IMG/VR virus record: IMGVR_UViG_2902759955_000002
Location: 64,001-128,000 of that record
Strand: one strand, 5' to 3'
DNA from: a virus
Lineage: Duplodnaviria; Caudoviricetes
DNA length: 64,000 bases
How positions within the stretch are numbered: position 1 is the first letter of the stretch; every line of letters begins with the position of its first letter. The notes under the pieces are model-generated. The model was not told the DNA's origin. It saw only the letters and a list, made by a program, of their open reading frames with translations, and did no database searches. The position numbers and the translations under genes were made by a program. Shown here piece after piece: positions 1 through 64,000 of the stretch.

Positions 1-387
1 CTCCGTTTGTGGGGGAATGAGGCTTGTGATCTCGTACATCAGCTTCACATCGATGCCTGCGTCTTTCAGGTAGTCCGCTGCGATCCCAACGAAGAGATGT
101 CGATGGCAGAACACGCCCGCTTTGCAGTAGCAGGCGACAGCGATGGGAAGATGAATCGCTTTGAGCTTTTCCCATTCCTGCGGGAAGCGCTTCTTCGATA
201 TGGACATGCGCTGCAGATAGCGACGCGTGTACTCCTCTTCGGATAACTCACCGCGCTTGTACGCCATGACATCGTCAAAGCGTGGAGCGAAAGCGGGATT
301 GCCAGACTTCGCGGTTACATCAAGCAGATGAATGCCCAGGTCCCGGACCAGACGCCAGCGTGACAGCTGCACTTTGAAGAGCTTCAC
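1..387 (-). CDS. DUF488-like protein, 3' end runs off the window (absent from the ORF track)
   Basis: Manual translation from GTG at 387 (GTGA overlap with the upstream stop) is open to position 1: MKLFKVQLSRWRLVRDLGIHLLDVTAKSGNPAFAP...YTRRY...AVACYCKAGVFCHRHLF. The AP...Y..RY...CYC....CHRH pattern is typical of DUF488. Confidence 0.65.
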   Translation of the reverse strand, partial: MKLFKVQLSRWRLVRDLGIHLLDVTAKSGNPAFAPRFDDVMAYKRGELSEEEYTRRYLQRMSISKKRFPQEWEKLKAIHLPIAVACYCKAGVFCHRHLFVGIAADYLKDAGIDVKLMYEITSLIPPQTE

Positions 388-593
388 GACGGGTCTGATC
401 GCTGGTTGCATTTCGCATCCGGGTACTTGCTGGTACGAGTGGGGTGCGGACCATAACGACAGTCATCACAAATCACGCGACTGTCATAGGCACAATCGAA
501 GTCACTGCCGTTCGAGGTATTGGTCCACTCACCCAGACACTTCGGATGGCGGGTGGGTTGACTTCCGGGTGTCGTGATACGGATGACGTCCAT
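384..593 (-). CDS. small Cys-rich hypothetical protein
   Basis: ORF from ATG 593 (MDVIRITT...), contains CxxC; coupled to the downstream gene by GTGA overlap. Confidence 0.5.
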   Translation of the reverse strand: MDVIRITTPGSQPTRHPKCLGEWTNTSNGSDFDCAYDSRVICDDCRYGPHPTRTSKYPDAKCNQRSDPS

Positions 594-621
594 GGCGGGC
601 ACGAAAAAAGAAGAGGCAAAG

Positions 622-650
622 AAAAAGCCCCGCACTTGGCGGGGCTTCTT
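622..650 (-). terminator. intrinsic terminator
   Basis: AAGCCCCGC-loop-GCGGGGCTT stem with an A-run on its left (U-tract on the minus strand), just downstream of the 672 gene. Confidence 0.65.
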
Positions 651-671
651 GGGTACAGCAGGTCGGATGGC

Positions 672-1193
672 TTAGCTGCTGAAGACGCTCGCAGCGCTTT
701 CCTTCAACAGGGTCTTGACCTTGGCCAGTTCGCCGCGGTTCTTCGTACCGTAGGTCCGGTAGCCGACGGACAGCGCGCCGTGGGTGATCTTCGTGCCGCC
801 ATCAGCGGTCGGGTCGGTCACTTTCTTCGTGCGGTCATACACGAAGTCGAAGCCATCCTTGCCGGTCGTCGGCAGATCCAGCGTCGTGCGCTCCAGTTCC
901 TTGTGCTTCTTCATCACGTGTTCGGATTCTTCACCGAACGCGAGGCCGACGGCCGCTGCCAGCACCGTGTTGTGATCCTGCAGGCCTTCGATGATCGGCA
1001 CCATGTCGTTTTCGATGCCCGGGTACTTGGTCTTGATCGCTTCCGGCACGGCCAGGCCGAGATTTTCGACGTACCAGTTTTCCTTGATCGTACCCACGCC
1101 GGTCTTCGCGTCGATCTTGATGTCCTTGCGAACGGTAGCGGCGAGCTCGGACGTGGTCGGCTTCACTTTGACGATGGTCTTGGTATCGGACAT
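672..1193 (-). CDS. hypothetical protein
   Basis: ORF with likely start MSDTKTIV at 1193, preceded by AAGGAAG. Confidence 0.75.
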   Translation of the reverse strand: MSDTKTIVKVKPTTSELAATVRKDIKIDAKTGVGTIKENWYVENLGLAVPEAIKTKYPGIENDMVPIIEGLQDHNTVLAAAVGLAFGEESEHVMKKHKELERTTLDLPTTGKDGFDFVYDRTKKVTDPTADGGTKITHGALSVGYRTYGTKNRGELAKVKTLLKESAASVFSS

Positions 1194-1314
1194 GTTCTGC
1201 TTCCTTGATTGAGATTTGTAAAGGATGTGTAAGGGCTTGGAGGAACTACGCAAAGCAATCCGTCACGACTACACGAGTCCCTCCGTGTGGCGGTGCTGAA
1301 ACAGGGGGTGGGAA

Positions 1315-1776
1315 TTAGCGCCGGTACGCAGCGCGAGAATCGCTGCGGTACGGGTTTTCCCGAGGCCGAGATTGTGCCGGATAACGGCGTTCCGTTTCGT
1401 TACTGGCCGTAATAATCGGCCGGTCATCAACGCGGATTTTCTTCAACGCAGGCGTCGAGATCAGACGACCGCGAAGCATGAGAAGGCCTTCGGATTGGGC
1501 ATCCAAAGCTTTCTGCCGACCGAGCAGTACCGTGAACTTGCCTTCTTGTTTGAAGAAGGCGATGTCGCCATATTGCAACGCACGGTGTTCATCGGAGTCG
1601 CAGTTCTCCAACTCCACGCAGAAGTCCTTGTAGAGAATCGGATCCGCTACGTTGATGTCGTCGCGCGGGACATCGATGAGTGGCGCCTGGGCCATGAGAC
1701 CCAGGAGCTTACCCACCGGGTACTTCTCGCCTTTGAACAGCAGCTGTCGATTATCGCCACGGATATCGGTAATCAT
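1315..1776 (-). CDS. hypothetical protein
   Basis: 153-aa ORF with AAAGGA RBS. Confidence 0.75.
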   Translation of the reverse strand: MITDIRGDNRQLLFKGEKYPVGKLLGLMAQAPLIDVPRDDINVADPILYKDFCVELENCDSDEHRALQYGDIAFFKQEGKFTVLLGRQKALDAQSEGLLMLRGRLISTPALKKIRVDDRPIITASNETERRYPAQSRPRENPYRSDSRAAYRR

Positions 1777-1868
1777 CGGTCCTTTCTCTCTGTGGGTTCA
1801 GGATGAGCATAGGAAGGCCCTATGTCAGTAAGAAATGCCCAGGCGAACGTGCAATTCGTTGTACGGGC

Positions 1869-1900
1869 TCAAGTTGGTGATATGTGTCCGAACCTGATTT
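1869..1900 (-). promoter_or_regulatory. putative early (vRNAP) promoter
   Basis: Minus strand GGACACATATCACCAACTTG resembles the motif at 25271-25304 and the phiKZ early consensus TATATTAC. Confidence 0.5.
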
Positions 1901-1914
1901 GAATCCCGACAAGA

Positions 1915-1947
1915 CGGCATAAAGGCCAGCAGGTCGCCCTGCTGGCC
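1915..1947 (-). terminator. hairpin + TTTATGCCG element
   Basis: 10-bp stem GGCCAGCAGG/CCTGCTGGCC followed on the minus strand by TTTATGCCG, downstream of the protease gene. Confidence 0.65.
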
Positions 1948-1962
1948 CATGGGGTAGGTGCA

Positions 1963-2718
1963 CTACCAGTCGAGATAGGCGGGCTGCTTGGAGGGGTTGG
2001 TCCACCCGAGCGTCTGGAAGAGCTCGGCGGTACTGAGACGTACGGACTCCAGTGCCACGCTTCCGGTGGCGGGTGCCAGCACGGCGCGCTCGAGCTGACG
2101 CCGCGAGAACATCGTGTCCGCCATTTCTTCCAGCGCCGGCACGCTCCACTTGTTCGCTACGGCGAGACCCGGTTCATTGACCGCATCCCATGTGACAATG
2201 TTTTTCAGGATGCGGTTGGTCGTGCGACCGACCTGCGTGTCCTGCGTGAACGCACGGATGGAGAAGCAGACGTTCTCGTGCTTGTTCTCGAACGACGCCT
2301 GCAGCTGCTCACCCTTCGGCCCACATGGCTTGACCTTGCCCATGATCGCGATGACCTTGCGGCCCTGCTGATCCTTCACCCGGTCGAAGTCGAGCGTGAC
2401 TTCACGGATGTGGTGCGAGATCTCGCTCTCGTAGATGGACAGGATCCGCTGGGCGTAGGACTCGTAGCTTTGCGTGGGGGAGAGCTTCGGGTGACCGAAC
2501 TCGCCGCGCAGGGAGCCGGCGCCGACCCGCCGCATGAGCTGGCTCGATCCCGTGAAGAGATCCTTGGCCGGTTCATACGGGTAGAACTGGTCTACCGAGT
2601 TGTAGATGTTCAGGCCCCCGAGGACGACCTCGTAATAGCCATCATCGTCCGGTCGGAGCGTCCCGGCCTTATTGGTGCCATTCAAGGCGGTGAAACCAAA
2701 GCGAATGTATTCACTCAT
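1963..2718 (-). CDS. prohead (head maturation) protease, phiKZ gp175-like
   Basis: Motifs GYYEVVLGGLN, LRGEFGHP, SHHI, FSIR, TWDAVNEPG; C-terminal ALE putative self-cleavage sites; synteny with the vRNAP genes. Confidence 0.88.
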   Translation of the reverse strand: MSEYIRFGFTALNGTNKAGTLRPDDDGYYEVVLGGLNIYNSVDQFYPYEPAKDLFTGSSQLMRRVGAGSLRGEFGHPKLSPTQSYESYAQRILSIYESEISHHIREVTLDFDRVKDQQGRKVIAIMGKVKPCGPKGEQLQASFENKHENVCFSIRAFTQDTQVGRTTNRILKNIVTWDAVNEPGLAVANKWSVPALEEMADTMFSRRQLERAVLAPATGSVALESVRLSTAELFQTLGWTNPSKQPAYLDW

Positions 2719-2747
2719 GGCGATGTACTCTTCTTATCGGATGTGGC

Positions 2748-3476
2748 CTAGCCGTTGATGAGGAGGCTGTCGATGCGTTCCTGACGCTCGGACGGGGAGT
2801 TGAGCGCGCTGACCACCCCGCGGCTGAAGTACGAGCCCGCGAGCTTGGTGAAGGTGTTGTCGGCGGCGTATTCCACCGAGCGCAAGGGAATGAAGGCAGG
2901 CGGGTGCTTGACCAGCTCGTCCAGACTCTTGATAACCGCCCGGTAGTGCTGGTGGCGGTTCTCGGGGTTACGTGCCACCATCGAGATGAGCAGCTCGGTC
3001 ACCTCGTGGTTCTGCCCCACGTTGGCGCCAGCGTGATAGCGCGCGGTATCCAGAATGCGCGCGGCTTCTGAATAACCGATGTACCAGGGCCAGTGGCCAC
3101 CGGCGATGATCTCGTTGAACACGCGATAGACGAGCGTGTCCGCTTTCACGAGCATCGTGGTCGGGGTAATCGTCGCGCCCTTCTCGAAGAAGAACTCGTA
3201 GTACTCGTCGCCGTCGATGACGATATTCATCATCGAGGTCGGTTCGATGCGGATCATCGCGTTCACGAGCGACACCGCGAAGAAGCTGTCTTCCAGCACC
3301 ATCGCGTAGATGCCGTAGACGTAGGTCTCGATACCGATCGAGGCGAGACCACGCTCAGCAAACCGCGCCGGCACGTAGAGCTTTAACGGCTGCTGTGCAA
3401 TCAGCTTCCCATCTGCTGTCTCCAGGATGGCGCCCTTGACCCGCTCAGGGTCTCGAATGAGTTTTGATGGATCCAT
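2748..3476 (-). CDS. conserved phiKZ-like protein (gp176-like by position)
   Basis: 242-aa ORF in the operon between vRNAP beta and the protease. Confidence 0.7.
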   Translation of the reverse strand: MDPSKLIRDPERVKGAILETADGKLIAQQPLKLYVPARFAERGLASIGIETYVYGIYAMVLEDSFFAVSLVNAMIRIEPTSMMNIVIDGDEYYEFFFEKGATITPTTMLVKADTLVYRVFNEIIAGGHWPWYIGYSEAARILDTARYHAGANVGQNHEVTELLISMVARNPENRHQHYRAVIKSLDELVKHPPAFIPLRSVEYAADNTFTKLAGSYFSRGVVSALNSPSERQERIDSLLING

Positions 3477-3510
3477 AGCGGTGTCCTAGAGAAGCAGGGG
3501 AGGGTGAGGC

Positions 3511-4938
3511 TCAGTAGTGCTGGATGCGGAGCATCGACGCCACCCAGAAGGCGATGTAATCGACAATGCTCACCGTCGCGGCTTCGCGTACCGACAGAGT
3601 CGGATTCTCACGCTTGGCGCGATCGATCCCGCCGAGAATGCGTTCGGCATCGGTCTGGAAGTAGCGCGAGCGGCACACGAGCTTCAGGCAGAGGTTGTAG
3701 AGATCGTCCAGATCACCGAGCGTCACCAGCGCAAGCTGCTCATTGAAGAGTTTCACGATGAGGTCGCGGTTATGGTCGAACCCATCCGCGCCGTCGATGT
3801 GGTCGCTCAACTGCGCACGGAAGTGGTGGTTGAGCAGCTCCTTCGCCTTGTTGAAACGCTTGTTGGCTTCGGCCGTCTTGGTGATGCCCGTGTGGGTGTT
3901 CCAGCGCGTGGCCAACTGATCCTTCTTCGCCAGGATGGCGTCGAGGGACGTGGCGAGCGGCATCGTGAGCGCATTCGCGAAGAGCATCTCGTTCGTGCCG
4001 CCGGCTTCCAGGAACTGGCGATACACCGGTTCATAGACGACCGTCTTCGCCCCGACGATGTCGCGCACCAGGATGCCCGAACGCACCGAGCGCTCCACCT
4101 TATCCAGCGCCCGGCAGAGCGTGGCGCCCGCCTGATCCCGGAATTCAGCGAGCACGCCGCGGTAATTCGCGAGCGACATGTTCGTGCCTTCCATCGGCTT
4201 GCCTTCAAAGAGCTTGCGCGTGAAGAGGAACACGGCCAGCGCCACGTCCACCCCTTCCACCCGGTCACCGACCCATTCTGCAAAGTTACGGAATTTCGCG
4301 TCCGAGCCTTGCTGGAACATGCCCTTCCAGACACGGGAGAGGAAGCCATCGCCTTTGGCCGCGAGCCATTCCGCCACATCGCCATCGAGCGAACCGCTTC
4401 CCGAGCCGGCCAATTCAGCCAGCTCGCTCACCGTCATATCCGGCAACGCCAGCGACAACGAGGGGCTATCGAACGAGACACGCTCAAACTTGCGAATGGC
4501 GGCCTGCAGCGCGCCATTGTTCAGTGGCTTGGGTTCGCCCTGCACTTCGACTTCCATCCCGAGCAACGAGGACCGGGTCAGTTCACCCAGTGAGTCCGAC
4601 ACACGCGAGTACAGGTCTTTCACAACCGGTGCGACCACGCCACGGGCTACCGCGATGTGATTCTTGACGGCATCGCACGCGGTGGCGACGATGTCATCGA
4701 GCACGACGTCGTGTTCTGCGCAGCCGAGGAACGGCTGCTGCTTGTTGGCCATGACGCCGATATTCACGACGAGCTGACCCACATTGCCTTGGGCCATGTC
4801 ATAGAGACCGGAGTCCGAGCGGCTGGCGGCAACCAAGGCTTCGAGCGGGGTGCCCCCAACCGGATGCAGGGCGTAACCCGCAGCGTCCAGACGTTCGGTC
4901 AAGGGGAGCGAGCTCATCAGCTCTTTTTCATTCAACAT
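3511..4938 (-). CDS. conserved phiKZ-like protein (gp177-like by position)
   Basis: 475-aa ORF, synteny. Confidence 0.7.
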   Translation of the reverse strand: MLNEKELMSSLPLTERLDAAGYALHPVGGTPLEALVAASRSDSGLYDMAQGNVGQLVVNIGVMANKQQPFLGCAEHDVVLDDIVATACDAVKNHIAVARGVVAPVVKDLYSRVSDSLGELTRSSLLGMEVEVQGEPKPLNNGALQAAIRKFERVSFDSPSLSLALPDMTVSELAELAGSGSGSLDGDVAEWLAAKGDGFLSRVWKGMFQQGSDAKFRNFAEWVGDRVEGVDVALAVFLFTRKLFEGKPMEGTNMSLANYRGVLAEFRDQAGATLCRALDKVERSVRSGILVRDIVGAKTVVYEPVYRQFLEAGGTNEMLFANALTMPLATSLDAILAKKDQLATRWNTHTGITKTAEANKRFNKAKELLNHHFRAQLSDHIDGADGFDHNRDLIVKLFNEQLALVTLGDLDDLYNLCLKLVCRSRYFQTDAERILGGIDRAKRENPTLSVREAATVSIVDYIAFWVASMLRIQHY

Positions 4939-4953
4939 GGTGGATCGCTCCGG

Positions 4954-5142
4954 TTACAGGTAGGGTTGCACGGCGGCCTGAAAATTGGCCTGTGCGAGCT
5001 GGTCAATCACGTCGCTCGTCAGCGCAGCGCCCGCAATCGAATCAGCGACGTCATTGCCGATGACGCCCTGAACGACTGTGCGCACGAGTTTCGTGGCATT
5101 CGCGAGCGTCACGAGCGTCTTTTCAGATTCTCTGTTTTTCAT
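4954..5142 (-). CDS. small hypothetical protein
   Basis: Likely start MKNRESEK at 5142 with AGGA RBS. Confidence 0.55.
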   Translation of the reverse strand: MKNRESEKTLVTLANATKLVRTVVQGVIGNDVADSIAGAALTSDVIDQLAQANFQAAVQPYL

Positions 5143-5226
5143 GAGGATTCCTATCAGCAAAGCACGGAAGAGATAAACAAAACAGCAACAGATAGCGCAC
5201 CCGAAAGGCACGCTATCTGTCAGAGG

Positions 5227-6345
5227 TCACGAGTTGTACAGAGCGACGGCCTTGGCAGCGATGACATCGAGCAAGGTGTTGGTCGTCGCGATGACTTCGG
5301 GAGAGGACACAATCCGGTCAGCCACGGACTTGGCACCAAAGACAGCATCAACCTTCAAACCGGATTCAGTCCGAAGGTCGCGTTCCATCACGGCACCGAA
5401 CACCGTTTTCAGCTGATTACCGAAGACGCCTTTGTCGCCGACACCCGCAGCCACATCCGTCGTCACGTAGAACTGGATGGCGGCGGTATCCGGTTGGAGC
5501 GGGTTACCCTCGACACGGAAGGCTTCATCCACGCTGCCGTTGTAGCCCCGTTTGCCCGCAGCTCGAGAGCGGCGGATCATGGCGACATCGGAGGCGGCAG
5601 CGAGTTTGCGCAGGGAATCGGACATGTCCTCCAGATCCCCGTGATAGAACACATCGATGCGTTCGATCTGCCCCTTGGTTTTGGCCTGGGGCGTTTGCGC
5701 ACTGAGCACCCGCAGTGTGTCGAGCGACTCCTCATCAAAGAGGCGATTGCCCGCGGTCACGGCGTCTTCGATGACGCATAAAATATCTTCCGCCCCCACG
5801 CGTTCGCCTGTTTTGCGCACCTTGTGGATTTCCTGATCGAAGTTCACGACGATGGTTCGCATCTTCGTGGTCTTCGTCGAGAGCAACTCGGCCACCTCTT
5901 TCGAGATGGCGGAAGAGTCTTCCAGCGTCACCGTTGCTTCCATGAACACCGTCTTCACGGTGATCCCAGCCTTCCACACCACACCACGGGGATTGAGCAC
6001 ATCGCGCTCGAAGAACCCTTCGTTGTAGCAAAGGAGTTCACCCGGCCTGAAGACCTGTCCGACCCGTACTGCCGGGTTGACCTGGTGCGGCACAATCAGA
6101 CCGGCCGCGTTCCCGTAGCGTCGACCCAGTTCGATACCCTGGATCTGACCATCGTCGTACTGCACCTGCATGCCTTCTGGCGTCACCGAAATCACCTTCC
6201 CAGGCTTCTTCGCGGTGAGGGCAAATAGATCACTCGTGCGATGCGCAATGACCTGCTCGTAACCGGTACGCAGCGACGCCTGGCGATAGCCCTTGCAGGC
6301 GATGCCGTGCGACTGCTGGATCCCGATAAAGTTGACCCGTTTTGG
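5227..6345 (-). CDS. virion RNA polymerase beta subunit (gp178-like), exon 2
   Basis: Begins PKRVNFIGIQQSH, continuing exon 1 ...DRDD in frame; contains RTGYE, EDSSAIS and VGDKGVFGNQLKTV beta motifs. Confidence 0.9.
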   Translation of the reverse strand, partial: PKRVNFIGIQQSHGIACKGYRQASLRTGYEQVIAHRTSDLFALTAKKPGKVISVTPEGMQVQYDDGQIQGIELGRRYGNAAGLIVPHQVNPAVRVGQVFRPGELLCYNEGFFERDVLNPRGVVWKAGITVKTVFMEATVTLEDSSAISKEVAELLSTKTTKMRTIVVNFDQEIHKVRKTGERVGAEDILCVIEDAVTAGNRLFDEESLDTLRVLSAQTPQAKTKGQIERIDVFYHGDLEDMSDSLRKLAAASDVAMIRRSRAAGKRGYNGSVDEAFRVEGNPLQPDTAAIQFYVTTDVAAGVGDKGVFGNQLKTVFGAVMERDLRTESGLKVDAVFGAKSVADRIVSSPEVIATTNTLLDVIAAKAVALYNS

Positions 6346-6654
6346 CTTTATGTCCACTCCGTTCGCGACACGGAGCCGGTGTGCTATGACACCCGCCATT
6401 GGCTTTCCCAATGGAGCAGACTATATCTTCCTCCCAGAGGGAGGGTTCCCATTTCCCAGTCGCTTGACCGGTACACCGTGATAAGCGGTTAGTCGTTGAA
6501 CGTTTCTCCCTTTCGGGAGCTTCGCTGCGGATTGCCCAATCCTCACCTTTGTTACCGTACCTGAGTGATTAGTTCAGCCACGACGCCATTACTGCCGTCG
6601 CTTGGTAAGTGAGGCTCTAAGGGGGTCCCCGTCAGTAAGAGAACATTCAGTCAC

Positions 6655-7665
6655 TCATTGCTGAGTAACCGGACCCTGCTTGTTGCTTGAACGATCGTTG
6701 TAATACTTGAACTTTAGTCCGTCTGGGAAAACCGTCTTCCCTTCGCTTTTGAGCCGATAGGTGAGTGCAGTGGGACGTATGCCGAGGGCCTTGGCACAAT
6801 CAATCGCGGACAGGAAGATTTGCTCCTCTCCGGATGACTGATTTGTCACCAGGACCACGCGTTTCCCACTGAAGATCTCGTGCTCGTAATAGGGGTTCTG
6901 CACGTCTCGCCACGGCGTCTTATCCTCACGCCATTTCAATTGATGCATACCACTGACCACGGGTTGATTGGGCGCTGTCAACCACTGTTGTACGGTCGGT
7001 AGAGCCACGTCGAGATAACCCGCAAGCTGAGTAAGGGAGTCAAACCCCCGCACCTCGCCCGTCATGACGTTACGAGCATCCACTGGTCTCGTTCTCCCAT
7101 ACCACGTGAGGAGATCGCCAACTGAGACCGGCCATTCACTACCTGCCGCAGCGAGTCGATACTGCTTTCGTTCGGGGTACACCCGACACGAGTCAGCTTT
7201 GACTCTCCACGCTATCGCATCCTTCGAAATGCCGAGCGATCTGGCGCATTCGATCAGACTTGCGTATTCGTCAACTTGTCCAGAGTCGACATCACGAACC
7301 TGAATGGGTAGACACTTTCGCGTCAGCCCCAGTCTCCCCGCGTGCTCCGCGTTCTCCTGGTACGTTACCCATTCTAGGTTGTCGAGAGAGTCATTCTCCT
7401 TATTCCCGTCGATGTGGTTCACCACTAGATCTTTGACATCCTTCCCAGGATGTTTGAAGACGCAAGCAAGTAAGCGATGGCGACCGATAAGTGCCGTCGT
7501 CCCGGCATCGGAGGTCATCGAAAGGTTGTAGTAACCATTCGCTCCTCGCCAGCCAACGACTTCCTCAAACAGCGGGTGACTAATCACCGACCCAGTCTTA
7601 TCGATCAAGTATTGCGAATATCCCGGTATCTTGAAGAAACCCGAGAGGTGACTAAGTTCTGGCAT
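6655..7665 (-). CDS. intron-encoded HNH homing endonuclease (I-HmuI-like: NUMOD4 + HNH + NUMOD1/IENR1 repeats)
   Basis: IPGYSQYLIDKTG N-terminus; HRLLA...VNHIDGNKENDSLDNLEWVTYQENAEH; three repeats YASLIECARSLGI, FDSLTQLAGYLDV, FLSAIDCAKALGI. Confidence 0.9.
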   Translation of the reverse strand: MPELSHLSGFFKIPGYSQYLIDKTGSVISHPLFEEVVGWRGANGYYNLSMTSDAGTTALIGRHRLLACVFKHPGKDVKDLVVNHIDGNKENDSLDNLEWVTYQENAEHAGRLGLTRKCLPIQVRDVDSGQVDEYASLIECARSLGISKDAIAWRVKADSCRVYPERKQYRLAAAGSEWPVSVGDLLTWYGRTRPVDARNVMTGEVRGFDSLTQLAGYLDVALPTVQQWLTAPNQPVVSGMHQLKWREDKTPWRDVQNPYYEHEIFSGKRVVLVTNQSSGEEQIFLSAIDCAKALGIRPTALTYRLKSEGKTVFPDGLKFKYYNDRSSNKQGPVTQQ

Positions 7666-7671
7666 TACAGT

Positions 7672-7697
7672 CTCCTATCCTTTACATACGATAGGAG
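7672..7697 (-). promoter_or_regulatory. RBS-sequestering hairpin with TATG in the loop
   Basis: Minus strand CTCCTATC-gTATGtaaag-GATAGGAG, 6 nt upstream of the HNH ATG. Confidence 0.7.
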
Positions 7698-7727
7698 GGT
7701 TAACTTCGTTTCAATACAAAAGCGTTA

Positions 7728-10700
7728 ATCATCCCGATCCGCCGCCGGCGAGAGCAGTGCCGAGGTTGAGAGCAAGGCGGTCACCCCGGACGTCTTCAGG
7801 TCGTAGCGGCGCGAGAGACCGCGCAGCGACGTGAACTGGGGATCCGCACTCGTGTAGGTGTTGATCGCCACATCGGACGAGTCGACCGTCGACTCAGAGA
7901 TGGTGCCCATGTCGTTCTCATGGTAGACACGGGTCTGCTTGGTCATACTGCGCGAGCCACGACCGCCGACACCGGAATAGGTGACCGCTTCCATCTCCTT
8001 CAGGTTCTGGATCGGGTTGATATCCGACACCTGAATCTTTGCCGGATCCTGGGTGACGTTCTTCCACACCTGGAACGGGTTCAGATCGATGGGCACGCGC
8101 GATTTGCCCGGCCGACCGTTGTGCACCCGGATAGAGCGCACGATCTCTGAATAGACCGCACCGGACATCCGCTCGTAGCCCTTGATCCGCATCCAGCGCG
8201 AATCGAGTTCATCGGGATGGGTATCCGTCAGGAGCATCTCGCAGGCTTTGAGCAGCAGGCTCTGATAATCGGTCGGCTCCTTCATGTCGATCAAGAGCTC
8301 CCGCGTGATCGGATCCACGAAGAGCTGGTACTGCAGATCCAGTTCCCGCAGATACCGTTGCGAGGCACCGCCCGACTCCAGCACATTCAGATACACGCCG
8401 CGCTTGTTGAACTCATGCAAGTTGTAGGTCCGGATGCTGCGGTGATACTCATTGAAGCCCGCCAGCACGAGGGACGCGTACATCTTGTCTTTCGGCAGCA
8501 CGAGCGTCTCATCGGCGAACACAAGGCTGTACTCGTTGGGCTGCAGGTTCACCCGCTGACCTGCTGGCACGCGCCGGGGCTCGACACCCAGGAACTTCAT
8601 CAGGCGATCCAGTCCCATCTCGTAGGCCAGCACGATCCCCAGGGGAATTGTCCGACCCAGCACCGATACTTCCGCAAAGTCCACCGGCGACTTGCTCGGA
8701 TCGAGCCCCAGCATCTCTTCGATGGAGGGCAGGTCGAGAGGGCGATGACGCTCACCCTTGTCGTACTGATAGAGCGCCCCCTGACGATCCATGATGAGAA
8801 ACGCATTGGGCTTTCGGAGGGACTTCCCGCAGACCACGATCCCGTCGCGCTCGATCATCGCGAGCGTGTCTTTCCCGTAGAGGGCTTCGCGCTTCGTGTG
8901 GTCGAAACTCCAGTCAAAGCCACCCAGCTGGAAACCCCGAAATGCCATGGCCAGCGTGCTATATAGGCGCGGTGCGGTGAAGAGGTTGTCGAACACCGCG
9001 GCGGTTTGCAGGTGCTGGACAATGGGGTTGCTCTTGTCCAGTCCGATGGCCGTGATGTTGTTCACGAGCCAGGTGCCGGAGTCGTTGACGCGTTTGGTCG
9101 AGCGTGAAACGAACACCTTGCCGTAGTAGCTGGTCAGTGCCACGCGGTCCGGGGCGATCTTGCGAATAGGCAAATCCCCCCGCTGCTTCCGTACCCGGTA
9201 CTTCACGCCATTGCTCGTGAAGGTCCCGTCTTCTGACAACACCGGCAAGCGGAACCGGAACGTCGACGAGGCGCCATCTACCGGCGTCACGCGTGCCGTG
9301 TAGACGTTGTAGGTTCCCATGACGTCATCGACTTCCTGCACGTCGTAGTCCGTCACGCAAAGTCCCGCCTGCTGCAGGTTCAGCACCATGCCCGCAATGT
9401 CTTTCTGCATCACGTGCTTGATGTAGTGCGAGTCAAACACATGCAGCGAGGACTTCAACATCGACTTGTCGGTCACCGTCTTGATGTCCGGAATCTCGGG
9501 AGAGGCCGGAATCGCGATTGCCTCTGCCGGGATTTTCACGAAGTCGGCCAGTGTCGACTTGCCGTCAGGGGCCACAATCTTCTTGTACGCTTCCGAGAGC
9601 GCCTGATACCGACGGTGTTCCCCCGCTGTGAGCATGCCTTGCTCAGCGAGGCGGTCACAGATTTTCATGACCGCACCATCCGGGGTGAGCGTACCCGGTG
9701 ACTCGAGGGGCCGCTGCATCGAGGCATCGTCTTCATCCGCATGGCTGATGTTGGCGATGTACTCGAGCTGGTCGAGATCGTGATCCATCTGCTTCTCGAC
9801 TTCCAGATCCGGCTTGATGTCGATGCCGCGCTCGGCCGGCTCGATGGCCTGATGCTGAATAACGTGCGCCACCTTGGCCGCGGCCTGTCGGTTCTGGTCG
9901 AGTTCCTCGTTGATGTCGGCATCCACCTGCTTCGGTGTGACGCCCAGTCCGTTGGGCACTTCGAATGGCTGCGAAACTTGCTTGACCGCGACGCCCGTCA
10001 GGGGATCGATGACGTCGACGACATTGCTCGGCTCATCTGGCGTCAGATCGCTCGGCGCGGATTCCGAGTCGCTTTGTGCCATCACTTCGGGCGCCGCGGT
10101 GGTGCGCGCCTCCATGAGGGACATCAGCATCTTCAGGAAGTAGCGCTGCAGCCGTTGCGGGGCGAGACCATGTTGATTCGCATCGGGGTCCGCTGCCAGT
10201 TCGGCTTCCGTCGCGACACGCCAGTCGTTGACGGTGCCAAGGTTCATGACAAACCAGCGGCCGCTTTCCTCGAACAGAAGATTGATGCGCGACAGACGCT
10301 TGTCGTCGACGTGCGAGAGCATCGACGTCTTCCGGTTCTCCCCCAGCCACTTCCAGATCTCCAGGATCATCAGTGACTCGTGCGAATTGAACCGCTTGAT
10401 GAGGCGCTGGTTCATGCCGCTGGCCGTCCCCAGATTCAGGTCAGCCAGACAGGGCAGGATCCGGGGCAGCGTAATCGGGATGAACTGATGACGGTTCGAT
10501 GTCTGGGCAATCTCACCCGCCACCGACCACATCGTTTCCGCGATGTTGTGCCACTGGCTGTACGCGGTGTAGAGCGAACGCGGATAACGGAACAGCCCCC
10601 AGAGGAAGGCGTAGTTGAACACGGCGAGCGTATTCTCGTCGCGCGTACCGACATCGAAGTTCAAGAGCTTCTTGTAACGACGATTGCGCTGGAACCACTT

Positions 10701-10973
10701 GGACGACAGCAGCTGCGTGGACGTCGGAATCGGACGGGGGTGACCCAGTTGGGCGCGCTGCTCGAAGACATGCTGCACGACGATGGGCTTGGTGACCCCG
10801 CGGAATTCCAGCTGGTTGGAATCGGGACCCTGATCGAGCGGGCTCGTGCCCATGAAGTGAAACAGACTGCGCTTGGGCAGATGCAGCTGCTCCACCAGCG
10901 GCATCGGGGGCGAGATCAGTTGGGACGTGCGCCGGATGCCGTAGTGCTGGTAAAAATATTCGTACAGAAACAT
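7728..10973 (-). CDS. virion RNA polymerase beta subunit (gp178-like), exon 1
   Basis: 1082 aa with RKQRGDLPIRKI, VALTSYYGK, NPIQNLKE, GGRGSRSM, SESTVDSSDV; ends DRDD at the intron. Confidence 0.9.
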
Positions 10974-10978
10974 TGTCG

Positions 10979-12601
10979 TTAGTCCCCAGTCAGGTTGTGC
11001 AGCACCAGCTCGACTGTGGAGACCGCCACACTCGCCAGTGCCCGGCCGTCGGTGCCTACGTAGGCTCGCCGACTACCGAGGAAGTCATCCAGCTCCGCGA
11101 TCGACTCGTCGGTGTAGGTGACGTTGGCCGAAGCCGTATCGCCGTCGAAGTCCGCCCCCATGCGACCCAGGCGTGCGCTGTGCGGCACGAGCGAGTTGAT
11201 GAAGGCGCCTCCCGTGATGGGAAATTCGTAGGCGGTGTAGTCCTCGCCGATCGGTCGCCAGTCCGGCCCCAACTCTTCACGGGCTTCCGCACGGATCGTG
11301 GTCTTCACGTATGCCTTGCTGGGCACGATCGAACCGATCCCGGTGATGGGATAGCGGGTGATGAACAGGGGTAGACCGGTCAGGTGGCGATATGTCGAGG
11401 CGTACAGCAGCTCGCAGAACGTAAGCGGGGTGACGTACTTCTTGTCAAAGCCATCGGGCAATTCATCGAGCCCACTGAAGAGCCGGAAGCTGTGATCGGG
11501 TCCCTTGTAGATGAGTCCCAGATATTTCCCGTCGATCTCGATCGGCTTGTGGCGCATGTCCTCTTCGCCAAAGGCCGTGATGATCTTCTCGACGCCCTCG
11601 GTCGTCATCCAGCGATCGTAGTAATCCGGCTTGAGCATCGTGGGCTCTTGCATCAAGGTCTTTTTGTTCACGAGCCGCGCGGGAGCAGTCGCGCCAAGAA
11701 AGACTCTTTGCAGGAAGCCATTGCGGATCTGATAGGTCGCCACCGGCCGCGCAGCCTTGAGCATCTGATAGAGCCCAATGACCGTGTTGTTGTAGCCGGG
11801 GTTGCCCTTTGCACCCAGATAGGCGGTGGACGTATCCATCGCCGTGATCACGTTCCGTGTGCCGTCAAATACCCGGCGGCTTGCCCACTTGCCGAGCAGC
11901 AACTTCTTCTTGCCCTCGATCATTGATTCGAGCAGGTCATAGAGCTGGCAGAAGGTGTTCTGCAAACTGAATCGCACCGTGTTGATGATCTCGGGGTTTG
12001 CGCGCAGCACGTTCTCGGTGATCGCATTCGACTTTGCGAGCAGCGTGCGATAGATCGTATTGATCTCGTCTTCACGAATCCGGCCATCCGGACCAATTTC
12101 CAGATCGCGCATGCCGGCTGGCATCACAACGATCTTGGAGGTCATCGCCTTGTCCCGGTACTTCTCGATCAGCTTGATGTTCTGCTCGCGCTGATCGCTC
12201 TTCGTCTGGGCAAAGACGAGGTTCTTCCAGTTCGCAACGAAGAAGGCAAAGCCCGTCTGGCCGTTGATCGCATCACTGCGCTCAAAGTCGCGTAGCTCGG
12301 GGTTCCAGACAGCACGTTCCTGACCCGAAATGATCTCGCCGTAGAGGCGCTTGAGACTCACGAGCGCCCGGTACACCACCGGGTGAAAGATCGGCACCTT
12401 GATGTCGATGTAGGAGAAACGCGACGAGCGTTTCTCGTCTCCCACCTTCCCAAAGATGCTCACGGAGAACAACCCATCGTCGTGAAAGGACTGCGAGTTG
12501 CCGTCGAAGAAGTCCAGCGAACGCACAGGGCGCAATCCGGCTAACCTGGCAGGCGTGAGTTCGAGCAGAGAGATGTTGAAGGGAATCGCCGAGCGAATCA
12601 T
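10979..12601 (-). CDS. virion RNA polymerase beta' subunit (gp180-like)
   Basis: Catalytic ADFDGD; GLFSVSIFG, GTRNVIT, RYP. Confidence 0.92.
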   Translation of the reverse strand: MIRSAIPFNISLLELTPARLAGLRPVRSLDFFDGNSQSFHDDGLFSVSIFGKVGDEKRSSRFSYIDIKVPIFHPVVYRALVSLKRLYGEIISGQERAVWNPELRDFERSDAINGQTGFAFFVANWKNLVFAQTKSDQREQNIKLIEKYRDKAMTSKIVVMPAGMRDLEIGPDGRIREDEINTIYRTLLAKSNAITENVLRANPEIINTVRFSLQNTFCQLYDLLESMIEGKKKLLLGKWASRRVFDGTRNVITAMDTSTAYLGAKGNPGYNNTVIGLYQMLKAARPVATYQIRNGFLQRVFLGATAPARLVNKKTLMQEPTMLKPDYYDRWMTTEGVEKIITAFGEEDMRHKPIEIDGKYLGLIYKGPDHSFRLFSGLDELPDGFDKKYVTPLTFCELLYASTYRHLTGLPLFITRYPITGIGSIVPSKAYVKTTIRAEAREELGPDWRPIGEDYTAYEFPITGGAFINSLVPHSARLGRMGADFDGDTASANVTYTDESIAELDDFLGSRRAYVGTDGRALASVAVSTVELVLHNLTGD

Positions 12602-12679
12602 GGCTTGTCTGCCTAAAAACAAAAATCTATGAGGAGCCGTGATCTGGACACGGCCTGCGCTTTAAATGGAGCCGTCGCA

Positions 12680-15600
12680 ATGGCTAAGAAGAAACGCTTG
12701 AAATCAACAGACGAGTTTGGGTTTGATACCGAACTGGATCTGCCGGACTTCGACTATCAGTCGAAGCCACCCAAGAACGATCGCCATCCGGCCGTCTCGG
12801 CTGCAAAGGACTTCACCAAGGGGACAGTCACGGGCATCTGGGATGCCACGCGCAGCGAGAGCTTTATCAAGAAGACGATCAAGGGGGCGCTTCCATCGGG
12901 CTATGGCAGCGCGATGGAGCTGGCGGACGAGGCGACTGCCTCAATCCGAAGCCTATACAATTCCGGCGCCAACGAGATCAAGCCCGCCCTCAACGAGATG
13001 AAGCGGGCGACGGCGAAACTCCTGCCGTCAGCGAGCAAAATCCTGCCCGCGAAGATGCAGCAGCGGATCAAGGCATGGACCGAGACGGCGAATTCTGGCT
13101 CCACCGGGATCTCCGAAGAAGCCATGCGCCATGCCTCGACGCAAGCCATGCTGGGTGATGTCTTCGCCTACCAGGCGCAGACGGCGGCGCAGGAGCGCGC
13201 TGAGGACAAGGCTGAAGCCGACATCCAGAAAAACATCGACCACAATCGGGCCAATACACAGATCACGCAGCTGAGTGCTATGCGCATCGCACTCCAGCGA
13301 CTGGCTGATTACCAGGACAAGGTCACGGTCAACTTCCAGCGCAAGACGCTCGAGCTGCAGTACCGCCAGTACTTTGTTGCGATGGACGCGCTAAGCGAAG
13401 CCAAGCGGCAGAACGCCCAGACCACGCAACTGCTTCAATCGATCCAGAAGAACACCGGCCTGCCAGACCTGCTCAAGATCAAGGCCCGTGAAGATTGGCC
13501 GATCATCCTGCGCAACAAGTTCATGGGTAATGTGGGGGGCATGGTCCTTAGCCAGCGTTCGCAGTTCATGCGCAACCTGACCGGACACCTGCAGCGCCAG
13601 ATGAAATCCAGTCTGTCGGGCATCGTGGGCGGTGCCCAGATGGCGATGGGTATGGGCGACATGGTCGGTGGCATGGCGGACATGGGGGGTCCGTCCGGTG
13701 CCGAGATGGGGGGCAACATGGTCGGCGGGATGGTCGCTGATGGATTGGCCCCGCGCTTTGGCAAATGGATCGGCAAGCACGTCAAGAACAGCAAGTACGC
13801 GGGCGACGTCAATCGCATCGGGAACCTGTTGCAGTTCTACGCGGGCAATGCACCCCAGCACGCGATGGAGTTCGCCCACTCCGATAAGTGGGATGACGCT
13901 CCGGTCGTTGGTGGCATGTTGCGTTGGCTGAAAGATCAGGCCATTGCGTCGAACGGTGTGCAGACCGGCTTTCACGTCGACAATCTGCGCAACCTGCAGG
14001 ACCCGGCGCCATTTAACGGCTTGGCGCGCAAGTCCCTGACGGAAATCATCCCTGGCTACCTGGCCCGGATCTACCGTGAATTGCAGATCATGCGCACGGG
14101 AGACAGCTCGGTCGAGCTCACGCATTACGACCATGCGAAGAACACCTTCGGCAAGAAGTCGGAGGTCACCGCGCGGGCGCTGCATTCGGTCGTGCGCCCG
14201 GGTGATGCGGCGTTTGTGCAGGAACGTGCCCACGGGCTCGTGGATGAGCTGGAGAAAGGTAGCAAGCGCAAGCTCACAGCTGAGCAGCGCAAGGTGCTCA
14301 TTCGTCGGATGATGTCCGACAACCTGAACAACCGGGTAGGTTCAGCCAAGCGCTATTCCGACATCTGGGAATACCAGGGTGCGGACGCCGAGCACGGTGA
14401 TGCGTTGTCGGGTTTGTTCCGGGATTACTTCTCGGACGATACGGACAACAAGAAGCAGATGGCTTTCCAGGCGCGCTTTGCGCATCTGGGCAGCGGCATG
14501 GCGGATTCACGCGCCCACATGCAGGACATGCTCAATAGCGGGCAGGGGCAGATTCTCGTGAAGGCGGGGCTCATCCGACCAAACGGCACGCTCGATCTGC
14601 AGAAGCTCCAGGACTATTACCTCGGTGAGAGTTTTGCACCGCAGGGCAAAGTCGCCTCCGGCCGTCGCCGCCGGCGCGGGCGAAGCGGTCATCCGTTCGG
14701 CAATTTCGCCAGACCCAATCCAAGTGCGTCAGGTGTTGCGGCCGCCGCAACACCTGCACCCCAGCCCGCTGCGCCTGCAGCCGCTGCTGCATCACCTCAC
14801 GCGAATGCTTCGTCCGCGGAACTGACGCAGATGGCGCAGGACAACGTGATGAAGAAGCATGGTCCTGTCTATGAAAAAGACGTGGGCCGCTGGTTGCGAC
14901 TGGTGGAAGGTGAGTTTCATCGCCTGAACACGGGTGCGGTGGGCGAGGACCTTCATGGTTCCGCTGCACACGACGTCAATCACTTCCTTGGCAACAAGTG
15001 GGGACGCTCGATTGACGGTGGGCCGAATCAGGCACAGGGACGCGGGGACTTTGCAGGTGTGATCGCCGCGATCAAACAAAGCAGCAGTAAAACTATTTCG
15101 GAGAAGATCCATGCAACGCTCGTTGCGATTCAAAAGAAGATTACGTCTGGTGTGGCTGTGTCTGGTCACGCTCCTGCCGGCGACGGCGTACCACCCCCGG
15201 ACGCTAAGAGCGGCAAAGCTCGAAAGGCATGGCTAGATTACAACCTCGGTGACATCTTCGGGGGTGTAACCGGGAAGGTGCGATCGGGCGTCGCGGGGGC
15301 ATGGGACTGGATGAAGAAGCCCTCGCCGCTGATGCAGCGCGCGCGCGGAATGATCGGTAACGGTCTTGGCGCACTGGGCACCGGGGGCAAGAAAGCGCTG
15401 GAGTTCGCGAAGGGCTTTGACGATATCTACGTTGGCAAGAATCCTGAACCCGTCTTGCTCGCGTGGAAGTTGAAAGCGGGCCATTACCGGGACAAGGCGA
15501 CGGGTCAGGTCATCAAGTCCTACAAGGACATCAAGGGCGATGTGGTCGATGCCTGGGATCCTGAGAAGGTCATCCTGAAGGCAGACGAGATTGGCGATGC

Positions 15601-18600
15601 CTTCACCAAGAGCAAGGCGGGTCTGCGCTCGCTGAAGGCGTTGGGTTCTGTCTGGAGGGGCGCGAAGGGACTGCTCGATGCGGCCACGGGCGGGATCACC
15701 TCCCTCGTGCCTCGCATCATCCGTACGGGTGCTCGTGCCATCCGCGCTGGCATGAACATCATGGATGCCCCGCAGGACATCTACGTGAAGGGCAATCCGG
15801 ATCCGGTGCTCCTCGCGATCATGATGCGCTCGGGTGCCTACGTCTCCCAGCGGACCGGCCACAAGATCACCCGGCCGGGTCTCATTGATGGTCCGGTGAT
15901 GGATGTCAGCGATCCCGGCAAGCCTGTTGTCGCACTCTCGAAAGAGATGATCGGCAAGGGACTGGTCGACGTCAACGGCAAGCCCATCCGTTCCCCGTTG
16001 ATGAAGCTCCTCAGTGCGGCCACCGTTCCGATCGGGATGGCGTGGAAGGCATTGAAGGGCGGGCTCAACATCGCGAAGGGGGCGATCTCCAAGCCATTCG
16101 AACTCATCGGTAACTGGGTATCGAAGTGGATCGGAAAGGACGGGCTGGTCTTTGCAGGTTCGAAGACCATGACCGAGCGCCTGACCGAGATCCGTGACCT
16201 GTTGAAATCCCGTCTGCCTGAGCGCAAGCAACGGTTGAAAGGCGACGAGACAGGTGATGGCTTTGTCACCAACTCCTGGGAGGAAATGCAGCACAAGGGA
16301 GAGATCGGTGGTACGGAGCCGAAGGCGGCTGCTGCTGCGAAGAAAGGCGGCGGAATTGCTGCACTCCTCGCGAAGCTGAAAGGCGGAGGGACGGACAAGA
16401 CGAAGGGGAGCGGCAATCTGCTCACCCGCGGCATGGATGCAGCAGAAGGTGCAGTGGGAAGTTTCCTCGGCACCAAGGTCGGTAAAGCGGGTCGCGCTGC
16501 GTGGGGTGGCTTGAAGCGCTTCGGCGGTCGTCTGCTGGGCCGCGGTGCATCGGCCGTTGGTGAAACCGGCATTGAGGCCGCGGCTGGGGAGGCCGCAGGG
16601 GCGGGCGCCACGCTCGCAGAAGGCGCAGGGGCTGTAGCGGGTATCGGGGAAGCCGCCGCTGTCGGCGGGGGTGTCCTCGCGGCAGGTGCCGGTGGCCTTG
16701 CTGCCCTGATTGCTTCGCCCGTTGTGCTGGGTGCGGCAGCCGTCGGTCTCGTCGGGTACGGGCTCTACCGGAGCGTGAAGGGAATCAAGAACTTCTTCGC
16801 AGGCAAACCGGGTCCGCTCGCAACAGTGCGGATGGCGCAGTACGGTTTCCTGCCGGATGACAATGATTCGCTCGACGTGTTGGTGGATCTGGAAAAGACC
16901 CTGCTGCCTGCGGTGACCTACGGCAAGGATGGTGCGCAGATCAACGCGCAGAAGGTCAAGCTGGCTGATGTGCTCAAGGGCTTCGATATCGACCAGTCAT
17001 CGAAGACCGAAGTGCAGAACTGGCTCACCTGGTTCCAGGGTCGCTTCAAGCCCGTGTTCCTCACGCACATGACGGCTTTGCATGGCGTCAATTCGGGTGT
17101 GGCGCTCACCGATGTCGACAAGAAACTGACGAAGGAGGAAAAGCAGAAATACCTGAAGGCAGCGAGTTGGCCGAACGGTCCGTATAACAACCGGACCTCG
17201 CCGTTCCATAACTCCCTCCTGCTCCTCCACAGCGCGAAAACGCTGAAGGCAACGGGTGCCGATGTCAGGCAGTTTGTGGCAGAAGCGGAAGCCATCATCG
17301 CGAAGGAGCCGGACACGGCGAAGAAGACGGGTCAAACCGGAAGCGATGTGGCGAAGAAGGCGGCGGCGGCCGGTGCTGCTGGTGCGGCAGTAGGCGCGGC
17401 AGTAGGCGCGGCAGCAGACGGCAAGCCCGGTGGGAAGGGTGCAGCCAAGCCGGGTGAGAAGTCCTCGGGCTTCTGGGCCATGCTGGGTATCGGTACGGCT
17501 AACGCAGCGGAACCGAAGACCTCTGCGCAGAATGTCCTCGGCAAGAAGCCGACGGCCACGATGCCGATCGATCCGAGTCTGAAGAAAGAGCCTGACCGGC
17601 TTGATCTGCTGGCCTCGATCCGATATCGCACCTACGGTCTGACATCGCTGGACGCGGACAAGGTCGCGGCCCTTAAAGCGCTGGAAGTGGAAACGCTCAA
17701 GGCGCTGAAGATTGAGAAGGGCGCACCGTCACACGTCGCCTTCCTCAGTGACTCCGCCACGATCCTGGCGAAGATGGGCAGCAAGTTCGGCGTGATTGGC
17801 GTGAACAACACGTTGGGGTATCAGTGGCAGGCGTGGTTCAACCTGCGCTTCCTGCCGACGTATATGAACTACGTCGGTGCGAGCAACACGCTCACGGGCC
17901 ATAACGACGCAGTGAGTATGTTGCTGACGCCTGAGACCGCTGTCCAGTTGGGTCGCATCGTTGCAGGGACAAAGAGTCCGAATGGGAAATCGGCGTGGGA
18001 GATCACCGCCTCGCCGTGGAACCACTACGACCTGAGTACGGATGCCACGAGTGTGAAGCCTGCACTCGATGCGCTCGCTGCCAAGGGCAAGAAGAAGGTA
18101 CTGGCTGATCCGGCCGGACCTGCGAAACCCAAGGATAGCGCGACCCCGTCGAAGACGGATCAACCGAGCTTCCTGTCGAAGGCGGGCAAGGTGATCTCGG
18201 ATGCGGCGGGCGCTGTGGGCAACGCCGTCAAGAAGGCGGCGACCTGGGCGGGTAACGAGGTCAAGACGGGCGTGAATTACGTCCAGAACACGCAGACCTA
18301 CAAGGCGGCCAGTAAAGCCGTCAAGCAGGGCGTCCAAGCCGTTCAGAAGACGCAGGCGTACAAGACAGCTGCCAAGGCCGTCAAGACCGGTGTGGCGGCT
18401 GCTAAGAGCGCGGGCAAGTGGGTGGAGAAAACCTACTCGGCCAGCGCTCAGGCAGTGAAGAACGCGCTCCTCAAGGCGATGGCGGCGGCCGGCATCAAGA
18501 CCCCGCAGGAGCAGGCGATGCTCATGGCGCAGATGGATCACGAAAGTGGCGGCTTCAAGTCACTGACTGAAAATCTGCACTACAGCGCCGCCAACCTGGT

Positions 18601-19777
18601 GCGTGTGTTTGGCAAGAAGCATTTCCCGTCCCTGCAGGCCGCGCAAGCTGCCGTGCAGTCGGGTCCGGAGGCGATCGCCGATGCAGCGTATGGCGGTCGT
18701 ATGGGTAACACCGATCCGGACGATGGGTACAAGTATCGCGGCCGTGGCGTGGTGCAGCTCACCGGCAAAGACAACTACGCCCATTTCGGGAAGCTGATTG
18801 GCGTCGACCTCGTGAACCATCCGGATCTGGCTGCAGAGCCGGAGACGGCGGCAAAGCTCGCGGTCGCCTACTGGCAACAGCGGGTGAAGGGTGCGGGCAA
18901 GAGCGGTGACGTGCGCGCTGCAACGCTTGCGATCAATGGGGGCTTGAATGGCCTCAGCAGTCGTGAGCAACTCTACCAGCAATACCTGCAGCAGGCACAG
19001 GCAGGCAAGCTGGCACCGTCAGGCACACCGGCAGCAGCAGGTGGAAAGGATGGTGCAGCGGGAGCCGGTGGCGCCGCTGCGGGTACGGATGCGAAAGCTG
19101 GGGCAGGTGGTGGTGGCGCAGGTGCAAGCGCGACGACTGCGGCCGCCGCTGGCGCATCAGGTTCCGGCGGTGCGTCTACAGGTCCGGCAGGATCGGGAGC
19201 CTCACCCGCATTGCCGGATGCTGTGGCCCAGAGCAGTCAGGCCGCGAACCAGAAAGCACAGTCTGAGTATGACGCAGGAAGTGCCTCTGACAAGGCTGCG
19301 ATCCAGAACGTGGTGGGGCATCCGATGGCACCGTCTGTCGGGGCATCTTCGCCACCCACGTCTGCTGCAGCCGGGTCCGCTGCGACCACCGCGGCTACGC
19401 CCGCCGCTCCGAGTGTCGCATCGGTGACACCGGCGGCGTCTCCGGCCGTTCAGGATTCGCCGTTCGGTTTTGGGGCGTCGTCGGCCCAGCCGCTCGTGAC
19501 CAGCGCGCGTAGCGTGACCGCGGTACAGCAGGCCCAGCACCAGGAAAAGATGGGGGCAATGGGTGATGTGAGTGACATCCTGAACAAGGGTCTCAAGATC
19601 AATTCCGATCAGCTCGACACGCTCAAGGCCATCCTGACTGCAGTGCAAACCATGGCGAGTACAGCTCAGCAGGGCAACGCAGCGAATGCGCCCCCTGCAT
19701 CACAGCCTGCCAGTAATCCGCGTGGTGCCCGGCAGATGATGCCGGCGTCACCGGTCTCCATGCGCAAGCAAGCGTAA
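12680..19777 (+). CDS. gp181-like tail protein with C-terminal GH19 (chitinase-like) peptidoglycan hydrolase
   Basis: About 2365 aa, divergent from beta' as in phiKZ; AQMDHESGGF...ENLHY...YRGRGVVQLTGKDNY...INGGLNG GH19 signature; internal repeats. Confidence 0.85.
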   Translation: MAKKKRLKSTDEFGFDTELDLPDFDYQSKPPKNDRHPAVSAAKDFTKGTVTGIWDATRSESFIKKTIKGALPSGYGSAMELADEATASIRSLYNSGANEIKPALNEMKRATAKLLPSASKILPAKMQQRIKAWTETANSGSTGISEEAMRHASTQAMLGDVFAYQAQTAAQERAEDKAEADIQKNIDHNRANTQITQLSAMRIALQRLADYQDKVTVNFQRKTLELQYRQYFVAMDALSEAKRQNAQTTQLLQSIQKNTGLPDLLKIKAREDWPIILRNKFMGNVGGMVLSQRSQFMRNLTGHLQRQMKSSLSGIVGGAQMAMGMGDMVGGMADMGGPSGAEMGGNMVGGMVADGLAPRFGKWIGKHVKNSKYAGDVNRIGNLLQFYAGNAPQHAMEFAHSDKWDDAPVVGGMLRWLKDQAIASNGVQTGFHVDNLRNLQDPAPFNGLARKSLTEIIPGYLARIYRELQIMRTGDSSVELTHYDHAKNTFGKKSEVTARALHSVVRPGDAAFVQERAHGLVDELEKGSKRKLTAEQRKVLIRRMMSDNLNNRVGSAKRYSDIWEYQGADAEHGDALSGLFRDYFSDDTDNKKQMAFQARFAHLGSGMADSRAHMQDMLNSGQGQILVKAGLIRPNGTLDLQKLQDYYLGESFAPQGKVASGRRRRRGRSGHPFGNFARPNPSASGVAAAATPAPQPAAPAAAAASPHANASSAELTQMAQDNVMKKHGPVYEKDVGRWLRLVEGEFHRLNTGAVGEDLHGSAAHDVNHFLGNKWGRSIDGGPNQAQGRGDFAGVIAAIKQSSSKTISEKIHATLVAIQKKITSGVAVSGHAPAGDGVPPPDAKSGKARKAWLDYNLGDIFGGVTGKVRSGVAGAWDWMKKPSPLMQRARGMIGNGLGALGTGGKKALEFAKGFDDIYVGKNPEPVLLAWKLKAGHYRDKATGQVIKSYKDIKGDVVDAWDPEKVILKADEIGDAFTKSKAGLRSLKALGSVWRGAKGLLDAATGGITSLVPRIIRTGARAIRAGMNIMDAPQDIYVKGNPDPVLLAIMMRSGAYVSQRTGHKITRPGLIDGPVMDVSDPGKPVVALSKEMIGKGLVDVNGKPIRSPLMKLLSAATVPIGMAWKALKGGLNIAKGAISKPFELIGNWVSKWIGKDGLVFAGSKTMTERLTEIRDLLKSRLPERKQRLKGDETGDGFVTNSWEEMQHKGEIGGTEPKAAAAAKKGGGIAALLAKLKGGGTDKTKGSGNLLTRGMDAAEGAVGSFLGTKVGKAGRAAWGGLKRFGGRLLGRGASAVGETGIEAAAGEAAGAGATLAEGAGAVAGIGEAAAVGGGVLAAGAGGLAALIASPVVLGAAAVGLVGYGLYRSVKGIKNFFAGKPGPLATVRMAQYGFLPDDNDSLDVLVDLEKTLLPAVTYGKDGAQINAQKVKLADVLKGFDIDQSSKTEVQNWLTWFQGRFKPVFLTHMTALHGVNSGVALTDVDKKLTKEEKQKYLKAASWPNGPYNNRTSPFHNSLLLLHSAKTLKATGADVRQFVAEAEAIIAKEPDTAKKTGQTGSDVAKKAAAAGAAGAAVGAAVGAAADGKPGGKGAAKPGEKSSGFWAMLGIGTANAAEPKTSAQNVLGKKPTATMPIDPSLKKEPDRLDLLASIRYRTYGLTSLDADKVAALKALEVETLKALKIEKGAPSHVAFLSDSATILAKMGSKFGVIGVNNTLGYQWQAWFNLRFLPTYMNYVGASNTLTGHNDAVSMLLTPETAVQLGRIVAGTKSPNGKSAWEITASPWNHYDLSTDATSVKPALDALAAKGKKKVLADPAGPAKPKDSATPSKTDQPSFLSKAGKVISDAAGAVGNAVKKAATWAGNEVKTGVNYVQNTQTYKAASKAVKQGVQAVQKTQAYKTAAKAVKTGVAAAKSAGKWVEKTYSASAQAVKNALLKAMAAAGIKTPQEQAMLMAQMDHESGGFKSLTENLHYSAANLVRVFGKKHFPSLQAAQAAVQSGPEAIADAAYGGRMGNTDPDDGYKYRGRGVVQLTGKDNYAHFGKLIGVDLVNHPDLAAEPETAAKLAVAYWQQRVKGAGKSGDVRAATLAINGGLNGLSSREQLYQQYLQQAQAGKLAPSGTPAAAGGKDGAAGAGGAAAGTDAKAGAGGGGAGASATTAAAAGASGSGGASTGPAGSGASPALPDAVAQSSQAANQKAQSEYDAGSASDKAAIQNVVGHPMAPSVGASSPPTSAAAGSAATTAATPAAPSVASVTPAASPAVQDSPFGFGASSAQPLVTSARSVTAVQQAQHQEKMGAMGDVSDILNKGLKINSDQLDTLKAILTAVQTMASTAQQGNAANAPPASQPASNPRGARQMMPASPVSMRKQA

Positions 19778-19794
19778 ATCCTGTAGTCCTTAGA

Positions 19795-19831
19795 GCGAGA
19801 AGCGGACTTAGCGGTCTGCTTCTCGCTTTTT
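19795..19831 (+). terminator. intrinsic terminator
   Basis: GCGAGAAGCGGAC/GTCTGCTTCTCGC followed by TTTTT. Confidence 0.7.
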
Positions 19832-19856
19832 ATTTCGCCCCTATGGGAGTCGACGC

Positions 19857-21947
19857 ATGGCTTCGAGCACGACCGATACAACGATTACCGACACCGGCTG
19901 GGTCCGGCAGTCATTCCTGGTGAAGTCCACGGACCTCGCCACAATCGACCAGACCAATCGTTTCTTTACCACCGCAAGTCTGAAGTACACCGACACCACC
20001 CCGGGTGGCAACATCCCGATCAACCCCCCGGCACAATGGACGCGCTATGCCGACCCGAAAGCCGCTAGCCGCAAAAGCGGCGGCAAGGGCATGGGGATTT
20101 CCTACTCCGAGATGATCGACGATCATTCGCAAGTAATCCACATGCGCTTTGGCGTGCCGGAGTTCAATACGCTTTCATACTTCCTCTCGAACTTTTACAA
20201 CAGCGGAGCTGGTCAGCTGGCGCGGACCGGTCGTGCAGAGGGTGCGTTCTATCAGCTCGGACGTGCCGCCGGTTATGTTGCCGCCCTGATGAGCTGGAAG
20301 GTGTTGGCGTTTCATATCGCAGCGGTCGCAGCGACATTCTTCGCAAATAAGCCGAACAGTCGCTTCTATTATCTGAAGCCGAGTATGCCAACCTACTGGC
20401 AAACGGTGCAGACGATCGTCAACCAGATCGCGGTCAATAAGGGCATCATTCCGCGCGTGGGTGATCCGAACGTGCAAACGACCATCGGTGACAACTATCA
20501 GTTTAGCTCCGATGGCCTCACACAGCTCAATGCTCTACTGCCCGATATCTTCTTTGCTGGCGGCGGTATCGATGTCTATTCACTGGCGAACCGCGCCAAG
20601 CGACTCGAACGTCAACAGCATCAGAACAACATCGCCGCACTCGACACCGGAAGCGTCACGCTCTCGTCAGCGCTGCAGTCACTCTACGGTCCGTCGAGCC
20701 TGCTCGTCGACCAACCAAAACGAAACTTCCTGCAGTACCTCGATCTGTGGAACGGCACAGCGCCGGCGGCTCCGCAGTCAGCGGCCAGCGGTTCTGACAG
20801 CACCACTGGCGTCGCTTCGGCAGACTCGTCCACCGAACAGACAGCGACCAAAACGTCTCAAACAACGGGCTTCTTTGATTTCTTGGAAGCGGAGCTGGAT
20901 GATGGCTCGGCATTTGTGAGTTTCCGGGTGAATTCCACGGGACCGGTGACGGATACGTTCAGTAGCGATACGGCGGACTCGGAACTGCAGCAGAAGATCA
21001 ACAGCATGTCGAGCCAGAATCGCAGCACGCGATTCGACATCGAAGGCGGCAACCTCGCTGGTGGGGTAATCGGGTCGATTCTCGGCGGTGCGGCTTCGGC
21101 GGTGACCGACTTCGTTTCTGGCGCTGCGGATTCGCTAGGGGTTTCGGGCTTGGCGGCCTTAGGCGGCTCGGCCTTTGTCGACATTCCGAAACATTGGTCG
21201 TCGTCGACCGCCAACCTTGCGCGCAGCACGTACACCATCAATCTGGTTAGCCCCTACGGCAATCCCGTGTCGCAGTTGCTGAACCTGTACGTCCCGCTTG
21301 CGATGTTGATTGCGGGAGCCTTGCCGCTGGCCACCGGTCCGCAGTCGTGGACCAGTCCCTTTCTCTGCGAGCTGTATGATCGGGGCCGTTGTCAGATTCG
21401 TCTGGGCATCATCGACAGCTTCTCGATCACGCGCGGTACCGGCAACCTCGGTTTCGATCACGAAGGGAACGCCATGGGGATCGATGTAAGCTTCAGTGTC
21501 GTGGATTTGTCCGCGATGGTGTATCTGCCGATCACGCAAGGGCTCACCCAAGCGACATCCAAAACATTGGCGGAGCTGGGCTTTGTTGGTGGCGCAGTTC
21601 TGGGGACAGTTGCTGCCGGGCCAGTGGGTGGCGCCGCTGCCGCTGCAGCGGCAGGGACGGCAGGTGCTGTTCTTGGCGCGGGCGTCGATGCCGCAGGGAA
21701 TGTGGTGAAGACGCTCGGCGGTATCTTTGACGGGGACAACTCATTCACGGACTACATGGCCGTACTGGGGAGTCTGGGACTGGCAGATCAGATCTACATG
21801 TTCAAGCGTCTCAAACTGAACCTGACCATGCAGATGGCGCAGTGGAAGAGCTGGCTCACCCCGTCGCACTTTGCGAGCTTCGCAGGGGAATTGCTCCCGG
21901 CCCGGATGGTGGGACTGTTCTTCAAGGGTGTGGATTCATCGATCTAG
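19857..21947 (+). CDS. virion structural protein (gp182-like, tail/baseplate)
   Basis: 696 aa following the gp181-like gene; IHMRFGVPEFN, YYLKPSMPTYW, SPYGNP motifs. Confidence 0.75.
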   Translation: MASSTTDTTITDTGWVRQSFLVKSTDLATIDQTNRFFTTASLKYTDTTPGGNIPINPPAQWTRYADPKAASRKSGGKGMGISYSEMIDDHSQVIHMRFGVPEFNTLSYFLSNFYNSGAGQLARTGRAEGAFYQLGRAAGYVAALMSWKVLAFHIAAVAATFFANKPNSRFYYLKPSMPTYWQTVQTIVNQIAVNKGIIPRVGDPNVQTTIGDNYQFSSDGLTQLNALLPDIFFAGGGIDVYSLANRAKRLERQQHQNNIAALDTGSVTLSSALQSLYGPSSLLVDQPKRNFLQYLDLWNGTAPAAPQSAASGSDSTTGVASADSSTEQTATKTSQTTGFFDFLEAELDDGSAFVSFRVNSTGPVTDTFSSDTADSELQQKINSMSSQNRSTRFDIEGGNLAGGVIGSILGGAASAVTDFVSGAADSLGVSGLAALGGSAFVDIPKHWSSSTANLARSTYTINLVSPYGNPVSQLLNLYVPLAMLIAGALPLATGPQSWTSPFLCELYDRGRCQIRLGIIDSFSITRGTGNLGFDHEGNAMGIDVSFSVVDLSAMVYLPITQGLTQATSKTLAELGFVGGAVLGTVAAGPVGGAAAAAAAGTAGAVLGAGVDAAGNVVKTLGGIFDGDNSFTDYMAVLGSLGLADQIYMFKRLKLNLTMQMAQWKSWLTPSHFASFAGELLPARMVGLFFKGVDSSI

Positions 21948-21952
21948 GCAGA

Positions 21953-22001
21953 CGGCATAGAAGCCTGAGAGGACGCGCTGTCCTCTCAGGCCTTTATGAC
22001 C
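21953..22001. terminator. bidirectional CATA-hairpin-TATG element
   Basis: CGGCATA..GCCTGAGAGGAC/GTCCTCTCAGGC..TATGACC at a convergent junction. Confidence 0.7.
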
Positions 22002-22003
22002 TT

Positions 22004-23302
22004 TTACAGGGCTTCGGCGAAGCTGATCATGGTACTGGTCTGGGTAGATGCATCGGCCGAGTTCTCGTCGATATACGTGCCAGGCGTAGGCTGGTCTCCC
22101 ACACGATCGTGTTGCTTCGCGGTGGAGGTGGTGGTCGTGGTCGCAACGGCCGTGATCTGCGAGGTGCTCGTCGCTGCGCTCACGGCGCTCGCGGAACTCA
22201 GCTGATCCGGCTCCACATACTTGGGTGTCATGCGAAGCGCGGGATCGATATAGGCGTTCGGGTAGAAGGCCTTCAGATCCGTGTCGACGTCCGCGACCGG
22301 ATAGACCGCGGCCAGCGCGTAGAGCTGTACGGCGGGATCGGTGCTATTCATCACGCCGGCGGCCAGCACGCTCTTGAAGTCATCCGAGCCATCCTGCAGC
22401 GTGGTGATGTCAGTCGCATTGTCATCCGCTCCGACGCTGGTCCGGGTAGAGACGTTCCAAGTCGGATCTGCTCCCGCGAAGAAGGCGAGGACAGACGCCC
22501 ACGTCGTCGCACCCTGACTGGGGGTTGCCTGCTGCGCATTGCCCGAGGCAGAGCGCGAGTAGCCTGATGTGAAGTCAGACAGGGCGGATGGATTGATCGC
22601 CGAGACGCCGGCACTGCTCGCTTGGGTGACGAGCGCCTGGAGACTGACGAGGTCCCCGGACTTGATCAGCGTGGAGAGTGTCTGGGCAATCACCGAACTC
22701 AGAACGGCGGTGCTCGTGATGTTCGACACCATCGGCGCAAATGCCCCCGAGATGCCGTAAGCGGCGCACTGGTTGATCACCCCGGCCACGATGCCGGCGA
22801 GCGCCTGAGCGTCACTGACCGTGAAGGTCGTGCTGCCGGAGAACGCATTGATGATGGCGCCCAAGCTCTGAACGTCGCTGATGCCCCCATTGGTTATCGT
22901 CGAGACGATACCGTTGACCGCGGTGGTGACATCGCCCACGGTCGTCGCGGCGGCCGTCAGCGCGGTTTGCACCGTCGTGGAGAGGGTGTTGAAAGCCGTG
23001 TTGACCGTACTGGCTGCGGCCGTCGTGGTGGTGACGGCATTCGCTGCGGTCGTGGTGCGGGCGGTGGCGGACGTCGTGCTCGCAAGCGTGTCGCTATTGG
23101 CAACCGTCTCGGTGGTTGGGACAGCCTGGGCAGCCGTGGAGCTGGCGCGCAGCAGACCCACTGCGTCGACATCGAATGCCGCAGCGAGGCTCGCAATCGC
23201 GTTGATCACGACCCCTGCATCACCCGCATAGACGTCGACCGTTTCCAGTGCATCATTCGGTCCGGTCAGGAAGGTGGTTGACGCTAAGGGCGTAACAGCC
23301 AT
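22004..23302 (-). CDS. Thr/Ala-rich putative virion protein
   Basis: Long ORF with GGAG RBS before MAVTPL; Lys/Arg-poor like the other structural proteins. Confidence 0.65.
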   Translation of the reverse strand: MAVTPLASTTFLTGPNDALETVDVYAGDAGVVINAIASLAAAFDVDAVGLLRASSTAAQAVPTTETVANSDTLASTTSATARTTTAANAVTTTTAAASTVNTAFNTLSTTVQTALTAAATTVGDVTTAVNGIVSTITNGGISDVQSLGAIINAFSGSTTFTVSDAQALAGIVAGVINQCAAYGISGAFAPMVSNITSTAVLSSVIAQTLSTLIKSGDLVSLQALVTQASSAGVSAINPSALSDFTSGYSRSASGNAQQATPSQGATTWASVLAFFAGADPTWNVSTRTSVGADDNATDITTLQDGSDDFKSVLAAGVMNSTDPAVQLYALAAVYPVADVDTDLKAFYPNAYIDPALRMTPKYVEPDQLSSASAVSAATSTSQITAVATTTTTSTAKQHDRVGDQPTPGTYIDENSADASTQTSTMISFAEAL

Positions 23303-23320
23303 GGAAGACTCCAAAGAGGC

Positions 23321-23355
23321 AAAAAAAAAAAGAGAGCGCGCGGCTCTCTTTTTTT
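23321..23355. terminator. bidirectional intrinsic terminator
   Basis: A-run, GAGAGC/GCTCTC stem, T-run. Confidence 0.75.
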
Positions 23356-23372
23356 CAGGTGGGGTTAGGCGT

Positions 23373-23930
23373 TTAGACCGGCTTCACGAACAGCGAGACA
23401 ATGGGCTGGATCGGATAGGATTCGCCGCGCTTCACGCATTGACGAACCCGCTCCAGTCCTGCGCAGAGCCACGGCGCCGTTTCCGGAAATACCTGCACCT
23501 GTGCGGGCGTGAGGTAGTAGTACTGGAAGGGCAGCGTCGACTCGCTCATCAGCTGCCGGATATCCGCGTTCTGGATCGCTTTGTGGTAGTTCGCCTCGAT
23601 GATGATCTCGGTGAACCCGTCGCGCCACACCATCTTTCGCGTCTTGGCGTAAGCCTTTGCCCGCGCCCCAACCAGCGTGCGGTAGTTGTCGTCCGGCTCC
23701 TCGGACTTGATGTAGTGCCAGAAGCCCTCCATCGATTTGAAGGGGCCGTAGAAGGGATGGATGAAGGGCGTACGTGCAAAGTGGGCAAGCTTCTGCCCCA
23801 GTTCCGTGGCGCCAGTCATCGAGATGTTGATGTGCGTCTTGCCGTCATCTTGCGGTTCGACATCCGGACGCTTCTCGAGCAGTGCGGGCACCCGTTTCGT
23901 GGCGTTGGTGGTCATGTTTCTGTATTCCAT
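23373..23930 (-). CDS. conserved phage protein, NADAR-like
   Basis: HINI...TELG..LAHFARTPF...FKSMEGFWH pattern resembles the NADAR LSNF...F.SVE motif. Confidence 0.5.
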   Translation of the reverse strand: MEYRNMTTNATKRVPALLEKRPDVEPQDDGKTHINISMTGATELGQKLAHFARTPFIHPFYGPFKSMEGFWHYIKSEEPDDNYRTLVGARAKAYAKTRKMVWRDGFTEIIIEANYHKAIQNADIRQLMSESTLPFQYYYLTPAQVQVFPETAPWLCAGLERVRQCVKRGESYPIQPIVSLFVKPV

Positions 23931-23956
23931 TGATGTTTTCTACCAGCGGCCCTCCC

Positions 23957-24619
23957 TTAGTGATCAGCGCCGGCGTTGACGCGTTCATCAAAGGTCGGCT
24001 CAATGCGGCCGTCCGGGAACGTTCTGGATTCGTAGACGTCAGCCGTCATGCGGACAGGCTGCTTGTGCGGTTGGGGTGACTCGCCTTCGAAGAGATCGGC
24101 CTGGGTGTCCTCGGGATCGATCTCGAAAGGGAACATGTTGCTTTGCGCGAGACTGGTGATGAAGTCGCGCACCTGCTGCAGATCGATATCCTCGTCCTGC
24201 TCGAATTCCACATCGAGCTCTTCGAGAAAGCGGTTGACCATGGCGCGTGAGCCGAAGTCCACCATCGTGCCGTGCGTCGTGATCTTGCCATTGCGGTGTT
24301 TGCACCGGATGGCGAATTCCACTTCCTCGATCTGCAGAAAGCGCAGCCCTTTCATGAAGACCTTCCAGGTCATCTGGGGACGGGCGAATTCTTTGGTGAG
24401 ATTACCGCGGGCGCTTGTCTGATCCCGCCGGGTAGGGGGATAGCCGTTACGGATATCTGTCACGAAGTCGTGCATGAGATTACCGTACCGCGGACCACCG
24501 ATGTTCAGGTCGTACAGCATTTGCCGCCACAGACGGGAAAGTACACCGTTTGCACCGGACGTGTTGCTCACTCCCTTGTCCTTGGACTGGAGGATGCGCG
24601 CGAAAGGGTTGCGTGCCAT
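23957..24619 (-). CDS. conserved jumbo-phage hypothetical protein
   Basis: GVLSRLWR...RGNL.KE...MTWKVFMKGLRFL; AAGGA RBS. Confidence 0.7.
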   Translation of the reverse strand: MARNPFARILQSKDKGVSNTSGANGVLSRLWRQMLYDLNIGGPRYGNLMHDFVTDIRNGYPPTRRDQTSARGNLTKEFARPQMTWKVFMKGLRFLQIEEVEFAIRCKHRNGKITTHGTMVDFGSRAMVNRFLEELDVEFEQDEDIDLQQVRDFITSLAQSNMFPFEIDPEDTQADLFEGESPQPHKQPVRMTADVYESRTFPDGRIEPTFDERVNAGADH

Positions 24620-24685
24620 GTTCGTTGAATTCCTTTGTGATCCTGCTTGTGAGCCTGCTTTGTGCTTGATTATCCACTGCTGTCC

Positions 24686-25228
24686 TTACGTCTCGATTGC
24701 TTCGCTGAGATCGATAAGGGCGACCGCGATTTGCCGCAAGTTGACGAGGAGCTTTGTCAGCATGCGCAAATTGTGTTCGTGAAGACCGAAGTCGGCCGTA
24801 TCACTGGACTGCATGAGCCTACATAAAATCAGGGCGTTTTCCTTGAAGGTGATGAGCTCCTTCGGGACGTCCAGATAGAAGCCGTCATGCGAGGTAAAGA
24901 ACTGGGATAGGGGAACCTGCTGGGTATCGATCGTCGACCATTGGTGGCCGAGTATCGATTCGCGAGCGACCGCCGCCTTGAGCTTCAGCAGCTCCGCGTT
25001 GTAGAGGTCGATCTTGGGAAAAAGGGTTGAGATCGCGCGCCCCGCGCCGTAGCTGTGGCGGTAGTCCTCAAACAGACCGACATCCAGATGGAGCAGGAGG
25101 TTTTCTAGGAGCTTCCGGTTAGGCTGGAAGTTCGACTGCTCTTGCGCTTCGCTACGCAGCGCCTGCGACATCGCACGGTGTTCTTGAATCGTGCGCCGGT
25201 GCTTCCAGCGCGAGAGCCATTGCATCAT
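24686..25228 (-). CDS. hypothetical protein
   Basis: 180-aa ORF with AAGGA RBS. Confidence 0.7.
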   Translation of the reverse strand: MMQWLSRWKHRRTIQEHRAMSQALRSEAQEQSNFQPNRKLLENLLLHLDVGLFEDYRHSYGAGRAISTLFPKIDLYNAELLKLKAAVARESILGHQWSTIDTQQVPLSQFFTSHDGFYLDVPKELITFKENALILCRLMQSSDTADFGLHEHNLRMLTKLLVNLRQIAVALIDLSEAIET

Positions 25229-25270
25229 TGTCTTTTTCCTTGTGTGTAGGACGAATCATGTGCCTGGTGA

Positions 25271-25304
25271 CAGGTAGATGATATGTAGTCCAGATTCTTT
25301 TCAC
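25271..25304 (-). promoter_or_regulatory. putative early (vRNAP) promoter
   Basis: Minus strand AAAAGAATCTGGACTACATATCATCTACCTG, similar to 1869-1900. Confidence 0.5.
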
Positions 25305-25356
25305 TTCAGCCCGCTATTGGGCGTGACACCAACCCGTACCAAAAGGAAACAAGATC

Positions 25357-25593
25357 ATGTCGATCATTCAATCCGCAGAAACCGTCGCTGAATCCATCGT
25401 TGCCAAGATCGAAGCCGAAGGCCACGACGCTGCAGCGTTCCTCGAAGCCATCGTCGCGAAGGTCAAGGCGAAGATCGAAGGCACGGCAGCAACCGATGTG
25501 GCGGACGTCGCCACCGATGTCGAGGACGACGTCGATCCGGCAGCCGACACGCCGGCAGCTCCCGCAGCCAGCACGGACAGCACCGCGTCCTAA
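25357..25593 (+). CDS. small acidic hypothetical protein
   Basis: AAAGGA RBS; internal repeat ESIVAKIEA / EAIVAKVKA. Confidence 0.65.
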   Translation: MSIIQSAETVAESIVAKIEAEGHDAAAFLEAIVAKVKAKIEGTAATDVADVATDVEDDVDPAADTPAAPAASTDSTAS

Positions 25594-25614
25594 ACCGTCT
25601 TATCGCAGGAGAAC

Positions 25615-26118
25615 ATGATGTCCGAGCAGGACTTTGAAAACGAAGAGCTGTACCCGGAGATCACGCCTCCTGCGAAAGCAGCGCCTCAAACCATAGAGGT
25701 AGAGGTGCTGCCTTCGGATGACCACGTCCTCAGCTACACCCAGCGCCAGCGCCAACTCCTCATCACAACCATGATGGGCGAGAAAGGCGAGAAGCTCAGC
25801 GAGCTCGACAAGGGCGAGAAGATGGTGGTGCTCCATGCGCTGGACGGCATGGACCGGCAGGCAATCTCGAAGAAGCGTCTTGATACCGACAAGGAAATCA
25901 GCGCGTCTCAGGCCGAAGTCGCCGGCATCATCGCTCAGGTGCTTGCGGGCACCGTGGGCAGATCACCGGGTGCAGTGGGCGGTCGCAAAGATGTGCCACA
26001 GTTACCGACGAACATCGCCGAGCCGGAGTTCGTGCCCGGCGAGATTTCTGTGGACGCGCCCCAGATGGACGTGGATACGTTCATGGCTCAATCCTATGAC
26101 CAGGGACTGAGCCAGTAA
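25615..26118 (+). CDS. hypothetical protein
   Basis: AGGAG RBS, 167 aa. Confidence 0.75.
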   Translation: MMSEQDFENEELYPEITPPAKAAPQTIEVEVLPSDDHVLSYTQRQRQLLITTMMGEKGEKLSELDKGEKMVVLHALDGMDRQAISKKRLDTDKEISASQAEVAGIIAQVLAGTVGRSPGAVGGRKDVPQLPTNIAEPEFVPGEISVDAPQMDVDTFMAQSYDQGLSQ

Positions 26119-26144
26119 GACTCGCTTTTACGGTGCTCATGACC

Positions 26145-26201
26145 TCCTCCTACTCCCTACCCTGTACAAGAGGGTAGGGAGTAGGAGGTGGCTTTATGCC
26201 G
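26145..26201. terminator. long hairpin + TTTATGCCG element
   Basis: 18-bp stem CCTCCTACTCCCTACCCT/AGGGTAGGGAGTAGGAGG at a convergent junction. Confidence 0.7.
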
Positions 26202-26919
26202 TTGCGTCGTCTTGGGGTTTGATGATGCTGAAGTATTTGATGTCGATCAATTCCAGCCCCACCAGGCCGGAAGCAAGCATTGTCATGGCTGCGAACGGGT
26301 GAGCCGCATCTCTCACGAGGTCCTGCAAAGTCTTCTGATCGGGGCGCTCGCCAAAATACAGCGCCGGCGCGATGAGACTGACGTCAGGCAGGCGTGTCGT
26401 TGCAAAAGCTTGAGCGTGCACTTCCATCCATGCTTGAAAGTCGTACATGAACAGCATCGCGTAGTTTGCTTTGACGTGGGTTGGTGTCAGCGCTTGAGGA
26501 CTAATGGTGACAAGCTCGACGGGTGCAGTGCTCCCGACGTGGACTGCCACGGCTTTACCGATGGCCTCTACCAACTCAGGATTCAACTGGTACGGGTACG
26601 TATTCACAGCGATTTTGACCCCATCGAAATAGGGACGTGTGATCGCCATCTCGCTCAGATTCTGAGCAAGGCCACGCAACATCGTAGACAGCAGAGTCAG
26701 ACCGGAGTGTTGCAGTGTTTCGACATTTCTTTCACGATAAGCTCGCTTGAACTCTTCGGTATCAACTCCCTCGAAGACATCGTGCTCACGCGTGTGGTAA
26801 GCATTCTGAAGCGCGCGAACCGCAGTATCTACCCCCATCTTAGCTAAAGTTCCGAGCCGCGTATCCAGGATACAGTCCAGCTCGACCAGTATGGTCTCAA
26901 TCTTATTTGACGTAGTCAT
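26194..26919 (-). CDS. conserved phiKZ-like hypothetical protein (HAD-like N-terminal motif)
   Basis: ILVELDCILDTRLGTL, VNTYPY motifs. Confidence 0.65.
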   Translation of the reverse strand: MTTSNKIETILVELDCILDTRLGTLAKMGVDTAVRALQNAYHTREHDVFEGVDTEEFKRAYRERNVETLQHSGLTLLSTMLRGLAQNLSEMAITRPYFDGVKIAVNTYPYQLNPELVEAIGKAVAVHVGSTAPVELVTISPQALTPTHVKANYAMLFMYDFQAWMEVHAQAFATTRLPDVSLIAPALYFGERPDQKTLQDLVRDAAHPFAAMTMLASGLVGLELIDIKYFSIIKPQDDATA

Positions 26920-26997
26920 TGCCGCTGTACGACAGATGTTTTTACGCACGGGGCCTCGATGCCCCGTGGCCCTTCAGGTCATTTTCCTACAGTACTG

Positions 26998-27540
26998 CTA
27001 CGCCGGCGTCGTCGAGGAGGCAGGCGCTCGCTGGCGCGGCGGCTTCTCCTTGGGCAACTCAGGCGCTTTCACGCACAGCTGGATCAATAGCATCGTGACC
27101 AGCCATTTATTCGCCATCAGCAGTCCCTTGCATGCCCGCTCTTCAGCAAGCGCGTCGAGAATCGGCTGAGGCATCGCTGGGAATCCCGTTATGCCTTGGG
27201 GCATCCCCTGGCCCGAATCGCCGCTGACAGCAAACGCAAGCGATTCCACCAGATGCGCGTACCGTTCACCCGTCGCCCCCCAGCGAGAGTAGAACGTGAA
27301 GCCGAGTGTCAGGATGAAATCACGGATCTCTGGGTCCGTGAATGCAATCTCGACAGCATGGCCAATGCCATCGGCACTGGCAATCATGAAAGGCTTCTCA
27401 CGCAGCACCAGCGAGTAGACAAATTTTCCGAGTCGCTCTTGCGGCTCCGGGCTCATCGTCTTCGTGTGTCCGAACACATGGTCGAAACTGTCCACGAAGA
27501 CCGCCGCAGCGTCGGCCCATTCTTGCGGTAGAAGACTCAT
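26998..27540 (-). CDS. hypothetical protein
   Basis: ATGA-coupled to the upstream vRNAP subunit gene. Confidence 0.7.
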   Translation of the reverse strand: MSLLPQEWADAAAVFVDSFDHVFGHTKTMSPEPQERLGKFVYSLVLREKPFMIASADGIGHAVEIAFTDPEIRDFILTLGFTFYSRWGATGERYAHLVESLAFAVSGDSGQGMPQGITGFPAMPQPILDALAEERACKGLLMANKWLVTMLLIQLCVKAPELPKEKPPRQRAPASSTTPA

Positions 27541-28217
27541 GATACAAGTCCTGCAGGTTGTAGGTGCATGCTGATCAGCATGGAGTTCAGCGTCTGTGTG
27601 GACTTCACACCGCCGCGCAGATGTTCAATGGCTTTCTGCGACGCACCCCCGGTGCGCGCAAAGCTGTCATTGAGTGCGTTGAACCCCTTGGTGTCGCCAC
27701 CACGGATCGCCGTCATCTCGACAATGTTCTTGTCGAGCTTCAGCGCTGCCAGCACCTGTGTCTCCGGATACGAGATCCGCGACGCTTCCGACTTGCCAGA
27801 AGGCTGCCCCGTCAGGTCATCGACACTGCGGTTGTCTTCCGGCACGGACATCTTCTTGACCTGCAACTGCGCCTGACGACGCAAGATCATGTCGCCCACC
27901 AGGTATCGCACCGGTGAGAGATAGGGCGGGATGTCGTTGCCCGGATCAATCCAGAGCCGCTCGAAGAAGTTGTGGCCCAACTCGTCGGCAAGGTTCAGGT
28001 TGTTCGCCACCGTCACTTTCGCTTTCGCGAAGTTCGGTGCAATCACGGCAAGACGGATTTCCTTGCGGCCGAGCTTCCCCATGAAGTCATCGAACGTCTC
28101 GTCATCCATCTCAGCGAAGAGATCCTTGTAGATCTGGACGTTGCTCGTATCGCCCGGCAATAGCTTGCCGATATATTCGAGAATGAACGCCTCGCTTTCC
28201 TTACGTTTCTTTTTCAT
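27537..28217 (-). CDS. virion RNA polymerase beta C-terminal subunit (gp149-like)
   Basis: RRQAQ...KK.SVP...DDLTGQP.GKS..SRISYPE...RGGD, equivalent to the RpoB switch region (LTQQP.GG...GEME). Confidence 0.85.
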   Translation of the reverse strand: MKKKRKESEAFILEYIGKLLPGDTSNVQIYKDLFAEMDDETFDDFMGKLGRKEIRLAVIAPNFAKAKVTVANNLNLADELGHNFFERLWIDPGNDIPPYLSPVRYLVGDMILRRQAQLQVKKMSVPEDNRSVDDLTGQPSGKSEASRISYPETQVLAALKLDKNIVEMTAIRGGDTKGFNALNDSFARTGGASQKAIEHLRGGVKSTQTLNSMLISMHLQPAGLVS

Positions 28218-28728
28218 CCTTCACCCGTTTGTCCGCATCCACCAGAAAGATCGTGGGCTCGATCTCACGTCGACGTGCTTCCTCAATCATGTTTCGGGTG
28301 CCGGTGGATTTACCGTCCCAGAACACGACGAGCTTCGTCATGACGTTTGCCATCTCGGCATTGCGCTGATGCCCCGCCACGACGTTGTAATCGCGGCCAG
28401 TGCGGTGATTGCGTCGAACCACCGCACCAGGCACAGTCAGATCGTCCCACTTCGCCGGGAACTCAGTCCAGGCGAGACCATTCTCACGACACCAGCGAAT
28501 GGTCATATCATCAGCGCCAGTACGGGCCTTGCCACTGACGAAGATGAGTGAGGTACCGGGATGTTCGCGAAGGACGTAACCCTCGAGTTCCCGAACGAAC
28601 CGATCGTAGTCGTTGAAGTTCCGACTGCCTGCCACCACGATCACTTCGTCGAAGTCCGCAATCGCTTCATGCGACAGCGGTGCGTGTTCGATCAAGCCAA
28701 CAGCGGCAGCTCGTGCGTCATGATGCAT
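28201..28728 (-). CDS. SLOG-family (YspA/DUF2493-like) protein
   Basis: VAGSRNFNDY, SG.A.TGAD, AGHQRNAEM, FWDGKSTGT. Confidence 0.85.
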   Translation of the reverse strand: MHHDARAAAVGLIEHAPLSHEAIADFDEVIVVAGSRNFNDYDRFVRELEGYVLREHPGTSLIFVSGKARTGADDMTIRWCRENGLAWTEFPAKWDDLTVPGAVVRRNHRTGRDYNVVAGHQRNAEMANVMTKLVVFWDGKSTGTRNMIEEARRREIEPTIFLVDADKRVKDEKET

Positions 28729-29051
28729 GGCAGAACTCCAACGGTGAACAGGCGCTTCCAGTCGTCGACGGACCCTTCACGATCCACGAGGCTGTAACGG
28801 ACATCCATCGTGTCGATCTGCTTGACCTCGTTCAGGCGACCGATAATCACACGCCACGCGCGGTTGATCGCGAAGCGCTGATAGTTCTGGTCTTCCAATG
28901 AATCTACGCCGGCCTGGAGGTGCTTCAGCCAGTCGTGCGGGCGCGGGTGTCCCTTCTCCTGCAACAGCTCGGTGACCCAGGTCACGAGGTTGGAGGATGG
29001 TGGATTACTTTGCTCCGATATCTCGGAGTTTTTCTCTACATCATGAGTCAT
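28692..29051 (-). CDS. hypothetical protein
   Basis: 119-aa ORF in the operon. Confidence 0.65.
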   Translation of the reverse strand: MTHDVEKNSEISEQSNPPSSNLVTWVTELLQEKGHPRPHDWLKHLQAGVDSLEDQNYQRFAINRAWRVIIGRLNEVKQIDTMDVRYSLVDREGSVDDWKRLFTVGVLPCIMTHELPLLA

Positions 29052-29131
29052 GGCAGTATTTATTACCCAGTAATCTTATTAATCACGCTAAATGGCGCAT
29101 TTTTAATGACGCCATTTAGATTTCAGTGCGG

Positions 29132-29476
29132 TTATTCAGCAGTGGGCTGTTTCGCTTTCCACTCTTTGTAGTAGGCGAGGGCGCTGCCTTCCGGCAGGGA
29201 TTCAAACCGGCCGTCTTCCATCTGTTCCTGTGAACGGTGCGCCGTACGACCGTCGACCATCAGGTAGGCGTAGGAATCTTTCCAGCCATCGCCTTCCTTC
29301 TTCACGTTCTCGTTGGGCAGCCCGGTGATGATGTACACGCCACCTGTCTCCAGATGGCGCACCTCTTCGCCGATGCGGAACCTGAACAAGCCCGACGTGG
29401 CATCGAGCTGGATCGTGAGCTGCTGTTGCAGGTACGGGTGCACCCCAGCGATCTGCTGGCGCTTTGCGTCATCCAT
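29132..29476 (-). CDS. hypothetical protein (DUF1653/SH3-like)
   Basis: VRHLETGGVYII...AY...R..MEDGRF; GAGG RBS. Confidence 0.6.
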   Translation of the reverse strand: MDDAKRQQIAGVHPYLQQQLTIQLDATSGLFRFRIGEEVRHLETGGVYIITGLPNENVKKEGDGWKDSYAYLMVDGRTAHRSQEQMEDGRFESLPEGSALAYYKEWKAKQPTAE

Positions 29477-29486
29477 GGTGTTTTCC

Positions 29487-30992
29487 TCAGGCCGCAGCCA
29501 GGTAAGTGAAGCCGTCGCGTTCCGCGCAGCGCTGGATCAGATCGAGGTACTGCGGCAACGGCTTCTTGTCTTCGCCCATCCAGTACGGGAAGTAGTGGTC
29601 GCGATCTTCCTTCGGCAGCGTCATGCGCAGCAGATCCATCGTCGAGAGGAAGGGCAACTCGTGTTGCTCGCCGTGTTCGTGCGTCCACCAGCCGCGGGTC
29701 GTCAGCAGAATGCTCCAGTCGAAGCCATCCGCTTTCAGCTTCTCGTAGAGATCCTTCGGGGCAATCTTGAACTCGGGACGCAGCGTGTGCCACAGGTAGC
29801 TCATCTGGCACATCTCGGAGGTGATGTTCAGTGCCCGGCGCAGCATCGGGTCGCTGTCGATCTTGCGCCGCACCGTGGTGCGCTGCAGTTTGACCTCCGG
29901 ATAGATCGCGAGGCTGTAGTTGATGTTGTTGCCTTCCAGCCCGAAACGACCCTGCTCCTTGATGTGGTGGAACTCGGTAAGCGACGGCAGCACGCCTTCC
30001 TTCTGGGAGACGATGAGCGTGAACGCCATGCCCGACACACCTGACTTCGAGCGCAGGTTACGGATCTGCACTGTGTTCAGGTCGGTATCGAGCTTGAGCG
30101 TGTCGTCCTGGTTCCGTGGGTATTCCGGCGCGCGGTTGCTGTCGAAGAGCGGTGCCGAGTTGAAGCAGTGCCAGAGATTGTGCGTGATGAAGGTGAACTT
30201 GTCGGTCACGCCCTTGATCTTGTCGCCGTTCTTCAGGTGCTTGAGCTTCTGGATCGGTACCGAGCCAGCGGGACCAGCGTTTTGCAGCGTCGATTCCTTG
30301 CCGAGGTGGGCCACCATCTGCAGGTAGTCGTAGGCCTGACCATGCAGGCGCGGAGCTTCCATCAGGATCCGGGTCTTGGCCAGACCCTGACGTTGGTGGA
30401 TCATGTTCCCGCCGCCTTCACCCAGATCGTTCTTGTCCTGCATCTCGATCACGTCGCTCGTCTCGAATTCCGAGAACGAGTCGATCTCGGTGAACGTCGG
30501 GATGAGCATGGTGAACGCACCCGTGCGCTCCCGGTTCCAGAAGGGCGTATTGACAACGATGTCCTTACGCTTGACCTTCTCCTCGAGCTCCTTTTTGTGC
30601 TCCTTGTACCACTCGTCGCCAACGTAGACCGTCTTGTCGGTAATGGACCAGCGGCCAGTGTCGAGCACATCTTCGCCGTGGAAGGCTTCGATCCGCGATA
30701 CCACTTCACGCTGGTGATCTTCGTGGATGTTCACTTCGGTGTCGTACGTCTTCCCAGTCGAAAACATCATGCGCGACATAGCCGTCAGCGTCTGGAAGTG
30801 TTCGAAGGTGGACTTGAAGTTGTTACCAATCCCCGTGTAGCCCGTGATGGCAGCAAGGCCACCGTTGAGCACCGATTCGTTTCGGCGCCCCTTGATGTAA
30901 TGCCCGGTGCTGATATCGAGCCCCGCGCCGATATTGATCATCAATTTGATGTGGGCCGCAGGGGTCAGTTTTGTTCGGAGGTCAATTTGCAT
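29487..30992 (-). CDS. uvsX: UvsX/RecA-like recombinase (phiKZ gp152-like)
   Basis: NIGAGLDISTG, NGGL, Walker A-like GIGNNFKST, IDSFSEF, RSKSG. Confidence 0.8.
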   Translation of the reverse strand: MQIDLRTKLTPAAHIKLMINIGAGLDISTGHYIKGRRNESVLNGGLAAITGYTGIGNNFKSTFEHFQTLTAMSRMMFSTGKTYDTEVNIHEDHQREVVSRIEAFHGEDVLDTGRWSITDKTVYVGDEWYKEHKKELEEKVKRKDIVVNTPFWNRERTGAFTMLIPTFTEIDSFSEFETSDVIEMQDKNDLGEGGGNMIHQRQGLAKTRILMEAPRLHGQAYDYLQMVAHLGKESTLQNAGPAGSVPIQKLKHLKNGDKIKGVTDKFTFITHNLWHCFNSAPLFDSNRAPEYPRNQDDTLKLDTDLNTVQIRNLRSKSGVSGMAFTLIVSQKEGVLPSLTEFHHIKEQGRFGLEGNNINYSLAIYPEVKLQRTTVRRKIDSDPMLRRALNITSEMCQMSYLWHTLRPEFKIAPKDLYEKLKADGFDWSILLTTRGWWTHEHGEQHELPFLSTMDLLRMTLPKEDRDHYFPYWMGEDKKPLPQYLDLIQRCAERDGFTYLAAA

Positions 30993-31068
30993 TGTCGAGT
31001 TGCTCGTACATAGCCCTATGAAAAGGCGTTGGTTTTCTGACGGCGTTTCAAACAATGGCTCGACCAAA

Positions 31069-31080
31069 GTAATTTTATAG
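31069..31080 (-). promoter_or_regulatory. putative middle promoter motif
   Basis: Minus strand CTATAAAATTAC, identical 12-mer at 35160-35171; resembles the phiKZ middle consensus AAanntTAC. Confidence 0.5.
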
Positions 31081-31118
31081 CGCAGCTCTGCCTGTTCTTT
31101 TTATCTCCGGACAACTAC

Positions 31119-31940
31119 ATGACAACCCTGCTTGAGAACCAACGCGCCGTGGTGGCGCTCGAAGCGTTTGCCCTGGAAGACATCACTGGTCTCTTGCACC
31201 GGGTGTTCCCTGCGATTCACCAAGGCTTTCGTACCCTCTACGACGAACTGATCTCCCCCAATGATCAGAGCGTGGCGCCGCTCACGGCTGACCAGGCGAA
31301 ATTCCTCAAGCTGATCACAGGCCGCAACTACATCTCCATCTCGCCGCTGCCTGCTCGGGTGCCGGAAGGGCTGAAGGTGCCGTTCCTGGTCTACGGAGAG
31401 GCGCTGACCACAGCGAGCAACCATGCCGCGAAGATCCTCGACGAGCTCTCTGTTTTCACGCTCTTTCTGGGAAAGCTCATCAACGAGCACACCTACCAGT
31501 ACGGCACCGACTACAACCCAGCCTTCTACAGCAAGATGCGCATCGCCCGCGTGCTGGACAATAAGCAACTGGGCGCCTGCTTTCAGCCGGGATCGACCAA
31601 AGCCGAACGCACCTTCGGCGACGTCGTCGGTCGTAACGCAGACTGGCGCAGTGTCTTCGAAGTCGCGAATCTGGTGAGTGCGACGATCGAAACCGTGAAC
31701 CGTCGTACGGTCTTGAAGAAGATCGAGGAAGCGGGCCAGCTGCTAGATGTGCTGGAAAAGAAGATCGCGCGCAAGGAACTCGACGGCATCACGCCGGAGA
31801 TGATCACCTCGCTCTCGGCCGGTGCCTACGAGATGGGTGAACAACTGGAGATGTACAGTGCGGTCTGGTACAAGGTGCAGGCTTTCGTCACGGCTGTTAA
31901 CGAATGCACCCAGGTGGTCAACCGTGCCTTTGACCGGTAA
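31119..31940 (+). CDS. virion head protein (gp153-like)
   Basis: N-terminal ALEAFALE protease-site motifs; divergent from uvsX as in phiKZ. Confidence 0.7.
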   Translation: MTTLLENQRAVVALEAFALEDITGLLHRVFPAIHQGFRTLYDELISPNDQSVAPLTADQAKFLKLITGRNYISISPLPARVPEGLKVPFLVYGEALTTASNHAAKILDELSVFTLFLGKLINEHTYQYGTDYNPAFYSKMRIARVLDNKQLGACFQPGSTKAERTFGDVVGRNADWRSVFEVANLVSATIETVNRRTVLKKIEEAGQLLDVLEKKIARKELDGITPEMITSLSAGAYEMGEQLEMYSAVWYKVQAFVTAVNECTQVVNRAFDR

Positions 31941-31945
31941 GCGAA

Positions 31946-31997
31946 CGGCATAAGAGCCAGAGGAGACCCGCGAAGGTCTCCTCTGGCTTGTATGACG
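31946..31997. terminator. bidirectional CATA-hairpin-TATG element
   Basis: CGGCATA..AGCCAGAGGAGACC/GGTCTCCTCTGGCT..TATGACG. Confidence 0.7.
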
Positions 31998-32007
31998 CTT
32001 GGGGGGG

Positions 32008-32478
32008 TTATGCCTGAACGGTACCCCAGTTGTGCAGGAGTTGGCCGACGTCTTGCGCCATCTTGCCTTCATCGTCATAACGCATCCACTGAGGCATGAC
32101 GGACACAACACGAGCTCCCAACCCCCGAACGTCCCTGGGTTCATGCAAGGTCTTGATGTTGACCTCCACGCCCAAGTCCAACGGACGGTTGCGCCAGATA
32201 GCGCGGCTGATATACACCGGGAAACGGAGGGCGGCGTCGTCGCTCGAGAGCTCCAGGATCTTGTTCAGCTTGTGCAGCATTTCGCCGTTGATTTCCTGGG
32301 GAGCCTTGAGTTGCGCCGAAAGCGAAGCAAGGAACAACAAACGCTTCATACGTGCGGATAAACGTCGGTCCAGAAATGACGAGCAACGCGCACGAATGAC
32401 GCTGTTGACACGATACATTGAAGAACTCCGTAATGACGCAGCACTACGCTGAGCGTGTGGTGTGGTGGTTGTTTGCAT
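32008..32478 (-). CDS. hypothetical protein
   Basis: ORF downstream of RNase H; start uncertain. Confidence 0.6.
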   Translation of the reverse strand: MQTTTTPHAQRSAASLRSSSMYRVNSVIRARCSSFLDRRLSARMKRLLFLASLSAQLKAPQEINGEMLHKLNKILELSSDDAALRFPVYISRAIWRNRPLDLGVEVNIKTLHEPRDVRGLGARVVSVMPQWMRYDDEGKMAQDVGQLLHNWGTVQA

Positions 32479-32515
32479 AGCGCTTTTGTGCGTCTTGAAA
32501 AGGATGAAGATGAGG

Positions 32516-34150
32516 TTACGCGACAATCCTCAAGTTGCTGTAGACGCCCGCATAGATCCCGACATCCCCTTCCGCTTCCACGACCGTGGCGTAGCGAAAT
32601 GCCTGAGGTGACTCGGGCCAGGTGATGAGGGTGACTTTCGGCAAGCGTTTTTCCAGCCGCTTGAGAGAGTTCCGGTTCAGCAGATCGATGCTCAGAGTCA
32701 ACGTCACCGGGACCTGCGCAATTTGATCTCCGACTTTGCGGTTCGCCTGTACTTCCAGAGCGGCAAACCCGACCACAAACTGCGGTCGCAATTCGTAGGT
32801 CAAGACGGTCTCACCCTTTTTGCCAACAGGTTTTTCACGCGCCTCATAAAGAATACCGGTCAGATCGGTGCACGTAACGAACGCATCTCCCGACTTGTAC
32901 ATATCCAGCTTGTCGGCCAGATCGGAGAGCGCGTTCACAGCACGCATGGCGATACGCTCGGGTCGCAGCTCGCGCAGGAGTGGCTTGCGTCGCCCCCCAG
33001 CACCCGGTTCTTCATCGAGGCAGTTGAGATCCAGCCGGCTATGTTTCTCACGCGGCATGGCGATATCGCCATAGCGCATCAGTTCCTTATGGGTGCCGCC
33101 TGAGAAGAGCTGATCGAGCCGCAACATCACGAGCGAGTCCATCCCGCTGGCCATCCGGGTGACGTGGTCTCGGACAAGCTCGATCGCAGGATCCGGCTCC
33201 TGAATTCGCACCACCGAATAGGCGCCATCGCTAATGCGCTTGCCCAGCATTTCGTCTTCGGTGCCGTGCTCCCCCAGATAGTACTCACCCGGCTTGTGAT
33301 ACTCCGCCAGTGTGTTGAAGTACATCCGGCGGCTCGCGATCATCGGATGGCGATCAGCGTCGTACTTCCAGTAGCCTTCCGGCACGGTCGTCGTGATGTC
33401 CGAGCGTGAGATGTGTTGCTGCGCAAGCTCCACACCGATCGTCGCCGACTTGTCCGCGTCTTCGTTGCCGAGGTGACCGTTGTGACCTTTCACCCACGCA
33501 AACTTCACCTCCACGCCCCGGTCGAGCAAGCGCTGACGCACCTCGTAGATATCTTTCCAGAGTTCCACGTTGGAGGGCGCCTCACCGTTGGCCTTGAGCC
33601 ATCCATTGCGACGCCACCCATCCATCCAACCTTCCATGCCCTTGCGGACATACTCGCTGTCGGTGGTGACCAGCACACGTTTGAGGTCGTAGTTGAGGGC
33701 GTGTTCGAGCGCGCGTGTGGCAGCCATCAGTTCACCGACATTGTTCGTCGGTTTCTTCGCCTGGTCCAGCACGAGGATAGAACCGTACCCATCCACGTAA
33801 TGGATGGGCGTGACCTCCACGACGTTCGTCCGCTTGGCTGCCTCGCTCTTGGCAAGGTAGCCTTTGGCAGTCAGGATCCAGTTCGGATTGCCTGCGCCTT
33901 TCTTCGGTTTCTCGTCCGAATAAAGAAAGCCGTGAATACCCCAGCCACTTGGGCCGGGGTTGGGTTTGGCTCCGCCGTCCGCGTAAAGGGCCATGCCGCA
34001 CGTAGCGACCGGTGTTTCGGGCAGCGCGATACCGCTGAGCTTTCCCTTGCCTGGGGCTAAGATCTGCTCGACGAACGCAGGGACACCCAACCCGATCTGG
34101 ACGCTCGCGTCCTCCATCGATACTTCTACATCTGCAATGATTTCGCTCAC
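32516..34150 (-). CDS. rnhA: ribonuclease HI with C-terminal extension (gp155-like)
   Basis: YADGG...NPGPSGWG, TNNVGEL.AA, TDSEYV..G...W...W, WVKGHNGHLGNEDAD. Confidence 0.9.
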   Translation of the reverse strand: MSEIIADVEVSMEDASVQIGLGVPAFVEQILAPGKGKLSGIALPETPVATCGMALYADGGAKPNPGPSGWGIHGFLYSDEKPKKGAGNPNWILTAKGYLAKSEAAKRTNVVEVTPIHYVDGYGSILVLDQAKKPTNNVGELMAATRALEHALNYDLKRVLVTTDSEYVRKGMEGWMDGWRRNGWLKANGEAPSNVELWKDIYEVRQRLLDRGVEVKFAWVKGHNGHLGNEDADKSATIGVELAQQHISRSDITTTVPEGYWKYDADRHPMIASRRMYFNTLAEYHKPGEYYLGEHGTEDEMLGKRISDGAYSVVRIQEPDPAIELVRDHVTRMASGMDSLVMLRLDQLFSGGTHKELMRYGDIAMPREKHSRLDLNCLDEEPGAGGRRKPLLRELRPERIAMRAVNALSDLADKLDMYKSGDAFVTCTDLTGILYEAREKPVGKKGETVLTYELRPQFVVGFAALEVQANRKVGDQIAQVPVTLTLSIDLLNRNSLKRLEKRLPKVTLITWPESPQAFRYATVVEAEGDVGIYAGVYSNLRIVA

Positions 34151-34214
34151 GTTCGTGGACCTATGGTGTCTTTGACTACACCATTCGCGGCGCACGTCAA
34201 AAAATGCCGGAGCC

Positions 34215-34694
34215 TTATTTGGGCAATGGGGCAGGTGCTTTCTGGAAGTCATCGCAGCGTTTCAGGTAAGCCCGATACGCCTTGGTCTGAGCGACGCTTT
34301 CAGCGCGCACGTACTCCTGCAGCGCTGCGATATAGCCACGCTCAATGTCATTGATGGCCTTCGTGTCATCCGGCCGGGTTGCCTGCAACTGGGCAAGCGG
34401 CGCGATGGGCTGCACGGTGGGGGTGGGTGGACGGTAGGCCGGGCAAACTCCCGCAGTGCGCTCCGGTACCGGCACGATCACCGGGACAGGGGTTACTGCA
34501 GGCTTCGCATTCGGGTCGACGATCTGATCTTTGGGGATGAGTACGATCACCCCACTCAGGTGATTTCCGTCCACGCCCTTGACAGTGCTCAGCTCATCGG
34601 GGGTCAGCCCTACGTAGCGCGAGCCGTTGAAGCTATTGCAGCCCGAGAGACTGAGCAAGCCTACGGCCAAGACGGTCTGGATGAATGTCTTCAT
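34215..34694 (-). CDS. lipoprotein (o-spanin-like)
   Basis: Signal peptide with lipobox LSGC; Pro-rich CPAYRPPTP; C-terminal Cys. Confidence 0.6.
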   Translation of the reverse strand: MKTFIQTVLAVGLLSLSGCNSFNGSRYVGLTPDELSTVKGVDGNHLSGVIVLIPKDQIVDPNAKPAVTPVPVIVPVPERTAGVCPAYRPPTPTVQPIAPLAQLQATRPDDTKAINDIERGYIAALQEYVRAESVAQTKAYRAYLKRCDDFQKAPAPLPK

Positions 34695-34718
34695 GGTGGA
34701 ATTCCTGAAAGTTGGTTT

Positions 34719-35141
34719 TCAGTGCTTGACTGGCTTCGCGCCAAAGAGGGACTCAAGACCTTGGTAGTTCTCCAGCTGCGCGTTGGTGGCCGCGTCCGAA
34801 GCCGGCTGCACGGCGCTGGCGCTTGCAGGGACCGTGGGTTCCGCATCGTCGTCCTCAGCATCGGGCTCGCCGCGCGTGTCCTGAGGCAACTGCTTCTGCT
34901 TGGAGAGATGGTCGTAGGCGTTCTGGAGCTGCACATATTTATCCAGCAGCGTTACCAGACGAATGTCAGACCAGATATTGAGGACGTTGAAGGTGATGCT
35001 CGCCATGACGGCGATGCTGAAGATAGCGCGCCGGCGATTGGCGCGAAATGCTTCGCGCAAGCTCTTGCCTTCCAGCACCATTTCTTTGACGAAGGGCCAT
35101 GCGCTCCATACGAGCTTAAAGATGAACTCGATAAGGTTCAT
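34719..35141 (-). CDS. membrane protein
   Basis: Hydrophobic N-terminus and TM segment AIFSIAVMASITFNVLNIW. Confidence 0.6.
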   Translation of the reverse strand: MNLIEFIFKLVWSAWPFVKEMVLEGKSLREAFRANRRRAIFSIAVMASITFNVLNIWSDIRLVTLLDKYVQLQNAYDHLSKQKQLPQDTRGEPDAEDDDAEPTVPASASAVQPASDAATNAQLENYQGLESLFGAKPVKH

Positions 35142-35159
35142 AGGTCGACCCCGTAGTAG

Positions 35160-35171
35160 GTAATTTTATAG
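35160..35171 (-). promoter_or_regulatory. putative middle promoter motif
   Basis: CTATAAAATTAC on the minus strand upstream of the RNase H operon. Confidence 0.5.
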
Positions 35172-35236
35172 TCTGGATGCAACTATCGAGATGGGCTTAC
35201 CCCCATCTCAGCGCGATCTCACGGAGAGAGAACACG

Positions 35237-36652
35237 ATGTACACGCTTAAAGGCTTTATCAATAACGCGGCGTTTGTGAACAACACGCCAGGCTCGACTG
35301 CGGTCATCGGGGAACTCTCAACGCAATCGAGTACGTACTCGCTCAGCAAGGGCTATTACTCGGATGACAGCGTCGCGGATCTCTCGCTCGTGAGTTTCTT
35401 GAGCCAGGATTCCGCCACGGGTGCAATCGAAGCGCCTGCCGACATCGCGCTGCAGGTGCTGCAGATCGCAGCGTTTGTGTATGCGCAGACGCAGGCCACA
35501 CCCAATCCCGGTCAGATCGCCTCCACCACGCTGCTTGCGAGCCTGCTCGCGCAGTTTCAGACGAGCGCAGGCAACTTCACCTGCGGCACGATGGTGACGG
35601 ATGGAACCTACTGGGTACCACAGTGGCTGGCGTGGGAGAACACGACCGATACGACGTACGGGTCTGTCGCCACGAGTGATGCGAATTCGAACGAGATCAA
35701 GATCTGGTTCACGGACGCAGCGTTCAACGCCCAGTACGATGAATACGACATCGTGGTCGTGCCGCCGATGGCAACGCTCGACAATTTCTTTACGACCGCG
35801 TCGAATGTGAATGCGTTGCTGAGCGCGCAGACCTTCGTCGACACGATGACGCTGATCCAGACGGCAAAGGGCAACAACCCGGAGTCGCTCCTGGAAGCGG
35901 AGTCATACAACTACGTCGATCCGACGGACGCGACGAATTTGATTGCGACGAACTGGACGGTGCTGATTTACGGCATTGCCGGCAACACGGTGGACGCGAT
36001 TGCTGAAGCCATCATCGACTACGTCCTCGCGAACAGCTCGCACACGCAGGCAGAGTGGACGGCGATTCTGCCGGACCTTTTCAAGCGCACCGAGTTCACG
36101 CTCGTTCCGATGTGGGACCAGACAGCGATCGCTGCAAAGACAGGTGGACTGCCGGTGTATTCCCCGGTGGCCAATCCGTCCCGCGCGCTGGCGATGATGA
36201 CGGAAGTGGCAAGCACGTACACGGATGATCATATTAATTCCAATACGTGCGTCCAAACGTTCCCCTACAACAACATTGCGCTGATCAGCTGCGGCTCGCC
36301 GAACAACGCCAATGCGGCGTATCAGCTCGAAGATGTCTTCCCGGACATCCTGTCTGTGTCTTCCCAAAGCCTCGATTTCGGACGTCAGGCGGTGACCACG
36401 CAGGACTTCGTGCTGCTGGTGGCCAGCATGTTGGCCGCCGCAGAAACCATGACGGAATACGGCAGTCCCCCGACGGGCATGACCACGCTCACGCGGAACA
36501 ACATCCTGTATCTGGTTGCGACCTACGACGCGATCAACTACCTGATGGTGGTCAAAGCCAACTTCCCGCTGGCCAATGTATCGACCTTCGGCGCCGATGG
36601 TGTCTACGTGGCACCGACAACAGACGGCAGCAGCACAACAACCACGAGCTAA
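35237..36652 (+). CDS. virion structural protein (gp157-like)
   Basis: MYTLKGF...IGELS; IWF.D.AF..QYDEYDI; W..ILPDLFKRTEF..VPMW. Confidence 0.75.
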   Translation: MYTLKGFINNAAFVNNTPGSTAVIGELSTQSSTYSLSKGYYSDDSVADLSLVSFLSQDSATGAIEAPADIALQVLQIAAFVYAQTQATPNPGQIASTTLLASLLAQFQTSAGNFTCGTMVTDGTYWVPQWLAWENTTDTTYGSVATSDANSNEIKIWFTDAAFNAQYDEYDIVVVPPMATLDNFFTTASNVNALLSAQTFVDTMTLIQTAKGNNPESLLEAESYNYVDPTDATNLIATNWTVLIYGIAGNTVDAIAEAIIDYVLANSSHTQAEWTAILPDLFKRTEFTLVPMWDQTAIAAKTGGLPVYSPVANPSRALAMMTEVASTYTDDHINSNTCVQTFPYNNIALISCGSPNNANAAYQLEDVFPDILSVSSQSLDFGRQAVTTQDFVLLVASMLAAAETMTEYGSPPTGMTTLTRNNILYLVATYDAINYLMVVKANFPLANVSTFGADGVYVAPTTDGSSTTTTS

Positions 36653-36667
36653 TAGAACAGGGCTACC

Positions 36668-38629
36668 ATGACGACCCCTTTGACTCCGAATCTCAACTCA
36701 TCGGGTAGCTGGAACCTGACTGCGCCGTTCGCGGCACTCCTGACATCGAACGTCTCGTACAAGTGCGTTGCCATCCGCTCATTGAGCGACCTGATTGCTG
36801 CCGGCGCTGATCCGTATTCGCTTTACTACTCGGCGAACGGTTTGACGCAGGCGGACTATCAGGCCGACGTCACGGCTGGCGCGTCCATCGTCTCGTTGCA
36901 GTCCTCGAGCGGGAGTTGGGTGTATGTGCCGACGACCTACATCAGCCAGATGCCGGGCCAGAACAACATCTCCTGCACGTCCATCGTGCTGGGGGTGAAC
37001 CTCGGGCCGCTACCGGATTCGCTGGACCTCACGTTTGTGAAGACGCAGGTGGCCAATGCGGTGACCGATTCGCTGGGGGTGTCCAACCCAACCGTGGTGG
37101 GCCTGGCGGTTTCCGCCAAGACGCTGATCAGCTCCGCGGAAGCGGCTGCGGCCGCGGCGGCACGTCAGGCGGTGATCAACTCCATCGGTACGCCGACGGC
37201 GCAACTCATTGCCGCGCAGAAGACCGTCACCACGCAACAGACGGTCATCACGTCGCTTTCGGAGTACATCCAGACGCTGATCACGTCAGGTGTCATCCCG
37301 TCGGCTCAGATACCCGTCTCAGGCAGTACGCCCACGGTTCCCACCGTCACTGCGATGATCGACGCGAGTGTTCTGCCCAGTGGGATGACGCTCGATTCGA
37401 CGAATATGGTGGTCACCAGCACCGAGAACGCCTGGCAAACGGCGCGAACAACGTACGCACAGTCGATCGGCCTCTACTACGCAGAAGCCACGATCACCCG
37501 GCTGGCGGGGGCGATCGGCTTTGGGTTGTGCAACCAGAGCGAAGCCGCAGACGGCGAACTGGGTGCCGATTCGAACGGCATCATGATGTTCAACAACATC
37601 GCCAACGTGACCAGTGGTGTGTTCTATCTGGGCGGGGTGGTCGACACCATCGGCGACCAGGCGCCGCCGCAGGGCACGACAGTGGGGATCGCGGCGAACC
37701 TGACGTTGGGTCTGGTCTGGTTCTGGAACCCAGTCACCCAGCAGTGGAACGGCGACTCACTGGCCAATCAGGACCCGGCAGGCAGCGTCGGAGGGATCGA
37801 CATCACCAGCATCTGCCGATCCGGTTCGAATGCCGTCCAGGTCTATCCGGCGATCTCACTCTGGCAGTTGACGGACTCGGTAACGTACAACCCGGGCAGT
37901 AGTGCGTTCTCGAACACGATTCCGGATGGCTACTCGGCGTGGAACACGGATGCCAGCGCCACGGTGTCGACAGGTAGCACCACGACGACGACCCAGGTCG
38001 CCACGCTCGATCCGGTGAATTCGGGTACGGGCGGCACGCTCTCCAACAGTAACCTGACCTTTACCTCGTCCGGGGGCTGGCTGGTATCGCGCTCGACGAA
38101 CGCGCAGAATGCTGGCAAATACTACTTCGAAGTCACGGTGAACAACATCGCCGGCGGGGTAGCGATCGGTGTAGCGAATGGGCTGGCGAATCTGGGGCAG
38201 TCGCTTGGTCTCGACGCAAACAGCATCATTGCCTACGACGAGCTGACGTATGAGCCCGGGTCCGGGATCTTTGCCAACAATGCATACGTGACGGGCACCA
38301 TGGCGACGGAGGGCGAGTTCGCGATGGCTGCAGGGGCGGTGATCGGCGTGGCAGTCGATCTCACGAATGAGCTGATCTGGTTCTGGAATCCGGCAACGAG
38401 CCAGTGGAACTGTGACGTGATCGCCAATCAGGACCCGAGTACGGGTGCGGGTGGGATCAGTATTGGCGGTCTCACCGGCGTGGCCTATAACGGTTACGTC
38501 TACGCAGCCGTCTCTTGCTTCAGTACGGGCGACTCCGTGACGGCCAATCTTGGTGCGGCGGGTTTCACCAATCCGCTCCCGGCGGGATTCAGTGCGTGGG
38601 ACACATTGGTGCTGACCGTATCGACCTAG
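36668..38629 (+). CDS. virion protein with gp158-like N-terminus fused to two SPRY-like beta-sandwich domains
   Basis: YVPTTYI...LG.LP N-terminal domain; repeats YYAEATI / GKYYFEVTV and VGIAANL..GLVWFWN / IGVAVDL...LIWFWN. Confidence 0.7.
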   Translation: MTTPLTPNLNSSGSWNLTAPFAALLTSNVSYKCVAIRSLSDLIAAGADPYSLYYSANGLTQADYQADVTAGASIVSLQSSSGSWVYVPTTYISQMPGQNNISCTSIVLGVNLGPLPDSLDLTFVKTQVANAVTDSLGVSNPTVVGLAVSAKTLISSAEAAAAAAARQAVINSIGTPTAQLIAAQKTVTTQQTVITSLSEYIQTLITSGVIPSAQIPVSGSTPTVPTVTAMIDASVLPSGMTLDSTNMVVTSTENAWQTARTTYAQSIGLYYAEATITRLAGAIGFGLCNQSEAADGELGADSNGIMMFNNIANVTSGVFYLGGVVDTIGDQAPPQGTTVGIAANLTLGLVWFWNPVTQQWNGDSLANQDPAGSVGGIDITSICRSGSNAVQVYPAISLWQLTDSVTYNPGSSAFSNTIPDGYSAWNTDASATVSTGSTTTTTQVATLDPVNSGTGGTLSNSNLTFTSSGGWLVSRSTNAQNAGKYYFEVTVNNIAGGVAIGVANGLANLGQSLGLDANSIIAYDELTYEPGSGIFANNAYVTGTMATEGEFAMAAGAVIGVAVDLTNELIWFWNPATSQWNCDVIANQDPSTGAGGISIGGLTGVAYNGYVYAAVSCFSTGDSVTANLGAAGFTNPLPAGFSAWDTLVLTVST

Positions 38630-38646
38630 ACCCCGCCGTAGGCAAG

Positions 38647-38686
38647 CGGCATACAGGCCAGGGCAATGCCCTGGCCCTTATGTCCG
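38647..38686. terminator. bidirectional CATA-hairpin-TATG element
   Basis: CGGCATA..GGCCAGGGCA/TGCCCTGGCC..TATGTCCG. Confidence 0.7.
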
Positions 38687-39661
38687 TTAGTTGTATTGGA
38701 GGTTCGGCGCAGTGATCGATGTCGTCGCATTGATGGACGTGGCCGTCACCGGACCCACCACATTCATGCTGCCTTGAAGCGTCGCATTGCCGGCGATCTG
38801 AATCTGCCCCGTACCCTGTGAGCCAAAACTGCCGGAGTTGGCCGCAGTCACCATATCGCCATTCAGCCCGAACGCGCCGTTCTCGGTGAAATTGCCGTTG
38901 TGCGTGGTCTGGGTCGACTGGATCGTGGACTGCGTCGCGGTGACATTCCACGTGGTCAGATCCATCGTCAGCGTCTTGGTCTTCATGGTGATCGAATCGG
39001 GGATCGTCATGGTGAGCGTCGTGCCCATCATCTGCAAGACAGACTGGTCCCCGTTACCCAACTCCCAGCGGTTCTGGGTGGAGTCGAGCGTCAGGTAGTT
39101 CCCCATGCTGTCCTGCAGTTGCACCTGACCGCCTTTCGCATTGATCTGGAAGTCGTAGGTGGCAAATTCACCGTTCGCTTTGGACGTGTGCAGGGTGATC
39201 GACCCGGTGTGCGTCGAGACTTCGAGGAAGTAGCTGTTGTCCGCGGTGGTGCTCGCGCCTTCTTCCTGGGTGCCACTGAACGCATAGATCACCGTCTCCA
39301 GCTTACGCAGGTTCGAGTCATCCATCAGCGTCATCCAGAAATACTGGTCGGCGTCCGCAAACTGGTAAACCGCTACGTATGCGCCGCGCCGCACATCCGG
39401 CGATGTCTTACGGTTCCCGACACCCTGCTTGAACCACGTCGCCTTGATGGTGTTGGACGTGGCAACAGAGGTGTTGTAAGCCGTGCCGGTTGCATCTGTG
39501 CCGGTCGCGGTTTGGGTTGTGCCAGCGTCCGTGATAGCCCCGTTCAGAAAGGGCAAGTGTTCGATGGGAGTGACCTCGATGACGTCACTGGAAAGCGACT
39601 TGTTGGCAGCCACAATCCCCACGCTGTAGAACTTCAGCATAGAGGCTTTGATATCAGGCAT
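38687..39661 (-). CDS. baseplate hub/spike-like structural protein (gp164-like)
   Basis: YSVGIVAANK, IEVTPIE, NRKTSPDVRRG, LRKLETV; beta-strand repeat C-terminus. Confidence 0.7.
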   Translation of the reverse strand: MPDIKASMLKFYSVGIVAANKSLSSDVIEVTPIEHLPFLNGAITDAGTTQTATGTDATGTAYNTSVATSNTIKATWFKQGVGNRKTSPDVRRGAYVAVYQFADADQYFWMTLMDDSNLRKLETVIYAFSGTQEEGASTTADNSYFLEVSTHTGSITLHTSKANGEFATYDFQINAKGGQVQLQDSMGNYLTLDSTQNRWELGNGDQSVLQMMGTTLTMTIPDSITMKTKTLTMDLTTWNVTATQSTIQSTQTTHNGNFTENGAFGLNGDMVTAANSGSFGSQGTGQIQIAGNATLQGSMNVVGPVTATSINATTSITAPNLQYN

Positions 39662-39752
39662 AGCGTGCTCACAGACCGCGTGCTGCTCCGCGGATAAAAG
39701 TTATCTCACACGATTATTCTCTGTGGGCAAAACCGGGAAGAGAGACAACGCT

Positions 39753-42272
39753 ATGCGCTATGCCGAATTGCTGCTCAAAGGCTATAAACGCTTGCAGCTC
39801 AATCAGGTCGAGACATTCATTCTTCGACCCACCCAGATCGTGCAGCTGATCCTGGGTACGAATGGTTCGGGCAAATCTTCCCTGCTCAGGGAATTGACAC
39901 CGCTACCAGCCAACTCTGCCGATTTCGCCAAGGACGGTAAAAAGGCCATCACCATCGAAGACCGGGGACACACATACGTGTTGACCAATGACTTCGGTGC
40001 AGAGAAGAAACACAGCTTCATCAAGGACGAAGAAGAACTCAATCACGGCGGTACGGCCGCGGTCCAGAAGGAATTGGTCAAACAGGAATTCCAGATTACC
40101 AACGACACACATGAGCTGGTGACGGGGCTGGAAATCTTCACACAGATGAGTCCGTCGCGCCGTCGCGAGTGGTTCACGCAGCTCTCGGATGTCAACTACG
40201 ACTATGCGATCTCACGCTACAACCGGTTGCGTGAAGAGTTCCGCAATGTGTCGGGTGCGCTGAAGCTCGACAAGAAGCAACTCGTGGTGGAGCAGTCGAA
40301 GGTCATCACGGAAGAGGAGCAGCAGCGCCTCATTCAGGAAGTCCGAGCACTGCACGTGGAGATGACCCGGCTCATTGAGATGCGCTCGCCGATCGAGCGA
40401 CCCATCGAACAGGTGGATCGGGATCGACTGGCGGCCGAAGAACAGTTGCGCCTTCTCTCGGAGCGCCTCCTGCGCCTTCGAGTTGAAGCGCCAATGAGCA
40501 TGGTGCGCAATGAGTGGGGCGAATTGCAGCGCGCGACGTTCGCTTCGGTCGGGGCAGTCGACCAGCACGTGGAAAACATCCGGCATCAGATCACGGCGCA
40601 GGAAGCCGTGCTCAGCAAGAGCGTAACGGATCACGAAAAGCTCAAGGAGAATGCAGACATCCTGAAGCGCCGTGGGACCGATGGCGTGAAGTCCGTACAG
40701 CTTCGCATCACCGCGGCGCGCGAAGCCCGCGACGAGCTTCTAAAGGGGCGTCAGCTGGGGTTGGAAGGGTTCGACCCGCGCGCTGCGCTCAAAGCGCTTG
40801 ATTCGGTGGACCGGACACTCGAAGGGCTGCTCATGGAGCTGCCCGTCAATGAGGATCAGCGGTTCAGTTCGGCAAAACTCAACGAGCAGCGCGAGATCTC
40901 GGGACAGGTCAAACAGCAGCGTACGGCGAAGGCCGCCGAAGTGGCGCATTGGGAAGGCAAGAAGCAGCACCTCGAACAGCACAAGGCAAACGGTCGCACC
41001 GAGTGTCCGAAATGCCACCATGTTTTCACGCAAGGGGTGAGCGAAGAAGCGTTCACCGTGCTCACCAATCAGATCGAGAAGGCGAAGGCAGAACTCCGCG
41101 GGCTCGATGAAAGGCTTGCCGGTCTGGACGAGGTGATCGGGACCAACCAGTCCTATGGTGAGCTTTTCCGGGAGGTGCAGCTGACCTTGCGCGGGACGCC
41201 GGCGCTCAGTCCATTCTGGGATCACGTCCTGGAAACGCGCTTCCTGCAGAGCGCCCCGAAGCGAGTCGTGACCTTGCTGCATGCCTTGCGGCAGGACCTC
41301 GAACTGGAACTCAAGGCGCAACGCCACATCGACGAAATCGGCGAACTCCAGAAGCTCCTCGTGCAATCCGAAGAGCTTGGCGACGCCTCGCTCGCCGAGG
41401 TGACGCAGCAACTGGGTGAGGCGTCGCTCGTCATCGAGTCGCTCACGAAGGCGCTAGCTGGTGCCCGCCAGCAGTTGCACGCGTTTCAGACGTATCGCCG
41501 TCAACTGACCGAGGCTTTTGAGCTGCAGTTCAAGATCGAACAGACGGTCAAGAGCTTTGAGACCTTCACCCACCATCAGGTGGAGACACTGCGTCGCATG
41601 GCGATCCAGCGCTGCCTGGAGCAAACGCAGAGTGCACTTGCGCGCAAGGAAGAGATCCTCAACGTCCTCAACCAGCAAAAAGCGATTGTGGCAAATCTCA
41701 CGCTCACGATCGCGCGTCGCACGCTGGAAGAGGAAGCGCTCAAGATGACTGTGCGCGCGCTCTCGCCCACGGATGGTCTGATTGCTGATGGCCTGCTCGG
41801 TTTCATCAAGAGCTTCACGCAGCAGATGAACCAGCTGATCCGCAAGATCTGGGCGTACCCGCTGGAGATCCTGCCGTGCGGGATGAGCAGTGATCGGGGC
41901 ACGGAACTCGACTACAAGTTCCCGTTGATGGTCGGCACGCGCAGCAACGTCGTTGATGACATCAAGCGCGGCAGCAGCGGGATGCAGGAGATTGTCGATC
42001 TCGCTTTCAAGGTGGTCGCGATGAAGTATCTGGGGCTCGATCACGGTGCGCTCCCCCTCGATGAGTTTGGCAAGACACTCGACATGGAGCACCGCACGAC
42101 GGCCATGCAGGCGGTCAAACAACTGATGGAGACGCGTCCCTTCACACAGTTGTTTTTAATAAACCACTACTCCGAGCTTTACGGATCGTTCACGAACGCC
42201 GAAGTCTGCGTGCTCGATTCACGCAATATCGCTGTACCGCAAACCTACAACACGCATGTGACGATGCATTAA
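39753..42272 (+). CDS. sbcC: SbcC/Rad50-like SMC ATPase
   Basis: Walker A GTNGSGKSS, zinc hook CPKC, signature SSG, Walker B LDEFG, INH. Confidence 0.9.
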   Translation: MRYAELLLKGYKRLQLNQVETFILRPTQIVQLILGTNGSGKSSLLRELTPLPANSADFAKDGKKAITIEDRGHTYVLTNDFGAEKKHSFIKDEEELNHGGTAAVQKELVKQEFQITNDTHELVTGLEIFTQMSPSRRREWFTQLSDVNYDYAISRYNRLREEFRNVSGALKLDKKQLVVEQSKVITEEEQQRLIQEVRALHVEMTRLIEMRSPIERPIEQVDRDRLAAEEQLRLLSERLLRLRVEAPMSMVRNEWGELQRATFASVGAVDQHVENIRHQITAQEAVLSKSVTDHEKLKENADILKRRGTDGVKSVQLRITAAREARDELLKGRQLGLEGFDPRAALKALDSVDRTLEGLLMELPVNEDQRFSSAKLNEQREISGQVKQQRTAKAAEVAHWEGKKQHLEQHKANGRTECPKCHHVFTQGVSEEAFTVLTNQIEKAKAELRGLDERLAGLDEVIGTNQSYGELFREVQLTLRGTPALSPFWDHVLETRFLQSAPKRVVTLLHALRQDLELELKAQRHIDEIGELQKLLVQSEELGDASLAEVTQQLGEASLVIESLTKALAGARQQLHAFQTYRRQLTEAFELQFKIEQTVKSFETFTHHQVETLRRMAIQRCLEQTQSALARKEEILNVLNQQKAIVANLTLTIARRTLEEEALKMTVRALSPTDGLIADGLLGFIKSFTQQMNQLIRKIWAYPLEILPCGMSSDRGTELDYKFPLMVGTRSNVVDDIKRGSSGMQEIVDLAFKVVAMKYLGLDHGALPLDEFGKTLDMEHRTTAMQAVKQLMETRPFTQLFLINHYSELYGSFTNAEVCVLDSRNIAVPQTYNTHVTMH

Positions 42273-42285
42273 CTGAGATAGGACC

Positions 42286-43161
42286 ATGAAACACAAAGAC
42301 TTGACGGAGGCACTCACCGCCCTGAACCTGCGCGCCGGTGAGTTGCAACGCGACACGCTGCGGTTAAGCCTGCGCTTGCAGAGCGAAGGGATCGAGCCCG
42401 ATGCGAGCGAAGGGGTCGCCGATCGCGATGCACCGACCGCCGTGCAGCCCGGCACCGGAAGCAGCGACGGCATGGCGGAACTGATCGGCGAGATCGATCA
42501 TGTGCGCACAGAGCTGTTGTCGCACACCCCCTCGGCCGAGGAAGCGCTCACCAAGGCCAAGGATATCTTCCGCAATCAGGCCGAGCGGCGCGGCCAGTCC
42601 CATCTGGTCGGTCTGATCGATAAGGTCACGCTCGACGATCTGAAGGGGCGCTTACCCGCGAGCGGCACGGTGGTGCACGGCATTCAGGACAGAAGTACTG
42701 CCGCGCCTTCGGAACCGGTCGAACCGGGTCCCACACCGATCTACGATGCGAAGTCGCTGGAGAGCACGGGACTCGAAGGCTTGATCGGTCCAGGCAGCAT
42801 CTTCCTGAAAGAACTCGACAGCATGACGATCACGGGCGGGTGCGGACGTGTGGGTCTGAAGACGCCGGCGTTCTCCCAGCACTGGGACAACGACGTTCTC
42901 ACCATCGTGCAGTCGCGTCTGAAGAAGTGGCCGTCGGGCTTCTACCGCGACGAGAAGACCAAAGCCCGCCAACTGATGATCAAGACGGAACACTTCGCGA
43001 TCGTCCTCGAAGGCTTGCCGGCCAACAATGCCACGCCACAAGTCCTGTGGTTTGGTCGCGAGGGCGGTTTCCAGCCGGTGAATGCTTATCCGGTGCAGGA
43101 TCGCCAGCGTGTGTTCAACCTGACCAGTATCGCGCTGCGCCAGCTGGCCGTTGAATCCTGA
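42286..43161 (+). CDS. hypothetical protein
   Basis: AGGA RBS, 291 aa. Confidence 0.7.
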   Translation: MKHKDLTEALTALNLRAGELQRDTLRLSLRLQSEGIEPDASEGVADRDAPTAVQPGTGSSDGMAELIGEIDHVRTELLSHTPSAEEALTKAKDIFRNQAERRGQSHLVGLIDKVTLDDLKGRLPASGTVVHGIQDRSTAAPSEPVEPGPTPIYDAKSLESTGLEGLIGPGSIFLKELDSMTITGGCGRVGLKTPAFSQHWDNDVLTIVQSRLKKWPSGFYRDEKTKARQLMIKTEHFAIVLEGLPANNATPQVLWFGREGGFQPVNAYPVQDRQRVFNLTSIALRQLAVES

Positions 43162-43170
43162 TCAAGCTGC

Positions 43171-43219
43171 CGTCATAGACGCCAGAGAGAGCGCAAAGCT
43201 CTCTCTGGCGCTTATGCCG
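43171..43219. terminator. bidirectional CATA-hairpin-TATG element
   Basis: CGTCATA..CGCCAGAGAGAGC/GCTCTCTCTGGCG..TATGCCG. Confidence 0.7.
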
Positions 43220-43224
43220 TCTGG

Positions 43225-44478
43225 TTAGCTACCCGTGGTATTCAGGTCGCACCCGATCTGGAGCATGAATGCAGGGCTCAGGCACTGGGGCAACATCGGA
43301 ATCCGTGCGCTACTCAACGTGGTCTGTTCCCGAGCATTCACGGTGCGCCAGAGGAAGTTATCCTTGAGCGAGTCTTCCACGGCCAGACTCCACTGCCCGG
43401 CATCGAAAGTCGACCAATACTCCGAGACCTTTCCATACCCCAGCACGAGCGGATAGTCTGGCTTGACATAGCTCACGTATGCATTCGGCCACGGAGCAGT
43501 CTGTACCGGAACCTGGTTCGTGAAGATCTCCGTGTTATCCAGCAGCACGATAAAGGACTGCGAGAGCGTAAGCAGGGCCTCGATGGTCGCGTCGGACAAC
43601 ATCTCACTGACGGTGAACGCTTCCGGGTTGTTCGGGTTCGGTGTCAGCGGTAGGCTCGACAGGTCAATGAACTTCTTCGACTCGACGTAGCGCTCAAAGA
43701 GCGGGTAGTTGTTGAAGTCGATCATGATCGATTGGGAGCCGACCAAGCGAAAGGTTTTCGTATCCAGCACATGTAGATAGCCACCGATCACGAGCATCAC
43801 GGTCTTGTCCGTCAGGTCCTGCCCGACGTTCAGATAGGCGTGGTTGCAGTAGGACTGCTCGCTCGTCTGTTTGTAGAGCATGCTGCTCGTGATCGGGATG
43901 TAGGTGAGTGCGCCCAAATCCTCGAACGAGACGATCCCCAGCTTGTTCTTCCCGCACTGCACGGCGGACTTCATGCCGTTGATCACCCAGATACCGGTTT
44001 CATTGTCCGTCTCGAGCAGATGGAAGAAACCGTTGACCGAGACCATGCAGCTCTCAAAGAAAGTCTCGTAACTGATCCCGTCTTTCGTGAGTAACAGATC
44101 CGGCTTCGTTGCGGTGACCGCAGGACTGGAGAGCGAAGCCGTGTCCGAGATCGGCTGGATTGTGTAGCCCGCGCGGACGCCATCCTGATAGCGCGCGTAT
44201 TTCGATTCGAGCGTGGGGATGGTGGTGGACGTCGGTAAGGCCGTGTTGGCCAGCGCCGTCAGGTACGCATTGAACGTTTGCGTCTGATCCGTGATCGTCG
44301 ACAGGATGTCATTTAAATCGAGGCTCACTTCCCCCGTCACGAACGGGTTGGTCAAGACCGCATAGACCTTGGAGTAGCTTTGCGAGATGGTGAGAAACGT
44401 CATGTCGCCCAGATCAATGGCGCTCCACTGCTGGCTACCAGTGAGCGATTTTCCGATTGCGGAGACGAGCGTGTACAT
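43225..44478 (-). CDS. virion structural protein (gp130-like)
   Basis: MVSVNGFFH, MLVIGGYLH, LTLSQSF; divergent from the tail-fibre cluster. Confidence 0.7.
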   Translation of the reverse strand: MYTLVSAIGKSLTGSQQWSAIDLGDMTFLTISQSYSKVYAVLTNPFVTGEVSLDLNDILSTITDQTQTFNAYLTALANTALPTSTTIPTLESKYARYQDGVRAGYTIQPISDTASLSSPAVTATKPDLLLTKDGISYETFFESCMVSVNGFFHLLETDNETGIWVINGMKSAVQCGKNKLGIVSFEDLGALTYIPITSSMLYKQTSEQSYCNHAYLNVGQDLTDKTVMLVIGGYLHVLDTKTFRLVGSQSIMIDFNNYPLFERYVESKKFIDLSSLPLTPNPNNPEAFTVSEMLSDATIEALLTLSQSFIVLLDNTEIFTNQVPVQTAPWPNAYVSYVKPDYPLVLGYGKVSEYWSTFDAGQWSLAVEDSLKDNFLWRTVNAREQTTLSSARIPMLPQCLSPAFMLQIGCDLNTTGS

Positions 44479-44667
44479 GGGTTTTCCTCTTCGGAAATCG
44501 AGTCTGTAGATAGCGTGTTTTCGTGCGACCCTTGATGCCGAATGCCCCTGTTTCAATGCCGTTTTATGCACTGTTAGGAGTCCCTAGCGGGCTAGAGCGG
44601 CGTACATCGTATAGTCAAGTCGACACAACCATACGATGGGCTTTCCGGATTTTCGGGGGTTTCAAGC

Positions 44668-46956
44668 ATGACCACATCTTCAACTCTTTCGTATCCGTTC
44701 GATCCGACGGGTTCGTTGGCGTCGAATCTGATTTCGGGAGAGCAACAACAGTTGGTTGCTCAGAATTTCCGGGATCAGCACTTCATCGTTCCGCAGTTCG
44801 CCCCGTTCTTTTCGGATTCGCTGCAGATCACGTATCAGGACACGTCCGGCACCGTCAAGACCTTGGTCGAGGGTGTCGATTATTACGTCACGCACTGGTT
44901 TATTTCGGCGTCGCGCTCCTGTGCGATGCCGGTTTATGGCTCGATCAGTTTTATCGATACCGCCCTCGCTGGGCTTGTGTCGCTGAACTATCAGACCGTG
45001 GGCGGCGACTGGACCGTCTCTGCCTCCCAGATCGCCACCATCCTCGCCGATACCACGGACAATCCGCGCGTCACTGCGTGGGAGCAGGTGAGTGGTACGC
45101 CGTACGCGTTCCCGCCCGAAGCGCATAGCTGGGACATCACAGACCTCGTCGGGATGAGTGATGTCGTGACAGCGCTGGGTGCTATCCAGTCCACGCTGCA
45201 AACGACCGGTGGAGCAGGCCTCGCTGCGCACGAAGCTGATCACGATAACCCTCACGTCGTGACCGCGGCACAGGTAGGGCTGGGGAACGTCCAGAACTAT
45301 GCCGTCGCCGCAGACTCCGACGGCGCCATGGGCACGTCGAGCACGCTCTACATGACGCCCGCGTCAACCGCCGCAGCCATTCAGACGCAGGTGCTGGGAC
45401 TCATCGAAGGGCACATTGCCAACTACGATAACCCGCACCAGACCGATGCGGACCAAGTGGGTCTTGGCAACGTGCAGAACTACGGCGTGGCTGCCGACAG
45501 CGATGCGGCAAGCGCCACGTCAACGACGCTCTACATGACACCGGCCACGACGGCGGTGACCGTGAACACGCTGGTGGGTAACACGTTGTCCGCGCACATC
45601 CTGGACTACGACAATCCCCACGAGACGACGGCCGACCAGGTCGGCCTCGGACTGGTGCGTAATCTCACCACGGCCACGAACGACGACGCCGCGGCAGGGA
45701 CGAGCAACGACCTGTACATGACACCCGCCACCGTGATGGCGGCCATTACCTCGACCGGTACCGCGGGCGCGCTGCAGGCGCACATCACCAACTACGACAA
45801 TCCGCATGAAACCACGGCGGATCAGGTAGGGGCGTTCTCGCAGGACGAGATCAACACGATGTTGCAGGGCTACGTGAGCACCACGGGCACCGCAGCGAAT
45901 TCCACTTTGGTCTACAGCCTCACCCAGTCTGAGCTGACGTCGGCCATTCTCGCTGGCACCGCCAACAACGCGGCGAACTTCGGGGGATTGACACCCGCAC
46001 AGTGGCAGACCTACCTGCTGGGCCAGACCTCGGCGAACTCGACGCTCTTTGGCGACATGAGTGTCGACGACTGGCAGACCTACATCGCCAACGCCACTGT
46101 GGCCAACGCCACCCAGTTTAACGGGATGACGGCTTCGGCATGGACGGCGCAAATCGCCGGCATGACGGTCGCCAATGCGACGACGGTTGGTGGTCTGAGT
46201 GTAATTGCGCTGACGACGCAGATCCTCGCCGGGTCCGCGGCAAATGCGAACCTGGCTTATGGCCTCACGCAAGCGCAACTCACGACGGCGATTCTCTCGG
46301 GCACGGCGAACAACGCCACGTCGCTGGAAAACCTCACGGTCAACCAGTTGCAGGCGCAGTTCATCACGGCGTCGAATGCACAGCTCTGGACAGCAGGCAC
46401 GGCCGCGGCACAGGAAACGGTCCCCGCGAGCACGGACACAACGGACGCGACGATCTGGACCGCACTGGGCAAGCTGAACATGCCGGGCTCCGCGCAATCG
46501 CAGAAGAACTTCCCGGACGTGCAGTGGATCGTCGTTGGGGGAGAGGCGAGTACAGACACGCAAAGCGGCGCATGGCTTGTGCGCTGCTCGGTACGCGATA
46601 CGACGCAGACCAATAACGTCAACCTCCAGGTGATTAGCCTGATGGGTATCAACACGACGACGACGGTCTTCGGCTACACGATCGATAACTCGGTCGCAAA
46701 CGCACCCGTACTGACCATCTGGACAAGCGCGCCTGGCGGGACCAACCCGATCACGGTGACGTCGCTCTCGGAGAACAGCAGCGAATTCCAGGCAAGCATC
46801 GCCACGGTCGTTGCGGAGCCGAGCGGCATCGTCTACAGCACCGCCGATACGTTTGCGCTCGCCTCCGAGATGAGCAACATGCTCACCCAGTTGACCACGG
46901 CGTTCACCGCCCTCGCCAATGCCGTCAATGGCACGAGCGACGGCACCAGCAGCTGA
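44668..46956 (+). CDS. tail fibre protein (gp131 family)
   Basis: YPFDPTG..N.I..E N-terminus, YQTVGG; repeats H...NPH..T..QVGLGNV.NY. Confidence 0.75.
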   Translation: MTTSSTLSYPFDPTGSLASNLISGEQQQLVAQNFRDQHFIVPQFAPFFSDSLQITYQDTSGTVKTLVEGVDYYVTHWFISASRSCAMPVYGSISFIDTALAGLVSLNYQTVGGDWTVSASQIATILADTTDNPRVTAWEQVSGTPYAFPPEAHSWDITDLVGMSDVVTALGAIQSTLQTTGGAGLAAHEADHDNPHVVTAAQVGLGNVQNYAVAADSDGAMGTSSTLYMTPASTAAAIQTQVLGLIEGHIANYDNPHQTDADQVGLGNVQNYGVAADSDAASATSTTLYMTPATTAVTVNTLVGNTLSAHILDYDNPHETTADQVGLGLVRNLTTATNDDAAAGTSNDLYMTPATVMAAITSTGTAGALQAHITNYDNPHETTADQVGAFSQDEINTMLQGYVSTTGTAANSTLVYSLTQSELTSAILAGTANNAANFGGLTPAQWQTYLLGQTSANSTLFGDMSVDDWQTYIANATVANATQFNGMTASAWTAQIAGMTVANATTVGGLSVIALTTQILAGSAANANLAYGLTQAQLTTAILSGTANNATSLENLTVNQLQAQFITASNAQLWTAGTAAAQETVPASTDTTDATIWTALGKLNMPGSAQSQKNFPDVQWIVVGGEASTDTQSGAWLVRCSVRDTTQTNNVNLQVISLMGINTTTTVFGYTIDNSVANAPVLTIWTSAPGGTNPITVTSLSENSSEFQASIATVVAEPSGIVYSTADTFALASEMSNMLTQLTTAFTALANAVNGTSDGTSS

Positions 46957-47068
46957 CCTGTAGCACAACCACCAGCGTAAGCGACCTGCGGGGTGCAGTA
47001 CTGCCCTGCAGGTCGTCTATTCCTTGTGCTGAACCTTTCTGATTCGGCTCAAGCCGGAGTTTTAGAAC

Positions 47069-48478
47069 ATGACGACAACCGCGATCACGCTTGCGCTGGA
47101 TAAGACTGGCACGGCTGCAGCAAATCTGATCAGTAACGAGATTCAGGCGATCGGCACACGCGAGATTCGCGCGTTCCCGGTCAACTACGGTCTTTTTTTC
47201 CGTGAATCGCTGGTAGTGACCGATGCCGCCACCGGCGCGGTGCTTACGGAAGGCACGCAGTACTACCCGACACAGATGTCATATAAGGAGTCGCTCGATT
47301 GCGGCGCCGAGATTGACTCCGTGGTGGTCATCGTTGACCAGACGGTGAGCGCCAGTGTCTCGGTGACCTATCAGGCACTGGGTGGCATCAACAATGTCTC
47401 CCAGGTCGCGCTCGATAGCGCGATCGCGTCGCTCGATCTGAATGACGGCGCAGTGACCTGGTCGGAAGTGACGAACAAGTGGTCGAAGTATCCGGTAGCA
47501 CCGCACCAGCATATTGGTGCCGATCTGTACGGGCTGGAATTCATGGTGAGTGCGCTGACGCGACTCTCCAGTTCGATCCTCATTGGGCAGGGCGCAGCAC
47601 AGGCCCAGTTGCAGGACTATGCGCAGGATGTCATCGCGGAGCTGGAGGCAGCCATCGCGGCGGCCAACGCGACGCTCACCGCGCATGAAACGAATTACGA
47701 CAATCCGCACGAGACGACCGCCGAGGAGATTGGCGCGTACACGACCGAGCAGACCACGGCGGCCATTGCCCTCGAAGCAACGAACCGCACGGCAGCCGAT
47801 AACGCGATCCAGACGACACTCACGCAGCACGAGGACAACGACGATAACCCGCATGAGGTGACGGCACCGATGCTAGGTGGCTATTCGACGACCCAGAGTG
47901 ATGCGGCGATGGCCACGATGAAGGCGGCAGTGACCGCGAGCATTGTGGCGAACGAAACGCTGATGTCTTCGCACTTCAGCAATTACGACAACCCTCACCA
48001 AACCACGACCACCTCGATCGGTACGTGGACAGCCAGTCAGATCACCAGCGCCATCACGGCGGCGGCGACGCCTGCGCAGGCATCGGTGACGTCGTACGAG
48101 ACCAACCTGAAAGCGCACGAAGCGGACTACAGCAATCCACACGACGACACGGCCGCGGACGTCGGGACGTGGACGTACGACACGATCGAATCGACGATTG
48201 TCACGCCGTACGCATCGCACGCGAACAACATGAGCAACCCCCATGACGTGACTTATACGGAATTGGGTGCGTACGCCACAGCGACGATCAACAGCTCGAT
48301 CTCGTCGGCCTACACAAACATCGTGAATCAGGTCACGGCGCTCAACAGTGAGCTAAGCGCGCATGAGACGAACTACAGCAATCCCCACCAGGACACGCTG
48401 GCCAACACCGGTGCCTCGGGGTACACCGCTGCCTATCTGCAGGCGCTGATCGTCGACACGCTCCACACCCCGACTTGA
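47069..48478 (+). CDS. tail fibre paralogue
   Basis: LDKTG...N.I..E, YQALGG, HQH; many H....NPH repeats. Confidence 0.75.
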   Translation: MTTTAITLALDKTGTAAANLISNEIQAIGTREIRAFPVNYGLFFRESLVVTDAATGAVLTEGTQYYPTQMSYKESLDCGAEIDSVVVIVDQTVSASVSVTYQALGGINNVSQVALDSAIASLDLNDGAVTWSEVTNKWSKYPVAPHQHIGADLYGLEFMVSALTRLSSSILIGQGAAQAQLQDYAQDVIAELEAAIAAANATLTAHETNYDNPHETTAEEIGAYTTEQTTAAIALEATNRTAADNAIQTTLTQHEDNDDNPHEVTAPMLGGYSTTQSDAAMATMKAAVTASIVANETLMSSHFSNYDNPHQTTTTSIGTWTASQITSAITAAATPAQASVTSYETNLKAHEADYSNPHDDTAADVGTWTYDTIESTIVTPYASHANNMSNPHDVTYTELGAYATATINSSISSAYTNIVNQVTALNSELSAHETNYSNPHQDTLANTGASGYTAAYLQALIVDTLHTPT

Positions 48479-48499
48479 TCGCGATATGAGAGAGATGAG

Positions 48500-49906
48500 A
48501 TGACTCGCAACATTTATCGATATCCGCTGGATGTCACCGGCACGGCGCAGAGCAACTACGTGACGGGCGAGGAGCACGCCATTGGCGTTGCACCGAATCG
48601 AGCGATTGCGCCGACCTACGGCGCGTTCTTCGATGAGAGCGTACAGATCGTTGATCTCAACACGCTCGCCACACTCAATCGCAATCAGTTCCAGTTTCAG
48701 AATCTGCACACGGAAGCCACGTCGCTGACCGGGATGGCCGTCTGGGCGATTGTGGTCATCATCGATCCGAACGTGAGCCCGAACGTCAGCTTGACGTACC
48801 AGGCATTGGGCGGTGAGCACGGCATGCCATTGGCGGCCATTGCTAACCAGATCCAGACGCTTTCAACCGATGCGCGAACAGTTGCGTTTAGCAACATCAC
48901 CGACAAACCCAGTACGTACACGCCGGTGCTGCACATGCACGCGATCGGTGACACGTACGACTGGGATTACGTCGTGACGGCGCTGGAGATGTGTCTGAAT
49001 GCCGTGCAGTTGGCCGAGGCTTCGACCTACGACACGACGCTCGCCTACATCGATGCGCAAGTGGCGATGCGCAATGCCGACATCGCGACGTTTCTGCAGC
49101 AGTTGAATACGCACATTGCGAATTACAACAATCCGCACCAGACGACGCTAGCGCAGGTCGATGTGTTTGCGACGACCACGGTGCAAAGCCTGATCGCACA
49201 AGAGGCAGCGAGCCGACTGGCAGAAGACACGACGCTCACCAATGAGATCGTGGCCCATGCGACGGACTACAGCAATCCGCACAAGGACACCGCCGCAAAC
49301 ATCGGGGGTTACACGTCGGAAGAAGCCGATGCGAATCTCACAGCGATTTCCACTGCGCTCAATACCACGCTGACAGCAGACGCGGCAACGATGGCGGCAC
49401 ACGTCGCCAACGATGACAACCCGCACCAGGTGACAGCAGACCAGATTGACGGGATGAGCACGGCCGAGATTAACGCGGCAATCAGTGCAGCGATCACGCC
49501 GATCGCGACACAGCTCTCGACCGATGAGGCGTCCATGAACGCACACATCGCGAACACGGAAAACCCACACGAGTTGACCCTTGCTCAGATTGGTGCGTGG
49601 GACAGCGCTGACATTGCCACGGTCCAGAGCGAGATCAACGCGCACATCGCCAATACGAGTAACCCGCACCAGGACACCGCGGCGCTCGTGGGAACGCTGA
49701 CGTCGACGCAGATCACAACGGCGATCGCCAACAACTATGTCACACCCGCTGAGAGCTCGTATCTGACGCCTCAGACAAGCAGCTTCAACGCACACGCTGC
49801 CAACACGAACAATCCGCACGGTGTCACACCCGCGCAATTGGGAGGCTGGACGTACGCGCAATGGCAGGCGGCGGTGGCGGCGCAAGTCGCGGCGCTGTCG
49901 TGGTAG
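48500..49906 (+). CDS. tail fibre paralogue
   Basis: YPLDVTG, YQALGG, HMH; NPH repeats. Confidence 0.75.
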   Translation: MTRNIYRYPLDVTGTAQSNYVTGEEHAIGVAPNRAIAPTYGAFFDESVQIVDLNTLATLNRNQFQFQNLHTEATSLTGMAVWAIVVIIDPNVSPNVSLTYQALGGEHGMPLAAIANQIQTLSTDARTVAFSNITDKPSTYTPVLHMHAIGDTYDWDYVVTALEMCLNAVQLAEASTYDTTLAYIDAQVAMRNADIATFLQQLNTHIANYNNPHQTTLAQVDVFATTTVQSLIAQEAASRLAEDTTLTNEIVAHATDYSNPHKDTAANIGGYTSEEADANLTAISTALNTTLTADAATMAAHVANDDNPHQVTADQIDGMSTAEINAAISAAITPIATQLSTDEASMNAHIANTENPHELTLAQIGAWDSADIATVQSEINAHIANTSNPHQDTAALVGTLTSTQITTAIANNYVTPAESSYLTPQTSSFNAHAANTNNPHGVTPAQLGGWTYAQWQAAVAAQVAALSW

Positions 49907-49944
49907 TGGACACGCCGCTCTAGGCGCTAACGGGATTTTTAACC

Positions 49945-51957
49945 ATGTCAGACATTTTGACTTTGCCGCTCGATGCAACGGGCGCGGCACCGACAAATCT
50001 GATCACGAACGAGAGTCAGAGCATCGGGACCGATCCGGTGCGGGCATTTGCACCGGACTACGGCGCCTATTACACGTCCAGTCTAAAGATCACGGACGGA
50101 CTGACGGGTGCCGCGCTCACAGCGGATCAGTTCTTTCTGGCGGCGAGGATGGATCTCCCGACCACGAAGTACGGTGCGCCGCTCGGCACGAAAGTCGCCA
50201 CCTTGGTGGTCATCACTGACGCCACCGTATCTGACACAGTGCTCGTAGAGTATCAGGCCCTTGGAGGCGGGTACGCCACGCCGCAAACAGCGCTCGCGAA
50301 CGAGGTGGCCACCTACGAGCCCGCCACGCGGAGCACGGCGTGGCCGTCGGTGATCGATAAAGAGATTGACGCGCCGTCATCGGAAGACCTGCATGACGAG
50401 GGTCAGGAGGGGTTGATCACGTTTGAATACGTGGTCCACGCGATCGACCGGATTTCACAACTCGTGCTGATGGGCGATCCGGTGTCCCAAGGCAATGTGC
50501 AGACCTACGCCAACGATGCGGAGAATGCATCGGACGCGACGCTGGATGCGGGCATTGCAACGATGGATGCGCACATCGCGAATACCGACAATCCCCACGA
50601 GCTCACGCCCGCGCAACTGAGCGCGTGGACGAAGGCCCAGCAGGATGCCGCGATCCTCGTGGAGACGAACAATCGGGAGAGTGCGGACACGACCGTGACC
50701 GCGCAGCTGACCAGCCACACGACCAATTACAACAATCCCCACCAGACAACCCTTGTGCAGGTTGGGATGTATTCGGTTGCGCAGGCAAACGCGCAGATCT
50801 CCACCGCGCTGACGGCTTTGAACGCGACGGTGAGCAGCAACGCGACGGCGATCAATGCCCACATCAACAATCTCGACAATCCCCACAAAGACACAGTGGC
50901 GGACGTAGGGACACTGGCGGTGGCGGACATCCAGGCGGCAATCGCGGCCGCAGCTTCACCTGTGAATCAAAGCGTGGCGAGCGCAGCCAGCACGCTGGCA
51001 AGTCACGTTGCAAACGTGAGCAACCCCCACCAGGTGACGCCCGCGCAACTGGGGACGTGGACGGCGGCAGCGCTGCAGACGCTCACGAATACGCTCACGG
51101 CACACGTGGCCAATACCAGCAACCCGCACGAAACAACCCTTGCTGATATTGAGGCGATGAGTGAAGCGCAGTTCACGGCAGCGCTGGCTGCAGCGAACAC
51201 CACCACGGCGGCACTCTACAACAGTAATGCAGCGGCCATTTCGGCACATATCGGGAACTACAATAATCCACACGACACGTCAGCAGAGACGATCGGTTGT
51301 GTAGGGTCGTGGTCCCCGCTGAGCACTGACTTGGCTAATGCACAGGCGCAGATCAACGCGTCTGGCTACCAGATCGTCGAGTGCGGTACGCAGTATTACG
51401 ACATCAACTACTCGGGCTCGAACGCCACCAACTTCGGTACGTCGCTCTACATTGGCCAGGCTGTGGGCGTGTTTGCCCAGTCGGGTGGTGATAACGATGT
51501 AGTGGGGACCTGGACGAACCAGCCTTGCCCGGGTGGCGGGACCATCGCGGGACTGTATCGCTACGGTCCTTACCTCAGCATGTACGTGTATGAAGGTTCG
51601 CTGCATGGCGTGATCTTCCAGTCTTCATTGGGCGATTACGTGGAGTTCAGCAACGGGAGCTCGTACACCTTCATCTCGGGCTGGACCGTCTACTGCGTGC
51701 AGACCCAGGTGAGTCAGCTCAGTGCCTGTACGAGCTACGCCTGGCGGCTCATCGGTTCGCCCACAGAAGCACAACCGCCGTACGGTTACATCAACGGTGC
51801 GGCGCCTCCTCCACCCCCGGCCACAGATGGTGGTGGTGGCGATGGCGGTGGTGACACCGGTGACACTGGCGACACTGGTGACGATGGCGATGATGGTGAC
51901 GATGGTGACGGCGATGGTGACGGCGATGGTGATGGCGATGGTGGTGATGGCGGTTAA
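49945..51957 (+). CDS. tail fibre paralogue with distinct C-terminal domain and Gly-Asp tail
   Basis: LPLDATG, YQALGG; NPH repeats; Cys/aromatic-rich C-terminal domain. Confidence 0.75.
   Translation: MSDILTLPLDATGAAPTNLITNESQSIGTDPVRAFAPDYGAYYTSSLKITDGLTGAALTADQFFLAARMDLPTTKYGAPLGTKVATLVVITDATVSDTVLVEYQALGGGYATPQTALANEVATYEPATRSTAWPSVIDKEIDAPSSEDLHDEGQEGLITFEYVVHAIDRISQLVLMGDPVSQGNVQTYANDAENASDATLDAGIATMDAHIANTDNPHELTPAQLSAWTKAQQDAAILVETNNRESADTTVTAQLTSHTTNYNNPHQTTLVQVGMYSVAQANAQISTALTALNATVSSNATAINAHINNLDNPHKDTVADVGTLAVADIQAAIAAAASPVNQSVASAASTLASHVANVSNPHQVTPAQLGTWTAAALQTLTNTLTAHVANTSNPHETTLADIEAMSEAQFTAALAAANTTTAALYNSNAAAISAHIGNYNNPHDTSAETIGCVGSWSPLSTDLANAQAQINASGYQIVECGTQYYDINYSGSNATNFGTSLYIGQAVGVFAQSGGDNDVVGTWTNQPCPGGGTIAGLYRYGPYLSMYVYEGSLHGVIFQSSLGDYVEFSNGSSYTFISGWTVYCVQTQVSQLSACTSYAWRLIGSPTEAQPPYGYINGAAPPPPPATDGGGGDGGGDTGDTGDTGDDGDDGDDGDGDGDGDGDGDGGDGG
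51826..51954 (+). repeat. low-complexity coding repeat (GDT/GDD/GD)n
   Basis: Tandem GGTGACACC, GATGGTGAC and GGCGAT units at the 3' end of the fibre gene. Confidence 0.85.
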
Positions 51958-51995
51958 AGCGTCCTGCCTGCGTATCTGAACCAGCGCATTCATGC

Positions 51996-52032
51996 GGCCC
52001 GTGCGGGAGCAATCCTGCACGGGCTGTATGCC
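51996..52032 (+). terminator. hairpin + TATGCC element
   Basis: GCCCGTGCGGGA/TCCTGCACGGGC followed by TGTATGCC. Confidence 0.55.
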
Positions 52033-52092
52033 CCCTTTTTCTTATGAGGCAGACCACCATAACCCGACCCGAAAGTCGAAGGACCACCCGCT

Positions 52093-52611
52093 ATGCCGGC
52101 CCCATGCACCCCGCTCAACAAGTCCGCGCAAGATCTGCTGCGCGATCGAATTTTCCACTCCAATGGCTTCCTTGTGCCAAAAACCGGGATGCTGTACGGG
52201 GTGCCCAAGGCCGTGACGCCACTCCCTGCGGATGTCTACGAGCGCGATACGGTGATCCGTGTCAGCGTGGATCCGACGGTGCCGTTCCAGCGGTATCGGG
52301 GCGAGAAATGCTTCCTCTATAAGCGTACCGATCTCTCAACCCTGACTGCAGTCTCCAGCACACCCACACCGATTGCGGTGGCCAGTTATCCCACCACCAC
52401 GTATGCCTTGCTGGTGCAGATCAATGCGTACTACGGTCTGCAGCTGACCGAGGATGATGTACAGGACATCACGTACGCGTCGTCTCTCTCACCGATCATG
52501 GCAGCAACCACAACGTCCCTGAACTATACGGGCAACCTCACCCTGAACCTGACAGGCACGTCGAGCGTGAGCAGTGACGGTGTTTCCGCCTCCGATGGGG
52601 TGACGGCATAG
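52093..52611 (+). CDS. putative virion structural protein
   Basis: Y.R.DL...LL.QIN.YYGLQLTEDDV...SL.Y.G pattern common in jumbo-phage tail accessory proteins. Confidence 0.6.
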   Translation: MPAPCTPLNKSAQDLLRDRIFHSNGFLVPKTGMLYGVPKAVTPLPADVYERDTVIRVSVDPTVPFQRYRGEKCFLYKRTDLSTLTAVSSTPTPIAVASYPTTTYALLVQINAYYGLQLTEDDVQDITYASSLSPIMAATTTSLNYTGNLTLNLTGTSSVSSDGVSASDGVTA

Positions 52612-52652
52612 AAGCCAGAGAGACCGACCGGGTCTCTCTGGCCTTATGTCCG
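52604..52652. terminator. bidirectional CATA-hairpin-TATG element
   Basis: CGGCATA..GCCAGAGAGACC/GGTCTCTCTGGC..TATGTCCG. Confidence 0.7.
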
Positions 52653-53621
52653 TTACTTGGTAATGGTCGTGCTCACAATGCCTGCGTGTGTGAACTGCGA
52701 CCCGGTGCTCGCGGCCGTGGTTCCTTTGCCCGCAGGATTGGGGACCTGGTAATGCTGACCCGCGACTTCCATGGGAACGCTCGCCGGTGCACCCAGCTGC
52801 GCTTTTGCGTGCGCCTCCGCATGGGTCAGATAACCAAGCCCTTCAGGCATGTAGACCGAACGGGCACCCATCGCTTGCGTTTGCGCGGTCGCAAGGGGGT
52901 AGGGGTCGGTTACTCCCGCCGGGCGGGCACCCGATGCCACCACGCCGGTTGGCGCAACCGCGGAGTAGAGGTTACGCGTGAGGAACATGGTGTCGTAGAG
53001 CGAGCGCACCAAGGTTTCCTCTTCTTCATTGCGCGCGCCGGTCTGCGTGACAATCCACTGCAGTGCTTCGAAGGGGAATGGCGGGAACTCGATTTCACTG
53101 GAACGCAGGGGCGAGACGAACTGCTTTACTTCCAGATCGATCTTGACCCACGGGTGATAGCTGCCATCCGGCTTCAGGAAGAAGTCACATTCCCAGACCA
53201 GCCCCTTCCCCATGCCGGTCGGAACATCCTTGTCGGCGATCGGATAGCTGTAACGGTCCTTGATCATGCCGCGGTCCGACAGCACGCGAAACAGGTCGAA
53301 GTTCGCCTCGGTCGCAGCGATCGGACACTCGTCGTTCGCACCATCCGGGTGGCGGACCTTGGTGGTCATGACGTAATCGGGCTTACCCGCCTTCTTGCCT
53401 CGCAACTCCACCGTCTTACGGATACGGATACCGCCCTGACCACCATTCTGCTCGGACTTCGGGATTTTCAACTCCCACTGCTCCTGATGCTCCACTACGG
53501 CGTTATAGCCCGGCGGCACATCGACCGGCTCGGCGAGCCGTGCATAGAGGACGTATTCCTTCTCGTCGAACTTCTTGCCATGCGCCGCTTCTTCCAGCGC
53601 CAGTTTGAGCAGTGACTGCAT
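52653..53621 (-). CDS. CYTH-like (triphosphate tunnel) protein with N-terminal ALE site
   Basis: EKE N-motif, IRIRK, MTTK, KDRY, WECDFF, IDLEV. Confidence 0.65.
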   Translation of the reverse strand: MQSLLKLALEEAAHGKKFDEKEYVLYARLAEPVDVPPGYNAVVEHQEQWELKIPKSEQNGGQGGIRIRKTVELRGKKAGKPDYVMTTKVRHPDGANDECPIAATEANFDLFRVLSDRGMIKDRYSYPIADKDVPTGMGKGLVWECDFFLKPDGSYHPWVKIDLEVKQFVSPLRSSEIEFPPFPFEALQWIVTQTGARNEEEETLVRSLYDTMFLTRNLYSAVAPTGVVASGARPAGVTDPYPLATAQTQAMGARSVYMPEGLGYLTHAEAHAKAQLGAPASVPMEVAGQHYQVPNPAGKGTTAASTGSQFTHAGIVSTTITK

Positions 53622-53633
53622 TGCCGCTTCCTT

Positions 53634-54131
53634 TTATCCCGTTTTCAGATCGAGCCAGAGTTCGACGATCTGTTTAGCTGTGTCGAGCATGCCGCTCAGT
53701 GCTTGTCCCGAAGAGAGCACCCCCATGTGAACCGCCGTGGCCAAGACCAGGCCGATCATCACGGCAAAGAGGAAGAAGACGAACGCACCACCTAACCAGT
53801 AGATCTGGCGTTGCAGCGACTTCGTCTTTTCCTTGAGGACCTTCGGGTCGTACTCGTTCGGGGTGGTCAGATCCTTGGTCGCCTTGCTGTACCGCGCAAG
53901 GATGGCGACCTGTTGTTCAGGGTCGAGTGACTTGATGGCGTCCTTCAGGTCACGACCAGTGGAACGCGCATCGAGGTTACGCAGATCCAGGCGCGGGACC
54001 GACAGCGCACGGTACGCCAGCACCACCTCGGTAAGCGGGGAAGGGCCGGCGATCTGCCGATCGAGGAGCGACTCGTCGTCGATCCCGCAGAGAATACTGT
54101 CGACCAGGTTGCTGGTTTCTTCGTCCATCAT
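53634..54131 (-). CDS. membrane protein (possible holin or lysis accessory)
   Basis: C-terminal TM IYWLGGAFVFFLFAVMIGLVLATAV; ATGA-coupled to the o-spanin gene. Confidence 0.55.
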   Translation of the reverse strand: MMDEETSNLVDSILCGIDDESLLDRQIAGPSPLTEVVLAYRALSVPRLDLRNLDARSTGRDLKDAIKSLDPEQQVAILARYSKATKDLTTPNEYDPKVLKEKTKSLQRQIYWLGGAFVFFLFAVMIGLVLATAVHMGVLSSGQALSGMLDTAKQIVELWLDLKTG

Positions 54132-54514
54132 GAGCTTGTCTTCGTCCCCGGGGCGCTGGCTGCAGCGGGTGCGACAGCGGTGGCCGGTTGGTTTGCGGCG
54201 TTCGCTTTATCGACAATGGCTTTCTGTTGCGTCCACCAGCTACGCAGTTGCGCCTTGTCGATGTTGCAATTGCCGACGTTGACCGTCTGGGCCGAGTACG
54301 AGTGGTTCCAGGCGTCTTCCTTGCCTTCGGCCGTCATCGTGGTGTACGCCGTCTTGTCGGGTGGGGGTGCGACCGGACACGGGGTCGTCAGGGTCGACGG
54401 CAAATCCGGCATCCAGTTGTTGTATTTGGTCTGCAGCGTGGGCAGGCTCGCCGGACATGCCGTGAGCGAGAGTAAGGCGGCGATGCAAAGCGCTAAGCGC
54501 AAGATGTGCTTCAT
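54128..54514 (-). CDS. o-spanin-like lipoprotein
   Basis: Lipobox LTAC, LTTPCPVAPPP, CNID..QLR.W. Confidence 0.75.
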   Translation of the reverse strand: MKHILRLALCIAALLSLTACPASLPTLQTKYNNWMPDLPSTLTTPCPVAPPPDKTAYTTMTAEGKEDAWNHSYSAQTVNVGNCNIDKAQLRSWWTQQKAIVDKANAANQPATAVAPAAASAPGTKTSS

Positions 54515-54553
54515 GGTGTTCCTCGTAAGGTTTTGTGTGGGTCCGGAAATGGG

Positions 54554-55093
54554 CTAGGGTGCCGCGCTCGTAGTGGACGTTGGTGGGCTGGTACTCATCG
54601 CAGGGGTGCTGGCAGGCGTCGTGCTCGCCGCGGTGCAGCCCGCTGTGCCCGCTGGCGTGTTGTTGCAATAGGTTTGCCATGCGGCGTCGATTTGTATCGT
54701 GCTAATCGCAGTTTCTTCAGCCTGCTGATCCTGCGTAGAGAGGACCTGTGTGGTTCCCTGCGGCTGGTAGTGTTTCTTCACCGCGATGATCTGTGTCTGG
54801 GTGCTCGCGTTCACCGCGACTTGCGTCGTATTCGCTGTCGCTTTCTGTGTGGTGTCGGCTGCAGCCACCTGGTCATTCACCTTGCCCGACTGCTGTAGCG
54901 TCTTGATCTGTGCAGTCAGGTTTTTGTTCGAGTTCGTGAGGTCGGTGATCTGCTGTGTGGCCTTCCCGGCCTGAGAGATCAGAGACTTGACTTGATGGGC
55001 TTCGTAAAGGCCGTACCCACCCAGGCCAAGAATGGCCGCGACGACAAGCGTCCCGATGATGAGGGTGGCATATTCCTTGATCGTGTCTAACAT
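54554..55093 (-). CDS. i-spanin-like protein
   Basis: N-terminal TM, coiled coil, C-terminal AWQTYC...C; directly upstream of the lipoprotein gene. Confidence 0.7.
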   Translation of the reverse strand: MLDTIKEYATLIIGTLVVAAILGLGGYGLYEAHQVKSLISQAGKATQQITDLTNSNKNLTAQIKTLQQSGKVNDQVAAADTTQKATANTTQVAVNASTQTQIIAVKKHYQPQGTTQVLSTQDQQAEETAISTIQIDAAWQTYCNNTPAGTAGCTAASTTPASTPAMSTSPPTSTTSAAP

Positions 55094-55665
55094 GCTTGTT
55101 CCTTGAATTGTTTCCAGACGGTGAGCGCGACGGCCAAAGCGTCGATCGAGTGCTCGTCCAGGTTGTCGAGGGGGATATCCCCGCTGTAACGCAAATCCGG
55201 CAAGAGCATCAGCTTTGCCTTGACGCCGTCCTTATCAGCATTGCCTGCTGCACCGACGGCGTTCTTCACCGTGGGTGGATCGAATACGTACAGCTTCTTC
55301 CACGCGTCATAACGCATCACTGCATTGCGGATACCGCACATCACCTCTGTGAGTGCAAGTCCGGCCTGCGGGAAACGTTTATTGATGAAGGGGGCTTCTG
55401 ACCCGATGAGGAAGGGCTGTGTGAAGAGGAACGTGCCGAGCAGTTCTTCCTCGAGTGCGGCAATGCGATTGAGTCGATCACCAAACATCGTGCTGGTCCA
55501 GGACTCCCGGTAGTACCGGTCACCCTGCAAGGTGCGAGCATCGCTAGAGACGATCTGAAAATTCGAGAGATCGACCCAGATCGTGCCCACACCCAAGGTG
55601 TTACTACCTGGATCGATGCCGATGATCGCTGCGATGGACGACGCCCCGTGGGGCATCGCTATCAT
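55087..55665 (-). CDS. ruvC: RuvC-like Holliday junction resolvase
   Basis: IGIDPGS, SEAPF, P.TVK.AV..AG.ADK, HSIDALAV. Confidence 0.85.
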   Translation of the reverse strand: MIAMPHGASSIAAIIGIDPGSNTLGVGTIWVDLSNFQIVSSDARTLQGDRYYRESWTSTMFGDRLNRIAALEEELLGTFLFTQPFLIGSEAPFINKRFPQAGLALTEVMCGIRNAVMRYDAWKKLYVFDPPTVKNAVGAAGNADKDGVKAKLMLLPDLRYSGDIPLDNLDEHSIDALAVALTVWKQFKEQAC

Positions 55666-55667
55666 GG

Positions 55668-56516
55668 TCAGCTCGTCGAAGTCAGGTTGTACAGCGGTTC
55701 GGTCGAGCCGGTATTCAGGTCGATCGTCACGCCGTTGTTCAGATATTTCATCGGATAGAACGCATCGATGAAGGAGCAGATCTGCGCACAGATCACTTCG
55801 GTCATGTTGTACGAGCCCGACGAGCCAGTGACGGTCGTGACCTGATCGACACCCGAGACCAGACCGATCTCGGAGATGATGGCAAGTCGTGCGTCGCCAT
55901 AGATGATCGTCGCGCAGTTGACCAGCTCCGTCGCATCCTGCGCACTGAACGTCAGCCCCACGACCGACGCGGTCGAGATGTAGTCGCCCGAAACGACGTT
56001 GACGGAGTCACTCGAGACAGCCGGTGGCGTCGGATTCAGGTTCGAGGTGGTCGCCGCGTACGGCGTCGTGGTGGTCACGCCCGCCGACACGGTATTCATC
56101 GTGATTTCGGCTTCGACGTCGGTGAAGTCCATACGCCGCAGGTAATAGCAGGCGTACTGGATGCCGCCGTACGTCTCCACCTGACGCAAAGCATATTGAG
56201 CCTGTTGCGTCGTGGTCAGATCGCTTGTGACCGGACGCATGATGAAGGGCAAATGCTTGAAGAGCGTCGAATCCGTTGCTTCGTGCTGCAGCTCATCCGG
56301 CGCCGGAATGTTGTCCGCGCCGACTGCCAGACCATGCGCGCCATTGCCGATGCAGTAGTAGCGCTGTGCCGGATAGATACCGGCCGCTGGCGCGACCCCC
56401 GAAAGCACATCGAACTTCTCGTTGAGCGTCGTGTCCGTCATCATCGTGAACGGCAGCTGCTGCAACAAGCAGGTCTGCAGATACGCGCCCCAGGCGGTCC
56501 GAGTAGTGGTTTCCAT
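55668..56516 (-). CDS. virion structural protein (gp127-like)
   Basis: YYCIGNGAH, LPF..RP...DL, YYLRR, ISEIGLVSG. Confidence 0.7.
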   Translation of the reverse strand: METTTRTAWGAYLQTCLLQQLPFTMMTDTTLNEKFDVLSGVAPAAGIYPAQRYYCIGNGAHGLAVGADNIPAPDELQHEATDSTLFKHLPFIMRPVTSDLTTTQQAQYALRQVETYGGIQYACYYLRRMDFTDVEAEITMNTVSAGVTTTTPYAATTSNLNPTPPAVSSDSVNVVSGDYISTASVVGLTFSAQDATELVNCATIIYGDARLAIISEIGLVSGVDQVTTVTGSSGSYNMTEVICAQICSFIDAFYPMKYLNNGVTIDLNTGSTEPLYNLTSTS

Positions 56517-56606
56517 CTTGTATTCCAGTACGAGAGAAGTGTTGAGACGCGCGTCACCCTCATGGATGGGCATCCCATGACACAGGATTTAGAAGCGAAG
56601 GTTTTC

Positions 56607-58925
56607 TTACTGCGATGTGGGCGGCGTATAGACCAGACCACTCAGCGTGGAGACCGGAAACACGTCGGTGATCTGCGCAATGGGCGTGTTGGCGGTGTTG
56701 TAGTTGGGGGAATAGACATCCACCAACGATTCAATCTGCTGCTCGGGCGTGAGCGCGAGCCACAGGTCCAGCCCCAGAACCGGGCGCAGCCCCCGGCTAT
56801 TCGTCGGCAGGGGCGTGGCGGGACGCACTCCGATGCTCGCGATCGGCGCAATGCTGGTGACAAACGTGGGATGTTTGACGGGCCAGACTGTGTTCGCCAC
56901 CGGGTGGTGAATCGTCGTGACGGCGGACGCACCAAGCATCTCGTTTGTCGCGGAGTTGATGTCGTAGCTAAGCTCGACTGAGCCGGTCACCGTCTCACCA
57001 ATCACATCCGCGGTCGTGTTGCCGTCGTAAATGACCGCCCCGGCTTCCGTATCCACATCCCCCACGCGCACCATCGGCCAGTCGATGTCTTCGATGGTCG
57101 AGGTATTGATCGAACTCAGGTATTGCACGGAGTAGCTGGAGAGCTTCTCCATGATCCCGAGCATCGCCGCCTGGATGTTGGCAAGGGTCGTCGCGGAGTC
57201 GAGCGTCAGACCCGTTGCCGCTTCGATGAAGCTCTTGTAGAGCGACTCGTAATCGGCCGCCCCGAATGTCGACACGTCGATGTTGCGTGAATCGAACCAC
57301 TCAGCGTACGTCTGGCCCGCACTGTCGCCCATCTGAATCCCGCAATCAGCGTAGATGCGCTCCACCATCCCGTAGACCATCCCACGGCGAACGTAGTGCT
57401 CCTGGAGGGCAACATAGCCGCGCTGATTGTTGGCCGCTGTCCAGATCTGGCTTGCTGCCGCATAGAACGACGTCACCGAAATCATCGGCACGATCGCGGG
57501 CGTCCAGCTCAAGACGTCCTCAGCCATATCTTGTGTCACGAGACTCGTGTCGACCACGGACATCAGGTCGGACACACTGGGGGTCGGTATGCGCTGCACG
57601 CGCTTGGCGGTTACCAATGGCACCGGCTCGTCGGTCAGGTCGATCCCAAACGACTGGCAGTAGCAGTACCACATGAAGACGTAGCCGTCCTTCGCATTCA
57701 TCGGGACGATGGCATCGCCCGTCACCGGGTTGTCCACGACGATATAGGCCGTGTAGAGGCCCTGGCTGCTGAACCAGAGCCAGTGATGCAGAAGGATGTC
57801 CTCGAGCTTGTAAGGCGTCGAGTCCGACTCATCGATCATCTGCGAGCTGAGCACCTTCGTCTGGAGCGAGTTCGATTTGCTGTTCTGCATCGCGAACTGG
57901 ATATCTGACTCGACGAGGGTTTGAATGGTTGCGTTGTCGGTGGCTTCACCTGCCTCGTTGGTGAGCATCGTGTCGAGCGTCCACGTCGTATCCGGCACGA
58001 GGTTGTAGCCGAGATTGAGCGGGGTTGCCTCGAAGGTGATGGTCGGCACCAGTGAGGTCGTCGGCATTAACGACAGATCGTGCTTCATCAGGTACGCCGC
58101 AAGGGGCACATTGCGTGGCGTCAGGATCTGGGCGATCAGCGTCTGGAACGTCTCCTGACGCCCGCAGTTGCGCTCCAGGTAGTTGATGTTCCGGTAAAGC
58201 CACATCGACTGCGAAAGCGTGAGCTGCGGGATGTATTCATCCAGCCCTAGGTGCGAGGCGAGGTATTGCTGCACGTGATAGCTGTGTGCTTCAGCCGTCC
58301 CGCAGGCTTCAAGTCGGAACGTCATGATGGCCATGAACAGGCCGAGATACATGTTGGCCAACTGGATCGTCGGGTAAAGCGCGTCACTGATCGCGTACTG
58401 CGGATTGATCCAGCGCTGCTTGAACCCTGTCACCCAGTTTTGCAGCTTCGCAATGAGGCTGTATTCATTCTCGTCCACATAGGTGGATGGATAGCCGAGG
58501 ATCGTGCCGTCATCGGCGTCGATCGCCGTCGTGATGTCCACGGGATAGATGATCCCGAGAATCAGCGATACCTGCGCCGGATACATCGCCACTAGCGCGA
58601 GGTATTCACGCGTGCCGTACACATAAGCCGCAGCCGTTGCTGTGTGAATCGTCAGGTTCGCCACCGTGAAGTCAATGACCTCCATGGTGTCGAGTGACGT
58701 GACCGTCATCATCGTGTCGGTGAAATGGTACTGCCCCGAGATGTTCATGTAGTACTTCCATGTCGTCGGGTCGGTTTCGTCCACGTAGGACGCTCCGTAG
58801 TAGTCCGTCACGTATTGATTGAGGCCATCCACACTCTCCTGCGACTTGATGGCCATTGTTGCAGCCAGGCTCTGGCAGTCACTGACATAGAGCGAATAAA
58901 CGTTACTGGAATTGGTGGATGCCAC
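56607..58925 (-). CDS. baseplate wedge-like structural protein (gp128-like)
   Basis: WKYYMNISGQYH, SLDT, EAHSYH...YLASH, LYRNI.YL, LSSYSVQ. Confidence 0.75.
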   Translation of the reverse strand: MASTNSSNVYSLYVSDCQSLAATMAIKSQESVDGLNQYVTDYYGASYVDETDPTTWKYYMNISGQYHFTDTMMTVTSLDTMEVIDFTVANLTIHTATAAAYVYGTREYLALVAMYPAQVSLILGIIYPVDITTAIDADDGTILGYPSTYVDENEYSLIAKLQNWVTGFKQRWINPQYAISDALYPTIQLANMYLGLFMAIMTFRLEACGTAEAHSYHVQQYLASHLGLDEYIPQLTLSQSMWLYRNINYLERNCGRQETFQTLIAQILTPRNVPLAAYLMKHDLSLMPTTSLVPTITFEATPLNLGYNLVPDTTWTLDTMLTNEAGEATDNATIQTLVESDIQFAMQNSKSNSLQTKVLSSQMIDESDSTPYKLEDILLHHWLWFSSQGLYTAYIVVDNPVTGDAIVPMNAKDGYVFMWYCYCQSFGIDLTDEPVPLVTAKRVQRIPTPSVSDLMSVVDTSLVTQDMAEDVLSWTPAIVPMISVTSFYAAASQIWTAANNQRGYVALQEHYVRRGMVYGMVERIYADCGIQMGDSAGQTYAEWFDSRNIDVSTFGAADYESLYKSFIEAATGLTLDSATTLANIQAAMLGIMEKLSSYSVQYLSSINTSTIEDIDWPMVRVGDVDTEAGAVIYDGNTTADVIGETVTGSVELSYDINSATNEMLGASAVTTIHHPVANTVWPVKHPTFVTSIAPIASIGVRPATPLPTNSRGLRPVLGLDLWLALTPEQQIESLVDVYSPNYNTANTPIAQITDVFPVSTLSGLVYTPPTSQ

Positions 58926-58959
58926 GAGGTTGTCCCCAGGAATACAAAAGAGGTTTGCA

Positions 58960-61900
58960 ATGACGTCAAATGCTTATAAAAGCGCCATTGAATTGGCGGG
59001 AAGCGGTAAGAAGTTTCCCGTCATGCAGATGGTTCGGCAGGACCCGGGGATGGCAGCAACTATTGCCAAGCTAGTGCCGTCGCAGCACCCCACGCAGTAC
59101 GACAACGCGGGTAACCGTGAGGTCACGCAGCCCAATCTGTACAACTTCCGCAATACCGCTGAGCAGACCGCGCAGAACGTCAACGACGCTGAAACGGTCA
59201 TGCAGTTGCTGCCGGACATGGAGCTGGCCCAACAGATTCTGGTGTCGAGCGTGGGCTCTCCCAAGGACATGATGTCGTTGGAGTTGACCTACACACCGCC
59301 AGAGGGGCTGATGGCCTCCGATGTCAGCTCGGCTTTAATCGAGCGATATCGGCAGCACTTTGAACAAGTCCATAAAATAAAGCCGCTCATCCCCAAGATG
59401 CTGCGCGATATGCTGTTCGCAACCGGCTCGTATGCGATCGCCGTCATCCCGGAAAACTCGGTCGACGAAGTGATCAACGGGCAGGTGCGGCTGTCGATGG
59501 AGTCCCTCGCGGATCATCTGTATCCGGACGGTACGGTGAAAACCGTGGGGCTGCTGGGACCGGTACAAACCGAACAGCCCACTGAGACACGGCGCGCCGT
59601 GGGTGTCTCGATGGAGTCCTTCACGGACTACCGTTACGACACCAACAAGGACGTTGGTCAGGTGCGTTTTGAGAGTTCGCTGAAGTCGCCGCTGCACACA
59701 AGTGACGTGTTCCTGACCGTCACGGACAATCCGACGGTGCTCAAGGTCCCGCAGATCAATGCGAAGATCCGCGAGCAACGCATCATGCAAGCGATTGGTT
59801 CGAGTGCGCTGGAGTCGATCGGTTTTGGCCAGCAGTCGCTGACCAAGATGAACGACCGGGAACTCACAGGTCTGCTCTATCGCAACAAGACCTATGGTTA
59901 CCAGCCAGTGGCCACCGTCAAGACGCAGGAGCAGCTGTCGCGCCGGATGATCGGCAACCCGATGGTGCTGCACATCCCGTCAGAAGCAGTTATCCCCGTG
60001 CATGTGCCGGGTAGCCCGAAGCATCAGATTGGCTTCTTCGTCTTGCTGGACGTGGATGGTCATCCGGTCGTGCGTCAGGAAATCACGGACAACTACCAGC
60101 AGATGGGGCAGCGCATGTCGACGAGCGGGAATTTCCCCTCGGCCATGCTCACGAAGGTCAAGAGCCAGATGCAGGGCTTTGACATCGGCAACAAGGACCA
60201 CCTGGACTTCAGCTCGCGCGTCTACGGCGAGATGGTGGAGCAGGATCTGTTGGCGCGGCTGCGTAACGGGGTGTACGGACAGGGTGTGGAGTTGGCAAAA
60301 CGCGAAGAGATCTACCGGATCATGTTCTCGCGGGCCTTGGCCAAGCAGCACACTCAGATGCTCTTCATTCCGGTCGAATTCATGACCTACTTTGCGTTGC
60401 GCTTTAGCAAGGACGGGATCGGCGAATCACTGCTCGATGAAATGAAGGTGCTGAACAGCCTGCGCACCATGCTGCTGTTTGCGAACGTGATGGCGGGGAT
60501 CAAGAACTCGATCGGGCGCACGGAAGTGAAGCTCAAGTTCGACGAGGACGATCCCAACCCGGAGAAGACGGCCGAGATTGCGCAGGCTGAAATCATCCGC
60601 AGTCGCCAGAACTTCCTGCCGCTGGGGGTGAATTCACCAGCCGAGTCCGTGGACTTCATCACGCGTGCCGGGTTTGAGTTCACGTACGAAGGGCACCCAG
60701 GCATGCCTGATGTGTCGATTGACTTCGGCGAGAAGAACACGAACTACACACGACCGGATACCGATCTGGAAGATAACCTGCGCAAGCGGGCGATCATGAA
60801 GACGGGTATCCCCCCTGAGACGGTGGATGCGGCCTACCAGCCGGAGTTGGCGACGTCGGTGGTCACCAACAACATCCTCCTGTCCAAGCGCGTCATGCAG
60901 ATCCAGGATGAGTTCCACCCGCAGCTGGCCACCCATATGCGGATCCACGCCATGAACTCCGAGCAGCTCATGACGGATATGAAGGAGATCTTGCGGCAGA
61001 ACTTTGCCAAGATCCGCTTCTCGCGTGAGGACCATGCGACCGCGCGCAATGGTGCGGTCCCCAGTGCAGACACGAAAGTGCATGCGCCGGTGATCGAGGA
61101 AAAGCGCAAGACACCACAGATCAACGATGACCAGAAGGAGTTTCTGATCCAGCAAACGCTGATCGAATTCCTGATGAACATCGAGGTGTCGCTGCCGCGG
61201 CCGAACAGCTCGACGCTGGAAAACCAGGTCACAGCCTTGGAGACGTATATCAAGGCGCTCGACATGGGGTTGGAGGCATGGTTGTCCGAGACCTTCTTCA
61301 CGACGGATACCGCCGGAGATATCGCCGAAAAGATCCAGCCGTTGAAGGAAACGGCCAAGTCATACTTCATCCGGCAGTGGATGTCGGAAAACGGCATGTT
61401 GAGCGAGCTTGCGCAGCTCACGACCACCGGCGAAGATGGCAAGCCGCTGATGGACGTGTTCAAGATCCAGGGCGAGCACATCGAACAGTTGAGCAAGACG
61501 TTCGGTGCGTTCTTCAAGGACATCATGCCACGCATCAATTCGACGAACGCTGAGTTCAAGAAGGTCGAGGACAAGAACACCACGCAGGGCGGTGGCGCTT
61601 CCTCGGGCGGTGGCGACGGAAACAGCGGCGGCGGTGGCGACGACATGTTCGGCGGTGGCGACCAAGGTGGTGAAGGCGGCGGTGGTGATGGCGGCCTCGG
61701 CGACATGCCAGACTTTGGTGGCACGGATGACACGTCCACAGGCGGTACGGGCGAAGAACCGGCGGCAGGCGGCGAAGGAGGCGGGAATGAAGGTGCCAAT
61801 TCGGGTTCGGAAGGGAACGACAACTCGACGAGTGAAAACACCAGCAAGCCCGACAACAACGCCGAAGGCAGCAACGACAGCAATGATGGTGGTGGCGAAG

Positions 61901-62034
61901 GGAACAACGACGCCAACAACGAAGAGCAGTCGCTGAACGCAGGGACGGATGACGAAGACGAGAAGGATAAGGACAAGGACGAGAAGGACAAGGACGACAA
62001 GTCCAAGTCCGACAAGGCCTCGCCGAGTCTCTAA
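58960..62034 (+). CDS. portal protein (gp129-like)
   Basis: QLLPDMELA.QILVSS..SP.DM, IPENSVD, P.EAVIP, SME/ALE sites, acidic Gly-rich tail; divergent from the gp128-like gene. Confidence 0.8.
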   Translation: MTSNAYKSAIELAGSGKKFPVMQMVRQDPGMAATIAKLVPSQHPTQYDNAGNREVTQPNLYNFRNTAEQTAQNVNDAETVMQLLPDMELAQQILVSSVGSPKDMMSLELTYTPPEGLMASDVSSALIERYRQHFEQVHKIKPLIPKMLRDMLFATGSYAIAVIPENSVDEVINGQVRLSMESLADHLYPDGTVKTVGLLGPVQTEQPTETRRAVGVSMESFTDYRYDTNKDVGQVRFESSLKSPLHTSDVFLTVTDNPTVLKVPQINAKIREQRIMQAIGSSALESIGFGQQSLTKMNDRELTGLLYRNKTYGYQPVATVKTQEQLSRRMIGNPMVLHIPSEAVIPVHVPGSPKHQIGFFVLLDVDGHPVVRQEITDNYQQMGQRMSTSGNFPSAMLTKVKSQMQGFDIGNKDHLDFSSRVYGEMVEQDLLARLRNGVYGQGVELAKREEIYRIMFSRALAKQHTQMLFIPVEFMTYFALRFSKDGIGESLLDEMKVLNSLRTMLLFANVMAGIKNSIGRTEVKLKFDEDDPNPEKTAEIAQAEIIRSRQNFLPLGVNSPAESVDFITRAGFEFTYEGHPGMPDVSIDFGEKNTNYTRPDTDLEDNLRKRAIMKTGIPPETVDAAYQPELATSVVTNNILLSKRVMQIQDEFHPQLATHMRIHAMNSEQLMTDMKEILRQNFAKIRFSREDHATARNGAVPSADTKVHAPVIEEKRKTPQINDDQKEFLIQQTLIEFLMNIEVSLPRPNSSTLENQVTALETYIKALDMGLEAWLSETFFTTDTAGDIAEKIQPLKETAKSYFIRQWMSENGMLSELAQLTTTGEDGKPLMDVFKIQGEHIEQLSKTFGAFFKDIMPRINSTNAEFKKVEDKNTTQGGGASSGGGDGNSGGGGDDMFGGGDQGGEGGGGDGGLGDMPDFGGTDDTSTGGTGEEPAAGGEGGGNEGANSGSEGNDNSTSENTSKPDNNAEGSNDSNDGGGEGNNDANNEEQSLNAGTDDEDEKDKDKDEKDKDDKSKSDKASPSL

Positions 62035-62060
62035 GCGTCTCTGAAACCAAAAAAAAGTGA

Positions 62061-62102
62061 CGGCATACGGCCCACACCCGAAAGGGTGTGGGCTTTATGA
62101 CG
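62061..62102. terminator. bidirectional CATA-hairpin-TATG element
   Basis: CGGCATA..GCCCACACCC-GAAA-GGGTGTGGGC..TATGACG. Confidence 0.72.
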
Positions 62103-62112
62103 ATTGCTTGGC

Positions 62113-62517
62113 TTACGCGGCGACGTCTTCGAACTCCACGTCGGTCACATCGTCGGGCAGCGGGGCATTGGCTTCGATGATCTCTTCCACCACGGCCGGG
62201 TCGGTGCCATAGACAACGCTGGCGATGCCCAGCGTGTCCGGATGGTCCACCGCGAAGGCCACGACCTCTTCGGGCGTGGCGATCTGCTTCACAGCGATCG
62301 GTGTGTCGAAGAGCGCCGGGCGTTCGGTGCGAACGAGATCCAGCAGACTCGGGATCTGGCTCACGTTGGCTTCGGTGTCACCTTGGGGCGACTCCACCGT
62401 GATGTCGGTAAAGCCAGCTTCCGTCAGGGCGTTCTGCACGACGCCGTAGACGAGGGCGCTGGTCTCGACGTCGCCGCCTTGGACCAGTACTTCGAGCGGT
62501 GCGTGTTGATTCGACAT
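62113..62517 (-). CDS. acidic hypothetical protein
   Basis: AAGGA RBS, 134 aa. Confidence 0.7.
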   Translation of the reverse strand: MSNQHAPLEVLVQGGDVETSALVYGVVQNALTEAGFTDITVESPQGDTEANVSQIPSLLDLVRTERPALFDTPIAVKQIATPEEVVAFAVDHPDTLGIASVVYGTDPAVVEEIIEANAPLPDDVTDVEFEDVAA

Positions 62518-62614
62518 GTTGCGTTTCCTTGTGGTGATGACAGCTAGGTTGATAAGAAAGACAGGGGCGTCCTTCTGTTGATAAAGGCGTGCAGTAGGAA
62601 TTACCTACCGTCCA

Positions 62615-63001
62615 TCAGGCATCAGTGAGCTGGACATACTCCATCCACTTCTCACCTGAGGGCAGGCTTCGGAAGAATCTGGCAGATTCACGTTCATGCG
62701 GTTCGAGTTCGATGTGTCCCCCGCGCAAGATCGCACCAAAGAGGTAGAAGACGTCGCCCTGTACGGGTGCGCCGTGAGACTCTTCGATGCCGGCGAAGGT
62801 CTCGGTCGATGCCAGCACTTCGTCGTAGAAGAGGGTCGCGAGCCGTCCGCGCTCGGCTTGGATGTGGGTGTGTCGAATACCCGATTGCACGAGTTTCGTG
62901 GTTTCTTCAACGTCGTCTGGCAATGTCACGCCTTTGATGATGTCCAGATCGAGCATCAAATTACTAACGTCTTGCTGGAAGTCACTGCATGAATAAGTCA
63001 T
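62615..63001 (-). CDS. hypothetical protein
   Basis: AAGGAGG RBS. Confidence 0.75.
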   Translation of the reverse strand: MTYSCSDFQQDVSNLMLDLDIIKGVTLPDDVEETTKLVQSGIRHTHIQAERGRLATLFYDEVLASTETFAGIEESHGAPVQGDVFYLFGAILRGGHIELEPHERESARFFRSLPSGEKWMEYVQLTDA

Positions 63002-63015
63002 TGGGCCTCCTTCTG

Positions 63016-63045
63016 GGCATAAAGCGGAGAGCCGAAGCTCCCCGC
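63016..63045 (-). terminator. hairpin + TTTATGCC element
   Basis: Minus strand GCGGGGAGC-TTCG-GCTCTCCGC followed by TTTATGCC. Confidence 0.65.
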
Positions 63046-63052
63046 ATCCTGA

Positions 63053-64000
63053 TTACTTCAACAGGCGGATCACGAACAGCTCGTCGCCCAGGAAGCCCAC
63101 GTCGGCTTCGAGGATCTTGCCATCCAGCGTCTGGATCAACACACGGTCAACCGTCGCACTGAACGACTGCGCTTCTTCCACAGCATCCTTGATCACCTGA
63201 TAGAGCACAGGCGTCTGGCTCTTCAACAGCACGGCCGGGATATCCTTCGCGAATTCGATGGACAACTGATGCGACAGGCAGTTGAGATACGTGAAGCTCA
63301 CGTTCGAGACCAGGAACGTCAACTTTGGCTTCTTGCCCTCGATTTCCGCTTCGCCCAGGATCAATTCCGTCAGGGCGTTGTGCGTGTCTTCGCTTACTGT
63401 TTCGAAGATGCCGCGAATCAGCGTGCGCTGGTTCTGCACGAACGCCTTGAAGATCAACTCGCCCATCGAGTCGTTCAGATACGCGAGCAGATCTTCGATG
63501 TCGTGCGTGAAGGAATCGATGGACACTTCGGTGACGCTCATGTTCAGCGCGAGGACGCGGTTGACCATGTCCGTTGCACGCTTGTTCGCGCGATACCACA
63601 GCGCCGGCGAGACGTCGCCGAATGCATTGTTCAGCGCTTCCTTCAGTTCCAGGAATGTCTCTGCGTCGCGGAAGTTGTCCACGAAGGCCGATTCGTCCTC
63701 CAGACCCACTGCCGCTTCGGTTACCTGAGCGTAGAGGCGGAAGATTTCCGGCTTGACACCGTTCTCGGTCGAGTTGGCCCACTCGACTGCGCCCTTGAGC
63801 CAGCAACCCGCGACCGAGACATCCGCGTACCAGGCTTCACGTACACGCGTGGTGAGCTTGGCCGGGAGTTCTTCCGTGCGTTGCACGCGCTCCTGCTCGA
63901 TTTCGACGACACCGCGGTTCAGATTTTTCATGATCTGATCGGTGTTGGTGAGATCGAGTGATGGGGCCATCGGTCCGAAGGCGCTGCTTGTTTTGTGACG
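63053..64000 (-). CDS. hypothetical protein, 5' end outside the window
   Basis: Frame is open from 64000 to the stop at 63053. Confidence 0.7.
   Translation of the reverse strand, partial: RHKTSSAFGPMAPSLDLTNTDQIMKNLNRGVVEIEQERVQRTEELPAKLTTRVREAWYADVSVAGCWLKGAVEWANSTENGVKPEIFRLYAQVTEAAVGLEDESAFVDNFRDAETFLELKEALNNAFGDVSPALWYRANKRATDMVNRVLALNMSVTEVSIDSFTHDIEDLLAYLNDSMGELIFKAFVQNQRTLIRGIFETVSEDTHNALTELILGEAEIEGKKPKLTFLVSNVSFTYLNCLSHQLSIEFAKDIPAVLLKSQTPVLYQVIKDAVEEAQSFSATVDRVLIQTLDGKILEADVGFLGDELFVIRLLK

Follow-up and report, generated by a model that had tools for sequence, protein, structure and literature searches.

An inverted, codon-phased likeness of exon 2 in the structured leader of a jumbo-phage intron endonuclease gene: a putative operator

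A group I intron with an HNH gene in its P1 loop

The window analyzed here is a stretch of 64,000 nucleotides from a Caudoviricetes record (IMG/VR IMGVR_UViG_2902759955_000002, positions 64,001 to 128,000), with the gene content of a phiKZ-like jumbo phage and a G+C content of 59%, its kin being Ralstonia phage RP12 and Burkholderia phage FLC9. The same stretch occupies positions 129115-193114 of contig C11 in a bacterial assembly of 7.68 Mb and 129 contigs (99.97% complete), and the phage genome seems to have been co-assembled with, or carried by, the bacterial culture. The locus of interest consists of a virion RNA polymerase gene, an intron that splits it and an endonuclease gene carried by the intron:

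Positions 7728 to 10973, minus strand: exon 1 of the gp178-like virion RNA polymerase beta gene (open reading frame list and intron-less relatives)
Positions 6346 to 7727, minus strand: group I intron of 1382 nt, last base G6346 (Rfam RF00028 core and splice borders)
Positions 5227 to 6345, minus strand: exon 2 of the gp178-like gene (open reading frame list and intron-less relatives)
Positions 6655 to 7665, minus strand: I-HmuI-like HNH homing endonuclease gene, 336 aa (Pfam; PDB 1U3E by sequence and fold)

Exon 1 ends in ..SPAADRDD (open reading frame 10973-7725; last exon base U7728), and the frame that resumes at 6345 reads PKRVNFIGIQ... In three intron-less relatives, Burkholderia phage FLC9 and Ralstonia phages FLC4-3B and RP12, this junction is read through without interruption (..KDD-A/P-KRVNF..), and 7727-6346 is therefore an intron, whose removal restores the host reading frame without a gap. 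The only Rfam match in the 64-kb window is to RF00028 at 6396-6700 (47 bits, just under the cut-off of 50; E=4.9e-10); orthologous introns score 40.2-82.6 bits against the same core model, with 67.8 bits for the PhiPA3 intron. By its sequence, 7727-6346 is a group I intron and is predicted to splice. It is orthologous to the gp210 intron of PhiPA3, with which it shares its insertion point, after two aspartates of the gp178-like gene.

The HNH reading frame, whose ATG lies at 7665, matches the Pfam families HNH_3, I-HmuI_NUMOD-like and I-TevI_DNA-bd, and resembles I-HmuI (PDB 1U3E) both by sequence (E=2e-6, residues 13-114) and, as a structure model, by fold (E=1e-11, 179 columns). The model (mean pLDDT 83) has three repeated beta-beta-alpha-alpha modules past the nuclease domain, and the protein is of the I-HmuI type, an HNH nuclease domain followed by modular DNA-binding domains. 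Its nearest named relatives, in the Serratia phage 2050HW group (44% identity) and in PhiPA3 (gp210, 42.7%), are all intron-borne at the same point of the same gene, and across these orthologous introns the HNH proteins are only 29-48% identical. According to passages of Birkholz et al. 2024 (PMC11620839), the PhiPA3 orthologue gp210 nicks the intron-less gp178 gene of phiKZ.

We gathered 13 introns at this site from phage records, IMG/VR and metagenomes, comprising ten with an HNH reading frame, a 479-nt relic (L040) and two ORF-less introns (L041, 324 nt; L076, 390 nt). The relic (L040, the same as L070) retains the leader, the P1 extension described below (10 perfect bp) and the last HNH codons, and is therefore a deletion relic of an ORF-bearing intron. 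The search pattern used for relatives catches one core subtype only, and the window's own subtype was reached solely through phage phiKp_32 and a sibling intron. Counts over ten introns leave out L007 (a near-duplicate of L006), L021, L030, L036, L052, L063, L070 and L077 (same contigs as others), L039 (5' splice site outside the locus) and the leaderless, ORF-less L041 and L076; L050, which has a different leader, enters only the in-frame leader-versus-exon match count, where it has no copy. These ten introns are related and do not amount to ten independent trials, and their leaders were aligned by eye on a shared GAA, with the CZP anchor chosen with the exon in view. In 10 of the 13 introns the last 10-12 nt (6346-6358 in the window) keep the word GAAGAYNUYG, which reads GGACAUAAAG in the window and GAAGGUAUCG in L041, is replaced by something wholly different in L050, and is similar to the UGAAG of the leader and the GAAGAUAUAGUC of the core.

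The RNA elements around the endonuclease gene are as follows:

Positions 6671 to 6675, minus strand: internal guide GGUCC (GUC/GUCC directly before P2 in 11 of 11 listed introns)
Positions 6651 to 6668, minus strand: P2 hairpin with a GCAA loop (read from sequence; equivalents in orthologs)
Positions 7703 to 7723, minus strand: 5' strand of the P1 extension, intron nt 5-25 (cofold pairs and family covariation)
Positions 6678 to 6698, minus strand: 3' strand of the P1 extension, intron nt 1030-1050, within the last HNH codons (cofold and covariation)
Positions 7672 to 7697, minus strand: hairpin sequestering the HNH ribosome-binding site (MFE -12.7 kcal/mol, z -2.6)

In the ORF-less introns L041 (the same as L077) and L076, GGUCC stands 7-9 nt past the 5' splice site and is followed by P2 and the core, leaving a P1 loop of 7-9 nt; in the ORF-bearing introns some 1.05 kb separate the 5' splice site from GUC/GUCC, which again stands directly before P2. 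Because this position before P2 is kept throughout, P1 is formed by exon GAU with guide GUC, and the HNH cassette lies inside the P1 loop. In the window the guide GUC (6674-6672) pairs with exon-1 GAU (7730-7728), giving a P1 of 3 bp whose strands are 1.05 kb apart, with U7728 paired to a guide G and the intron ending in G6346 as a group I P1 calls for. The HNH stop codon UGA (6657-6655) falls inside the 3' strand of P2.

An ORF-less sibling group I intron lies in another gene of the same contig, about 8.5 kb beyond the window end (G000:C11:201651-201960, within L087 at 1483-1882; 80.7 bits), its core and 3' tail near-identical to those of the window's intron. The sibling has the guide GGCC for an exon that ends in GGCU, and thus the guide changes with the exon. 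As a different guide we considered GUUAACCC (intron nt 24-31) and rejected it, its G being absent in 2050HW, L009, L042 and L074, whereas GUC/GUCC before P2 is conserved; scanning every G for P1 partners yielded noise only. In the cofold, exon-1 GAUCGGG (7733-7739) can alternatively pair with UCCGGUU (6667-6673), overlapping the guide, for 7 bp as against the 3-bp P1. This pairing would leave the splice-site U unpaired, and it may trap the fold or be an energy-model artefact.

Next to the short P1, the leader folds back on the end of the endonuclease gene. Comparing leader nt 1-34 with the last 45 nt before the guide, we found that cognate strands pair far better than non-cognate ones (mean -16.9 vs -8.8 kcal/mol; 0/20000 permutations as good), and in nine of the ten introns the end of this helix is 1-4 nt away from the guide. 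In the cofold of the window's strands, 7723-7703 pairs with 6678-6698, and the start-codon region is paired just beyond. This P1 extension very probably closes the ORF-bearing loop.

Downstream in the leader, a stem of 7697-7690 with 7679-7672 holds TATG (7688-7685) in its loop and buries the GGAG at 7675-7672. The Shine-Dalgarno sequence lies in the 3' strand of such a hairpin in all nine leaders folded (z -0.4 to -4.8), and the lower stems covary among leaders. TATG is present in four of the nine leaders read (window, 2050HW, L009, L042), and the window holds 148 copies of this 4-mer. An AUG in the hairpin loop, in orthologs as well, meets a stop at once or a few codons on (AUG UAA at 7685-7680 in the window), and in L009 the UGA of the short frame overlaps the HNH AUG; the arrangement may be a mini-ORF or a start-stop ahead of the HNH gene.

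An inverted likeness of exon 2 in the leader

The original prediction had described part of this leader, read on the plus strand, as an inverted and codon-diverged copy of the intron's own downstream exon:

Positions 7696 to 7722, plus strand: inverted in-frame mimic of exon-2 codons 3-10, intron nt 6-32 (sequence and family comparison)
Positions 6316 to 6339, minus strand: exon-2 positions +7..+30 (RVNFIGIQ), the sequence that the mimic imitates, presumably the distal half of the homing site (sequence)

The sequence itself is as claimed. Plus-strand positions 7696-7719 read AGG GTT AAC TTC GTT TCA ATA CAA (RVNFVSIQ), and exon 2 at 6339-6316, two codons past the 3' splice site and 1.36 kb away, reads CGG GTC AAC TTT ATC GGG ATC CAG (RVNFIGIQ), so that 6/8 residues are identical on recounting. 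We likewise confirmed that 19 of 27 positions can pair with exon 2 (16 of them Watson-Crick) and that a TATG lies 8 nt from the segment. These same bases pair in the P1 extension and in the hairpin over the ribosome-binding site, and are thus first of all structural RNA, a role that the prediction had missed along with the placement of the reading frame in the P1 loop and the distant guide.

Could the likeness to exon 2 then be an accident of bases kept for the P1 extension and the hairpin, both of which are well supported? In the window alone, the base-level match between copy and exon (14/24 identical) is what chance would give (best 24-mer identity 14, dinucleotide shuffles averaging 13.3, P=0.37), and the leader/exon-2 duplex energy does not stand out from that of shuffles either (P=0.12; P=0.03-0.66 across five introns). 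By our own reading, UGAA-like words of the leaders also pair with UUCA in the conserved Y-Y-S codons at the HNH C-terminus. The in-frame match of 6/8, by contrast with the base-level one, was reached by none of 1000 dinucleotide shuffles. Within the window the exact pattern GTNAACTTYRT is confined to exon 2 and the copy (8 one-mismatch occurrences vs 6.9 expected), and a search of the remaining window for the leader block gave no more than chance, 2 matches vs 1.05 expected.

The family comparison speaks more clearly. As predicted, the inverted copy recurs in orthologous introns: the best in-frame 8-residue match is inverted and falls at the same exon place in 8 of the 10 ORF-bearing introns, with P<=0.02 for the leader's in-frame exon match in six of the ten. 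When the 14-nt block of ten leaders was inverted and slid along the exons, 90/140 cells were identical at exon-2 +7..+20; the runner-up among 154 placements (mean 35.9, sd 9.2) reached 61, which is 29 cells fewer. Over all 24 columns, identity in the ten introns is 147/240, and it is phased with the codons, at 56/80, 66/80 and 25/80 for codon positions 1, 2 and 3, which bears out the predicted codon divergence; identity at codon position 3 does not exceed chance (permutation P=0.37). Per-column conservation of the copy also mirrors that of the exon (r=0.76; r=0.63 with permutation P=0.0014 after removal of CZP and of the anchor columns). The copies track their own exons only weakly, with a cognate identity of 147/240 vs 138.8 in permutations (P=0.022).

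These patterns are difficult to reconcile with a purely structural origin. A covarying helix fixes no sequence, yet 122/160 cells at codon positions 1 and 2 are exon-like, and the structural account predicts neither the mirrored conservation profile nor the lead of the inverted placement. Furthermore, the P1-extension partner at the 3' end of the loop, compared with the exons in any frame, reaches a best match of only 3-4/8 (P=0.19-1.0) in 10 of 10 introns, and a direct copy of exon 2 was not found in the loop 3' end. As the partner strand lacks exon likeness, P1-extension pairing alone, which had been named at the outset among the findings that would undo the prediction, fails to explain the similarity. 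We therefore regard a purely structural explanation as unlikely and consider it likely that the mimic is real and under selection; judged from these sequences, it is probably a functional second layer over the structural role.

A second possibility raised by the original prediction was that the segment is a fossil of the entry of the HNH gene, left by a target-like site or by an inverted duplication of exon 2 and functionless today. In keeping with this, the copy belongs to the ORF cassette, as the ORF-less L076 equals the closely related L074 with intron nt ~11-1051 taken out; the copy persists in the ORF-less relic L040 (15/24); and the leader is low in G+C (37% vs 59% for the window). The suggestion that the copy derives from an AT-richer allele also fits, with 19/24 identities to L074, 18/24 to L009 and 17/24 to L059 vs 14/24 to the window's own exon. 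However, the HNH proteins have drifted to the 29-48% identity given above and the rest of the leader has diverged freely along with its pairing partner, yet the copy stays in register. An unselected relic should have faded, and the mirroring of the exon's constraint profile, biased columns or not, argues against a fossil, an explanation thereby weakened to one that we rate as improbable.

What may read the copy

If the copy is maintained, it could be read as RNA. The leader might pair with exon 2 as a remote P10 or clamp, or the excised intron might act, as the original prediction suggested, as an antisense RNA against the gp178 mRNA of a competing phage. Besides the 19/27 pairable positions in the window, 170/240 cells are pairable family-wide, a canonical P10 beside the guide would by our own reading have at most 1-2 bp, and the two possible duplexes of the window leader, taken alone, are about equally stable (-15.6 vs -14.2 kcal/mol). 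The comparisons nevertheless do not support such pairing. Leader/exon duplexes gain nothing from being cognate (-11.6 kcal/mol, vs -10.9 kcal/mol for non-cognate pairs, P=0.26; pair-count permutation P=0.094), third codon positions are identical to the exon at chance level as described above and paired in 25/60 cells across exon +8..+26, and wobble-compatible mismatches are not in excess of incompatible transitions (19 vs 16). In a cofold with exon 2 the leader prefers pairs within itself, leaving the RVNF stretch unused, and the gain of -6.8 kcal/mol compares with -12.5 kcal/mol for cofolding with the loop 3' end. The geometry differs from that of P10 as well, with the guide at 6675-6671, the copy at 7722-7696, a pairing that would start at exon +7, and no covariation; and the ORF-less introns L041 and L076 have splice-competent cores without the element. 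Pairing with exon RNA, and with it the antisense proposal, thus has little to recommend it, and we give it a small chance.

The copy could also be a promoter box. Published passages on phiKZ describe middle promoters with AAanTTACc about 24 nt before the start, some also with TATG, and a late promoter core, TATG, with the start at its G (PMC4666361). The family's leader block (AAGTTTAC-like) resembles AAanTTACc and could be such a middle promoter element for the HNH gene, in which case its reverse complement would spell V-N-F by coincidence; the window also holds one perfect AAAATTACC-N16-TATG at 35167-35139. Apart from that instance, on the minus strand (35139-35167; AAAATTACC, 16 nt, TATG), and the intron leader, the window holds no such pair. 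But the window's own block has two mismatches and is centred, by our count, 17 and not 24 nt before the G of TATG; box-like sequences are not enriched in the window (15 vs 13.5 expected; with TATG, 2 vs 1.5), and PhiPA3, the closest kin of phiKZ, fits worst. A promoter box would furthermore leave the I-Q codons and the 24-nt conservation mirror unexplained. The leader block does not have the form of a phiKZ middle promoter, and we consider this explanation very improbable.

What is left is a reader that would recognize the exon-2 positions fixed by the protein code while ignoring wobble positions, and the modular HNH encoded by the intron itself is the candidate that suggests itself. The site of I-HmuI lies mostly in exon 2, and by analogy the footprint of the window's HNH is assumed to reach into exon 2 too. 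The 27 bases are part of the leader of an HNH gene cassette set within the P1 loop. We propose that the I-HmuI-like nicking enzyme would read exon 2 through a string of helix-turn-helix modules; and that the same enzyme would recognize the inverted leader copy as a DNA half-site. Bound there, it would cover the TATG and the hairpin region directly upstream of its own gene. In the inverted copy, the place where the exon-1 side of the homing site would lie is, by our count, taken by the TATG and the hairpin loop. Since the exon-1 side is missing from the leader, the bound enzyme would not cut, and binding without cutting would amount to autorepression of the I-TevI kind.

That the mimic is an HNH binding site of this sort, a DNA half-site serving as an I-TevI-style operator, is our tentative preference, to which we would give a little less than an even chance. 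As in I-TevI-type operators, a homing-site-like sequence stands upstream of the endonuclease gene. The presumed start region, which the copy may overlap, has a TATG 8 nt away, a word found in only 4/9 leaders. In PhiPA3, the only member studied biochemically, the copy is weaker than anywhere else in the family (12/24 bases, 3/8 residues), cognate tracking is weak, and the structural roles alone could preserve part of the sequence. In addition, an in-frame exon copy sought in the leaders of three other HNH introns (phiKZ gp72, Totoro and phiKp_32) was found in none (P=0.29-1.0). Among the three meanings first proposed for the segment, operator or decoy, fossil and antisense RNA, the putative operator or decoy is the best. 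The overall outcome for the original interpretation is mixed: the copy is real, codon-phased, conserved and closest to AT-richer alleles, and its setting within the intron's fold had been overlooked.

Two of the introns searched differ in further ways. The same-site intron of Serratia phage Totoro (L083) encodes a different HNH (26% identical), and the last exon-1 bases (GTATGACGAT) recur in its leader, 24 nt past the 5' splice site, as an exact direct repeat of 10 nt, which may be another imitation of the homing site, in this case of its exon-1 half. In Klebsiella phage phiKp_32 (L081) the 3' tail of the intron is close to that of the window's, and the insertion seems to lie about 10 nt further downstream in the same gene; exon 1 continues through the P-K-R codons and the intron opens with UAAC, the splice sites being placed from protein alignment only. 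The site would be a second insertion point for the same intron lineage.

A further, quite speculative extension of the half-site proposal, to which we assign a low probability, is that the leader copy and exon 2 form inverted HNH half-sites bracketing the 1.36-kb intron, so that bound enzyme could loop the intron DNA or bridge donor and recipient. If so, the arrangement could tie an intron-bearing donor to a nicked intron-less recipient during co-infection, and the mimic would serve mobility and phage-phage interference beyond self-limitation. As it matches codon positions 1 and 2 only, a mimic of this kind would work against any allele of the gene.

Comparison with known systems

The window's endonuclease shares with I-HmuI of Bacillus phage SPO1 (1U3E) an N-terminal HNH domain and an extended modular DNA-binding tail, and is about twice its size (336 vs 174 aa), with its three repeated beta-beta-alpha-alpha modules. 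Like a canonical P10, the copy belongs to the intron, is close to the 5' splice site and is complementary to the 3' exon. Unlike P10, it lies 1.05 kb from the guide, starts at exon +7 and not +1, is already engaged in the P1 extension and shows no covariation with exon 2.

The closest relative of the whole arrangement is the gp210 intron of PhiPA3, which is inserted at the same point of a gp178-like virion RNA polymerase beta gene and has a group I core, an HNH reading frame in the same place and the same hairpin over its Shine-Dalgarno sequence; it differs in having the weakest copy, at 12/24. In passages of the paper on this system (PMC11620839) the endonuclease of a gp210-type intron is shown to be a weapon between co-infecting jumbo phages, and the same passages describe neither a P1-loop architecture nor an exon-like leader element. 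For this family our analysis adds an RNA architecture, in which the P1 loop houses the reading frame, a long covarying extension holds the 3-bp P1 together and a hairpin hides the ribosome-binding site, and a candidate control element, a half-copy of the homing site beside the endonuclease gene.

A precedent is the td intron of T4 and its endonuclease I-TevI, whose operator, according to passages of Edgell, Gibb and Belfort 2010 (PMC2988022), is 15/20 identical to the homing site and lies over a late promoter, together with hairpins that hide the ribosome-binding site. In td, as here, a homing-site-like sequence that misses the cleavage part stands just upstream of the endonuclease gene, and a hairpin hides the Shine-Dalgarno sequence in read-through transcripts, with a promoter, putative in our case, in or next to the hairpin. 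The enzymes are of different kinds, I-TevI being a GIY-YIG endonuclease that makes double-strand breaks and the window's enzyme an I-HmuI-kind HNH. Unlike the I-TevI operator, the window's copy runs in inverted orientation, is phased with the codons and also supplies a strand of the P1 extension, with the reading frame in the P1 loop. Binding and repression are established for I-TevI and predicted for the operator proposed here. Should the HNH bind the copy, autorepression of the I-TevI style would extend from GIY-YIG enzymes to the I-HmuI class, through a site adjusted to its target's non-wobble positions, and some 27 bases would serve three readers at once: the ribozyme fold, the ribosome and the nuclease.
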